Both the position numbers and the translations under genes were made by a program. Source: Candidatus Hodarchaeota archaeon (GTDB taxonomy: Archaea > Asgardarchaeota > Heimdallarchaeia > Hodarchaeales > Hodarchaeaceae). Taken from it: a stretch of 44,211 nucleotides of DNA. Of the stretch, positions 1 through 44,211 are shown one piece after another. The stretch's first letter is position 1; the number at the start of each line of letters is the position of its first letter. The stretch covers positions 1 to 44,211 of the forward strand of contig JAEOTQ010000024.1 of assembly GCA_016839785.1 (NCBI GenBank), in the 5' to 3' direction. Under the pieces are notes generated by a model. The model did not search any database. It was not told where the DNA came from and worked only from the letters and a program-made list of their open reading frames with translations.

Positions 1-12
1 AGTAGTAGTAGA

Positions 13-189
13 ATGGGTTCAGCAAGTTTTTACAAAAGAGCACTGCGCATACTAAGACTTGCAAAAAAGCCTGATCGATCGGAAGTAATGTTAGTCATTA
101 AAATTACTGTTGCTGGAATGGCGATATTAGGTCTAGTCGCATTTGTTATTCGTTTCATAATATTTGTATTACTTGGCCGTGAACTATAG
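13..189 (+). CDS. secE: Protein translocase subunit SecE/Sec61-gamma (58 aa; not in ORF track)
   Basis: Hand translation MGSASFYKRALRILRLAKKPDRSEVMLVIKITVAGMAILGLVAFVIRF...: R-I-L-x-L-A-K-K-P motif plus one TM helix, directly upstream of spt5 as usual. Confidence 0.93.
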   Translation: MGSASFYKRALRILRLAKKPDRSEVMLVIKITVAGMAILGLVAFVIRFIIFVLLGREL

Positions 190-228
190 ATAAGATTTGA
201 ATTTGAACTCATTATAAGTTGAGATTAT

Positions 229-711
229 GTGGTTAGAATGCTAGAAAAATATGGTATTTACTGCTATAAGGTGAAAAAGGGCCAAGAATTCAATGCCGCA
301 GAATCACTTGCACAGTTTGCCGATGTTCACCGTTTCGATATAAACACTGTTCTTGTTACTGAGATTCAAGGGTACCTGTTCATTGAGGGGAATATTCAGG
401 ACATTCTAAAAGCTGTAGATAATGTCCATTATGTAAGTAAACAATTAGGACGTGTACCAATTTCTGAATTAGAAAATCAACTGGTTCCTACTCCAGTAAT
501 AGAAGGGTTAAAACCTGGAGATATTGTTGAAATCACGGAGGGCCCCTTCAAAGGAAGTCAAGCGAAGATTTCTTCTATTTATCAAGCTCGTGAGGAGATA
601 ACGGTTGATTTATTAACCAGTAGCGTTACGATACCGATCGTACTTCATGCTGATTCGGTGAAATTGATCCAACCGAGTGAAGAAGAAGACGAGACGGAAC
701 TTGAGCTCTAA
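229..711 (+). CDS. spt5: Transcription elongation factor Spt5 (NGN + KOW)
   Basis: GQE and GYLFIE NGN motifs; KOW motif GDIVEITEGPFKG; follows secE. Start may be ATG 238. Confidence 0.95.
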   Translation: MVRMLEKYGIYCYKVKKGQEFNAAESLAQFADVHRFDINTVLVTEIQGYLFIEGNIQDILKAVDNVHYVSKQLGRVPISELENQLVPTPVIEGLKPGDIVEITEGPFKGSQAKISSIYQAREEITVDLLTSSVTIPIVLHADSVKLIQPSEEEDETELEL

Positions 712-770
712 GTTTGTCTAACTACTAGAGCCTAGCTTATTAATCGTTAAAAAAGAAAGCCTTGACAAAG

Positions 771-830
771 AAGACGTTCTGCAGGAGTCTCGGTACTTCG
801 AGTTCTAACTGCTTAATTAGCGAAAACGAG
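771..830 (+). promoter_or_regulatory. Candidate uL10 autoregulatory leader (LSU rRNA H42-44 mimic)
   Basis: Bounded by AAGAC...CGAG, with nested stems GCAG/CTGC and CTCG/CGAG and a GCTTAATTAGC element; ends 9 nt before ATG 840. Confidence 0.5.
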
Positions 831-839
831 TTGAATATT

Positions 840-1760
840 ATGGCTATCTCAATATCAAAGACAAAAAGTGGGTTGACTAGGAAAGAAGCCCAAATTGAGA
901 CGATTGTAAAATTAGCAGAAGAGAATTCGGTTATTGGCATTGCTGATTTGAGTGGAATTAGTTCTAAAGCAATTCAAGGTATAAGGACATCTTTAAGATC
1001 AGGAGAGGTAGATGCAACACTTAAAGTGGCAAAAAATACTTTGAAAACAATTGCACTGGAAAAACTCCAAGAAAAAACTGACAAAAAAATTGTAGATCAA
1101 TTTATCTCCCATATCAATGGCTCATGCGCCCTAATTTTTACTAATGAAAATCCATTTAAGCTCCAACGATTTTTAAGCAAAAATACTGTCCCTGCTCCTG
1201 CTAAAGCAGGTCAAATTTCTCCTGTAGATGTATTTATTCCTGAGGGAGTTACTAATCTTGATCCAGGCCCAATCATCAGTGAATTAGGATCGATTGGATT
1301 ACAAACAAGAATTGAGAAAGGTAAGATTAGGATCACAAAAACAGCTAAAGTTCTTTCAATTGGAGATACTGTAAGTGAAACTCACGCTGCTGTACTTACA
1401 AGGCTTGGTATCCAACCATTCAGCGTAAACCTTAGAATCAGTCAAGTACTCGAAGGGAACGAAGTAATCGATGGAACTATACTTGAAGTCGATGAGGATC
1501 AAATTATATCAGATCTTCAACAAGCTTACATGAATGCACTAGCCATTGCAGTTGACCCACGTATAAATTATTACTCCAAAGAATCTATTCCAATCCTATT
1601 AGGAAAAGCGGCACGCCAGGCTCATGGGTTATCTATCGAGTCAAATTATTTAACTCAAGATAATCTCAATGTTTTACTTGCTAAAACAAAAGCACAAGCG
1701 AGCACATTGAAAGAAAAAGTTACTGAACAAGATTCAAAAATCGATTTCAAGGAATATTAA
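840..1760 (+). CDS. rpl10: 50S ribosomal protein uL10/P0
   Basis: KVAKNTL, PAPAKAGQISPVDV and GVTNLDPGP motifs; three C-terminal spine helices. ATG 840 preferred over TTG 762. Confidence 0.96.
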   Translation: MAISISKTKSGLTRKEAQIETIVKLAEENSVIGIADLSGISSKAIQGIRTSLRSGEVDATLKVAKNTLKTIALEKLQEKTDKKIVDQFISHINGSCALIFTNENPFKLQRFLSKNTVPAPAKAGQISPVDVFIPEGVTNLDPGPIISELGSIGLQTRIEKGKIRITKTAKVLSIGDTVSETHAAVLTRLGIQPFSVNLRISQVLEGNEVIDGTILEVDEDQIISDLQQAYMNALAIAVDPRINYYSKESIPILLGKAARQAHGLSIESNYLTQDNLNVLLAKTKAQASTLKEKVTEQDSKIDFKEY

Positions 1761-1793
1761 GAGTTTTTTCTATAAACCTAAACCGTTTGAGAA

Positions 1794-2717
1794 TTATTTC
1801 AAGAGTTTTCGGATAAATTCCTCTGACTCAAATCTCTCTAGATTTGAATATTTTTGCCCAGTTCCAATGTATAGGATTGGTACACCAGCTGTGGCATGAG
1901 TTACGGATATTAGAGCTCCTCCCCTGGCATCAGCGTCCATTTTAGACAGTATAACTCCATCAAGAGTAATAGACGCGTGAAAATCTGAGGCTTGTTTTGT
2001 TGCATCATTCCCAGCAAGAGCATCCACAACTAAAATAGTATAATCTGGATTAGTGACCCGTTTAATTTTTTTCATTTCTTCCATTAAATCCTTATTAATA
2101 GCCATTCGTCCAGAAGTATCGATTATGACAACATCAGCATATTTTGACTTTGCATGAGCTATAGCGTCATAGGCAACCGCAGCAGAATCACTCCCATAAT
2201 CTCCCGATATAATTTTTACACCCACTTTGTCTGCATGTATCTTTAGCTGTTCTTGGGCACCTGAACGAAATGTGTCGCTTGCAGCAAGAATTACTCTCAT
2301 TTTCTTCTTCTTCAGTAGATATGCTAACTTCGCAATAGTTGTAGTTTTGCCAGTTCCATTTATACCAAGTAACAAAATTACAATTGGTTTTTTCGTGAGA
2401 GATTGCTCTGTTTCTTTTCGTTTCTCAACGATCTCCTCAATTAAATCAAATGATTTTGTAGGGGAAATGATTTTTATTAGAGTAGGTTCTGCCACCTCTA
2501 AAAGTAATTTCGATAGGTCGCTAAATCTTCGGGTCCTTGTTCCTTTCATTTTTTTTACTAAATCATCTGTAATTGCATCAGCAACTTCAATTGATACATC
2601 ATTTGCGATCAATAATCGCTTAAAATCTCGAATCGCTCTCTGGACATTTTTTTCAGTAATTTCGTAGGTAGAGAGTTTCTTCTTTAGTGATCCCACCCCT
2701 TTTTTAAGCGAAGACAT
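1794..2717 (-). CDS. ftsY: SRP receptor FtsY (NG domain only)
   Basis: GINGTGKTTTIAKLA, DTFRSGAQEQL, DTSGR, SKMDADARGG, GTGQ motifs. Confidence 0.97.
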   Translation of the reverse strand: MSSLKKGVGSLKKKLSTYEITEKNVQRAIRDFKRLLIANDVSIEVADAITDDLVKKMKGTRTRRFSDLSKLLLEVAEPTLIKIISPTKSFDLIEEIVEKRKETEQSLTKKPIVILLLGINGTGKTTTIAKLAYLLKKKKMRVILAASDTFRSGAQEQLKIHADKVGVKIISGDYGSDSAAVAYDAIAHAKSKYADVVIIDTSGRMAINKDLMEEMKKIKRVTNPDYTILVVDALAGNDATKQASDFHASITLDGVILSKMDADARGGALISVTHATAGVPILYIGTGQKYSNLERFESEEFIRKLLK

Positions 2718-2773
2718 AGTAATATCATCCTACTAGTGTAGTATTCGATTCATAACCGTCAAGGTAAAATTCT

Positions 2774-3220
2774 TTACCCCAGTATCTGATAATCTTGGGC
2801 AATTTTCACCAATTCGGTTCTCCTGCTATTAATCATTTGGGAAAATTGATTGAATTGGTCCCTTAATTGCTTCAAATTGGAATTCAGACTGCTTAATTGA
2901 TCCTTATTCCTGTCTATTGCTTCCTTTAAAGGTGCTTGTCTACTAATACCTGATCCCAACGAGATATAAACATTTTCTGGGTCTTTAACTGAACAGAGAA
3001 CATAATTTGATCCTCCAATTGGAATTAAAATTTCATCTCCACTCTTTTTTCCTTCCAATTCTTCTTGAGTAAATATTGAACTATCTATTGAATTCATAGC
3101 CCTGTTGATAAGCGATATTTGTTGCTCAATCGCGTTTATACTCATCTGTAGTTGCTCTATTTCGGTTTGAAGAACTTGAACTCTTTTTAGAATCTCTGGA
3201 GGCAAATTGGTGTTTGCCAT
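2774..3220 (-). CDS. pfdA: Prefoldin alpha subunit
   Basis: Two coiled coils flanking EILIPIGG and VYISLGSG hairpins; conserved position next to ftsY. Confidence 0.95.
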   Translation of the reverse strand: MANTNLPPEILKRVQVLQTEIEQLQMSINAIEQQISLINRAMNSIDSSIFTQEELEGKKSGDEILIPIGGSNYVLCSVKDPENVYISLGSGISRQAPLKEAIDRNKDQLSSLNSNLKQLRDQFNQFSQMINSRRTELVKIAQDYQILG

Positions 3221-3222
3221 AG

Positions 3223-3498
3223 TTAATCCTCGACAGGAATGGAGAAATCATTTTTTATGATTTTTTCGATTAATGGATCTGTAATCTCATCTTTCGTGAT
3301 TTCCATTATCGATTGGATTTTGATTTGACTTCTTTTTAGACGGTTTTTACTTCCAAATTGAGAAAATAACTTATCTTTTGCGTTTCTTTGTGTTAAAGCC
3401 AAATATTCTTTAGAGAATGGTGTAGTTTCCCGTCTCTGTTTAAAATATCCAGAAATTCGATAAATTTTTACAGATTTTTCATTTGTCATGTGTGACAC
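3223..3498 (-). CDS. rpl18a: 50S ribosomal protein eL20 (L18ae/LX)
   Basis: KIYRISG, FSKE and LFSQFGSKNRLKRSQIKI motifs; synteny. Start may be ATG 3489. Confidence 0.93.
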   Translation of the reverse strand: MSHMTNEKSVKIYRISGYFKQRRETTPFSKEYLALTQRNAKDKLFSQFGSKNRLKRSQIKIQSIMEITKDEITDPLIEKIIKNDFSIPVED

Positions 3499-3541
3499 CT
3501 CTATTTTTTTTTAGATCAATTTTACTTAATTATATTCTTTT

Positions 3542-4195
3542 TTATGACGAGAAGCATCGTGTTATTTCCATGATTTCGATACCAGTTGTTTCTCGCCCGA
3601 TTAACATGCCTTTAGAGTTCCCGATGATTCCAGAGGCGATAAATTCAGATCCCTTATTGACACTTCCAACCCCGACTTCTTGAAGGTTTAGAATCCTTTT
3701 CAGCTCTTTTACTTCATCTTCATTAGCAAGCGGGGTGAATAGTCCTCCATAGTTTGTAATATAAGCTAAACTTCCAACCAAATCCGAATTAGCTATCGTT
3801 TTAATTGAAAGAGGAACTTTGAGGATACGTTGGATGTTCTCACGTATTGAGGGGGGAATTACTGGTGAAATTATTCCCCCATTATCATTTGCTAAAACTA
3901 CATTGCCAAAGGCAAAGAACTCTGGAGCCTGATAAACAGGAAGGCCTGTTGATTCTATTTTTTCAACAACTTCTTTAGCAATTACATTTGAGATTATAAA
4001 CCCGTTTGAATTCCCTATAACTAATGAGCCAATGATCCTTTCAGGGAGTCTGATGGCTGTTACTTTCATTGTAGATTCTATAAGATTGACTAGTGTGTCT
4101 GGTGTTTCAATTGGTACCAAAGCGTAGCTTTCTGTACATAGTATTGAAACTCCGATATGGATATTGCCGTTTAAGTCTGCAAATTCAATTTCCAA
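3542..4195 (-). CDS. eif6: Translation initiation factor 6 (aIF6)
   Basis: IGSLVIGNSNG, GNVVLANDNG, GSVNKGS, GRETTGIE pentein repeats. Confidence 0.96.
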   Translation of the reverse strand: MEIEFADLNGNIHIGVSILCTESYALVPIETPDTLVNLIESTMKVTAIRLPERIIGSLVIGNSNGFIISNVIAKEVVEKIESTGLPVYQAPEFFAFGNVVLANDNGGIISPVIPPSIRENIQRILKVPLSIKTIANSDLVGSLAYITNYGGLFTPLANEDEVKELKRILNLQEVGVGSVNKGSEFIASGIIGNSKGMLIGRETTGIEIMEITRCFSS

Positions 4196-4256
4196 CGCCT
4201 AGCCTCCTATAGTTATCGATAATTCATGAGCCTCTATTAATCTGAAACTCAAGTTT

Positions 4257-4538
4257 TCATGCAAGGAAAACTGTAACGATGTCATCTTCGGTTTTTACTG
4301 CACGAATGCGAATTCTTCGTGGTGGATATTGGATTCCTCTTGTCCACATTAATTCATTGACTTCCGCAGTAATAATTATATTATCACTCCTAAGATGACG
4401 TTTAATGAATGCTTTAAGGTGACGCATTGCTCTTGGAGTCCTCTTCTTACGTGGAATTTTCCGTCCATATACCACCTTACTAAAGGGTACGGTGTAAATT
4501 CTTTCCTCGATTATGGAATCTTCTGATGTTTCACTCAT
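4257..4538 (-). CDS. rpl31e: 50S ribosomal protein eL31
   Basis: ERIYTVP, KRTPRA, NELMWTRGIQYPPRRIRIR. Confidence 0.97.
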   Translation of the reverse strand: MSETSEDSIIEERIYTVPFSKVVYGRKIPRKKRTPRAMRHLKAFIKRHLRSDNIIITAEVNELMWTRGIQYPPRRIRIRAVKTEDDIVTVFLA

Positions 4539-4549
4539 ATTCTTTCACC

Positions 4550-4705
4550 TTATGGTTTTATCTTAGTACTACGCCACCGTCTCTTTTTAGGGTGATTTGT
4601 AAATCGTCGAGAGGTTTTCATGATAACCCAAGTTGGAACAGTTTGGTTTTCCCGTCCTTTTTTTCCCAGTCTAATTTTTTTAGGAAATGGTTTATTTCGT
4701 GCCAT
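4550..4705 (-). CDS. rpl39e: 50S ribosomal protein eL39 (51 aa; not in ORF track)
   Basis: Hand translation [51 protein letters not shown]; directly upstream of eL31. Confidence 0.96.
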
Positions 4706-4717
4706 CATTCTTTCTCC

Positions 4718-5377
4718 TTAATTCTTTTCCACTTTTGTAGATGGACCCATTGTTGTTTTTATGGTTACTGATTTGATCTGTGTCCATCCTTTCGGTAATT
4801 TACCTGTAAGCGTTTGGAGAATCGCGTTGGCATTTTCAGATAACACTTTGTTATCTAAATTTGCCTTCCCTATTTTTGCGTTAATTACTGGGGTAGATTT
4901 TAAACGTAATTTCACTGTTCTACCGTAACGTTCCACAAACTTGTCGATATCCACTCTTGGAGGTATAGGTTTCGGCATTTTACCTCTTGGCCCAAGGATT
5001 TTTCCCAGAAATCTCGCTACCACTCCCATTAATGGTGGTTCAGCAAGAAAAAAAGCGTACTGATTAGCGAATTTTTTTGCTTGTTTCGGTTCTTTAGATA
5101 TCTGTTCGATTTCCTTTCGGCCTAAGGTCTGTAATCCTGATTCTTTAGATTTTGTTGCGAGGTCTCCCTCAGCAAAGACGGCAACACGAATGTCGCCTCC
5201 CAAATCGTTAGGAACCAGGGTTTCGATATTTATTCGGTTCGTAGGATTTTTTAAGTCAATATCACGTAAGCCTACAGAAATTTCTACGGTCTCAGTGAAT
5301 TTCCGCTGTTTTCTTTCTTCACTTAAACTCTTGGCTTTTGATATTGCTTCTTCCAATTGATTTGGTGCATAAGACAT
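4718..5377 (-). CDS. rpl1: 50S ribosomal protein uL1
   Basis: RKFTETVE, LGKILGPRGKMP, KTTMGP motifs. Confidence 0.97.
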   Translation of the reverse strand: MSYAPNQLEEAISKAKSLSEERKQRKFTETVEISVGLRDIDLKNPTNRINIETLVPNDLGGDIRVAVFAEGDLATKSKESGLQTLGRKEIEQISKEPKQAKKFANQYAFFLAEPPLMGVVARFLGKILGPRGKMPKPIPPRVDIDKFVERYGRTVKLRLKSTPVINAKIGKANLDNKVLSENANAILQTLTGKLPKGWTQIKSVTIKTTMGPSTKVEKN

Positions 5378-5721
5378 AATAAAATCCCTTCTGATTTATT
5401 TAACGGGTTTTATTTAATTTTTTAGACTGTGTCTAGGTTTTTTAGACTTATTTTTTGTGTGTTTTGAGGTCTTTATCCTTCCTTGACAAACTTGAAACCC
5501 AGTAATGTGGGTCAATATATACGAGTTCTTTTGAGGCTTCTGCTCTTTTTTAATGCTTCTCATTTTTTACTTTGAGAAGAGCCAAGTTTAATGGATTGGA
5601 AGGGAGCGTATCACAATGACAAATCTTAATTTGTCTACTAAATCTCCCTTACATATCAAGCATATCAACCGATTCCAAAGGTATAGGCTTTTTTTCGATT
5701 GAAATCAAACTTGTGAACAAA

Positions 5722-6192
5722 ATGGCGAAAACAGTTGAAGCATTAGTAGATGCAGGTCAAGCCACCCCTGGTCCACCACTCGGTCCAGCGCTCGGCCCTC
5801 TCGGTGTAAATATTAAGGCAGTTATCGATGAAATTAACAAGAAAACTCAAGAATTTAAAGGTATGAAAGTACCAATCGTTGTTGAAGTAGACGATAATCG
5901 GAAATTTACCATTACTGTCGGAGTACCCCCAACTTCATCGTTATTATTAAGTGAAGCTGGAGTAGAGAAAGGAAGTGGGACACCAAACTCTGAAAAGGTT
6001 GGTAATTTAAAGTTTGACCAATGTATTAAAGTAGCTAAAATGAAGCAGAATACAATGTTGGCTGTAGATTTACGTTCTGCCGTTAAAGAAGTTGTAGGAA
6101 CTTGTGTTTCGATTGGTCTAACAATAGATGATTTAGAACCTAAAAAAATCATTGAAGAAATAAATTCAGGCACCTATGATAATTTCTTTTGA
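5722..6192 (+). CDS. rpl11: 50S ribosomal protein uL11
   Basis: GQATPGPPLGPALGPLG and KEVVGTCVSIG motifs; ATG 5722 preferred over GTG 5713. Confidence 0.97.
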   Translation: MAKTVEALVDAGQATPGPPLGPALGPLGVNIKAVIDEINKKTQEFKGMKVPIVVEVDDNRKFTITVGVPPTSSLLLSEAGVEKGSGTPNSEKVGNLKFDQCIKVAKMKQNTMLAVDLRSAVKEVVGTCVSIGLTIDDLEPKKIIEEINSGTYDNFF

Positions 6193-6198
6193 CAAATA

Positions 6199-7398
6199 AT
6201 GACTGAATACAAACTACTTGAAAAACAAGTTGGAATAACAGGTCATTATTTACAATTTTCTGGTGTTGGGGGAATAATCAAGCAATTTCCAGAAGATTTT
6301 ATCGTTAATGAAATTACTCCCAGTGGAAAAATCCTCACCACAGGAATGGAAATCGGAGACGATATCGGAGGGATGTATGTTCATTTTACCTTATGGAAAC
6401 GAGGATTTGATACAAATTCAGCCTTGAAAAGAATATGTAATATCTGTGGTCATAATGAAAAGGATTTTGGTTACGCAGGATTAAAGGATGCCCAAGCAGT
6501 AACTTTTCAGAGGATATCTGTCTGGGCTGGCCAGAAGGACTGCTTAGAACGAATAAATCTACCTGATTTAAAAGTTATAAATCCAATTAGACAGAAATTT
6601 GGTATCGCTATTGGTGACCTTATTGGAAATCATTTTCAAGTGAAAATTCGCAATATTCAGAGAAAAGCGGATGATTTGGAATTGAATTCCTTTTGTTCAG
6701 ATGCAGAGATGAATGGTTTTTTGAATTATTATGGTCTTCAACGTTTTGGTTCAAAAAGACCAATTCTCCACAAGTTTGGTCAATATTTACTTCAAGAAAA
6801 ATACTCACTCGCAATCGATCTATATTTAGGTGCTTCTTCGGAATTTGAAAACGAAAACATTACAAAGATTAGACAGATGTATAATGAAGAAGAATCTTTA
6901 GAAGAGATTTTCGAACTATTCCCATTCGCATACTCATTCGAACGAAAGATGCTCTCAGGGTTAATGAAAGGTAGCTCAAAAGAGAGAATAATAAAATCGT
7001 TTCCAATGTATTTTCTACGTCTGGCAATTTCTGCATATCAATCTTTTATCTTCAATAAAATACTAAGTAATCTTCATTCCCAGGGATATCAAATCTTATC
7101 AAAAATGAAAATACCGATAATCGGTTATTCCACAGATATATCAAAGTTGCCGTTGGAGATAAAAGCATTATTACAAGATTTTCTTACCGAAGATGACTTA
7201 ACTTTGAGATCCTTCAGTCACCAGATAAAGAAATTAAGTTCTAAGGGAACGGAAAGAGCTGCAATTACAAAACCTTCCCGAATTAAAATGCTAGCGGATT
7301 ATAGCGAAGATGACTCTATACAGGTTCATTTCAGTTTATCTAAGGGCTCTTATGGAACGATGTTTCTGAGAGAAATAATGAAAAATGAGTTATTTTAA
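6199..7398 (+). CDS. truD: tRNA pseudouridine(13) synthase TruD/Pus7
   Basis: IKQFPEDFIVNE, YAGLKDAQAVTFQ (catalytic Asp), GNHF, NYYGLQRFG, FSLSKGSYGT. Confidence 0.96.
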   Translation: MTEYKLLEKQVGITGHYLQFSGVGGIIKQFPEDFIVNEITPSGKILTTGMEIGDDIGGMYVHFTLWKRGFDTNSALKRICNICGHNEKDFGYAGLKDAQAVTFQRISVWAGQKDCLERINLPDLKVINPIRQKFGIAIGDLIGNHFQVKIRNIQRKADDLELNSFCSDAEMNGFLNYYGLQRFGSKRPILHKFGQYLLQEKYSLAIDLYLGASSEFENENITKIRQMYNEEESLEEIFELFPFAYSFERKMLSGLMKGSSKERIIKSFPMYFLRLAISAYQSFIFNKILSNLHSQGYQILSKMKIPIIGYSTDISKLPLEIKALLQDFLTEDDLTLRSFSHQIKKLSSKGTERAAITKPSRIKMLADYSEDDSIQVHFSLSKGSYGTMFLREIMKNELF

Positions 7399-7404
7399 AA
7401 GAAA

Positions 7405-7806
7405 TTATTCAGGATAGAATTTTCCTTCTTTCACTTTCCCATTCAAACTCTTTTGTGTAATAAGAGTCTCAATTGCTTTACTAACTGCTTTAGATGAAAT
7501 TCCTTGAATCTCAATCTCATCAATGGGGGTGGGCTTTTCGATTAACTTAACTGCTTGAATGAGTAATTCTTTCTTTGATGTACCTGAACCCATCTCATCT
7601 CCCTTTATTTTTTTAAGAGCTGCACGAACTGAGGCGTTACATTCTGGGCATCTAAATGACCCCATAATCGTAAGAGTAACTCTTCCCTCTTTATCGGGCA
7701 TTGGACTTACTAACTGCCAAGTTTTGGAGGGAGGGGTTTTTACTGGATCGAGTTCTGTACCACATTTCTTACAAGAGATTTTTTTCTTCCTTTTTCCAGA
7801 GCTCAT
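7405..7806 (-). CDS. Zn-binding Cren7-like domain with C-terminal winged-helix/PCI-like extension
   Basis: CKKC...PSKTWQLVSP...MGSFRCPEC parallels Cren7 (P-x-K-x-W-x-L...G-x-F-x-x-P-E); C-terminus IETLITQKSLNGKV resembles a PCI/wHTH end. Confidence 0.6.
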   Translation of the reverse strand: MSSGKRKKKISCKKCGTELDPVKTPPSKTWQLVSPMPDKEGRVTLTIMGSFRCPECNASVRAALKKIKGDEMGSGTSKKELLIQAVKLIEKPTPIDEIEIQGISSKAVSKAIETLITQKSLNGKVKEGKFYPE

Positions 7807-7841
7807 GAAATAATCACATCAGTCTTTGATTGTTCTCTTTT

Positions 7842-8060
7842 TTATAATTCAACCATTTGAATTGAGGATTTCAAGCAGGCAGGGCAAAGTTCTGCACTGA
7901 GAGGTCTTGCAACTCGTTTTCCGCTTTTTGTTTTAGTTTTTTTGTTAGTACGTAACTCACTACCGCATATTCGACAGTGAGAAGAAGTAGCGGACTTTTT
8001 GGTCTTGTGATTAACAATATGTCCACCTGGAGTTTTCTTTTTTACTATATTTTTAGTCAC
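7842..8060 (-). CDS. rpl34e: 50S ribosomal protein eL34 (short N-terminus)
   Basis: KTPGG, CRICGSEL, KRVARPL, LCPAC; follows the DUF106 gene as usual; GTG start with AGGTGA SD. Confidence 0.92.
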   Translation of the reverse strand: MTKNIVKKKTPGGHIVNHKTKKSATSSHCRICGSELRTNKKTKTKSGKRVARPLSAELCPACLKSSIQMVEL

Positions 8061-8081
8061 TAAGTTTCACCTTTGAAATAA

Positions 8082-8723
8082 TTAATCAGGTTGTAGACCT
8101 GCAAGTTTTTGAAAGATTGATCCGAATGTAATACTTCCTCCAAAATACCACCAGACATAATCTGGACGAAAAACTTGGCCCCATCCTTCCACATACGTGT
8201 ATGTGCCTATTCTTAGAAGTATACTTTCTGGTAATTCAAACGGGATTACTGCAGGGATCGCTTCACCTCTGTATATATTAGAGAGAAGGACAAAAAATAA
8301 CATTAAGGGAAGAAATGTAATGAGTAAAGGTTTCATTCTCATTGATGTTAATTCAGACTGTAATTTCTTCATCTTGTCGGCGTTTCTTTCGTATTTCAGC
8401 TTTAACTTCGTATCAGCTGTTTTCATCATCTCCATTCGCATTTTATTGTGTTTTTTTGTTTCTCTCGTTAAGGTACCTAATCGATCTATGTCTATCATAT
8501 ATCTTGACACTAAAGTAGACCCAAGAGACACAAAGAAAGATACTATTAGAATGAAAATTGATGATAAGGGAGGGTTTTCAGGAGGAAAAGAAGCTAAAGT
8601 TGTTAAGAATGTGTTTAACGTTTCAGCCAAGAATATACCAACATTATTTAGAATAAACATCGTGTGTTCCTTCAATATCATCTTATTCAGGACTAGGGAG
8701 GATAAATCAAAGTCCTTCTTCAT
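8082..8723 (-). CDS. EMC3/TMCO1 (DUF106) Oxa1-superfamily membrane insertase
   Basis: TM1, cytoplasmic coiled coil, MKP motif, TM2, loop, WWYF-TM3; upstream of eL34. True start may be later. Confidence 0.9.
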   Translation of the reverse strand: MKKDFDLSSLVLNKMILKEHTMFILNNVGIFLAETLNTFLTTLASFPPENPPLSSIFILIVSFFVSLGSTLVSRYMIDIDRLGTLTRETKKHNKMRMEMMKTADTKLKLKYERNADKMKKLQSELTSMRMKPLLITFLPLMLFFVLLSNIYRGEAIPAVIPFELPESILLRIGTYTYVEGWGQVFRPDYVWWYFGGSITFGSIFQKLAGLQPD

Positions 8724-8880
8724 AATAACGATTTTAATTTTCTGTTTTATCTTCTCGTATCATGATCACAATAACCCTCTTAGATACCTAATATTATGGT
8801 AACTCGAAGGTTTATCAATATTATTTTATTAGAACTCTTGTTATACGTTGAATGAGTTCTTATCATTTGCAAGTAAGGGC

Positions 8881-10284
8881 TTATTGGTTTTTCCATACCA
8901 ATCTTTTAGCTTCTAATGCGTACTGCAATATTTTCTCAACAGACCGATCTTCTGTTAAATTTTGTGTTCGGATCATGCGTTTTAATCTGTTAATTTCCTT
9001 TTGAGCTCTACGTGCTTCAGTGACAAGGCCTTTTTCTTGAGCTGATTTGATTATTTGTTCCATTTCTTCAACGTCATCAAGGTCACCGACTGAGATTTTT
9101 AGCATTACATTTACTACCCTCGCTCGTAAAAATCCCCGTACATGATCTGTTGTTTCAGATATTCTTATTGCATCTTGAATTAGACTCTGAGCTTCTGATA
9201 GATGAATTGTATCGAAAAAAATACGGTATTTATAAAGAGAAATTACCGCTAAACTAATTAGAGCTCCATAAAGATCAGTAATTTTTGCTTCTCCTCGTCT
9301 ACGAAGAATATAGTTATATAAATCTTCAGCATTTGTAAAATTCAGTTTTTTGAGCTGGATATTTCCTTTAATTAAAGCTAGAGACATTTTTCCTTGGAAG
9401 TATAATCTCGATTTTATATTCGTTTGTCTTAATATCTTATTTAATTCCGTTACAAGAGTATTTATCTGTTTATAATCATCAAAATCAAGAAATAAGTCAC
9501 AAAATCTCGACAAATGACTGAATAACGCTGATTTCGGTATTTTACTCTTAATTTTTTCTATCCTGTTACTAAATTCTTCATAGAGGAAACCTAATTTTTC
9601 AGATGATGTAATTTGTTGATTCTGTGATTCAGCATCAGCCTTCGATACAAGAACCTCAATAAATTTCCTTTCATTATTTAAATATTGAAAAATTTGAGAC
9701 GCAATGTCGAAATGATGGCTAGCTTCTTCAACATTCTCTAATCGAAGAAACGCCTCTCCGATACCATGATGAATAAGTGCTTTATAATAATTTCGGTTTG
9801 TTTCGATTGCATACTGAAGCGCAACTTGGAATTTGTTAAAAATTTGACCGAATTTTCCGATACCACGATTAACCAGATACATCCCATACTGATAATTTAA
9901 CTTAATTAATCCTTCCTTGTCATTGAGTCGCTCATATATTTCTTGAGCATCATGAAACTCATTAAGAGTATCTTCCTGGGATTTAGATCTGAGGGCAACT
10001 TCTATCAATGAATCAGCTTGGCCCTTTGAGTAGTTAATTATTTCTGCGTTTTTCTTATTCTTAATGATATCAATTTCTGTTTCCATCCTTCCTTCCCAAA
10101 TTCTTTCGTACATTGCGAGGTAATTTATTGCATCAATTGTAATTTGATCATTTTCTGATTCAGGATACTTCCTGCGAATTGTATACCAAATTTCCGCTGC
10201 CACCGTATCATGACCGTGAATCCATTCATTCCATGCCCTATCAAATTCAGCTTGAACAAATGATTTGGTTTTCATTAGATTCAC
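8881..10284 (-). CDS. Tetratricopeptide-repeat (alpha-solenoid) protein
   Basis: Repeated TPR-like helices (KALIHHGIGEAFLRLENVEEASHHFDIASQIF); 1 nt downstream of tiaS. Confidence 0.75.
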   Translation of the reverse strand: MNLMKTKSFVQAEFDRAWNEWIHGHDTVAAEIWYTIRRKYPESENDQITIDAINYLAMYERIWEGRMETEIDIIKNKKNAEIINYSKGQADSLIEVALRSKSQEDTLNEFHDAQEIYERLNDKEGLIKLNYQYGMYLVNRGIGKFGQIFNKFQVALQYAIETNRNYYKALIHHGIGEAFLRLENVEEASHHFDIASQIFQYLNNERKFIEVLVSKADAESQNQQITSSEKLGFLYEEFSNRIEKIKSKIPKSALFSHLSRFCDLFLDFDDYKQINTLVTELNKILRQTNIKSRLYFQGKMSLALIKGNIQLKKLNFTNAEDLYNYILRRRGEAKITDLYGALISLAVISLYKYRIFFDTIHLSEAQSLIQDAIRISETTDHVRGFLRARVVNVMLKISVGDLDDVEEMEQIIKSAQEKGLVTEARRAQKEINRLKRMIRTQNLTEDRSVEKILQYALEAKRLVWKNQ

Positions 10285-10285
10285 T

Positions 10286-11665
10286 TCAGATGAATGCTTT
10301 ATTGACCAAGTTGTTCCGCTTCTTCAAAAAATTGTGGAATTCCATCTGAAAATTATCTTTTGAAGGTAGGTGGAATTGTAAGGTATTATTACGAGAAGCG
10401 GGCTTAGTTAAATGGCGTTGTGCACAAACTGGGATGACGTATCGTACTCCTGAATATAATCTACGCTTTTTATACTGAAATCCAATCTCCTTCTCATTTG
10501 TTTGATATTTGCATTTCTTACATCGAAATCCCTGATTCTGCCCGAGAGATTTTAGTGCAGTGTTACATTGTGGGCATTTCAATGGAATTCGTGCTAATGG
10601 TTGTTGTAGTTTAATAATTTCAAATTGTTCCAAATTTATCGTTATTGGATAATCTTCAGAGGCAGGCCTTACTCCACCATATACCATTAATTCATCTCCC
10701 CTTATTAACTCTCTTACAAGTTTCCTAAATTTCTTAGTTGGTTCATAGGCTGCACAATTAATGATTTTTTTTCCAGTATCTATAGAAAATAAAACGTGTC
10801 CACCATTTATTAAATATGGTTCCGATTTAACTATTCCTCTAACTTTTACAGAAAAGTACGGTTTAATATCCTCTCCCACAAATTCCTTAGGGAAATGAGG
10901 TTGAGTGTGTTGATTCGACCGAAATAACATAACAGAACTAATTTTTTCCAGTATTTTAATTTCGTTCCACATTTGAATAACAGATTTAGCGGTTTCTCCA
11001 CGTATCCCTACGTAAACTGGGTCTGGACCGTGGGGAGCAATCATTAATTCATTGTGTACATAATCAAAATTCCCAAATGATAATGATATTAATTTATCAG
11101 CAGTTATTACCGATTTTTCATCAACCATGCGTGTAGATCTTGTCTGTTTTGGGTCCCTGTATGCAATGAATTCAAATGTGTAGTCAGAATAAAGATCAAC
11201 ACCAATTGCTGCGCTTGCTCCAATTAATCCTCTACCCTTCTTAATAGAATAATACCTACCATTGAAGTCATGTTTTAGAATTTTTTTCATTTCCGCTAAT
11301 GTAATAACGGTATAAAGTGCCTTATGATAAATCTTTTTAGTTCTTGGATCAGGTTTTCCAACCTGTAGGACAAGTCCAGGATCAGTATTTTTTGCCTTAA
11401 TGTCTGAATGGGTTTTAACTAGATCAATACATTTATCCCAAATTTTTTCTATTTGATGAGTGGTAGAAATAAAACTAATGGAAACTGCACCGTTTCCTCG
11501 AGTTTTATAAGGAATATTTGGATTTAATCTCACTAATTTAGGAAAATCCAGGAATTCGACACCATGATTCTCCAAGGTATCAACGAGTAGTGTTGCTAAA
11601 TATGTTGTACACATACCCTCATGAGAATCAGTATCATCAATACCAATATGATATTCCTTGAGCAT
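10286..11665 (-). CDS. tiaS: tRNA(Ile2) agmatinylcytidine synthase TiaS
   Basis: IGIDDTDSHEGMCTTY, LVRLNPNIPYKTRGNG, PHGPDPV, GGHV, AYEPTK, C-terminal Zn ribbon, RHLTKP. Confidence 0.97.
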   Translation of the reverse strand: MLKEYHIGIDDTDSHEGMCTTYLATLLVDTLENHGVEFLDFPKLVRLNPNIPYKTRGNGAVSISFISTTHQIEKIWDKCIDLVKTHSDIKAKNTDPGLVLQVGKPDPRTKKIYHKALYTVITLAEMKKILKHDFNGRYYSIKKGRGLIGASAAIGVDLYSDYTFEFIAYRDPKQTRSTRMVDEKSVITADKLISLSFGNFDYVHNELMIAPHGPDPVYVGIRGETAKSVIQMWNEIKILEKISSVMLFRSNQHTQPHFPKEFVGEDIKPYFSVKVRGIVKSEPYLINGGHVLFSIDTGKKIINCAAYEPTKKFRKLVRELIRGDELMVYGGVRPASEDYPITINLEQFEIIKLQQPLARIPLKCPQCNTALKSLGQNQGFRCKKCKYQTNEKEIGFQYKKRRLYSGVRYVIPVCAQRHLTKPASRNNTLQFHLPSKDNFQMEFHNFLKKRNNLVNKAFI

Positions 11666-11686
11666 TAAATTGTCATTTCCTAGAAT

Positions 11687-12604
11687 TTAAAGTTTAGAAA
11701 GAACACCTGCAATTAAAAGTGGAAGAACTAAGGTAACATCACCCATAATATCAATCCATTTAGCATCGGATGTCACTTTTCCCCATGAAACTGCTTCTTT
11801 TATAGAAGCGCCACTAACCCCTCCATGTTCGGGTCGATCCATCGTAATTTGAACAGCATAGCTTAATCCGTCATGTAATTGTGACCCGTTCATAATGAAA
11901 TGCTTTGGAACTCCACCTCCCAGGATTAGAGCTCCCATTTTTTTGGATCCATAGATTATTTCTGAAAATTCACTATGATCTTTTAATACATCAATGTTTA
12001 ATGGTTTAATTTGCGAAAAAAGCCAAGATTGTACACCTAACATGCTGTCAGCAAAGGACGGGGTAAAAATAGGAATTTCCTTTTCATGTGCTATTCTAAC
12101 GATAGAATTTGGATCAGTTACATATCGTCCAATTTCATAAATAAACCGGCGTGTACTCATGGATTCTTCAGGGACATGATCCAAAATCTTCTGGAGTAAG
12201 TTTTCAAATTTTATAAAAGAATCATACGAAATAAATGTATCGAAGATTCTACTCACATCAAGTTCCTTTATTTTTTTATCATCTAGCAGACTATTTCCAT
12301 GGAAATGTGATCCTCCTGAGGTTTCTAATAAATCATGGCTTAAATTCGCCCCAGTAGTAACTATACAATCAATCATCTTATTATCGATCATTTTATATAT
12401 AATTTTCCGCATTCCACCAGGAATGAGAGCGCCAGCAAGTCCTAAAAAGACAGTACATGAATCATCCTTAATCATTTCCACTAAAAGATCAGTAGCTAGT
12501 CCAACTTTCCGACAAGTAAATCCTCCATTCTTCATGGAATCTAAAAGCTCAGATACACTCATATTAGGATTAATATCTACCTGTTTCATTTTGTGTAGTT
12601 TCAT
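11687..12604 (-). CDS. dys: Deoxyhypusine synthase
   Basis: IVTTGANLSHD, LGGGVPKH, GGVSGASIKEAVSWGK with the active-site Lys retained. Confidence 0.95.
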   Translation of the reverse strand: MKLHKMKQVDINPNMSVSELLDSMKNGGFTCRKVGLATDLLVEMIKDDSCTVFLGLAGALIPGGMRKIIYKMIDNKMIDCIVTTGANLSHDLLETSGGSHFHGNSLLDDKKIKELDVSRIFDTFISYDSFIKFENLLQKILDHVPEESMSTRRFIYEIGRYVTDPNSIVRIAHEKEIPIFTPSFADSMLGVQSWLFSQIKPLNIDVLKDHSEFSEIIYGSKKMGALILGGGVPKHFIMNGSQLHDGLSYAVQITMDRPEHGGVSGASIKEAVSWGKVTSDAKWIDIMGDVTLVLPLLIAGVLSKL

Positions 12605-12794
12605 ATTTGATAGATCTCATTTATTATGTTGATAAATTATCGAGACTCATCGTTATATCTAATAGGGGGGTCACTGGTACAAATGACTCTTCATCTAAAA
12701 TTCTTTGAGACACACTTCTCATAAAATTTAAGTCTTAAAACAAAATCTAAAACGTGTTTTTTATCAAAGGATTTCAGATCATTGTCATTACATT

Positions 12795-14093
12795 CTAATT
12801 ATGGATAAAATAAACTGAAGGGCGTTCTTCCATACAATACGTTGAATTGAAAGATATTGAATACGCTCCTGCTTGTAAAAAGACAATATATTCTTTTTCT
12901 TCTATTTTGCCTAATAAAACCAAACCATCTAATTCATCTTTTCCTTTATAGTAATCTAACGTATCATTAGACGATCCCACAATTTGATACTTAATAAGTG
13001 GTACTTCGAGATTGTATTTCACCTTTTTGATTGGGAACTGCCAATCTGCAATTATAACATCTGGGATAGTATTGTAAAAACTTCCATTAACACATGCGAT
13101 GTTTAAATTGGATTCTCTTTCTTTAATCACAGAGATTTCAAACGCTAAAATACCCGCAGGAGCGGTTAAATATCTTCCTGATTCAAGAATTAAATCTAAT
13201 GATGATAGTTGACCAGCAAAGACTTCTTTTATTACTTCGCTGAACGATTCGATTCTTGGAACATTTTTTTCTCCGTAATAAATAGGAAATCCTCCCCCGA
13301 TATCAAGTGTATTTACTTTGAGGCCTATCTCCTCAATTTGGGTAATTAGAATGCTTATTTTTCTCATTCCTTCCCTATATTGATCCAAATTTACGATTTG
13401 GCTTCCTAAATGAGCATGAAGACCTTGAAAATTCAACCATTTCGATTTCACACAATAATCGAATATATCTTTGAATTGGGAATCCATTGTCAAGTTTTCT
13501 GGCGTTAGAATACCAATTTTACTATTCCTACCTGCACACGAAAATAAGGTATCTTCTAATTGTATACCCGGATTTACACGTAGTAAAATATTTACCGAGA
13601 CTTCTAATGCCTCACAGACTCCCTCAATTCTTTTCATATCACTCCAAGAATCAATTGCAAATAAACCAATCCCTTGATCAACGCAATACTCAATCGTCGA
13701 CACATTTTTCACAATGTTAGTAAATATAATCTTGCTTGGATCCCCACCAAGAGCATTGATATGTTTTACTTCTCCTATAGAGGTAACTTCAAAATAAGCA
13801 TTTTTTTCCATGAATGTCTGAGCCACCTCAGTTAGGGGATTAGATTTCACAGAAAAAGCAATCTTCAAAGATTGGCTATTAAGGGAAGTAAAGGCCTTGT
13901 AAATTCTTTCAAATTGTAGTTGAAGAATTTTCTGAGAAAACACAAATAATGGAGTCTTATGCTGTTTTAGGAGCTCTTCTAGGTTCAATTCATTGAAATA
14001 AAGATTATTCCCTTGGTATTCAAACAATAAATACTCCTTTTCATCTAGAATATCTCTTTCAGAGTTCAAGACTTCTGTAGCTCCTACCTTCAA
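12795..14093 (-). CDS. PLP-dependent fold-III (Orn/DAP/Arg) decarboxylase
   Basis: FSVKSNP (PLP Lys), LRVNP, HAHLGSQ, DIGGGFP, ESGRYL, AGAY; substrate inferred only from context. Confidence 0.88.
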   Translation of the reverse strand: MKVGATEVLNSERDILDEKEYLLFEYQGNNLYFNELNLEELLKQHKTPLFVFSQKILQLQFERIYKAFTSLNSQSLKIAFSVKSNPLTEVAQTFMEKNAYFEVTSIGEVKHINALGGDPSKIIFTNIVKNVSTIEYCVDQGIGLFAIDSWSDMKRIEGVCEALEVSVNILLRVNPGIQLEDTLFSCAGRNSKIGILTPENLTMDSQFKDIFDYCVKSKWLNFQGLHAHLGSQIVNLDQYREGMRKISILITQIEEIGLKVNTLDIGGGFPIYYGEKNVPRIESFSEVIKEVFAGQLSSLDLILESGRYLTAPAGILAFEISVIKERESNLNIACVNGSFYNTIPDVIIADWQFPIKKVKYNLEVPLIKYQIVGSSNDTLDYYKGKDELDGLVLLGKIEEKEYIVFLQAGAYSISFNSTYCMEERPSVYFIHN

Positions 14094-14179
14094 AGAACCA
14101 GTGAACTATAAATCAGATTAGTCTTTTCAGGAAATATTATTTATATTTGTTTTAGATATTTATTTATGTGTGATTCCTC

Positions 14180-15112
14180 GTGAGTAATCTAGATTTTGTA
14201 TCTCACTATCCACAGTTATTTTGTGGGCTTATTAAAAATGATTGGGAAGACAAGACGCCCAACTATAATATTTTAGGTGTTCCGTTAGATGTTTCTTCAT
14301 CCTATCGTCCTGGGGCCCGTTTTGGTCCTGATAAATTAAGAAGAATACTTCAATCCGAGAATTTTGAGTGTGTTTCAGAGAAAGGGATAGATTTAACAAA
14401 GTATTTTCGACTTAAAGATTGGGGAAATGTTGGAATCATTAATACTGATATAGAAAAAAGTTTAAGACGAGTAAGTGAGGGTGTTGTTGATTTAATTTCA
14501 TTTCAACATCCATTTCTTCTCTTGGGAGGTGATCATAGTATTACGATCGGTGTTGGTAACGCATTTGAGAAGGCTAATATTCCTGTTCACACCATTTACA
14601 TCGATGCACATTTGGATCTTTATGATGAGGTGAATGAATCTCGTTTTTCTCACGCATGTTCCCTAAAGAGGCTCTCCGAATTAGAAATATTTGATGGGGC
14701 AACTATTCTCGGATACAGAGATTTTTTAAAAGAACAAGTCGATTATGCGAAGAAGAAGAATATGTTATTATATTCTACATCCTCTTTACATCATCAGACA
14801 AGTTTATACGATTTTGGAACTTCGTTAATTCGAAAATTAGAGAAAAAGAAACAACACTTTCATATTTCCATTGATTTAGACGTCTTGGATCCAAGTTTTG
14901 CTCCTGGAGTAGGTAATCCTGTGGCATGTGGGCTATCTAGCCGTGAATTAATTTCCTTACTCTCTGGGATTTTTAATGGACTTCCCTCAGAGAAAAAATT
15001 TAGCTGGGATATCGTGGAGTATAATCCTCTTTTTGATACATCAGATATAACTGCCTTCTTCGTAATTAAACTCCTAATTGAATTATTAGGGGAACAATTG
15101 AAATTTGTTTAA
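14180..15112 (+). CDS. speB: Agmatinase (ureohydrolase family)
   Basis: SYRPGARFGP, GGDHS, DAHLD, SIDLDVLDPSFAPGVGNP, DIVEYNP. Confidence 0.9.
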   Translation: MSNLDFVSHYPQLFCGLIKNDWEDKTPNYNILGVPLDVSSSYRPGARFGPDKLRRILQSENFECVSEKGIDLTKYFRLKDWGNVGIINTDIEKSLRRVSEGVVDLISFQHPFLLLGGDHSITIGVGNAFEKANIPVHTIYIDAHLDLYDEVNESRFSHACSLKRLSELEIFDGATILGYRDFLKEQVDYAKKKNMLLYSTSSLHHQTSLYDFGTSLIRKLEKKKQHFHISIDLDVLDPSFAPGVGNPVACGLSSRELISLLSGIFNGLPSEKKFSWDIVEYNPLFDTSDITAFFVIKLLIELLGEQLKFV

Positions 15113-15267
15113 GGGATAATGTCATTCTAACTTTTCATTTTCCAGAAATTTCATATTAATTGAAGTGAACACCCTTTCTGTTCCAAGAGATGCTAGAATC
15201 TTGTTCCAGAGCTGAGAAAAATAAAAAAAGAAGATCCGAATTTCAAAGGATTAATTGGTGAAAATCT

Positions 15268-16479
15268 ATGACACGAGATCCAAGTAGCTTTTTTGTCACT
15301 GAAATGGAAGAAATTCGTAACGCAGGTCGAGAATGGGTTCATCGAACTCTACAAGGCGCTTCTGATACTTTATGTAAGGTTGAGGGTAAGGAAGTAATCA
15401 TGTTATGTTCAAATAATTATCTTGGATTGAGTAATCATCCTAAAATGAAGGAAGCAGCAATTCAGTCTATCAAAACCCATGGTGTTGGCTCAGGATCTGT
15501 CCGAGCCATCGCAGGTAATATGGATTTACATGTACAATTAGAGGAACGTCTTGCAGACTTTAAAGAACAAGAAGCTGGATTTGTTACCTCCGCTGGCTTC
15601 ACTGCAAACGAAGGAATCATACCACAGTTAGCTCCTGGTAAAAACGATATCATTCTGTCAGACGAGCTGAATCATGGATCAATAATTGATGGAGTACGAT
15701 TATCGAAAGCTAAACGGGCTGTATATAAACACAATGATATGGGCGATTTAGAAAAGGTTATAGCTGAGCTAGATAAGCAGAATCCGAGGAGAATTCTCCT
15801 GATCACTGATGGAGTATTTTCAATGGATGGAGATGCAGCCAAATTAGACGAAATATACAAGATAGCTTCTCCTTATGGTGCAATGTTCTATGTTGATGAT
15901 GCCCATGGAGATGGGGTACTTGGACGAAATCACTCAGGCAAGGGGCTTGTTGATCATTACAACTTACAAAGGAAAGTAGATATTGAAATGGGCACTTTTT
16001 CAAAGGCCTTTGGCACGATGGGTGGTTCAGTTGTTGGATCAAAAGAGTTGGTGACTTGGTGTAGGAATAAAACTCGATCATATTTATTATCAGGGAGTCA
16101 CCCACCTGCCACTGCAGCAGCTTCTATTAAAGCCTTAGATCTAATTGAACATGAGGAACCAGACTTAGTACCAAGATTGTGGGATAATATTGACTATTTT
16201 AAAAAGAGAATTATCGAGATGGGATATAATCATGATATTACTGACGCATCTACAACAGCTATTATACCCATTATCTGTGGTGATCCACTTAAAGCAAAAG
16301 AGATATCAAATTCATTGTATAGAGATTACGGGATTTTCGCTCTTCCAATTGTGTTCCCTATGGTTCCTAGAGGATTAGATAGGATACGTGTACAGGCAAA
16401 TGCAGCTCTTACAAAAGAACAATTGGATGAAGGAATTCGAGCGTTTGAGGAGCTTGGAAACAAACTAAAAATCTTCTGA
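15268..16479 (+). CDS. Alpha-oxoamine synthase family enzyme (glycine C-acetyltransferase Kbl / BioF-like)
   Basis: CSNNYLGL, SDELNHGSIIDG, TDGVFSMDGD, VDDAHG, GTFSKAFG. Confidence 0.9.
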   Translation: MTRDPSSFFVTEMEEIRNAGREWVHRTLQGASDTLCKVEGKEVIMLCSNNYLGLSNHPKMKEAAIQSIKTHGVGSGSVRAIAGNMDLHVQLEERLADFKEQEAGFVTSAGFTANEGIIPQLAPGKNDIILSDELNHGSIIDGVRLSKAKRAVYKHNDMGDLEKVIAELDKQNPRRILLITDGVFSMDGDAAKLDEIYKIASPYGAMFYVDDAHGDGVLGRNHSGKGLVDHYNLQRKVDIEMGTFSKAFGTMGGSVVGSKELVTWCRNKTRSYLLSGSHPPATAAASIKALDLIEHEEPDLVPRLWDNIDYFKKRIIEMGYNHDITDASTTAIIPIICGDPLKAKEISNSLYRDYGIFALPIVFPMVPRGLDRIRVQANAALTKEQLDEGIRAFEELGNKLKIF

Positions 16480-16490
16480 CAATTTCCAAT

Positions 16491-16916
16491 TTATTCTTCC
16501 TCTTCTCCTGTATGGACAAGTTTACGACGGCTTTTTACCATCACCTTACCAGAATAGCGGAATACCTGTCCACAATCTGGACAATACCAGTACTTTCGGG
16601 ATGCCTCATCCCCGCTGGAGAATTGATAAAAGCCTTGAAAAACTGCCCTAGGGTGTCGACATCGTTTCTTTTTCCGTTGTTCATATGTCTGGGTCATTAA
16701 TTTCGGAATTGGTGGCGGTTCATCAACTAAGATCCGTGTCTTATCCTTTTCAGTATGTTTTATGAATGTGGTTTCTTGAAATGCTTCTTTATCTACTTTT
16801 TCGCCTTCGAATATTTCTTTTTTACATTTTGGACACCAATATATCAGTTTCCTTTCTGACCCAATCCTCTGTGTTGTAATCAAAGTACCACAGGTCTCGC
16901 AGAAAGGGCTAGGCAT
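16491..16916 (-). CDS. TFS/RpoM-like two-zinc-ribbon transcription factor (divergent)
   Basis: FCETCG...CPKC N-terminal ribbon; C-x-H...QFSSGDEA...YCPDCG C-terminal ribbon; ATG 16916 follows a GAGGA SD. Confidence 0.8.
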   Translation of the reverse strand: MPSPFCETCGTLITTQRIGSERKLIYWCPKCKKEIFEGEKVDKEAFQETTFIKHTEKDKTRILVDEPPPIPKLMTQTYEQRKKKRCRHPRAVFQGFYQFSSGDEASRKYWYCPDCGQVFRYSGKVMVKSRRKLVHTGEEEE

Positions 16917-17138
16917 TATAGTAATCCTCAATTTTCAATCAGTTATCAGGATTATGGAATTATTTTCTCCTTTCAGATGTTTTTCTTAGATCGAGGTTTA
17001 CCTTTATATTCAGAATTAACTTAAAACGATGCTAAAAATCTATAAAATAGTCATTTATCTAAATAGCTTGTTTTGTACGCTTATAATTTGATTGATATGA
17101 GTTATTATTTGGATTAAAGATTTACTGCGGAGATATTT

Positions 17139-19097
17139 TTGAAAATTCCATATTTAGGTAAAGTGAGACTTCATTGGTGCGACTATTGCCAAGTTCCACT
17201 TATAAGAAAACACTGTAGTACCTGTGGTAATTCTGGGCAAAAGCTTAAGGTCACCCCTCCAGGAGATATTCGTCCTGCATTCGATGGAGATGTATCACGA
17301 TTAATTAAATTGGTGGAAATTCAATATGGAGCGGAATCAGCTAATATTTTCCGAAATATGATTAAAAATCAGATACTTCTTCTAAATAAAGTCCCTTATA
17401 TTGATAGAATGGATGAAATATATTATCTTGGAAAAACAATTGGGCTACTGCGTTTTAATCCGCTTAAAGAGGATTTCGAGCTACTACCAAAACTTGCTTT
17501 AGCACGTAAGCTTTGGCATAAGAATACATCTCATTGGATTGAAGTTGACATTGGAGCAAGAGAACCAATTAAGAAGGGAGCTTCCGTCCTTACTCCTGGC
17601 ATAACAAAAATTCATGGAGAAATCAACCTGAATGATCCAACGATGATTGTTTGTCGAGATGAGGTCATCGCTGTTGGTTTAGCAAAGATGGACAGCAGAA
17701 CTATGCTTAATTCTCCCCGTGGGATTGCCATTAAGACAAAATACAGAAAAGAATTATTCCTACCTGAGCCTTTATCTCATTCTTCATGGAAAAAAATAAT
17801 TGAAGCTAATCACCAATCGCTAACTGATATAGAGGATGAAGCTATAAATTTTATCGAGAAATCGGCTCAGAATTTCAAAGAAGTTGTAGTGGCTTATTCA
17901 GGAGGTAAAGATTCCCTAGCAACGCTGAACCTCGTAGCTCAATCTGATGTTCCATATGAGATAATTTTTGCAGATACAGGATTAGAATATCCTGAAACAC
18001 TTGAGAATGTTGAACTAATAGGAAAAAATTACGGACGAAAAGTTTTAGTTGATGAAAATGAGACATGGGATTTTTGGGATCGGTTCGAGCAGTTCGGACC
18101 TCCTACACGAAACTCTCGGTGGTGTTGTAAATCTGCCAAACTCGCTCCTGTTAATTCTATATTAGAGAAGAATTTTCCAGATGCTGGTCAAGTCTTAACA
18201 TTTTTGGGTAAACGTCGCTATGAATCGTTAGGACGTTCCCAAGAACCCCGTATCTCTCAGAATCCTTGGATACCAAAGCAAGTATCAGCCTCACCAATCA
18301 ATAATTGGAATGCCTTTGAGGTTTATTTATATATTAAAGCTCGGGATCTTATGGAACTTCTAAATCCGCTTTATAACAAGGGTTTCATTCGAATTGGCTG
18401 TTGGGTTTGTCCAGCTTCCTCTCTAGCTGATTTTTCCATCATGGAAAAGACTCATCCTAATCTCCTCAATAAGTTAAATAGCAGATTAGCAAGAATAAAA
18501 TCAGGGCGGAATTTTCCTCGTCAATACATATCTTGGGGTTTATGGCGATGGAAACTCCTTCCATCGAAAGTTTTGAAGCTACTTAAAGGAAAGAATATTG
18601 ATTACAAAATAAAAAATTCTTCATCAGAATCTAGCTCACATCTTCAGTTTTTTATAACACAATCCCCTTCACCCTGTATCTTGGGAGGATTTTCCAGTTA
18701 TATTTCAGCAAATCAATTACTCGAACTAGAATTGGTTGATCAATTACTTCCAATTATTGGGAAAACAAACTTCAATGAGGAATTAGATGTTCTTTACTGC
18801 ACAGATTCCAAAGGTTGTCGAACCGATCTTTTTCGGGATGGATCAGTCATTGTAAGAGACGATTCGAAGGATATTTTGGAAATTAAAGCAGTGGATTTTG
18901 CAAAAACAATATTTCGTATTACCTTTTGCGATGGTTGTGGTATTTGTACCTTTAATTGCGAAGAAGAAGCGTTATTTCTTGAAAGCGGAAAAATAAATGT
19001 TTATTCTGAAAAATGTATTCATTGCATGAAGTGTAACAGTTTTTGTCCTTTGTTAAGATATCGTAGCGATACCAGTTACGTAATTAAGGATGATTAA
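17139..19097 (+). CDS. PAPS-reductase-family PP-loop protein with N-terminal Zn finger, PUA domain and C-terminal 2x[4Fe-4S] domain
   Basis: WCDYC/CSTC; VDIGA...GASVLTPGI (PUA); SGGKDS; RWCCKSAK; RIGCWVCP; CDGCGICTFNC and CIHCMKCNSFCP. Confidence 0.9.
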   Translation: MKIPYLGKVRLHWCDYCQVPLIRKHCSTCGNSGQKLKVTPPGDIRPAFDGDVSRLIKLVEIQYGAESANIFRNMIKNQILLLNKVPYIDRMDEIYYLGKTIGLLRFNPLKEDFELLPKLALARKLWHKNTSHWIEVDIGAREPIKKGASVLTPGITKIHGEINLNDPTMIVCRDEVIAVGLAKMDSRTMLNSPRGIAIKTKYRKELFLPEPLSHSSWKKIIEANHQSLTDIEDEAINFIEKSAQNFKEVVVAYSGGKDSLATLNLVAQSDVPYEIIFADTGLEYPETLENVELIGKNYGRKVLVDENETWDFWDRFEQFGPPTRNSRWCCKSAKLAPVNSILEKNFPDAGQVLTFLGKRRYESLGRSQEPRISQNPWIPKQVSASPINNWNAFEVYLYIKARDLMELLNPLYNKGFIRIGCWVCPASSLADFSIMEKTHPNLLNKLNSRLARIKSGRNFPRQYISWGLWRWKLLPSKVLKLLKGKNIDYKIKNSSSESSSHLQFFITQSPSPCILGGFSSYISANQLLELELVDQLLPIIGKTNFNEELDVLYCTDSKGCRTDLFRDGSVIVRDDSKDILEIKAVDFAKTIFRITFCDGCGICTFNCEEEALFLESGKINVYSEKCIHCMKCNSFCPLLRYRSDTSYVIKDD

Positions 19098-19198
19098 TAA
19101 TTCTTTATTGGTTGTACATATTCCATTCATCTTAGCAGAAAAACAAAAAACCTTGCCCTAAAAGCTCCCCTTGAATTGTTTTTAGAGGTTTAACACAT

Positions 19199-19741
19199 TT
19201 GACCGGGCGTAAAGATCGAGTTATTGATGGTGCAAAGTCCATTCTGTTAACCAGAGGCTTTGAAGTAACTTCTGAAGTTGAGAATGAAGAGTATCATGAT
19301 ATTTTCGGCAAAAATCCAGAGGGGCAGTCTATCATTGTCCGAATACCCGAGAAAGAAGTCGTTGGTGTTCGTGAATTAAGAGAATATAAAGATGAAATCG
19401 AAGAAAAGGGCTATGATTACGCCTTACTACTCGCCTTGAATAAATATACTCACTATGCTAAAAGAGAGGCCAAAGCAGCAAATATCGAGACTTTTTCAAT
19501 AAAATTCCCCTTCTTCAATCTATTTAAACATTATCTCGTTCCTGTTCATGAGTTTGCAACTGAATCTGAAATTCAAGAATTAGAGAAGAAATACTCAATA
19601 TTTACTTATCAACTTCCCAAAATTTCGGCTGAAGATCCTGCAGTTCAACTTTTAGGAGCAAAAATTGGGGATGTATTGAAAATTAAAAGAAATAGTCCAA
19701 CTGCTGGTGAATTCTTAGTCTATCGAACAGTAGTTCCCTAA
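19199..19741 (+). CDS. rpo5: RNA polymerase subunit Rpo5/RpoH with RPB5-like N-terminal domain
   Basis: C-terminal HYLVPVHE, LPKISAEDP, GDVLKIKRNSPTAG, YRTV; about 105 extra N-terminal aa with a restriction-endonuclease-like alpha/beta pattern. Confidence 0.95.
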   Translation: MTGRKDRVIDGAKSILLTRGFEVTSEVENEEYHDIFGKNPEGQSIIVRIPEKEVVGVRELREYKDEIEEKGYDYALLLALNKYTHYAKREAKAANIETFSIKFPFFNLFKHYLVPVHEFATESEIQELEKKYSIFTYQLPKISAEDPAVQLLGAKIGDVLKIKRNSPTAGEFLVYRTVVP

Positions 19742-19918
19742 TTGAACCGCGAATTTCATTTTGAATTGAGGGTTTATATGACCAAGAACATAAAAAAGTC
19801 AATGAAGGGGGTTCAAAGTGACCTCAAACGTCTATAGATTCTCTCTAAAAGCATGATCACAGACAAGAGATACATTGAATCGTTGAATTATTATAATCCA
19901 TCATAAGAGGAATGAACA

Positions 19919-21214
19919 TTGAAAAAACTGAAAAATTCTTACGTCTTATTTTTGTTTGTCATTTTTCTAACTGCGATCGCAATTGAGGATAACAACTCAC
20001 CCTCAATGATAGCCGTGGGTGCAGTTTCTCCTACCCTCGAATCAGATATTGCGATTGGGATAGATATGGGACATAATAATAATATATCTGAAAGCCAACT
20101 TAGTAATCTTACAGCATTATTAAATGGTATATTTAGTCCAACTGAAGATGTAAAGTTTTTCAGTGACAACATAAATGAGGATGCACTTAGAACAGTTGAT
20201 GTACTCCTCGTTTTAGCTCCCACTACGTCATTTACTGATTCAGAAATTCAGGATGTAGAAGACTTCATTAAAGGTGGTAAATCAATGCTTGTCGCTACAG
20301 GGTATATGAATCAAACAACCGAGAATTCCAATGAGATTCTTGAAAGATTTGGACTTTCCTTCAATCTCTCCAGTTCTATTATACCAACTGAGGTGAGAGA
20401 AAATACAGGCATTACTGAACATTACGATTATTTAGCACGGAATTTCACAACTCCTATTACCCCAATTACTGAAAATATTTCACAAATCGAATTACCATAT
20501 GCTCTTGGAATTTCATTTAATAGTTCAAAATTGGAAACGTATGTTTCTCCTTCGATTACTTACTTTAATCCCCTCCTATTGAAAGATTCAACAGTAGAAC
20601 CATCTGAAAATAATACATTGGCATCAACTTTAGAATTTGAGAATGGTGCGCGAATTCTTACAATTGGTTCCGTCGATATGTTTAATGATACATATATAAA
20701 ACCTCTAGATAATTCAACGAGCGTTTTTCTAGATAATTCTGAATTTATAACCAATTCTATCAGATGGCTTGGACGTAATACAGGAATTATGAGTTTTTAT
20801 AACCCATGGACGAGTCTGGAAGGACAATCCGTTAAATTGGGAGTAATTATTGACGGAAACGTTACTTTGGTTAACTCTAAAAATCAGAGTTTATCTCAAA
20901 CTCAGATCTTTATTGCTTTAGAACGAACAGGAACTATTCTAGCGCAAAGAATTCTGAATGTTGATCCTTTAAATTCAACTAGGTTTTTTGGAAGTATCAA
21001 TACTGAAGGATTGAGTAGTGGTAGCTGTGATATTATCTTCATTGCTAATCGAATTGGCTATCTCCCAATTCAAGTATTCGCCAGCAGAATCTATTTAGAA
21101 AGTCCCTTCCCCTCTCCAGTTCTTCCAGATTTTGCATTGTTTGGACTCTTAATTGCAATTGTGGTTCTATTTGTATCCTCTGCTTTCCTCGTTCGAATGA
21201 ATTTGAAAGAGTAA
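19919..21214 (+). CDS. Type I membrane protein with GIFT/DUF4350-like domain; probable OST subunit Wbp1/OST48 homologue
   Basis: Signal peptide; DMGH, DVLLVLAPT, DFIKGGKSMLV, GARILTIGSVDMFND, NSIRWL; beta-rich second domain; C-terminal TM; many N-x-S/T sequons. Confidence 0.6.
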   Translation: MKKLKNSYVLFLFVIFLTAIAIEDNNSPSMIAVGAVSPTLESDIAIGIDMGHNNNISESQLSNLTALLNGIFSPTEDVKFFSDNINEDALRTVDVLLVLAPTTSFTDSEIQDVEDFIKGGKSMLVATGYMNQTTENSNEILERFGLSFNLSSSIIPTEVRENTGITEHYDYLARNFTTPITPITENISQIELPYALGISFNSSKLETYVSPSITYFNPLLLKDSTVEPSENNTLASTLEFENGARILTIGSVDMFNDTYIKPLDNSTSVFLDNSEFITNSIRWLGRNTGIMSFYNPWTSLEGQSVKLGVIIDGNVTLVNSKNQSLSQTQIFIALERTGTILAQRILNVDPLNSTRFFGSINTEGLSSGSCDIIFIANRIGYLPIQVFASRIYLESPFPSPVLPDFALFGLLIAIVVLFVSSAFLVRMNLKE

Positions 21215-21238
21215 TAATCTACTTTTTCTCTCTCTTTT

Positions 21239-21595
21239 CTAAAGAATTAAAGATTCCGCAGAGATTTCAAACGAATCAGGGAGTAATAATAAGTAATCTA
21301 AGTTACCCAAGTTCAATATTTCGAAGTCATACTGTCGAATCAAAGCATTGAGGGACTGGAGGAATCTTTTTGCTTCAAGTGATTTTGTGATACGAAATTC
21401 TCGAAAAAAAAGGACAATAACATTTTGTCTCATCATCTCTAATTCGATCTCATCACTATCCCGAATATCCTGAATGGAAATACACCTCACTCTCTGAAGC
21501 TTCCCTTTAAATTGCCGATGGAGATTATTCCGTATATTAGATATGAAAGTACTCATTTTTTTTCCCAATGATTCGGGTTCAGGATTATAGATCAT
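21239..21595 (-). CDS. SepF-like protein (divergent)
   Basis: Pattern I.DIRDSDEI...QNVIVL...L...I...EILNLG..YLLLLP.SF.I follows the archaeal SepF core; start may be the second Met. Confidence 0.6.
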   Translation of the reverse strand: MIYNPEPESLGKKMSTFISNIRNNLHRQFKGKLQRVRCISIQDIRDSDEIELEMMRQNVIVLFFREFRITKSLEAKRFLQSLNALIRQYDFEILNLGNLDYLLLLPDSFEISAESLIL

Positions 21596-21670
21596 AAGAA
21601 CTCGTAAGAGCTGTTACATCATGTTCATACTGAGTAGTACCAAGATTAGATAAAACTCATCATAACATCT
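21592..21670 (-). ncRNA. Candidate box C/D sRNA (SSU rRNA-like complementarity)
   Basis: Box C ATGATGA (21663-21657), D-type ATGA (21628-21625), C'-like ATGATGT (21622-21616); spacer contains TATCTAATC and GTACTACTCAG. The 3' end is uncertain. Confidence 0.45.
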
Positions 21671-21799
21671 AGCTCATATAATATGTTCAAACGATGTCTC
21701 CAGTCTTTTTTTTCCATCCCTAAGTCATATTACTTTGAGAAATAACGGTTCACACCCTTATTAACTGTTTTTTCTCAATGACCATAAAATAAGGTGAAA

Positions 21800-21945
21800 C
21801 GGGCCCGATGAGATTCGAACTCATGACCCCTGCGTTTCTTCAAGACGCAATATATTGTGTCTTTCCGCAGCGCAGTACTCTGTCTAGCATTGCTGTGTTC
21901 ACGAAGTAACTTCCAGCATTTAGATCCAGGCTAAGCCACGGGCCC
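21800..21945 (-). tRNA. tRNA-Arg(GCG) with two introns (D-loop 42 nt at 21882-21923; canonical 37/38 29 nt at 21836-21864)
   Basis: Acceptor GGGCCCG/CGGGCCC, T arm ATGAG-TTCGAAT-CTCAT, anticodon stem CTGCG/CGCAG; removing both BHB-like introns gives a 75-nt cloverleaf. No encoded CCA. Confidence 0.92.
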
Positions 21946-22263
21946 ATTGTGTATGCGTTTAAGTAATTCTGCTTCTATAATTGGACAAAATATTAGAATT
22001 TGAAATAGCTTTTGGATCTCAATCCATTGGAGGGATAATATACTCTCTGAAGATATAATTTCATCTTTCTTGATTTCATTAAGGATCTGAACTATCATTT
22101 CAGTTTTAATAGATTTTTCATGAATTATTGATAACTAGTGTTCGTTAAGCATAATTAAATTCCTGATGAGTAAGTTATTGTATCGAAACAAAAACAAATA
22201 AAAGATGAATTTTTGAATAAATTTTGTTAAAGGATATTTTTGAAATAACAAAGGTGTATTGAT

Positions 22264-22641
22264 ATGAAAACTCCCACATTAATAGGTACAATTGTATTTG
22301 GATTCAGTATTCTAGTCACCGCTATTGCTGTATTTCGATTAGATTTTATCTTAACTAGTGAACCTAGGGCCGAGTATTTTGAGTTATTCTTCATATGGAT
22401 TGCTGGTATTGTTGGTGGTTTTGGGATGGGATATGGCAGTCGTGAGAGTTTTGGCTACAATGAAGGAAATAATGCAACAATTATTGGAGGTATGGGATTC
22501 ATTGTGAGTGTGATTCTAGCCGTCTGGATGATGATTAATGAAACTCCTCCCTTTATGGGAATTGCTATTGCCTTTATAGGCTCAATTTTAGCCCTCATTG
22601 GCTTATACATAGTCATAGTGTCAACACAAGAATCTTATTAA
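22264..22641 (+). CDS. Four-TM membrane protein of unknown function
   Basis: Four Gly-rich hydrophobic segments; AAGGTG SD upstream. Confidence 0.8.
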   Translation: MKTPTLIGTIVFGFSILVTAIAVFRLDFILTSEPRAEYFELFFIWIAGIVGGFGMGYGSRESFGYNEGNNATIIGGMGFIVSVILAVWMMINETPPFMGIAIAFIGSILALIGLYIVIVSTQESY

Positions 22642-22726
22642 ACTTCTTTACACTCGAAGAATATTACTACAGTATTGTGACTATGGGTGGCAGAAGAATT
22701 AAGTAGGAAACCAAAGGTCTATTACC

Positions 22727-24049
22727 TCATCGATTCTGTAAAACTTCAGTAATAATTTCTACTAGGGAGGGTTTCCCCTGTTCTTCTAAATCATAAGTTA
22801 CTCTAATTGTAGGTTTTTTTATAGACAATAATCGGCCTAGATTAATTGGTGTCCCAATAACGACTGTTTCACAATCGGATGCATTGATAGTTTCCTCTAA
22901 TTCTTTCATCTGTTTTTCACCATATCCCATTGCTGGTAAAACATCTGATAAATGCTTGTACTTTTGGTAAGTTTTCTTAATGCTTCCAATAGCAAAAGGT
23001 CTTGGATCAATAATTTCCTTGGCCTTATATTGTTGTGCTGCTATATGACCCGCTCCATATTTCATTTCTCCATGTGTTAAGGTCGGCCCATCTTCAACAA
23101 CCAATACTCGTTTATTGAAAATTAGATTGGGGTCTTTTACAGTTATTGGTGAGTTAGCGATCAGAATTTTTGCCTTTGGATTAAGCTCCTTAATACTCTC
23201 CTTGAGTTTCGCAACATTTCCAGGGGGGGCTGTTGCTGCTTTGTTTATAATCACTACATCAGCACTCCGGACATTAACTTCACCTGGAAAATAAGCCCTT
23301 TCATGGCCAAGACGATGAGGGTCAGCGATAGTAATTGTAAGGTCTGCCTTGTAAAAACTCCAATCATTGTTACCTCCATCAAAAAGAATAACATCTGCTT
23401 CTTTTTCCGCTTCACGAAGAATCTCTTCAAAATCTACTCCAGCAAAAACAAGGTTTCCTTCAGTAATATGAGGTTCATATTCTTCCATCTCCTCAATTGT
23501 GCATTCATGTCTTTTCAAATCTTCATATGAGTCAAATCTTTGGCATCTCTGTTTTTCCAAGTCTCCATAAGGCATAGGATGACGGATAACTGCAACCTTT
23601 TTACCTTGCTCTCGTAAGATCTTGCCAATTTTGCGTGTAGTCTGACTCTTCCCTGATCCAGTTCTTACTGCAAGTACCGAAATCACAGGTAATGTAGATT
23701 CTATCATCGTATGTTTTGGGCCTAAAATACGAAAATCTGCACCATTTGCAAGGACTTGTGATGCTAAATTCATAACATATCCATATGATAAATCTGAATA
23801 AGCTAATATTACCTGTTCAATGTTATGAGTTATGATAAGCTTAGCTACGTCCTCTTCTGGGTATATGGGTATACCTTCTGGATAAAGGTCACCTGATAGT
23901 GTAGGGGGGTATCTCCTATCAGATATATCGGGTATTTGAGTTGCAGTAAAAGCAACGATTTCATAATTTTCATTAGTTCGAAAGTAAGTGTTGAAGTTAT
24001 GGAAATCCCTTCCCGCAGCTCCTAGTATTAGTACTTTTATCCTTTTCAA
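22727..24049 (-). CDS. COG2403 P-loop ligase (CpgS-like annotation); probable arginine synthetase ArcE
   Basis: GAAGRDFHNFN, AFTATQIP, AVRTGSGKSQT, RHPMPYGDL, DGGNND, EDGPTLTHG, LPAMGY. Confidence 0.8.
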   Translation of the reverse strand: MKRIKVLILGAAGRDFHNFNTYFRTNENYEIVAFTATQIPDISDRRYPPTLSGDLYPEGIPIYPEEDVAKLIITHNIEQVILAYSDLSYGYVMNLASQVLANGADFRILGPKHTMIESTLPVISVLAVRTGSGKSQTTRKIGKILREQGKKVAVIRHPMPYGDLEKQRCQRFDSYEDLKRHECTIEEMEEYEPHITEGNLVFAGVDFEEILREAEKEADVILFDGGNNDWSFYKADLTITIADPHRLGHERAYFPGEVNVRSADVVIINKAATAPPGNVAKLKESIKELNPKAKILIANSPITVKDPNLIFNKRVLVVEDGPTLTHGEMKYGAGHIAAQQYKAKEIIDPRPFAIGSIKKTYQKYKHLSDVLPAMGYGEKQMKELEETINASDCETVVIGTPINLGRLLSIKKPTIRVTYDLEEQGKPSLVEIITEVLQNR

Positions 24050-24377
24050 GGCAAACCTCTCTTTAATCTTGTTTGATAGGTGATTTTCAGTTTAGTTTTT
24101 TAAAATATTCTCTCTTCAATGATTATATTACAACATATAACCAAAGAAGAAGTTTAAGTTCGTCGATTCCTTCTGCAAGTCATTGGATAATATCCAGCCA
24201 TTCTATATTGGAAGTAAATAATTATTTTTTATAATAAAAATATTATTCTTGGATATTTCAAAGTAAGAAACTAAATCAGGTTATTATCGGCAATTCTCAG
24301 CCCCCTCAATGACTTCCCAGGTCGAAATAAACATCATTTTAAAAAATTCATTCTTAAACGAAAATACTAAATAACTC

Positions 24378-24734
24378 ATGAAAAAACGTCCTTCCGCTTT
24401 GTTTGGTGAACATACAATGAGTTCCGATTATAAAGGATGGGCTAATCTACCCAAATCCGTTAAAATGTTAGACATTTCACTGATTGGTTACGGAATATTA
24501 CTTATAATTTCATTCGCAATATATTTTTTCATTCTTGATCAAACTGTGCAGAATCTTATGCCAATATTTCTTGTAGCGTTATTACTACTATTTACATGGA
24601 ATTTTCGTTCCAAACTGCTCTCTCAAGCGAAGAAGGAAGTTGAAAAACGATATTTCCGAGAATGGGTAATCATCTCCATAATTCTAATCAGCATGATTGT
24701 ACTTCTCATTATCTTCTATCCAGTAACTTATTAG
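24378..24734 (+). CDS. Small three-TM membrane protein
   Basis: Three hydrophobic segments; likely start at ATG 24417 after a GGTGA SD. Confidence 0.75.
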   Translation: MKKRPSALFGEHTMSSDYKGWANLPKSVKMLDISLIGYGILLIISFAIYFFILDQTVQNLMPIFLVALLLLFTWNFRSKLLSQAKKEVEKRYFREWVIISIILISMIVLLIIFYPVTY

Positions 24735-24799
24735 TAGAATTGTTCATCCTAGCAATTAAAGATAAGACTAGCCAATCTATTCTTTAGATGAGAAATCTT

Positions 24800-24872
24800 T
24801 CACTTATGATGAGGTTATCCCCGAATGAGTTGTTTAGACAACGATGAACTCATGAAGAGCCGTCTGAAGTGA
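24800..24872 (+). ncRNA. Dual-guide box C/D sRNA targeting the LSU rRNA peptidyl-transferase centre
   Basis: Terminal stem TCACT/AGTGA; box C ATGATGA 24806-12; guide GTTATCCCCG; D' ATGA 24825-28; stem GTTGT/ACAAC; C' ACGATGA 24841-47; guide GAAGAGCCG; box D CTGA 24864-67. Confidence 0.88.
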
Positions 24873-24916
24873 TTTTCAATCATTGTACTTATTTCACCAA
24901 AGGAGTAGGACCTATC

Positions 24917-25186
24917 ATGAAGATAGATTTAATGGAAATACTAGCTTGTCCAATCTGTAAGAATGAGGAGCTTAAACTCATTATTATTGAAAAGGATAAA
25001 GAGGAAGTTGAAACAGGACTGATTACGTGTAATAAATGTTCTAGATATTATCCCATAAAGAAAACCATTCCAATCATGCTACCTGATGATTTACGAGATA
25101 TGGAAGAAGATAGAAAGTTTTTACTTTCCCATAAAGAAAAGATTCCAGATGAAGTTTTGAAAAATGGAAAGCCTGTATCACTTTAG
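24917..25186 (+). CDS. trm112: Trm112 methyltransferase activator
   Basis: LMEILACPICK...GLITCNKCSRYYPIKKTIPIMLP; ATG 24917 after an AGGAG SD. Confidence 0.93.
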   Translation: MKIDLMEILACPICKNEELKLIIIEKDKEEVETGLITCNKCSRYYPIKKTIPIMLPDDLRDMEEDRKFLLSHKEKIPDEVLKNGKPVSL

Positions 25187-25212
25187 GGATAAATTTCTAC
25201 TAAATCGTAAAA

Positions 25213-25428
25213 TTATTCTGAATCAGCGAAAATTTTGATCGCTTTAACAGGACAGACGATTTCACAAGCACGACATTCAAAGCACTTCTCTGGAGTTATA
25301 ATTGCAAGATTTCCTTTTTCTCCATTTTTAGTCTTCGGAGTTGATATGAGGATTTCTGCTGGACAGCTTTTAGTGCACTTCCAGCATAAAATACAAAGAT
25401 CCCTATCTAGCTCGATCTTTGGTGGAAT
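25213..25428 (-). CDS. 2x[4Fe-4S] dicluster ferredoxin (71 aa, apparent ATT start; not in ORF track)
   Basis: Hand translation (I/M)PPKIELDRDLCILCWKCTKSCP...CFECRACEIVCPVKAIKI; two CxxCxxCxxxCP motifs; GAGGT SD 8 nt upstream of ATT. Confidence 0.9.
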   Translation of the reverse strand: MPPKIELDRDLCILCWKCTKSCPAEILISTPKTKNGEKGNLAIITPEKCFECRACEIVCPVKAIKIFADSE

Positions 25429-25439
25429 GTTATCCTACC

Positions 25440-27503
25440 TCATTTCGTAAGTAAGTTCCTTAGCTCAATTAATACTTTGTCAATCTCGTTATTTGCTTTC
25501 CTAAGTTTATTATCATAATCGATTTTTAACTTAGCATAGGCCTCTTTTCCGATCCGACCTTGTGTCTTCTTCTTCTCTAATGATTCGATATTTAGTAAGT
25601 AATCTTCTCTACTAGCTTCAGCAACTTCAATAGATCGCATTGACAACCGTATTCGAGGATTTTTCTCCGAGAGTTTGCGTGAAACTGTAACAATTGTCCT
25701 ATCATTCTGTTGTTGTTGATTTCGGAGGATAATTTTCGTTTGTTCATATTCTCTAGCACTAATATTCTTCGATTTTCGTTTTCGATCTAACCTTAGAATT
25801 TGTTCACGAATTGCTGTTTTTTCTTCATATGATTTAACGAAACTTTTAATCATATCTAAAGGTATTTCTTCAAGTACAAGCTTGGTGGGTGTGTATCTGA
25901 ATGAGAAGTTTCTAACAAAAGCATATGCAAGACCAATTAATAAAAAGAATACTGAAAAAGTTAATGGAGTGTAAAGTTGGTTTAAGGGACTCATACCAAA
26001 TTCTATCCTCATTTGCTTGTTGCTAAGAGGGGTAATTTCTTCAAAACTAAATCGATATCCTCTACTATTAAACAATCCTAAGAAATGGTTTTTTTGAATA
26101 GCTGTAATGGAAACGGGACTTCTTAATGAACTTCTGTAGGTTGCGTCAGTAATCTTTGTTTCGGTTATTGAAGATCCGAACGGGAAAAGAAGTTCAAGCT
26201 CATATTTTTGAATTGTACAATTAAAGCTCATCGATAAGTCAGTTAATAGTTGAACTTTTCCTCCTCCGAGATTGTTAATAACCTTGGATGTTGGTTGTGC
26301 GTAAGAGAGAATGATATCATACTCTGCACCTTGTTCTATCTGAATTCTTGGTTTAAACTCAACTGATTTTTTCTGTGTCACTGGATCTGCATTTATCAGA
26401 GGAGTCATATTTCCATAATTATCAGTGATCCCAATTTTTCCTGATGAATCTGGTACATTGAATGATATTGTTGGAAAAGTGGGGCCTCCCAATGCGGTCG
26501 ATAATACGGGGCCAGATTTTAAACCTATATTCTTAATAGTTATGGTTTGTTTGGTGTACACGGTTCCCCATTCTGATACTTCGATAGTGGTCACTAAAGA
26601 TGTAAATGTCATAAAAGTCCCACTAACTTGGTAATAATCAATCGTCAAGTAATCAGTGAGATTTTGAGCAAGATTAGGGTTGTAAGAAGGAATGAAGTTT
26701 CGATCTGTAAGTGCTGTGAGGTTATAACTCCCGTATTCAGACTGATTTAACATTTCACGATCTATTGATTCTAATTCTTGGATATCCTCATACTGAAGAG
26801 TAGTTGCCTCTTGAGTAATAGTGCCAGTAAAATTGGTTTTAGTGGGGTTTAATGTATCATTATTTATTTTGATATCAACATCTGTTCCTACTCTCCATTC
26901 TAAATTGTATGAAGTTATGGGAATAGTAATAAGAGGTAAGAAACTTAAATTAAATTGGTAAGGATATTCAGTTTCCACTAGCTCATCGTTTTCATCATAA
27001 GAAATGGCATTTGGATGGTCCATATCTATGATTATTGTGACTAGTTCTTCAGAACCAATTGTAGGGAATTTAATAACAATTTCTGTTGTTTCGTTCCCAA
27101 TGTAGACATCGTATGTTGTGTTTTCTGTCGCTGTATCGTTTTCAGAGTAGATTCTGACATACTTAGAAGAATTAAACTCCATTGTTGGTAGGGTATAATT
27201 TAAGGCGTTGATGTCTTGGCTAGTATTAGTTGATATTTGAATTTCGGTTCTGGATGAAGTATACCCATATTGGTTTGCGGTTATAGTTCTATCTACGTTG
27301 ATTAGATGACTTGTGTTAGTAAATTCAGTAACATTGAAATACATTAATTCTGAGACATCAAGATTGTTTATTTTTGTATTCACTGAATCGGTGACCGTAT
27401 TCGCCTCACCAGCGTTAGCTTGGGTATCAGCGATCAAGAATGTCGAAGTGATAACTAATGCGAGTATTAAAAAACGCAAACCATTTCCTAGGATTTTCTT
27501 CAT
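25440..27503 (-). CDS. Ribophorin I (Ost1/RPN1) homologue, oligosaccharyltransferase accessory subunit
   Basis: Signal peptide; two repeated beta domains (VDRTITANQYG; TTIEVSEWGTVYTKQTITIKN; DNYGN); single TM; helical cytoplasmic tail. Confidence 0.85.
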   Translation of the reverse strand: MKKILGNGLRFLILALVITSTFLIADTQANAGEANTVTDSVNTKINNLDVSELMYFNVTEFTNTSHLINVDRTITANQYGYTSSRTEIQISTNTSQDINALNYTLPTMEFNSSKYVRIYSENDTATENTTYDVYIGNETTEIVIKFPTIGSEELVTIIIDMDHPNAISYDENDELVETEYPYQFNLSFLPLITIPITSYNLEWRVGTDVDIKINNDTLNPTKTNFTGTITQEATTLQYEDIQELESIDREMLNQSEYGSYNLTALTDRNFIPSYNPNLAQNLTDYLTIDYYQVSGTFMTFTSLVTTIEVSEWGTVYTKQTITIKNIGLKSGPVLSTALGGPTFPTISFNVPDSSGKIGITDNYGNMTPLINADPVTQKKSVEFKPRIQIEQGAEYDIILSYAQPTSKVINNLGGGKVQLLTDLSMSFNCTIQKYELELLFPFGSSITETKITDATYRSSLRSPVSITAIQKNHFLGLFNSRGYRFSFEEITPLSNKQMRIEFGMSPLNQLYTPLTFSVFFLLIGLAYAFVRNFSFRYTPTKLVLEEIPLDMIKSFVKSYEEKTAIREQILRLDRKRKSKNISAREYEQTKIILRNQQQQNDRTIVTVSRKLSEKNPRIRLSMRSIEVAEASREDYLLNIESLEKKKTQGRIGKEAYAKLKIDYDNKLRKANNEIDKVLIELRNLLTK

Positions 27504-28034
27504 TTATAATAACTCCGTATTATCTTTACAATCAATTTTAAGATCCTTTAGATTGAGCTTCTATGCAATCTTTAACTTTAATCTCTAAGTTTAAGGAATA
27601 ATACTGAATGGTTCTCGTTTTTCAGAGTGTAAAATATTTTGTTCTTGATCCAATCTGAGATTTTGTTGTCTTTCATGAATAAGAATGATTTTAAAGAAAT
27701 ATTTCATTGACTTTCATCGTACTACTACGGATCTTGACATTGATATGTCTTTTAAGGAAACTATAATTACTATTGCTTCTTTGTATAATTCTTCTATTCT
27801 TAACGATCCTTTACGGTTCATTTTTTTAATTATTTTTAGTATAAGATGAAAAAAAGCCTTAAAATTGCAATTCCTTAATATTAAGCTGTTCTCGAAATAG
27901 AAAAAAATAAATGAATCAAAAATCTCCGTTCGCCTAAGGCTGAAAACAAGTTTTTTCAAGCTAAGATGACAGCAGAATTGTATTCTATTCCTGAATGAAC
28001 TTGATAGATGGACTTAAAATTCGAGGTTTTCTTA

Positions 28035-29543
28035 ATGACATCCAGATTTCTACAAGCTGTTCGACCCTTCATGTCGATTACTCCTGAGGTTGTAAAACCT
28101 ACCCGTGAAGTTCATTTCAATGAAAAAATGATCTGGACTTTTGCCGCCCTTATAATATATTTTGTAATGACTTCTACACCTATTATTGGTGCAGATTTAG
28201 GACAAGGTGATCCTTTTGCATTTATGAGGACTATTACTGCATCTACACAGGGATCACTTGCCGAACTCGGTATCGGGCCAATAGTAACTGCAGGATTAAT
28301 TATGCAAATTTTAGTTGGATCGAAGATAATTAATGTCAATATGGGAGACCCAGAGGAAAGATCGCTCTATACTGGAGCTCAAAAAGTGATGTCAGTATTA
28401 ATGACGATTATTGAAGCTGGTGCTTTTCTGATAGGTGGAACCTATGGAACCGATTTACCCCTTAGTTCTCAAGTGGGGATTATTTCTCAATTATTAGTCG
28501 CAGGAATTGTCATTATCTTGCTTGATGAAATGGTACAAAAAGGATGGGGTTTAGGTTCAGGAATTTCCTTGTTTATTGCTGGTGGAGTCGGATTACAGAT
28601 TTTCCAAGGATTATTTGCCCCCAATAATATTTTGGAGGGACCAAATAATGTAACCTCAGCTCGTGGGATTGTATTAGCATTCTTGTACTGGCTAGGAGAA
28701 GAAGGACCACTATCTGCCATTGGAAACTTGTTTTTTAGGTACAGTGTGAATCCAGCCCACAATTTAAATTTACCGTCATTGTCTATCCTCTCAGTAATTG
28801 CTACTATTGTTGTATTCATAATTGTGATTTATTTCGAATCAATGCGAATAGAAATACCAATTTCTTATGCTCAATATAAGGGAATAAGGTCTACTTATCC
28901 TATAAAATTACTTTACGTCTCAAATATCCCGGTAATATTAACATCAGCAGTTTTTGCTGATATATATTTCATTGCTCAGATGATATGGAATAGCTCAGGC
29001 CGAGAGAATTCAACGAGTTTATTAACCCAAATCCTTGGAACTTTTCAATTGGATACTGCGAGTGAGCAATATGTTCCAATAGGAGGATTGGTCTACTTTT
29101 TAACCCCTCCGCGCTCATTGATCGGGGAACAAGGCGTTTTCAATCTCCTAGACCCATTAAGCTCTCTCACACGAGCTTTTATATATGCCGTTATACTGAT
29201 TCTTCTTTCAGTGGTCTTCTCTATGATGTGGTTAGAGACAGCTGGTATGGGTCCAAGAGATGTCGCTAGTCAATTTCTACAATCTGGTATGCAGATGCCC
29301 GGATGGAGACGTAGTAAAAAGATTGTTGAACGTCGCCTTGAGATGTATATTCCGACGATAGCAATCATCGGTGGGCTTTTCATTGGAATTCTTGCAGCTT
29401 TTGCTGACTTCTTAGGAGCCATTGGTTCTGGTATGGGCATCCTTCTATCTGTCAGTATTATGCGGCAGTATTTCGAACTTATTAGTAAAGAACGGGTCGC
29501 TGAGATGAATCCCGCTCTGCGTGGATTCCTAGGGATTAGCTAG
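28035..29543 (+). CDS. secY: Protein translocase subunit SecY/Sec61-alpha
   Basis: GSLAELGIGPIVTAG, KGWGLGSGISLFIA, YPIKLLYVSNIPVIL, GSGMGILL; ATG 28035 after a GAGGT SD. Confidence 0.98.
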   Translation: MTSRFLQAVRPFMSITPEVVKPTREVHFNEKMIWTFAALIIYFVMTSTPIIGADLGQGDPFAFMRTITASTQGSLAELGIGPIVTAGLIMQILVGSKIINVNMGDPEERSLYTGAQKVMSVLMTIIEAGAFLIGGTYGTDLPLSSQVGIISQLLVAGIVIILLDEMVQKGWGLGSGISLFIAGGVGLQIFQGLFAPNNILEGPNNVTSARGIVLAFLYWLGEEGPLSAIGNLFFRYSVNPAHNLNLPSLSILSVIATIVVFIIVIYFESMRIEIPISYAQYKGIRSTYPIKLLYVSNIPVILTSAVFADIYFIAQMIWNSSGRENSTSLLTQILGTFQLDTASEQYVPIGGLVYFLTPPRSLIGEQGVFNLLDPLSSLTRAFIYAVILILLSVVFSMMWLETAGMGPRDVASQFLQSGMQMPGWRRSKKIVERRLEMYIPTIAIIGGLFIGILAAFADFLGAIGSGMGILLSVSIMRQYFELISKERVAEMNPALRGFLGIS

Positions 29544-29581
29544 AGGCTATTTGAGTCCTCTACCTTCCTATTTTTTCTTTT
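29541..29581 (+). terminator. Hairpin plus T-tract after secY
   Basis: TAGAGG...CCTCTA inverted repeat followed by TTTTTTCTTTT, between convergent genes. Confidence 0.45.
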
Positions 29582-29628
29582 GCAGGTTAAATACTCAAAA
29601 ATTAATATCTAAACAGCTCAATTGATTG

Positions 29629-31026
29629 TTATATTGACGAATTCAAGTTAATTTGATTTTTTTCCTCAGGCTCTTTAGTATTAATAAGAATGAGAATTCC
29701 AAGCGCACTAAGGATGAAAAGAAAGAGGATTGCTTCGGATATTCCAATTTTTTCCATAATTTGGCCTAAGAGGCTGAATCCAAGTATGGAAATAATGAGA
29801 GATACTGTATTGAAGTAAGATTCTTGAGAGCTTCTATACTCTGAATTTGTTATATCATAGTATAACTGCCAGTGAAGGCCTGAGGTCAATCCACTGATAA
29901 GAAGCCGACTCAGGAAAATAATTACAATAAAAAGAAGTTTCCAATAAACGCTTGTATTGAGTAGGAGAATGAAGAAGAATGAAATCCAAGCAAAAGGGAA
30001 ATTAATACTATAAAATACAATTAAACCCTGACGGGGAGATTTAATGGACGCTGTAAATCTTCCTGAAAATCTACTAGATATTCCGTATACAAGATCCGTA
30101 ATTGAATTTACCAGGGATAAAATTAAGATAGCTACCGAAGCGAAATCGATTGTAAAGTAATTTCCACTCCCAAAATTTTCAGGAGATAATAAAAAATACA
30201 CCAATACTGGAAAAATGATTGTTGTAAAAGCCAATGAAGTAAAGCTCAGTATTCCAAAACATAGAAAATAAGGTGAGACATGAATGTAATTAACCATGAG
30301 TCTATTAGCCATACTTACAATATATGATTTTTTAAGGGTTGTTTCATTTTCTGATGGCAGAATAATATGTCTATTCCGTTCTATGGGTCTATAGTTCACC
30401 ATAATGGTGCATCCAAAGATGAATCCCACTAATGCAATAAATCCTTGTAGTAAAAATATCAATTGGGGAGCTAAATGAGCTTGAAATAATAAAAATCCTC
30501 CTAGAATTGTTAAAGAAGAAACTGCAATCATTTTAACAAATTTTACATTGCCCATGGTACTACGAAACAGCTTATCACTCTTTTCATTTTTATCGATAAG
30601 ATTTTCCCAAGAATTTAGAAACCATGCAATGAATGAGCCTGAAAGAAGAGCGGAGAATATACCAACTAATATTTCAAGGCATAATAGCTGAAACGAAGTT
30701 TTAGCGAAAATCAAACCGAAATAATATATTGTTAAACACCCCAAAGCACCACAAAATGCCCCTCTTTGCCCAAATCTGTCGGTGAGTACCCCCAAAGGGA
30801 GATCCAAGACGATTCCAAAAATCATACCAGTTGCTACAATACTTCCAAAAAGGGCGTACGATCCAAGAATTGAAATATAATATAAAGAAATCCATGTATG
30901 ACTAAGGTAAATTACTGCAATAATGAGCTCGAGACTGAAAAATTTCAAAGTTAGACTTTTCAGCTCTTCAGGATAATTTTTAACCCCCAATAAGGTATCA
31001 ACATATAGCACATGCTTGACCTCCAA
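29629..31026 (-). CDS. MFS transporter
   Basis: About 12 TM segments; motif A GVLTDRFGQR; ALLSGSFIAW; YRSSQES. Confidence 0.9.
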   Translation of the reverse strand: MEVKHVLYVDTLLGVKNYPEELKSLTLKFFSLELIIAVIYLSHTWISLYYISILGSYALFGSIVATGMIFGIVLDLPLGVLTDRFGQRGAFCGALGCLTIYYFGLIFAKTSFQLLCLEILVGIFSALLSGSFIAWFLNSWENLIDKNEKSDKLFRSTMGNVKFVKMIAVSSLTILGGFLLFQAHLAPQLIFLLQGFIALVGFIFGCTIMVNYRPIERNRHIILPSENETTLKKSYIVSMANRLMVNYIHVSPYFLCFGILSFTSLAFTTIIFPVLVYFLLSPENFGSGNYFTIDFASVAILILSLVNSITDLVYGISSRFSGRFTASIKSPRQGLIVFYSINFPFAWISFFFILLLNTSVYWKLLFIVIIFLSRLLISGLTSGLHWQLYYDITNSEYRSSQESYFNTVSLIISILGFSLLGQIMEKIGISEAILFLFILSALGILILINTKEPEEKNQINLNSSI

Positions 31027-31047
31027 GTTAACAAAGAAAATTCCTAA

Positions 31048-32421
31048 TTATGTAGGTGAAAGTTGCTGTGCGATACTGGAGACTAAACTAAAGTTAACAA
31101 TAGGGAAAGATTGAGAATTCACCTCTCCTCCAGAAATGATGACTAGATACGGTACCTTACCTAAATTCTTTTTATAATATTCAAGATATTGTTGAAATCG
31201 ATCTCCGACAATCATTGCACGATTTCCACAATCAAAGAATAAACCAAATTTGGTGTTGTCTTCAATTAAAGATGATAAGCTTTTATCTAACAAGTTTTCA
31301 ATTGTTACCGCGCTTTGGTTACAAATATACGATTGGAATTGTTCTTTATAATCAACATATAGCTTTTTAGCTACCTGATTCGGTGCTGTAATTAAAGCAT
31401 GATTAAGATTTGGATTTATTGAAAGTCCATATAAGTTCTGACTCTTTTTATTATCAAGAATACATAAAGGTCTAAAGGGGTGATAGTAAAAGTATTTTTG
31501 GGTACATTCTTCAAGAATTTCTGGAGTTTTCTCCATCTCAAATAATTTAAGCAAAGAAATTGCCCCCCATTGCCCGTTTATACGTGGGATGAAACCCCCA
31601 TCTAAATAACTGTCAAGAGAAAATGGTTTTTGATAATCTACTGTCGCTCCGGTGTCCGTTTTACTCATAAATCTTAATTCGGGAGAACTCAGAGATATAA
31701 ACGTCATAGAATCTTTAAATGCTTTATAATTGTAAAACTGGTACGATTTATTCATTGAAATTGAGTCTACACCAAAGGTACCAGTATAATGAATACCTCG
31801 TTCATATAATTCTTGAAATAATGGCCATGCTGATGAATATGAGATTCCAATACCACCTATGTTCATGAGGAAATTAACAATTTTCCCTGAAAATCGGGAA
31901 AGAGCCGGAAAATCCCTCCAGACTCGATTATTTAACGCAAAGAATGGATTAAAGCCTTTAAGTCTATGGTTCAATAAATTTACCATAAGTTTTGGGAATC
32001 CTAGACCAGGTGGGAAAAAAATAAAACTTGTAGAAGAATTCTGTCGTAATTCTTTAGTTTCAATGTCTGTACATTTCTTTAAGATTTTCTTCGTTTTAGC
32101 CATAGTTCTAATACGAAAACGCTTTACAAGCTGTGTTCTAACAGAGATACCTGAAAAAAACATGATAGCTGCTCCTTTCAAACCATAATCCTGATTATTG
32201 GCTATTCCAATTCCTGAGCATCCCGCTAATGGAGTGTTAGGATATTTCTTCTTAATGATCTTCAAAGATTGACTATAGATATTTTTTCCACCTGGATGAG
32301 TTCCTGTAAAGTACAGAATTCCAGTTGGTTGAGTATTCAGCTCTTTTTCAGCCTGTTCAAGGGCGTTTTTCGTAGCCAGTTTTAAATTGTGATTGATACA
32401 TAGACCAACGGATGCTTTCAT
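31048..32421 (-). CDS. FIST-domain sensory protein (FIST_N + FIST_C)
   Basis: PLAGCSGIG (FIST_N); FFDCGNR and GGEV...VNFS (FIST_C). Confidence 0.8.
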   Translation of the reverse strand: MKASVGLCINHNLKLATKNALEQAEKELNTQPTGILYFTGTHPGGKNIYSQSLKIIKKKYPNTPLAGCSGIGIANNQDYGLKGAAIMFFSGISVRTQLVKRFRIRTMAKTKKILKKCTDIETKELRQNSSTSFIFFPPGLGFPKLMVNLLNHRLKGFNPFFALNNRVWRDFPALSRFSGKIVNFLMNIGGIGISYSSAWPLFQELYERGIHYTGTFGVDSISMNKSYQFYNYKAFKDSMTFISLSSPELRFMSKTDTGATVDYQKPFSLDSYLDGGFIPRINGQWGAISLLKLFEMEKTPEILEECTQKYFYYHPFRPLCILDNKKSQNLYGLSINPNLNHALITAPNQVAKKLYVDYKEQFQSYICNQSAVTIENLLDKSLSSLIEDNTKFGLFFDCGNRAMIVGDRFQQYLEYYKKNLGKVPYLVIISGGEVNSQSFPIVNFSLVSSIAQQLSPT

Positions 32422-32426
32422 TGTTT

Positions 32427-32867
32427 TTAATCCCCTATTGATTGTTTCCTATCAATTATTAATCCTAATCGTTTCGCGGTTCTGCTCATCTCTATTTCCA
32501 TTAATCCTGTATTTGCTCTTGAATGTAAAATTGCAACTAGAATTCCTGAATTACCAGTACGATAGAAATAAACCGGTATCGCTTCATTTTGATTTATCTG
32601 CTTATTATATTTTATGGATCTTGCACCATGTTTGAGTTCTTCTTTGGTTTTGGAAATAATCTCTTTAACCCACTTAATAACGGATAATATCAAGTTAGAA
32701 GTTTCTGTATCATAAAAAGATGATATTACTCTACCATCTAAACGAAAAAGAATTGTCGCTTTCACATCTCGAAAAGTGAAAAGATGGTTTGCTTCTGTCT
32801 GGATAGAGGAGATCGCTTTTGTTAATCTTAAAGCCTGGTCGTCAATTTCACGCGTTTGAGATATCAT
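32427..32867 (-). CDS. Roadblock/LC7 (LAMTOR/MglB-like) domain protein
   Basis: VKATILFRLDGRVISS...ILVAILHSRANTGLMEIEMSRTAKRL matches the roadblock pattern; ATG 32867 overlaps the KaiC gene end by 20 nt. Confidence 0.8.
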   Translation of the reverse strand: MISQTREIDDQALRLTKAISSIQTEANHLFTFRDVKATILFRLDGRVISSFYDTETSNLILSVIKWVKEIISKTKEELKHGARSIKYNKQINQNEAIPVYFYRTGNSGILVAILHSRANTGLMEIEMSRTAKRLGLIIDRKQSIGD

Positions 32868-33597
32868 ATACAATAAGTCCTTTATCCTTTTGGAAACCGA
32901 TGGGTTGAGGAGTTTCAGAGTGCGATGATCCACGGAATTTTCTTATGCTTAATGTTCTATTGTAAATTCCCCCTAGTCCGATATGTTCAAGTTCTATTAT
33001 AGAATCAGACAGAAAAAGAGGAATTCTTGCCAACACATCGCCAAAGCCCTTTTCTAATGTAATTACTGATGTTCCAATTTCTCTTAAGGAAGAAAAAATA
33101 CGATTAATTGCATTACGTTGTTGATTTGGGTCCGAGATTTCAAGGAGTAATGGGGTCAAAGGATCAATTGCTATTCGTATACCTCCGGAATATTTGGAGG
33201 CGGTTTCCTTTATCACTTCAAGATATTTAGGAAGTTCATTCATGAAAAATCTTAATCCAATCTCTCCTGAAGTTAATTCTGAATCAACATTGAAAGCAAC
33301 TTGGAATTGTAAATTTCCTTCTCGATATTTCTTGTTAAAGTTTTTTAGGCCGATATCGCTACAATCTCTTAATACCGAGTTTATATTCTGTTCTAAAGAA
33401 ACATAAAGCGCTGGAGTATGTAGATCATCAGAACAGTACTGCCAACAAAAAGTGGATTTGCCACACCCAGGATCCGCAATGATTACATTCACTGAATGCT
33501 CTCTAAATCCACCATTCACAAGCTTGTCAAACCCGATAACGCCACTGTGTATTCTCGAATTTTGCTCATTAATCGTTTTTCTTAATAATTTTTGCAT
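32848..33597 (-). CDS. KaiC/RAD55-family ATPase (single domain)
   Basis: SGVIGFDKLVNGG, Walker A DPGCGKS, YVSLEQ, IAID, RTLSIRKFRGSSHS. Confidence 0.92.
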   Translation of the reverse strand: MQKLLRKTINEQNSRIHSGVIGFDKLVNGGFREHSVNVIIADPGCGKSTFCWQYCSDDLHTPALYVSLEQNINSVLRDCSDIGLKNFNKKYREGNLQFQVAFNVDSELTSGEIGLRFFMNELPKYLEVIKETASKYSGGIRIAIDPLTPLLLEISDPNQQRNAINRIFSSLREIGTSVITLEKGFGDVLARIPLFLSDSIIELEHIGLGGIYNRTLSIRKFRGSSHSETPQPIGFQKDKGLIVYDISNA

Positions 33598-33607
33598 AAT
33601 TAATTCC

Positions 33608-34216
33608 TCATGAAACTAGAAGTTTGTTAGACAATTGTTTGTTTGAGTTTGAAGATATATTACTTAATTTGCTGTTTTTTCTTTCGATCGTTAGTAGGAC
33701 TTTCTCAAAAATATTCATGACTGATTTTATATCCTTAGCTGAACATTTAAAAGAAGTAATACAGTTGAACCTTTGAATATATCGTGCTAAATTAAAATTT
33801 TTCTCATCATCGGTTGCTAAGTCGGATTTAGTGCCGATTAAAAATCGTGGGATAGTCGGTGTTATGAACTCAAGCCATTCAGAAAGATTGAATAAGGAAG
33901 AAAGATCGGTAAGGTCAAAACAAAGTAATGCTGCATCTGCACCTTTGCAGAACTCACCAAAGACTCCCATATGTTTGAAATGTTCTTGACCCCCAAGGTC
34001 CCAAATCTGCAATTTACTCACATCCTTGTCTGAATGGGTGATAATCTTTGAATGGAACTCAACTGCGATCGTTTGTTTCGATTTCGTAAAAAAATAATTA
34101 TCAATGTATGATTTAGAAATTGTAGTTTTTCCTACACCTCCCTCTCCTAAAAGTACTATTTTTATCGGTTTTTTTTCTTTCGAAGGAACTAACTGCAAAT
34201 AATACACCGATTTCAT
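33608..34216 (-). CDS. Rab-like small GTPase
   Basis: G1 GEGGVGKT, G2 TIAVEF, G3 WDLGGQE, G4 TKSD, G5 SAK; no C-terminal prenylation Cys. Confidence 0.95.
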   Translation of the reverse strand: MKSVYYLQLVPSKEKKPIKIVLLGEGGVGKTTISKSYIDNYFFTKSKQTIAVEFHSKIITHSDKDVSKLQIWDLGGQEHFKHMGVFGEFCKGADAALLCFDLTDLSSLFNLSEWLEFITPTIPRFLIGTKSDLATDDEKNFNLARYIQRFNCITSFKCSAKDIKSVMNIFEKVLLTIERKNSKLSNISSNSNKQLSNKLLVS

Positions 34217-34303
34217 AACTTGAGCTTTTCATTTTAAAGTCCCTAAAATAATGGATTTCTGGGATATTATAAACAAACTTGGGCTAATTCCTACGATTGA
34301 ATC

Positions 34304-34516
34304 ATGAAAGCACACAATGTTTTGAAAGGAATTCTTTCCAGAAAAATAAGCATACAGAATAAGAGAAGAGGTTCCCCACTTGTGGAAGAAGGAATTTTGA
34401 TAGGGTTAAGTTTATTCGGTTTTCTATTGATATTTTCCATTGTTACAGGAGTTTTGGACTGGCTTTTGATAAATGCAGATGAATTACTGAGAGAACTTGG
34501 GTCGTTATTTCCATAA
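34304..34516 (+). CDS. Short class III signal-peptide (type IV pilin-like) protein
   Basis: KRRG|SPLVEE followed by a 20-aa hydrophobic stretch; Glu at +5. Confidence 0.65.
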   Translation: MKAHNVLKGILSRKISIQNKRRGSPLVEEGILIGLSLFGFLLIFSIVTGVLDWLLINADELLRELGSLFP

Positions 34517-34658
34517 ATGAGCCTTATCTCAACAAAACCGGTTACAAACAGCTTTTTAATAGGGAATAAGCACTTATCTGAAAATTAAAACACACATTTG
34601 TGTTTAGAAACTTCTAAAATTTGAGACCCAGTGTGAAAATTAATAGGCAAGTTTGAAA

Positions 34659-34733
34659 TGGACCGAGTGGGATTTGAACCCACGGCCTCCTGGATGCAAA
34701 CCAGGCGCTGCTACCAAGCTGAGCTATCGGCCC
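34659..34733 (-). tRNA. tRNA-Ala(TGC)
   Basis: Acceptor GGGCCGA/TCGGTCC with G3:U70; anticodon arm CCTGG-TTTGCAT-CCAGG; T loop TTCAAAT. Confidence 0.96.
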
Positions 34734-34763
34734 AATGAGTTGATTTCTGAATATTTTATGATG

Positions 34764-34778
34764 TTTTAAAAAGCTTTC
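34764..34778 (-). promoter_or_regulatory. BRE-TATA promoter of tRNA-Ala
   Basis: GAAAGC-TTTTTAAA about 30 nt upstream of the tRNA 5' end. Confidence 0.55.
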
Positions 34779-35343
34779 AATTATCTTTAGGCGGGGGATC
34801 CTTCCAAATTTTCCTTGGATCTTGTTTTAATTTGAATCGTTTTTGCTCTAAGAGTCGATAAACTGTTCCATGTTTGGATCCTCGAATTAGCATATCTATC
34901 GCTTCTTTTGCAGAGCGTATTTCTTCTATATCTCCGATTATTGAAATTTGTGATCCAAAAATTGAAATATACGTATCTGTTCCAGACTCGATCATATTTC
35001 TAGCTTTTCCCTTCTCTCCAATTAAACGGGATTTTAATCTTTTTATATTATTCTTAGACCCTTCTAAATGAATTGTTTCTAGAAAAATGCTATCATCAAT
35101 TAAATAAAAGGCTTTATCTGCATTAAAACCTCTTCCAATTGCTTTTATGATATCTCGCGCCTTCCAAACATAAGTTGGATCGATAGTGTTCTCATTGGAT
35201 ACTATAACAATCGATCCATCATCACTATCTACTTGAACATTTACCCCAGCAAGTGATTCAATTTCTGCTTTAGTTTCTCCCTTTTTTCCAATTAATACTC
35301 CTATTCTACTCCTTGGAATTTTTATTCGGTATGAGAAACTCAT
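34777..35343 (-). CDS. KH-domain SSU maturation factor Dim2/Pno1 (Krr1 family)
   Basis: RIGVLIGKKG, KAIGRGF, RLIGEKGKAR, GSKHGTVY; follows rio1. Confidence 0.95.
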   Translation of the reverse strand: MSFSYRIKIPRSRIGVLIGKKGETKAEIESLAGVNVQVDSDDGSIVIVSNENTIDPTYVWKARDIIKAIGRGFNADKAFYLIDDSIFLETIHLEGSKNNIKRLKSRLIGEKGKARNMIESGTDTYISIFGSQISIIGDIEEIRSAKEAIDMLIRGSKHGTVYRLLEQKRFKLKQDPRKIWKDPPPKDN

Positions 35344-35357
35344 TATTAAACCCTTTC

Positions 35358-36182
35358 CTAAATGGATGATAATTCATCATTGACAATCGAATCAAAAATC
35401 AACTCTGCTTCAGGTGTATTAACTCCTCTGGTTGAGAAATAATATAAGATGTTGTTTAAATCTCTTTCTAAAAATTCTTCTGCTTTTGGATGAGAAGTTA
35501 TAACGCTTTGACTCATGTCTATTAGATATGGAGTTGAATTCTTGACTAAGATATTGTAGGGAGATAAATCTGCATGTATAAGTCCAGCTTTTCTGTATAG
35601 TATCTTAATCTGGGCTAAAATTGATTTCAACATTATTTGAGTAGCTTCAGCTGAACTTACTTTTAGTAGTTGACAGGGAATCCCATCTTCTCCAATTAAT
35701 TCCATTAATAGGACATTATTTTTTACCAGAATCGGTTTCGGTACATTAACTCCTGCAAGATGACTTCGACTTAAATTTCTATACTCTTTCTCAGCCCATA
35801 ATTTTACTAAGTTTCTAGTTTTTTTACTGTATTTCTTAAATCGAATATCACCGGTAATGTACTTTTCAATACTCCTGAAATTCAATGTACTAGTCCTAAA
35901 AATTTTTATTACAATTGGTGATTCTATCGATAAATCTTGACACAATACAATCCCTTTTGGACCAAGATTTGCAAGAAAAACTCCCGATTCTTTTCCAGAA
36001 GCAATTGTCCCAGAAATAGCATCAATTATCCCCTTACTCTGAAGACCTGATAATATTTTTGTTGTATTTCCATCTATTACTGCATTAATTGTCTGGAAAT
36101 CTTCCTTTCCCTTTCTTTTTTTACGCCAGCGATCGTTATTATCAGATAATTTTTCCCAAATTCTCTTATCATCGGGTTTCAT
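35358..36182 (-). CDS. rio1: RIO1 kinase
   Basis: SGKESGV, YITGDIRF, WAEKEYRNL, LIHADLSPYNIL, IDMSQ. Confidence 0.96.
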   Translation of the reverse strand: MKPDDKRIWEKLSDNNDRWRKKRKGKEDFQTINAVIDGNTTKILSGLQSKGIIDAISGTIASGKESGVFLANLGPKGIVLCQDLSIESPIVIKIFRTSTLNFRSIEKYITGDIRFKKYSKKTRNLVKLWAEKEYRNLSRSHLAGVNVPKPILVKNNVLLMELIGEDGIPCQLLKVSSAEATQIMLKSILAQIKILYRKAGLIHADLSPYNILVKNSTPYLIDMSQSVITSHPKAEEFLERDLNNILYYFSTRGVNTPEAELIFDSIVNDELSSI

Positions 36183-36780
36183 TTTGCGAAGTCCTCGTAA
36201 ATGAGGTTACTAGTTTCCCAAATGATTTTGCAGTTACACGATTCTGAATAAGGTTACAATTTTGACATTTCAAAGCATTTGGTCTGAAAAAAACAAGATC
36301 ATGACCACAGTGATTACACTGAGCTATTACAACCCCTAAATCGTCACCAATAAGACTGATGTATACAGGCTTCATAGTTCTTACAATTTTAAACTTAAGC
36401 CAATCTCCAGGACGAGTTACTTCATACATATTTTTTACGAATCTTCTGGAAGCTTCAGATACATGTAAAATGCTATTAATCGGTAAAGGAACTTCCCTAT
36501 TGTTTATTCTATGAATATCTACAGAAGCAATTTGTTTTTTCACATATACAACATTACCAACACCAGTATCCCCTCTCCTGAGTTGCAATACTCTTTTAAT
36601 TGGTTTTACTGTAATCTTATGTTTTTTTAGATCAGGAGATACTTCACCAGTTGTCATAGATAAAATGCTCCCATCCTGCTCAAAGCATGTCTCGTCAGGT
36701 AAAAATTCCTCTATTACCGCAATTTTGTCACCTGGTACAACTCGGCTTTGAGTAGATTTTTCTACATGTTTTTTACTCAT
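36169..36780 (-). CDS. csl4: Exosome cap subunit Csl4
   Basis: VVPGDKIAVIEEFLP, S1 domain (LHVSE...RPGD), LGVVIAQCNHCG...CQNC. Confidence 0.94.
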   Translation of the reverse strand: MSKKHVEKSTQSRVVPGDKIAVIEEFLPDETCFEQDGSILSMTTGEVSPDLKKHKITVKPIKRVLQLRRGDTGVGNVVYVKKQIASVDIHRINNREVPLPINSILHVSEASRRFVKNMYEVTRPGDWLKFKIVRTMKPVYISLIGDDLGVVIAQCNHCGHDLVFFRPNALKCQNCNLIQNRVTAKSFGKLVTSFTRTSQNETR

Positions 36781-36940
36781 TTCCAATCCCAATGGAAGGT
36801 AATGCGGAATAATATTAATATTCTACTAGAATTTTCCACTTTCTTTTCAAGAATATTCCTCCTTTTTCAGGCAAAGATATTGTCTTTGTGAATTTCAACC
36901 TTGTTTTGAGTAGCATTCGACTATGATTTCAATTTGCATA

Positions 36941-37624
36941 CTACTTGGAGAATCGAACTAAATCTACCTGTACCTTATGTTGATCACGATTATGAAATTT
37001 AAACGTTCGAGGTAGAGAGAATTCTATGGTGGCAAGTATTGTTGACGTTTTTTTATGAGAAGAAGCAATTCTTTTCCATAAGCTTCGTGAACTTATGCTT
37101 GTTTTATGCAAGGATAGGACGACTTCAGAATAAGAGAGTGATTTTCGGAGGAAAACTTGGTCAATACCTCTCCTCTGAGTCCCAAAAGGTGGATTCATGA
37201 TCGTTGTACGAAAAAGATATTTCCAATTACTTGCTTCAACAAATTCTATAGCAGTATTCAGGAGATCAACATGAAGATTTAGTTTCTTCATTGTGGTACG
37301 AAGTTGATCTAAGACTGAAATATCATTATCTACCCCAATGACTCTTTTAGAAAAAAATTTTGATATGGGAAGAGTGAATCTTCCAGTTCCACAGCCTAAA
37401 TCCACAATATTCCTATTAGTTAAATCCTTCTTCGCTAAAATAAGAATAAATGAGATTAAATCGCTTGGGAGCGAATATTGTTCTGATCTGATATTGGGTA
37501 CCTTAAATGTTGCAATTTGATTAACAAACGACCTGATTTCATCAAATAATCTCAAGTCACTCCCTGAAAAATCCAGTTTTCTTGGATACTGAAGTTCAAA
37601 TTGTAGATTATTTGGGATTGACAT
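36941..37624 (-). CDS. METTL5-family N6-adenine RNA methyltransferase
   Basis: EQY, VDLGCGTG, MNPPFG, SLHK, FKFH motifs. Confidence 0.92.
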   Translation of the reverse strand: MSIPNNLQFELQYPRKLDFSGSDLRLFDEIRSFVNQIATFKVPNIRSEQYSLPSDLISFILILAKKDLTNRNIVDLGCGTGRFTLPISKFFSKRVIGVDNDISVLDQLRTTMKKLNLHVDLLNTAIEFVEASNWKYLFRTTIMNPPFGTQRRGIDQVFLRKSLSYSEVVLSLHKTSISSRSLWKRIASSHKKTSTILATIEFSLPRTFKFHNRDQHKVQVDLVRFSK

Positions 37625-37713
37625 AATTTCAAATGCATAAATACCTAGATATCACTAAAAGTATTTCTCTCCCCTGCTAATGCAAAAAGAAAATGGAGAT
37701 TTAACGAGGGATA

Positions 37714-38157
37714 TTACCGCATTGGTTTTTCTTTTCTTCCAGAGAGCATAGCTTTTAGACTTACTCCGTTGACATGGACTACTCTATAACGCACTCCAGG
37801 AAGATCTCCAACAGCTCCACCCTTTCCTCCACCGATCCCTTCAATTGAAACTTCATCATGCTCATCAATAAATAATAATCCCCCGTCTCCTGGAACAAAA
37901 GCAGTAACTTGTTTTCCATTTTTGATTAGCTGAACTCTCACACATTTCCTGATAGCTGAATTTGGTTGTTTTGATTCAATCCCTACTTTCTCTATTACAA
38001 TCCCACGAGCTTGCGGAGAACCTTCAAGGGGGTCATATTTTTCCTTCAAGCGGAGTACTTTTCTTTTATATGTTGTACTCTTCCAACGAAATTTTTTTCG
38101 TTTCTTAACCAGCTTATTTGCTGCGAATTCGCCTCGTGGTGATTTCAATCCAGTCAT
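37714..38157 (-). CDS. rps12: 30S ribosomal protein uS12
   Basis: [28 protein letters not shown]. Confidence 0.98.
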
Positions 38158-38295
38158 GTTTTTTCGCCTAATGTTTGTAGATATATGTGAGTATTATTTT
38201 CTCTTAATTTTACTGTTTAGTATTGCAATAAACGTATTTAACTTTGTTTTTAGTAAGGTTTTTGAACAGTTTGGCTTTCGCTTTCCTCTGTTAGA

Positions 38296-38736
38296 TTAAT
38301 TTGGACACTGAATAATTACGTTTTTTACCCCAAAATGTCTCTTTAGTAATAGACGCGATCGCTGTATATTTCTACCATTTTTACCAATAGCTTTTCCTTT
38401 TTCCCGTTGAACTACTGTAACTATTACTGTTTTACGACCTGATTTCTCAACAACTTCAACATTTTTTGTTTTTGCTGGTGCCAATGTGTTTGATACGAAT
38501 TTCTCAATCCTCTCTGAATATTCAACTACTTCGACATTCTTATTGAAGTGCTCACGTAGTCTTTGGATCGTAGTACCTCCCCTTCCAATGACTTTTCCTG
38601 TATCATTTCTGCGAACAATGAAGATAACCCTATTATCTTCTTTTTCCCATATACAATCGATAGCTAGAGCTCCTGTCAATCCTTCTAATGTCGATATAAA
38701 GCTCAATTCCTCTTGAGACATTCGTATACTAGACAA
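38296..38736 (-). CDS. nusA: Archaeal NusA (two KH domains)
   Basis: GKVIGRGG, VEYS, GKAIGKNGRNI; synteny with eL30 and uS12. Confidence 0.96.
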   Translation of the reverse strand: MSSIRMSQEELSFISTLEGLTGALAIDCIWEKEDNRVIFIVRRNDTGKVIGRGGTTIQRLREHFNKNVEVVEYSERIEKFVSNTLAPAKTKNVEVVEKSGRKTVIVTVVQREKGKAIGKNGRNIQRSRLLLKRHFGVKNVIIQCPN

Positions 38737-38747
38737 TGATGAACTTC

Positions 38748-39050
38748 CTATTCGATATATTCAAGAATTTTGGAATTTCCTGGATCTAGGATAGCAATTG
38801 TTGAAACTTTATGTGGACGTCCACATACAGCTCCCAACTCTTTTCCACTTTTTTCATAAGAGATAATTGGTATTTTTGAAAGCTCGCAGTTTCTCTTTAA
38901 TTCTTCTGCAATGTTCAAGGGTAAATTGCTAGAAACAATCGTTGCTTTTACTTTCCCACTTAGTACACTTTTAAGGACATCATTGTATCCCATTTTTACT
39001 TTCCCTGTACTCATTGCCATATTTATTGCCTTTTCAATGTCTGGTTTCAT
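38748..39050 (-). CDS. rpl30e: 50S ribosomal protein eL30
   Basis: TGKVKMG, ELGAVCGRPH, ILDPGNSKIL. Confidence 0.97.
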   Translation of the reverse strand: MKPDIEKAINMAMSTGKVKMGYNDVLKSVLSGKVKATIVSSNLPLNIAEELKRNCELSKIPIISYEKSGKELGAVCGRPHKVSTIAILDPGNSKILEYIE

Positions 39051-39052
39051 AT

Positions 39053-42946
<3,894 letters not shown>

Positions 42947-43303
42947 AGTGTATTCTCCCAGTCATAGTGTCAGCTGAGTAAGAATTATACGATTAGGAAA
43001 TAATTAGAAATTTTTTGTTTGCGCTGTTCGCACGGAATTTGAGCATTAATCAACTAATGCAAAATTAAAAATGATTTATGTAGTTTCATAGAGAATTCGA
43101 TTGGTTAAGGATTTCGAAACATTGAGTGAGTGTTTATATAGTGAAAAAGATCGTCTTCAAGAAAATAAATAACCTCATGCTATTTTTTCTTTAACCTGAT
43201 GAACCTAGTCCAATTGGAAGCATTATTATGAACTTTAAAAAGTTTGTCAAACTCAAAATTAGATAAATCTACTTCTTTTTACCTTCAAATTTGAAGAAAG
43301 TGT

Positions 43304-43486
43304 TTAAACTAAATATACATTCAAAGTTAATACTATTAATCCGAAAATTAGTATATACTTTCCAAGTTTAGCTCCAGTAGGAACGTAAATTATTGATCCA
43401 AAAGTAATTGAAACGAGTCCAAATGGTATCGAGATGAAAATATTAATGATTTCCACAAATATCTGAATTATTACCGTTTCTATCAT
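43304..43486 (-). CDS. Small two-TM membrane protein (60 aa)
   Basis: Hydrophobic hairpin with a GAKLGK turn; ATG 43486 lies 4 nt after the upstream stop. Confidence 0.6.
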   Translation of the reverse strand: MIETVIIQIFVEIINIFISIPFGLVSITFGSIIYVPTGAKLGKYILIFGLIVLTLNVYLV

Positions 43487-43490
43487 ATTA

Positions 43491-44093
43491 TTACCATTTC
43501 CAAACAGGAAATTGTGGAAAGTGATTACCAAGGGGAAGAATTACAACTAAAAGACAAATAATACTTTTTCTAATATTTTTGACAAAATTTCTTTCCTGAT
43601 TCATTAGATATAACCCACAATTTCCAATTAGATAAATCAAAGATAGTGTAGCAAGAATGAATAAGAGATACATGCTAATATAAGATGTAAAAGTCTCAAT
43701 CTGGTCGAATCTGGTCGAATTTATACGCTCCATGAGAGAAACATCGTTAAAAAGGAAAATGAACAATGTAATTATACTAAGTGCACGGGCGATCATCCAC
43801 TTCCCATTTTCTTCCCTTTCATCAAGTAAATACGTTATCCCTCCTAATATTAAAGACAAATTTGAAATTATAATAGCGAGAGCATAAAGGAAAGGTAGTA
43901 CTTCAACGAATAAGCCAATAATTGAAGAAGAAATCCCTTCAAATTGATCAATATCAACAATATCACCAAGTAGAATTGCTTGCCCCTTCATTAGGATTGG
44001 ATAGGGATCAACCTCAAATATTTGGCGTGATGGGTACATATTCACAGGATTATTTAATTCACGTTTATAAGAACCATAAAATTTAGTCTTCAC
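43491..44093 (-). CDS. Membrane protein with two hydrophobic hairpins
   Basis: GTG start with a strong GGAGGTGA SD; two TM-loop-TM units. Confidence 0.75.
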   Translation of the reverse strand: MKTKFYGSYKRELNNPVNMYPSRQIFEVDPYPILMKGQAILLGDIVDIDQFEGISSSIIGLFVEVLPFLYALAIIISNLSLILGGITYLLDEREENGKWMIARALSIITLFIFLFNDVSLMERINSTRFDQIETFTSYISMYLLFILATLSLIYLIGNCGLYLMNQERNFVKNIRKSIICLLVVILPLGNHFPQFPVWKW

Positions 44094-44211
44094 GCATCAC
44101 CTCCTCGAAATTGAAGCTGTGGGAGTATTTCCCGCCGTACAAAACGGAGAAACCACCGAGCTATGCATACTAATTCATCAGCTTGTTTAATCATTACTAA
44201 ACTTTCCGAAG
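44090..44211 (-). CDS. 3' end of an unidentified gene entering from the right edge
   Basis: Open frame ...SESLVMIKQADELVCIARWFLRFVRREILPQLQFRGGDA* whose TGA overlaps the next GTG (GTGA). Confidence 0.55.
   Translation of the reverse strand, partial: SESLVMIKQADELVCIARWFLRFVRREILPQLQFRGGDA

Follow-up and report, generated by a model that had tools for sequence, protein, structure and literature searches.

A conserved dual-guide box C/D sRNA of Asgard archaea with predicted targets in the peptidyl-transferase centre of 23S rRNA

Asgard archaea are the closest known archaeal relatives of eukaryotes. Box C/D guide RNAs are expected in any archaeon with fibrillarin and Nop5, and the existence of one is unsurprising.

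Described archaeal sRNAs are 50-70 nt long with guides of 10-12 nt (PMC7994747), and their internal C'/D' motifs are usually described as K-loops (PMC7994747, PMC5389607). In Nanoarchaeum equitans, NeqsR03 carries AAUUAUCCCCGC / UUAUCCCCG before its D' box and NeqsR04 carries GAAGAGCCAAG / GAAGAGCC before its D box; the 23S rRNA of this organism reads GGGGGUAAC, here also with G at 2448 (PMC4644070). The two guides thus lie in separate sRNAs, and by our hand count NeqsR04 would be directed at G2509 (PMC4644070). Judging by these guide sequences, the 2446 and 2510 sites that are discussed below are not unique to Asgard lineages among archaea.

In yeast, the methylation Gm2815 is lost when snR38 is deleted (PMC5027498). 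Published tables align Arabidopsis Gm2816 (guided by AtsnoR38Y) with human Gm4392 and yeast Gm2815, and Arabidopsis Cm2880 (guided by AtU49) with human Cm4456 and with no yeast site; the same two rows give no site in Pyrococcus abyssi or E. coli (PMC8583080, PMC11542601). The human guides are given as SNORD1A-C for Gm4392 and SNORD49A/B for Cm4456 (PMC11550049).

The sRNA element and its conservation within the genus

The window that we analysed is a contig of 44,211 nt (JAEOTQ010000024.1, contig C148 in our numbering) from a Candidatus Hodarchaeota archaeon. The source assembly comprises 4.04 Mb in 248 contigs, with 36% G+C, and is 84.5% complete. An initial annotation, made from the sequence alone, had proposed an unannotated dual-guide box C/D sRNA in this window, with a C, D', C', D layout and both terminal and internal stems. 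Every one of these elements is in place on the + strand:

24800-24872, + strand: box C/D sRNA of ~73 nt, with all of the elements that were first described
24800-24804, + strand: 5' half of the terminal stem, UCACU (TCACT in DNA), stem I of the C/D K-turn; pairs with 24868-24872
24806-24812, + strand: C box AUGAUGA; UGAUGA is invariant in 17/17 aligned genus copies
24813-24824, + strand: guide 1 (the D' guide), 12 nt; its core GTTATCCCCG (RNA GUUAUCCCCG) at 24814-24823 is invariant in 17/17 copies
24825-24828, + strand: D' box AUGA, relaxed; GA alone is conserved, and the first two letters are AU, AG, UU, CA or CU
24829-24842, + strand: internal hairpin GUUGU-UUAG-ACAAC, 14 nt, stem I for the C'/D' motif
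24844-24850, + strand: C' box AUGAACU, relaxed; UGA at 24845-24847 is invariant and the 3' half is variable
24851-24863, + strand: guide 2 (the D guide), 13 nt; core GAAGAGCCG at 24854-24862, with GAAGAGCCGU invariant in 17/17 copies
24864-24867, + strand: D box CUGA, invariant in 17/17 copies
24868-24872, + strand: 3' half of the terminal stem, AGUGA; pairs with 24800-24804
24917-25186, + strand: trm112-like gene (PF03966, 35.8 bits, cut-off 22)

Read as RNA, positions 24800-24872 of the + strand are UCACU-U-AUGAUGA-GGUUAUCCCCGA-AUGA-GUUGUUUAGACAAC-G-AUGAACU-CAUGAAGAGCCGU-CUGA-AGUGA. The C box, close to the 5' end, has the form RUGAUGA, and CUGA is close to the 3' end. The GA of D' and the UGA of C' are invariant and able to form tandem G.A pairs, and the rest of both boxes is non-consensus. 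The guide spacers have the length of about 12 nt seen in box C/D sRNAs (12 and 13 nt here). The C'/D' motif is not closed by the short loop of a K-loop, which is a typical trait of the family and not a requirement. No open reading frame of at least 40 amino acids covers the element on either strand, save one overlapping GTG-started frame that belongs to the trm112 gene. A minimum-free-energy fold that pairs AUGAGUU with AACUCAU (z = -2.59) was not adopted, since no copy outside G000 and its closest relatives has that helix.

The element has much in common with the archaeal box C/D sRNAs (the sR RNAs of Pyrococcus, Sulfolobus and Pyrobaculum, and sR03 and sR04 of N. equitans): the order of the boxes (C, D', C', D), guides of 12-13 nt, dual guides to nearby 23S sites, and the presence of genes for L7Ae, Nop5 and fibrillarin. 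(In its own genome, fibrillarin, at 271.9 bits, adjoins Nop5, at 222.6 bits, on contig C189, and L7Ae, at 92 bits, is encoded on C43.) It differs from the usual archaeal sRNAs in its length (73 nt versus 50-70 nt) and in its relaxed D' and C' boxes, and it differs from the archaeal K-loop sRNAs (PMC7994747) in that the C'/D' motif has its own stem I of 4-5 bp. At gathering thresholds, Rfam reports nothing at 24800-24872 and only a tRNA in the whole window. At lax thresholds, all 10 matches to the element are C/D snoRNA or sRNA families, all far below gathering; the best are SNORD33 (22.6 bits, gathering 44), snoR38 (20.0, gathering 45) and sR12 (10.2, gathering 38).

Among the 21 other genomes of the genus, BLAST finds the sRNA in 17 (E of 1.4e-11 or better), and a covariance model, R1, built from the 17 intact genus copies (alignment A2), finds it in 18. 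An intact copy is present in 16 of the 21; the initial annotation had asked whether the motif would be absent from relatives. We did not find the sRNA in G007 (71% complete), G009 (80%) or G031 (86%). There are also damaged copies: a second copy in G018 (G018a) has a spoiled C box, the copy in G033 is without its 5' part and that in G013 is without its 3' part.

Of 75 positions, 46 are identical in all 17 intact copies. These are exactly UGAUGA, GUUAUCCCCG, the GA of D', GUUG and CAAC of the hairpin, the UGA of C', GAAGAGCCGU, CUGA and the GUG of the 3' stem. The letter that follows the C box differs between copies, as do the two leading letters of D', the loop of the hairpin (which also has indels of 1-2 nt) and the 3' half of C'. 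Among the more distant members of the genus, neither the 70 nt upstream of the sRNA nor the stretch between it and trm112 can be aligned. This pattern of conservation is not codon-like and is what a C/D guide RNA predicts. Furthermore, we scanned the 4.04-Mb genome under strict criteria (a perfect C box, followed after 40-100 nt by CTGA, and a terminal stem of at least 5 bp) and obtained 13 candidates only, with 24800-24872 among them. On this comparative evidence, 24800-24872 is a real gene for a previously unannotated box C/D sRNA.

The two stems differ in how they are conserved. In the terminal stem, 84.7% of cells are paired within the genus. The internal stem is 96.5% paired: its four pairs GUUG/CAAC are invariant in 17/17 copies, and the fifth pair is U-A in 12 copies, G-C in one (a compensatory change), U-G in one and unpaired in three, with a loop that varies in sequence and length. 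In the genus, then, the GA of D' is followed directly by GUUG(U)...(A)CAAC, then by three nucleotides ending in U, and then by GA. As read from these sequences, the geometry of the C'/D' motif is that of a K-turn (a canonical stem, a 3-nt bulge and tandem G.A pairs) and not that of a K-loop.

Guides, predicted 23S rRNA targets and orthologues beyond the genus

The peptidyl-transferase region of 23S rRNA is absent from the source assembly. We found no LSU or SSU rRNA match in it, and BLAST with the 23S rRNA of relatives showed that it holds only diverged 3'-terminal pieces of 23S. (No integrase was found near the orphan 23S pieces on contig C33.) Both target words occur in this genome only as the antisense of the sRNA and at three chance sites. 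Guide pairing was therefore tested on 23S rRNA from the same genus. Among the same-genus genomes, the region is present in G005 alone (L008, Rfam model positions 1423-2973), where the 23S contains CCCCGGGGGUAACAG and GAUGUCGGCUCUUCCUAG. Two metagenome contigs, L250 and L248, are 96.6% and 93.6% identical to L008 and carry CGGGGGUAAC and CGGCUCUUC, and all of the contigs at 80-86% identity that reach the sites show the same two target words.

Against CGGGGGUAAC in L008, L248 and L250, guide 1 forms 10 contiguous pairs, nine of them Watson-Crick and one G.U. The G.U places a U of the guide opposite position 2448, and in no genus copy is this U of guide 1, which faces G2448, replaced by C, so that the pair is a wobble and not Watson-Crick. 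L008, L248 and L250, like the 23S rRNA of the class, carry CGGCUCUUC, with which guide 2 forms nine Watson-Crick pairs. The complementarity to conserved LSU rRNA that had been noted from the sequence alone thus holds for both guides with 23S of the same genus. In L008, L248 and L250 each guide makes at least 9 bp with the rRNA and the target lies opposite the fifth nucleotide, counted upstream from the box: C24820, the fifth nucleotide upstream of D', faces G2446, and G24859, the fifth upstream of D, faces C2510. These are the two targets that the initial annotation had derived, and we confirmed their E. coli numbering on rrlH of NC_000913.3, in which CGGGGAUAAC is 2443-2452 and CGGCUC is 2507-2512.

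We consider it likely, judging from the guides and their comparison across genomes, that the sRNA guides 2'-O-methylation at 23S G2446 and C2510. The assignment to G2446 is uncertain by about 1 nt because D' is without the consensus 5' C, C' is without the second GA, and in yeast, stem II sequences as unusual as these can move the methylation or yield two methylated nucleotides (PMC5389607).

A match of this length is not rare for one sequence alone, and the statistics for single guides are weak. In rRNA loci totalling 13.9 kb, 1018 of 5000 shuffles of guide 1 also found a contiguous 9-bp match (no more than one G.U allowed); for guide 2 this was 897 of 5000. Because single-guide matches of 9 bp are not rare, the weight of the case is on conservation and covariation.

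One full-length 23S, L001 (on contig C57 of G001), was rejected as a representative of the genus. It reads GGGGAUAAC but GUCGUCUCUUC, so it pairs perfectly with guide 1 and mismatches guide 2. L001 is only 64-67% identical to the same-genus 23S pieces, which is below the 23S of other classes and the most distant of all that we compared. Because of this identity and its location on a 6.3-kb contig, it was set aside; it is probably mis-binned.

Beyond the genus, R1 matched 0 of 61 genomes from other families of the class. We ran R1 and then a broader model, R2 (built from 13 sequences, alignment A3), on a sample of 151 genomes from the phylum. In this sample there is an orthologue in every genome of family f1 (7/7), family f8 (4/4), family f18 (3/3) and family f28 (1/1), and in 6 of the 26 genomes of family f11. 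The sRNA thus founds a guide family that, by sequence, is spread over several Asgard lineages in five families. Some weak matches to R1 or R2 were rejected: those in G117, G108 and G173 are not orthologues and are C/D sRNAs with other guides; those in G177, G169, G129, G007, G031 and G069 and a second one in G008 (on C49) have no boxes or no matching guides; and those in G059 and G057 are ambiguous and possibly coding.

We also scanned one genome per species for the exact pattern, which gave at least 119 matches, at least 14 of them with both C and D boxes. Among the boxed matches listed (at least 14), 13 belong to the genus type, and one is on a GC-rich Promethearchaeota contig, L163. L163 has the same two guides and, at the same place, a different and GC-rich internal stem, CCGCCC/GGGCG. 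At least 105 of the matches listed are without boxes and are nearly all bacterial, and their number is about what a hand estimate gives for chance.

The guides of orthologues co-vary with the 23S rRNA of their own genomes. In genus g19 (family f8), the 23S reads CGGUUCUUC, with U at 2510, and guide 2 reads GAGGAACCG, with A opposite that U, plus one G.U; at the other site the 23S reads CGGGGAUAAC and guide 1 reads UUUAUCCCCG. Both in G178 and in G025, the genome's own 23S reads CAGGGGUAAC and guide 1 reads GUUACCCCUG; in G025, the GUUACCCCUG guide is within a compact sRNA with a different second guide. The terminal stem changes as well: it is UCACU/AGUGA, UAGGC/GCCUA, GAGGC/GCCUC or GCGAC/GUCGC in different lineages, and all five pairs change on both sides. 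In the alignment across lineages, 89.2% of the terminal-stem cells are paired, compared to 59.4% in shuffles (0 of 500 reach the observed value) and 31-38% when the stem is slid. The covariation of guides and targets across lineages makes the predicted targeting unusually firm for a purely computational call.

The alternative that the element is a chance motif or a dead relic without function is extremely improbable. It would be consistent with the damaged copies in G018 (G018a), G033 and G013, with the fact that no Rfam family reaches its threshold, and with the sequencing runs, which gave no transcript evidence: RNA run X8 covers 24411-24739 only (the upstream ORF), X14 covers 24566-24758, and X9, which covers 24777-25016, is flagged as "probably DNA". 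A relic should not, however, keep 46 of 75 positions invariant in 17 copies between flanks that cannot be aligned, or show covariation both in its stem and between its guides and their targets, or have orthologues in five families.

The register of the guides is not the same everywhere. In family f18 the D box is A(C/U)GA, and the register of guide 2, by hand count, places the fifth nucleotide on G2508. In family f11 and G178, guide 2 has an A opposite G2508; the genome's own 23S was checked for G178 only, and we found no better target for guide 2 of G178 in that 23S. These departures bear on the idea that the RNP is chiefly an rRNA folding chaperone, which would clamp the strands flanking helix 89 while methylation is dispensable or partial. 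The tolerated G.U, the mismatch at position 3 and the register shifts in some lineages would fit selection on pairing over selection on an exact nucleotide. Also, the two targets flank helix 89, at a distance of 64 nt from each other by E. coli numbering, and in this class helix 89 holds a variable insertion of ~46 to ~385 nt. Dual archaeal guides to nearby sites, and a role for methylation in folding or stabilising nascent rRNA, have been noted (PMC7994747, PMC4644070). On the other hand, the strict spacing to D and D' and the register to the fifth nucleotide are kept in most lineages, and the same two nucleotides are methylated in eukaryotes. We therefore think it unlikely that clamping is the chief role, although a chaperone role does not exclude methylation.

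The form of the C'/D' motif also varies beyond the genus. By eye, families f18 and f11 have mini-stems of 2-3 bp, and g19 has a plain 6-nt loop. Two other convincing C/D candidates in the source genome (C180 17987-18042 and C116 55060-55110, both on the - strand) are compact, so the internal stem is a trait of this sRNA family and not of the organism's sRNAs generally. The initial annotation had described the sRNA as more snoRNA-like than a compact archaeal sRNA. This is only partly right. The internal hairpin does exist and is conserved, but guide spacers of 12 and 13 nt are typical of archaea, and in another family the orthologues are K-loop sRNAs of a compact 65-66 nt.

The trm112 neighbourhood and the proposed mechanism

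The sRNA had been placed just upstream of trm112. The downstream gene indeed matches PF03966 (35.8 bits), and its ATG, at 24917, is 44 nt downstream of the sRNA end. The two adjoin each other on the same strand in 20 of 20 loci in the genus, with the sRNA ending 4-50 nt before trm112. The usual order in the genus is a GTPase-like gene (-), a small membrane protein (+), the sRNA (+), trm112 (+) and a 687-amino-acid protein (-), and some loci are rearranged. (The small membrane protein has a weak match to DAD, at 21.5 bits, which is below the cut-off.) In G001 and G017, the ATG of trm112 is 4 nt after the sRNA end. Because of this 4-nt gap, we think that the sRNA and trm112 are probably co-transcribed.

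This arrangement raises the question of whether the element is instead a cis-acting leader of the trm112 mRNA, with L7Ae on its K-turns controlling translation or stability and with the rRNA complementarity being secondary. Binding of L7Ae to K-turns in mRNAs, with regulation of translation, has been reported (PMC5539422), and the L7Ae-binding K-turns of archaeal mRNA leaders likewise lie directly upstream of a coding gene. The constant position of the sRNA, 4-50 nt upstream of trm112 on the same strand in all 20 loci, would fit such a leader, and the gap in G001 and G017 leaves no space for a separate promoter. However, a trans-acting sRNA can also be co-transcribed with the gene next to it. 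Unlike the K-turns of mRNA leaders, the sRNA has two conserved guides complementary to rRNA, and outside the genus it is found away from trm112. None of 11 loci that we tested outside the genus has a trm112 homologue beside it; seven of these are orthologues (L163, L181-L185 and L188) and they keep the guides. (The orthologues of f11 and two of the three of f18, L220-L226 and L228, came to light after this test.) The association with trm112 thus characterises this genus, and it is unlikely that the element acts purely in cis. Furthermore, the guide cores of 9-10 nt are invariant in the genus and co-vary with 23S elsewhere, neither of which a protein-binding leader requires. Overall, a cis-acting leader seems very unlikely.

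For a trans-acting guide RNA, we propose the following mechanism; transcription, processing, RNP assembly, the methylations and the exact nucleotide are all inferred. The sRNA would probably be transcribed with trm112, as its 5' leader, and then be trimmed to a protein-protected core. L7Ae would bind two K-turns: a terminal one, formed by the C and D boxes and the UCACU/AGUGA stem, and an internal one, formed by the GA of D' and the UGA of C' with the GUUGU/ACAAC hairpin as its stem I. Nop5 and fibrillarin would assemble on the sRNA after L7Ae. In the peptidyl-transferase centre, the two guides would then pair with the 23S rRNA strands that flank helix 89, and fibrillarin would 2'-O-methylate the nucleotides opposite the fifth guide position, which are G2446 for the D' guide and C2510 for the D guide.

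Eukaryotic counterparts and what the sRNA may mean

The initial annotation proposed that G2446 corresponds to yeast Gm2815 (snR38) and C2510 to human Cm4456 (U49). Both correspondences match the published tables (PMC8583080, PMC11542601, PMC11550049), and the dependence of Gm2815 on snR38 agrees as well (PMC5027498). Anchoring on U2552, which is Um2921 in yeast and Um4498 in human, gives offsets of 369 and 1946, and these fit G2446 and C2510 if there is no indel between 2446 and 2552 in 25S and 28S rRNA.

For guide 1, the likeness to eukaryotic guides extends to sequence. In the plant snoR38 consensus (RF00213), the guide GUUAUCCCUGU-CUGA aligns with guide 1 in an identical register, and across snR38, AtsnoR38Y and SNORD1A-C (RF00213) the guide core and its register to the box (GUUAUCCC.G..UGA) are the same as in guide 1. 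With the same core in the same register, the target nucleotide would therefore be the same. Unlike guide 1, the eukaryotic snoR38 guide reads CCCUG for the CAGGGAUAAC target. The snoR38 match (20.0 bits, gathering 45) is aligned via the boxes and the guide only, and common descent is not thereby established. For guide 2, the predicted target C2510 is the equivalent of human Cm4456 and Arabidopsis Cm2880, so that the likeness to U49, SNORD49 and AtU49 is one of target position. The sole sub-threshold Rfam match with a guide like guide 2 is plasmodium_snoR28, at 17 bits (gathering 63). Yeast is without a 2'-O-methylation at the equivalent of C2510.

The Asgard dual-guide sRNA might be the direct forerunner of snR38/SNORD1 and of U49/SNORD49, with Gm2815/Gm4392 and Cm4456 inherited vertically and the single guide RNA later split in two. 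We regard this as doubtful. If it were true, the stem-closed internal K-turn would be an intermediate towards the architecture of eukaryotic snoRNAs. The sharing of sites between the Asgard sRNA and eukaryotes is real at the level of predictions; as to whether it reflects inheritance or convergence, inheritance seems rather unlikely to us. In the full-text literature that we searched (subscription journals and preprint supplements were outside its scope), we found no paper on C/D sRNAs of Asgard archaea and no methylation map of Asgard rRNA.

In summary, this kind of RNA is itself ordinary; what is new is a conserved Asgard guide family with a C'/D' motif in a K-turn version. Both of its predicted targets are nucleotides of the peptidyl-transferase centre that are methylated by snoRNA guidance in plants and humans, and one of them in yeast as well. 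The family provides a concrete handle on how the K-loop and K-turn versions of the C'/D' motif interconvert, and on whether some methylation sites of eukaryotic rRNA and their guides came from the archaeal ancestor.

Predicted 23S rRNA targets of the sRNA

The two nucleotides that the dual-guide box C/D sRNA is predicted to methylate, G2446 and C2510 (E. coli numbering), flank helix 89 of 23S rRNA. In 23S genes of this class, helix 89 is enlarged between the two predicted sites by an insertion that ranges from about 46 to about 385 nt. Its length varies among close relatives, and some relatives lack it; either an expansion segment or an intron is possible. The observation comes from these loci:

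L008 (same-genus 23S from genome G005), about 1560-1610: helix 89 insertion
L003, 4046-4491: helix 89 insertion
L007 and metagenome loci L230-L270: helix 89 region

Another peculiarity of the region is at the peptidyl transferase center nucleotide A2448 (E. coli numbering), which is replaced by G in all five of the class 23S genes that were first found with the region (L002, L004, L007, L008, and L009). G is also present at the equivalent position in 32 of 41 metagenome contigs, which were fetched with a pattern that permitted either base. The 23S rRNA of N. equitans likewise has G at 2448 (PMC4644070).

Two other rRNA genes are unusual. The complete 23S gene L001, which lies on a 6.3-kb contig (G001:C57) binned with a same-genus genome, shares just 64-67% identity with same-genus 23S pieces, which is below the identity of 23S genes from other classes; this contig was probably mis-binned. 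At L198 (G008:C9:1695-3919), the 16S match extends over 2225 nt while the model has 1478 positions, which suggests that about 750 nt of inserted or intron sequence interrupt this 16S gene.

Orphan 3' ends of 23S rRNA

The 3'-terminal 130-300 nt of 23S rRNA, a stretch that takes in the sarcin-ricin loop, are present in our genome (G000) as several diverged orphan copies (75-88% identity to same-genus 23S), with further pieces in two other genomes:

G000 C33, about 2723-2852 and 13389-13516: orphan 23S pieces
G000 C63, about 23-178: orphan 23S piece
G000 C106, about 785-1088: orphan 23S piece
G000 C5, about 64-342: orphan 23S piece
G002:C65 and G008:C8: further orphan 23S pieces

All of the pieces start at the identical point in the rRNA, and they are surrounded by ordinary cellular genes; we looked for an integrase nearby on G000 C33 and found none. 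Same-genus genomes have one or two pieces each, and some pairs share one contig, 9-18 kb apart.

Further box C/D sRNA copies and candidates, and neighboring genes

The same-genus relative G018 has two copies of the sRNA (L025/L056/L060), on opposite strands and about 480 nt apart. In the copy that occupies the usual site ahead of trm112, the C box is damaged; the other copy is intact. G000 itself has two further compact candidates, whose C and D boxes are perfect and whose terminal stems measure 6-7 bp. In the C180 candidate, the first guide is complementary over 10 nt to a site within the 5' half of a same-genus 23S.

G018:C187, 24791-24866 and 25348-25415, opposite strands: the two sRNA copies
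G000:C180:17987-18042 (-): compact box C/D sRNA candidate
G000:C116:55060-55110 (-): compact box C/D sRNA candidate
Window 24378-24734 (+): small membrane protein gene, directly 5' of the sRNA
Window 34659-34733 (-): tRNA gene
Window 38763-39038 (-): L7Ae-family ORF (61.7 bits)

The small membrane protein matches DAD/OST2 at 21.5 bits, which is under the cut-off of 27. Its gene is syntenic throughout the genus and is covered by the only clear RNA run among the sequencing runs that were compared with the window. The L7Ae-family ORF is a second paralogue in G000, alongside the one on C43.

What the first reader, a model, noticed from the sequence alone, without database searches (positions are those of the whole stretch)
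29629..34216. Candidate nutrient-sensing operon: Rab-like GTPase, KaiC ATPase, roadblock, FIST and MFS transporter
Seen: five co-oriented genes with gaps of 10, -20, 5 and 21 nt, so very likely one transcript. Known: roadblock domains regulate small GTPases (MglB GAP, Ragulator); FIST domains are predicted small-ligand (amino acid or NO) sensors; KaiC-like ATPases are archaeal signalling hubs. Inference: a self-contained ligand sensor, transporter and GTPase switch, logically like SLC38A9-Ragulator-Rag but joined to a prokaryotic KaiC/FIST input. I know no description of this five-gene combination.
Basis: partly seen in the sequence, partly recalled or inferred. Interest (0 to 1): 0.85.

Follow-up and report, generated by a model that had tools for sequence, protein, structure and literature searches.

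The report
Conserved KaiC–roadblock–FIST–GTPase operon in Heimdallarchaeia
An uncultured Hodarchaeales-type Asgard archaeon carries a tightly packed operon whose core (a KaiC-like ATPase, a roadblock protein and a FIST sensor-type protein) recurs in distant relatives, usually beside a Rab-like small GTPase, giving a rare testable pairing of an Asgard GTPase with its likely regulator.

Summary
Five co-oriented minus-strand genes have gaps of 10, -20, 5 and 21 nt. All five domain calls are confirmed, though the roadblock call needed a profile and a fold search.

The unit is not the five genes. Comparative loci show an orthologous core of KaiC-like ATPase, roadblock and FIST in three lineages with different flanks:
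- Hodarchaeales-type genus: GTPase-KaiC-RBL-FIST-MFS.
- Heimdallarchaeum-type: KaiC-RBL-FIST-GTPase plus a small CCHH protein, with no MFS.
- One other Asgard lineage: KaiC-RBL-FIST followed by a different MFS.

The GTPase sits at the opposite end of the cluster in the two Heimdallarchaeia types. It is lost or decayed in 3 of 18 genus loci.

Complex prediction supports FIST binding the four-helix face of the roadblock dimer: score 0.76, best of 3 controls 0.00. That leaves free the two-helix face that MglB uses for MglA.

My reading is a conservon/MglAB-like GTPase switch with a FIST input and a KaiC ATPase. The transporter is a lineage-specific add-on. The Ragulator/SLC38A9 analogy is loose and untested. 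I found no published description in the library searched.

The parts
33608..34216 (-). Rab/Ras-like small GTPase, 202 aa, first gene of the cluster
   Evidence: Pfam Ras 3.4e-31 and Roc 3.5e-22. The nearest solved sequences are Ypt7/Rab7 at 1.2e-21, then Rab9 and Rab11. The motifs GEGGVGKT (G1), WDLGGQ (G3), TKSD (G4) and SAK (G5) are conserved in the genus, as is a conserved cysteine-free C-terminal LL[IV]S.
32848..33597 (-). Single-domain KaiC-like (RecA-superfamily) ATPase, 249 aa
   Evidence: Pfam PF06745 'KaiC' 6.6e-29 over profile positions 2-228 of 231. NCBIfam KaiC models match only below their cutoffs. The Walker A (PGCGKST), the Walker B (IAIDPLT) and a glutamate in SLEQ are conserved. 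It is the reciprocal best hit of the cluster KaiC in other lineages by wide margins.
32427..32867 (-). Roadblock/LC7 (MglB-like) protein, 146 aa; its start overlaps the KaiC stop by 20 nt
   Evidence: Profile A1 hits 7f8m Robl_LC7 at 2e-6. The AF2 model has pLDDT 87.5 with roadblock topology. Foldseek returns MglB 1j3w/3t1r/6izw and Asgard roadblocks 9jue/7f8m at E about 2e-6. The family comprises 125 clusters. JGI annotates it as 'predicted regulator of Ras-like GTPase activity (Roadblock/LC7/MglB family)'.
31048..32421 (-). Stand-alone FIST_N-FIST_C protein, 457 aa
   Evidence: FIST_N 9.8e-9 (above cutoff) and FIST_C 4.6e-5 (below cutoff). The AF2 model has pLDDT 69.1. Its best Foldseek matches are the FIST protein FBXO22: 8ua6_C at 1e-5, then 8ua3 and 8s7e. 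It is single-copy in the genome. It is predicted to bind the roadblock dimer.
29629..31026 (-). MFS transporter, 465 aa, last gene; a lineage-specific accessory
   Evidence: MFS_1 6.7e-10, 38.8 bits against a cutoff of 33.4. The nearest Atlas clusters are all MFS_1 with no substrate name. It is adjacent to FIST in 19 of 19 genus loci that extend past FIST. It is absent from Heimdallarchaeum-type clusters.
34217..34303 (.). 87-nt AT-rich divergent intergenic region upstream of the GTPase gene; candidate promoter region of the cluster
   Evidence: Read directly from the sequence: TTTATAAT and CTTTAAAAT boxes lie upstream of the ATG. No transcript start was mapped. The internal gaps of 10, -20, 5 and 21 nt leave no room for separate promoters. 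A T5 run follows the MFS stop.

Best explanation
The locus is a conserved Heimdallarchaeia signalling operon. Its invariant core is a dedicated KaiC-like ATPase, a dedicated roadblock (MglB-like) protein and a stand-alone FIST protein.

Proposed mechanism:
1. The roadblock protein forms a dimer that acts as a platform.
2. FIST docks on the four-helix (alpha1/alpha3) face of that dimer. This is predicted, not shown.
3. The cluster's Rab-like GTPase binds the opposite two-helix (alpha2) face, as MglA binds MglB. The state of FIST (ligand-bound or not) would then tune roadblock-dependent GTP hydrolysis or nucleotide exchange. This step is inferred.
4. The KaiC-like ATPase supplies an ATP-dependent step such as binding/release or phosphorylation. 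It would play the role that the ATP-binding sensor kinase CvnA plays in the actinobacterial conservon. This step is inferred.
5. In the window's genus, the MFS transporter co-transcribed downstream of FIST is a lineage-specific accessory. It possibly moves or reports the solute that FIST senses. This is speculative.

The output of the GTPase is unknown.
For: Gene packing and family calls.

Within the genus, 20 loci were examined. All five genes are present in 15 of the 18 loci that cover every position. KaiC-RBL-FIST is present in 18 of 18.

Heimdallarchaeum-type genomes have different flanks (ribosomal L10/P1, OST3, a PCI-like protein). There, KaiC-RBL-FIST-GTPase is present in 25 of 26 loci, and the 26th is cut by a contig end. 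In 13 of 13 metagenome contigs that extend past FIST, the GTPase follows FIST.

A third lineage (G063, a different class) has KaiC-RBL-FIST-MFS.

Core orthology:
- KaiC is a reciprocal best hit with gaps of 13 to 27 orders of magnitude (5 of 6 comparisons 15 or more) over the next paralogue.
- The RBL profile hits one strong locus in the window's genome, 3.9e-65 against a next best of 1.3e-3.
- FIST is single-copy.

FIST with roadblock dimer: ipSAE 0.76 (runs 0.76, 0.75, 0.84), best of 3 controls 0.00. That mark was reached by 58 of 80 solved complexes and 2 of 110 mismatched pairs. The runs agree in at least 70% of contacts and the partner pLDDT is at least 83. The RBL contacts are residues 28, 31-34 and 117-133, which are alpha1 and alpha3 in the model. 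In MglB, MglA binds the two-helix alpha2 side (PMC3199381, passages read).

A natural fusion exists of this roadblock family with a (degenerate) Ras-like domain: P0005, one cluster.

Precedents: stand-alone FIST-FIST_C NosP regulates a co-cistronic kinase (PMC8846402, passages). The conservon combines an ATP-binding kinase, a roadblock, an unknown protein and a small GTPase (PMC4316618, passages).
Against: - No biochemical datum exists for any component.
- The complex score is the model's own confidence. The job used my own alignments and three chains, unlike the calibration.
- Invariant residues are only about 2-fold enriched at the predicted interface, and this is not significant. RBL: 5 of 21 interface positions against 17 of 125 others, p 0.19. 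FIST: 5 of 41 against 23 of 416, p 0.09.
- The FIST model is only moderate, with pLDDT 69.1.
- Roadblock-GTPase and KaiC-roadblock contacts were not modelled, because only one complex job was allowed.
- The GTPase is dispensable for the core. It is absent in 2 and decayed in 1 of 18 genus loci and absent from the G063 cluster.
- The two cluster GTPases are not reciprocal best BLAST hits. Their sister placement in a tree has support of only 15.
- Within each lineage the wider neighbourhood is also syntenic, so within-lineage counts are not independent.
- FIST also resembles cyclic-amide hydrolases of the Toblerone fold at E 5.7e-5, so a catalytic role is not excluded.
- Co-transcription is not shown. 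An RNA library holds only 346 nt inside KaiC.
Confidence: 0.55

Rival explanations
1. A self-contained nutrient sensor in which the MFS acts as transporter or transceptor, FIST binds an amino acid or similar solute, and the roadblock protein switches the GTPase. This would be functionally like SLC38A9-Ragulator-Rag.
For: An MFS gene lies directly downstream of FIST in two lineages, and the two MFS proteins are not orthologous. In the window's genus the gap is 21 nt and the MFS is present in 19 of 19 loci. In G063 and metagenome contig L137 a different MFS is present, with MFS_1 at 6.9e-39. The pairwise comparison shows only the generic MFS motif. FIST domains are treated as sensory domains in the literature (PMC8846402).
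Against: - No MFS is found in any of the 26 Heimdallarchaeum-type loci, although those clusters keep the GTPase.
- The G063 cluster has the MFS but no GTPase. Transporter and GTPase therefore co-occur only in the window's genus.
- L149, a close relative of the G063 FIST, has no MFS after FIST.
- The GTPase is Rab-like and lacks a Rag C-terminal domain. Pfam Gtr1_RagA scores 20.9 bits against a cutoff of 22 and matches residues 19-81 only.
- There is one roadblock gene, not a Ragulator-like set.
- The MFS substrate is unknown.
Confidence: 0.15
2. An MglA/MglB-like polarity or surface-filament regulator. The roadblock protein would be the GAP of the GTPase, and the module would control type IV pilus-like or adhesion machinery. 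KaiC-like ATPases are known partners of archaeal filament motors.
For: The roadblock model matches MglB best. NCBIfam gives weak KaiC-family matches to ArlH/FlaH, 2.8e-7 and below cutoff. Roadblock proteins are reported as frequent in archaeal type IV pilus loci (PMC4858521, passage). The small CCHH protein that ends the Heimdallarchaeum-type cluster has a weak paralogue (E 0.0017) in the window's genome directly upstream of a T2SSE/PilB-type ATPase. A conserved 70-aa ORF divergent from the GTPase gene has a basic N-terminus followed by a hydrophobic segment, which looks pilin-like. That is my reading of the sequence; it has no Pfam hit.
Against: No pilus or archaellum gene lies in the window next to the cluster. 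The flanks are SecY, a KH/Pno1-like protein, a Rio-type kinase and a Csl4-like protein. My labels for the Rio- and Csl4-like genes come from reading the sequences, not from a call. The GTPase has the canonical DxxGQ and is nearer to Rab than to MglA. The paralogue link is weak.
Confidence: 0.12
3. Only KaiC-RBL-FIST is a functional unit. The GTPase and the MFS are merely neighbours held by genus-level synteny and have no functional tie to the core.
For: The whole block Csl4-Rio-KH-small ORF-cluster-SecY is syntenic across the genus, so adjacency there is inherited. The GTPase is lost or decayed in 3 of 18 loci. The MFS is lineage-specific.
Against: A small GTPase is also attached to the core in the Heimdallarchaeum type, at the other end of the cluster with 8- to 45-nt gaps. 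A roadblock-GTPase fusion of this very roadblock family exists. Roadblock proteins are established GTPase regulators (PMC3199381). An MFS was acquired next to FIST twice.
Confidence: 0.13
4. FIST here is an enzyme or metabolite-binding protein of a small metabolic pathway, not a signalling sensor. KaiC and the roadblock protein would serve it in some other way.
For: The Foldseek matches to cyanuric acid hydrolase/barbiturase (Toblerone fold), at E 5.7e-5 to 1e-3, are nearly as good as those to FBXO22. In a further Asgard family (f14/f27) a related FIST gene is followed by LuxE- and LuxC-type acyl-activating and reducing enzymes. In G063 an MFS and a LarA-like gene follow.
Against: TM-scores are low (0.3-0.5) on a moderate model. 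Pfam assigns FIST_N and FIST_C. The constant partners are a roadblock protein and an ATPase, not enzymes.
Confidence: 0.05

Closest known systems
MglA-MglB (bacterial Ras-like GTPase with its roadblock GAP)
   Same: A roadblock-fold protein is encoded with a small Ras-superfamily GTPase. The roadblock model's best structural matches are MglB chains. The MglB dimer binds one GTPase on its two-helix face (PMC3199381), and that face is left free in the predicted FIST complex.
   Different: The GTPase here is Rab-like with the canonical WDLGGQ. Two further dedicated partners, KaiC-like ATPase and FIST, are present. No GAP activity has been tested. The roadblock family is its own Asgard-restricted family, precomputed as Pfam PF27410, which is not in the local Pfam copy.
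Actinobacterial conservon (CvnA sensor kinase, CvnB roadblock, CvnC, CvnD GTPase)
   Same: A four-gene operon logic: an ATP-binding protein, a roadblock protein, a third protein of unclear role and a small GTPase (PMC4316618, passages).
   Different: There is no histidine kinase. A KaiC/RecA-type ATPase takes that place, and a FIST protein takes the place of CvnC (DUF742). The system is archaeal, and the GTPase is Rab-like rather than MglA group 2.
Ragulator-Rag-SLC38A9 (eukaryotic lysosomal amino-acid sensing)
   Same: A roadblock-fold platform, a small GTPase and a membrane transporter appear together. Ragulator and Rag roadblock domains are among the Foldseek matches (5y3a, 6s6a, 6ulg).
   Different: There is no Rag-type GTPase with a C-terminal roadblock domain. 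There is one roadblock gene instead of five. The transporter is an MFS rather than SLC38-type, and it is absent from most related clusters.
NosP-NahK (stand-alone FIST-FIST_C sensor regulating a co-cistronic kinase)
   Same: A stand-alone FIST_N-FIST_C protein is encoded next to the signalling protein it is thought to control (PMC8846402).
   Different: The partner here is a roadblock protein with a KaiC-like ATPase, not a histidine kinase. Heme or NO binding is untested.
Asgard LAMTOR1-like roadblock + Rab-like GTPase + DENN operon (Liu et al., bioRxiv 10.1101/2020.10.19.343400)
   Same: A predicted Asgard operon that couples a roadblock-superfamily protein with a Rab-like GTPase (passage read).
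   Different: That operon has a DENN protein and neither KaiC nor FIST. The present cluster has no DENN gene.
FBXO22 (eukaryotic F-box protein with FIST domains)
   Same: It is the best structural match of the FIST model. Its entry titles show it bound to a BACH1 BTB dimer, so a FIST domain can recognise a dimeric protein partner (titles; abstract of PMC11185555 in the listing).
   Different: There is no F-box here. Sequence identity is about 9-10% and TM-scores are 0.36-0.50, with a different partner.
Archaeal single-domain KaiC-like ATPases as signalling hubs (Makarova, Galperin, Koonin 2017)
   Same: A single-domain KaiC-family ATPase is embedded in a putative signalling operon.
   Different: I could not read that paper; it is not held. 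It is cited only through other papers. Whether it lists a KaiC-roadblock-FIST neighbourhood is unknown to me.

Membership tests
Ras superfamily small GTPase | G1 P-loop, G3 DxxGQ, G4 [NT]KxD and G5 SAx motifs, plus a Pfam Ras match above cutoff | tested here: met
   Ras scores 108.5 bits against a cutoff of 21.6. GEGGVGKT, WDLGGQ, TKSD and SAK are seen in the alignment.
Rab family (eukaryotic sense) | C-terminal cysteine prenylation motif. This definition is recalled, not taken from a call. | tested here: not met
   The C-terminus is ...NKLLVS with no cysteine, and this is conserved as LL[IV]S in the genus. The nearest solved sequences are Ypt7/Rab7, so it is 'Rab-like' by similarity only.
Rag/Gtr GTPases | GTPase domain followed by a C-terminal roadblock domain, plus a Pfam Gtr1_RagA match | tested here: not met
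   The protein is 202 aa with no C-terminal domain. Gtr1_RagA scores 20.9 bits against a cutoff of 22 and matches residues 19-81 only.
Roadblock/LC7 (MglB-like) | Alpha-beta-beta-alpha-beta-beta-beta(-alpha) fold and similarity to solved roadblock proteins | tested here: met
   Model topology. Foldseek to MglB and Asgard roadblocks at E about 2e-6, probability 1.0. Profile hit to 7f8m at 2e-6. The local Pfam Robl_LC7 model itself gave no hit.
MglB as a GAP | Stimulates GTP hydrolysis of the cognate GTPase as a 2:1 complex | not testable with these tools
   This needs a GTPase assay.
KaiC family ATPase (Pfam PF06745) | RecA-like domain with Walker A and B, and a Pfam match above cutoff | tested here: met
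   101.4 bits against a cutoff of 26.6. Walker A PGCGKST and Walker B IAIDPLT are conserved.
Circadian KaiC proper | Two tandem KaiC domains (about 500 aa) and the NCBIfam equivalog cutoff | tested here: not met
   A single domain of 249 aa. PRK09302 scores 83.9 bits against a cutoff of 408, and TIGR02655 scores 44.3 against 546.
FIST (FIST_N + FIST_C) | Both Pfam domains above their cutoffs | tested here: inconclusive
   FIST_N is met at 35.8 against 23.2. FIST_C is 24.0 against 28.5 in the window protein and 26.5 in the Heimdallarchaeum-type protein. It is above cutoff (31.0) only in the more distant f14-type relative. The fold search puts the FIST protein FBXO22 first.
Major facilitator superfamily | Pfam MFS_1 above cutoff, and motif A between TM2 and TM3 | tested here: met
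   38.8 bits against 33.4. GVLTDRFGQRG is present in the sequence. My identification of this as motif A is recalled.
Conservon (CvnABCD) | Histidine-kinase-type CvnA and a DUF742 CvnC beside the roadblock protein and the GTPase | tested here: not met
   No histidine kinase or DUF742 match appears among the five proteins. The locus works like a conservon at most; it is not a member.
Known anti-phage defence systems | A match to PADLOC models | tested here: not met
   0 of 5 proteins gave a meaningful match. The only hit was a P-loop-only match at E 0.0017.

The most novel reading that the evidence does not exclude
Heimdallarchaeia, including the Hodarchaeales-type lineage, possess a previously undescribed ligand-gated GTPase switch. 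A FIST sensor clamps the four-helix face of a dedicated roadblock dimer. A Rab-like GTPase occupies the other face. A dedicated KaiC-like ATPase resets the assembly. Transporters are plugged in lineage by lineage. This would be a prokaryotic forerunner of roadblock-platform sensing (Ragulator-like logic). It would also be the first Asgard GTPase whose regulator can be read directly from the genome.
Probability: 0.25. Interest if true: 0.85.

Novelty: new variant of a known kind. Interest (0 to 1): 0.62.

Why it matters
Asgard genomes carry dozens of small GTPases and many roadblock and longin proteins. Searches counted 19-21 GTPase matches in Heimdallarchaeum-type genomes and 35-40 in the window's genus. 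Who regulates whom is largely unknown.

Tran et al. 2024 (PMC10933270, passage read) state that MK-D1 GTPase genes generally do not lie in operons with roadblock, longin or TRAPPC3 genes. That makes matching GTPases to regulators difficult. This cluster gives one such match in the Heimdallarchaeia, with two extra dedicated partners and a strong, directly testable prediction of a FIST-roadblock complex.

All proteins but the 465-aa transporter are small (146-457 aa) and soluble-looking, so reconstitution is feasible. If the model holds, three things follow:
- FIST domains would be linked to GTPase control.
- KaiC-like 'hub' ATPases would gain a concrete partner set.
- Roadblock platforms would be shown to integrate sensory input before eukaryotes.

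Tried and rejected
**Family searches on the roadblock gene.** Pfam and NCBIfam gave nothing usable. The best results were MglB at E 0.043 and Pfg27 at 0.057. A profile and a fold search were needed.

**Defence-system reading.** Rejected, because PADLOC gave no hits.

**Long fusions.** The FIST search among proteins of at least 803 aa found none. This is weak evidence, because fusions of 460-800 aa were not screened. The roadblock search among longer proteins found one fusion, P0005.

**PDB sequence relatives of FIST.** None.

**Orthology of the two cluster GTPases.** Unresolved. BLAST ranks argue against it. The ML tree of 64 GTPases, built with the quick method and LG+G4, places the two clades as sisters with support 15, both on branches of 0.94. 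From the tree input I dropped ORFs outside 140-300 aa and those with internal stops. I also used only 7 of the 14 further genus cluster GTPases and 4 further Heimdallarchaeum-type ones.

**Roadblock assignment of the two genes upstream of FIST in the f14/f27-type cluster.** Only weak support: Pfam Robl_LC7 at E 0.0075, hhalign at E 0.014 over 21 columns, and hhalign at E 0.0028 with probability 11% over 98 columns. I therefore do not count this lineage as carrying the core.

**The CCHH protein.** It is not roadblock-related (hhalign E 0.23).

**Invariant residues at the predicted interface.** Enrichment is not significant.

**Co-transcription.** It could not be tested. The one RNA library laid (X16, contigs only) holds two contigs identical to 33117-33462 inside KaiC and nothing across gene junctions. 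DNA carry-over is possible. The other parts had no RNA cover, which shows nothing.

**The single f4 genome with the cluster (G025).** It holds the cluster on a 6.8-kb contig that is 77% identical in KaiC to f3 genomes. That may be a binning error.

**L026 (G016).** It lacks KaiC and the GTPase only because a 100-N scaffold gap cuts the roadblock gene.

**Literature.** No paper in the held library combines these components. I searched KaiC/roadblock/FIST/GTPase, Asgard/roadblock/small GTPase/MglB, KaiC/Heimdallarchaeia/GTPase/roadblock, FIST domain/archaea/roadblock and Asgard/FIST/FBXO22/KaiC. The only 'Asgard + fist' hit is a typo for 'first'. Supplementary tables were closed and may list this neighbourhood, for example the asCOG neighbourhoods of Liu et al. 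The Makarova 2017 paper was not held.

Full report
**1. What is in the window**

One search lists five minus-strand ORFs between 29629 and 34216.

Pfam assigns four of the five:
- Ras, 3.4e-31
- KaiC PF06745, 6.6e-29
- FIST_N, 9.8e-9 and above cutoff, with FIST_C at 4.6e-5 and below cutoff
- MFS_1, 6.7e-10 and above cutoff

NCBIfam adds only sub-threshold KaiC-family matches.

The third protein has no family hit. An alignment of it with orthologues (A1) gave three lines of support for a roadblock fold:
- As a profile it hits PDB 7f8m 'Robl_LC7 domain-containing protein' at 2e-6 over its whole length.
- It folds with pLDDT 87.5 into alpha-beta-beta-alpha-beta-beta-beta-alpha.
- By Foldseek it matches MglB (1j3w, 3t1r, 6izw) and Asgard roadblocks (9jue, 7f8m) at about 2e-6.

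Public annotation agrees. JGI names many members 'predicted regulator of Ras-like GTPase activity (Roadblock/LC7/MglB family)', and the family carries a precomputed Pfam accession, PF27410, that my Pfam copy lacks.

The FIST model is moderate (pLDDT 69.1). Its best structural matches are the FIST protein FBXO22, followed by Toblerone-fold cyclic amide hydrolases.

The nearest solved sequences to the GTPase are Ypt7/Rab7, Rab9 and Rab11. Its G1-G5 motifs are intact, and it ends without a cysteine.

**2. Whose genome**

The assembly (G000) is 4.04 Mb in 248 contigs, 84.5% complete. Close relatives of the FIST gene, at 51-86% identity, lie on records titled Candidatus Hodarchaeota, Hodarchaeales, or Heimdallarchaeota B3_Heim. 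The distant relatives, at 22-27% identity, lie on Candidatus Heimdallarchaeum records. The window therefore belongs to a Hodarchaeales-type genus of the Heimdallarchaeia.

**3. Conservation in the genus**

The FIST gene is present in 21 of 21 same-genus genomes. I fetched 20 genus loci and located the genes by tblastn.

All five genes are present, in the window's order, in 15 of the 18 loci that cover every position. The other three of those 18 differ only in the GTPase:
- In L028 and L040 only 235 and 200 nt separate the neighbouring small ORF from KaiC, so the GTPase gene is absent.
- In L030 the GTPase is decayed, with the P-loop and G3 lost.

The remaining two of the 20 loci are incomplete. 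L039 is cut by a contig end, and L026 is cut by a 100-N scaffold gap.

The MFS follows FIST in 19 of 19 loci that extend that far.

One caveat matters here. The wider block is syntenic throughout the genus: Csl4-like, Rio-like, KH protein, a 70-aa ORF, the cluster, SecY, and a 687-aa ORF. These counts therefore reflect inheritance and are not independent evidence.

**4. Conservation beyond the genus: the informative part**

A profile of the FIST protein found matches in 61 of 301 genomes sampled across the phylum.

| Family | Genomes with a match |
|---|---|
| f1 (the window's genus) | 20/20 |
| f3 | 26/29 |
| f4 | 1/11 |
| f2 | 0/2 |
| f5 | 0/11 |
| f6 | 0/1 |
| f7 | 0/3 |
| f11 | 0/76 |
| f17 | 0/19 |
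| f14 | 8/68 |
| f27 | 1/7 |
| f22 | 1/1 |
| f20 | 2/5 (weak partial matches) |
| f9 | 1/2 (weak partial match) |

*Heimdallarchaeum type.* In 26 loci of this type from genome contigs, the order is:
- KaiC, 310 aa, with a C-terminal extension of about 60-70 aa
- RBL, 119 aa
- FIST, about 450 aa
- a small GTPase, about 200 aa
- a protein of about 105 aa with an invariant C-x2-C...H-x3-H motif

The first three genes overlap at their stop and start codons, and the remaining gaps are short. All four main genes are present in 25 of 26 loci, and the 26th starts inside FIST. The small CCHH gene is present in 24 of 26, with two loci cut by contig ends. No MFS is present in any of them.

The flanks differ from the window's: ribosomal L10/P1, an OST3-like protein, a PCI-like winged-helix protein and a Rad51-like ATPase. 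They also vary within this group (L078, L088-L090).

Fifteen metagenome contigs show the same order. The GTPase follows FIST in 13 of 13 contigs that extend past FIST.

*G063 type.* A third form occurs in G063, a different class whose assembly shows 9% contamination. There a divergent longin-like gene precedes KaiC(305)-RBL(121)-FIST(441)-MFS(404 aa, MFS_1 6.9e-39), followed by a LarA-like gene. No GTPase is present. Metagenome contig L137 repeats the FIST-MFS pair, with the MFS 78% identical. L149 has this FIST followed directly by a convergent SecY, with no MFS.

The G063 MFS and the window's MFS share only the generic MFS motif.

**5. Orthology**

The cluster KaiC proteins are reciprocal best hits by wide margins.

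| Query | Genome | Best hit | Next paralogue |
|---|---|---|---|
| Window KaiC | G028 | 5.8e-32 | 1.6e-12 |
| Window KaiC | G024 | 6.1e-28 | 3.3e-15 |
| Window KaiC | G063 | 2.1e-39 | 1.8e-12 |
| Heimdallarchaeum-type KaiC | G000 | 9.5e-32 | 7.3e-17 |
| Heimdallarchaeum-type KaiC | G010 | 2.9e-32 | 1.7e-14 |
| Heimdallarchaeum-type KaiC | G063 | 4.0e-66 | 2.6e-14 |

The RBL profile finds one strong locus in G000, and FIST is single-copy. KaiC-RBL-FIST is therefore an orthologous triad.

The GTPases are less clear:
- By BLAST rank, the Heimdallarchaeum cluster GTPase is about 8th of the 19 matches to the window GTPase in G028. The window GTPase is about 13th of the 35 matches to the Heimdallarchaeum cluster GTPase in G000.
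- In an ML tree of 64 GTPases, each cluster clade is well supported (100 and 99).
- Both clades sit on long branches (0.94). They come out as sisters with support of only 15.

One origin followed by relocation, and two separate recruitments, both remain possible.

**6. Physical coupling**

- Scores were 0.76, 0.75 and 0.84 in three runs, median 0.76. The best of 3 controls was 0.00.
- That mark was reached by 58 of 80 solved complexes and by 2 of 110 mismatched pairs.
- The runs agree in at least 70% of their contacts, and the partner pLDDT is at least 83.
- The job differed from the calibration, because it used my own alignments and three chains.

No like complex appears to have been solved. 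No PDB sequence is related to this FIST protein, and FBXO22 binds a BTB dimer rather than a roadblock protein.

The roadblock contacts are residues 28, 31-34 and 117-133. In the model these lie at the end of alpha1 and in alpha3, which is the four-helix face. In the MglA-MglB structure the GTPase binds the two-helix alpha2 face (PMC3199381). A FIST-(RBL)2-GTPase sandwich is therefore sterically plausible, but it is an inference.

Invariant residues do fall in the interface: A118, N119, L122, E126 and R129 in RBL, and E305, Q369, S370, I404 and G406 in FIST. The enrichment is not significant (p 0.19 and 0.09).

Separately, one protein cluster (P0005, 337 aa) fuses a Heimdallarchaeum-type roadblock domain to a Ras-like domain that has lost its P-loop. 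It ties this roadblock family to GTPase-fold partners, though it is only a single example.

**7. Mechanism and comparison with known systems**

The best-supported reading is a GTPase switch of the MglAB/conservon kind. A dedicated roadblock dimer serves as the platform. A FIST protein is the input, and a KaiC-like ATPase is the ATP-dependent element.

- *Shown:* gene order, family and fold assignments, conservation of the triad, and the predicted FIST-RBL interface.
- *Inferred:* roadblock-GTPase binding, any GAP or GEF activity, the role of ATP, and ligand sensing.

Relevant precedents:
- Stand-alone FIST-FIST_C proteins that regulate a neighbouring signalling enzyme are known, as in NosP-NahK (PMC8846402).
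- The conservon joins an ATP-binding kinase, a roadblock protein, an unknown protein and a small GTPase (PMC4316618).
- Liu et al. predicted a different Asgard operon of LAMTOR1-like roadblock, Rab-like GTPase and DENN.
- Tran et al. note that in MK-D1 GTPases are generally not in operons with their putative regulators.

The Ragulator-Rag-SLC38A9 analogy fails every membership feature I could test. The transporter co-occurs with the GTPase only in the window's genus.

An MFS does sit directly after FIST in two lineages, using two unrelated MFS genes. This keeps a transporter link alive as a minority reading.

A defence role is unlikely.

**8. Expression**

The stretch is found in sediment metagenomes. 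One metatranscriptome library holds two contigs identical to 33117-33462 inside KaiC. This is a weak hint of transcription and says nothing about operon structure.

**9. Novelty**

Five full-text searches found no description of a KaiC-roadblock-FIST(-GTPase/-MFS) cluster.

Two limits apply. The 2017 KaiC-hub paper was not held, and supplementary tables were closed. Either could list the neighbourhood.

I rate this a new variant of a known kind, namely roadblock-GTPase signalling operons.

Noticed in passing
window 34304-34516 (+): A 70-aa ORF divergent from the GTPase gene is conserved at 70-94% identity in 19 of 20 genus loci. Its basic N-terminus, then RRG, then a long hydrophobic stretch with a glutamate five residues after the glycine, look like a class III (pilin-type) signal peptide. 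That is my reading of the sequence. It has no Pfam hit.
   Followed up: partly
L043:7088-7405 (+) and equivalents; own-genome paralogue L092:1459-1782 (+): The Heimdallarchaeum-type cluster ends with a protein of about 105 aa that has an invariant C-x2-C...H-x3-H and a DG.G..RR motif. It has no Pfam family. A weak paralogue (E 0.0017) in the window's genome lies directly upstream of a T2SSE/PilB-type ATPase.
   Followed up: partly
L043:2885-3652 (-) and equivalents: A protein of about 255 aa with weak PCI, E3_UFM1_ligase and DDRGK matches (winged-helix repeats) lies next to KaiC in 24 of 26 Heimdallarchaeum-type loci. This holds even where the outer flanks differ, and in L078 it is co-oriented. 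It may belong to that version of the module.
   Followed up: no
L123-L129 (families f14 and f27), e.g. L127:3995-10393: A more distant FIST gene sits in another conserved cluster. The order is a 134-aa weakly roadblock-like protein, then a 323-aa protein with a weakly roadblock-like N-terminus and a proline-rich repeat linker, then a gelsolin-repeat protein, then FIST, LuxE-like and LuxC-like genes. This could link FIST to actin regulators.
   Followed up: partly
L122:3853-4338 (-): In G063 a 161-aa longin-like protein (Fuz_longin_1 at 1.4e-4, Sybindin at 2.5e-3, both below cutoff) is divergently encoded just upstream of the KaiC-RBL-FIST-MFS cluster.
   Followed up: no
P0005 (337 aa, source Logan, 2 contigs): A natural fusion of a Heimdallarchaeum-type roadblock domain with a Ras-like domain whose P-loop and G3 motifs are degenerate, that is, a pseudo-GTPase.
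   Followed up: partly
whole genomes G000, G008, G010, G012 against G024, G028, G032, G038: The window's genus carries about 35-40 small-GTPase matches per genome. Heimdallarchaeum-type genomes carry 19-21, at E <= 1e-8 with one query each.
   Followed up: no
L149:158-718: A close relative (85%) of the G063-type FIST is followed directly by a convergent SecY gene, 67% identical to the window's SecY. In the window, SecY is likewise convergent on the cluster's downstream end. The position next to SecY may therefore be ancestral.
   Followed up: no
window 25440-27503 (-): A 687-aa ORF with an N-terminal hydrophobic segment and many N-x-S/T sequons lies beyond SecY and is conserved in the genus at 35-77% identity. 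It has no Pfam family above cutoff.
   Followed up: no
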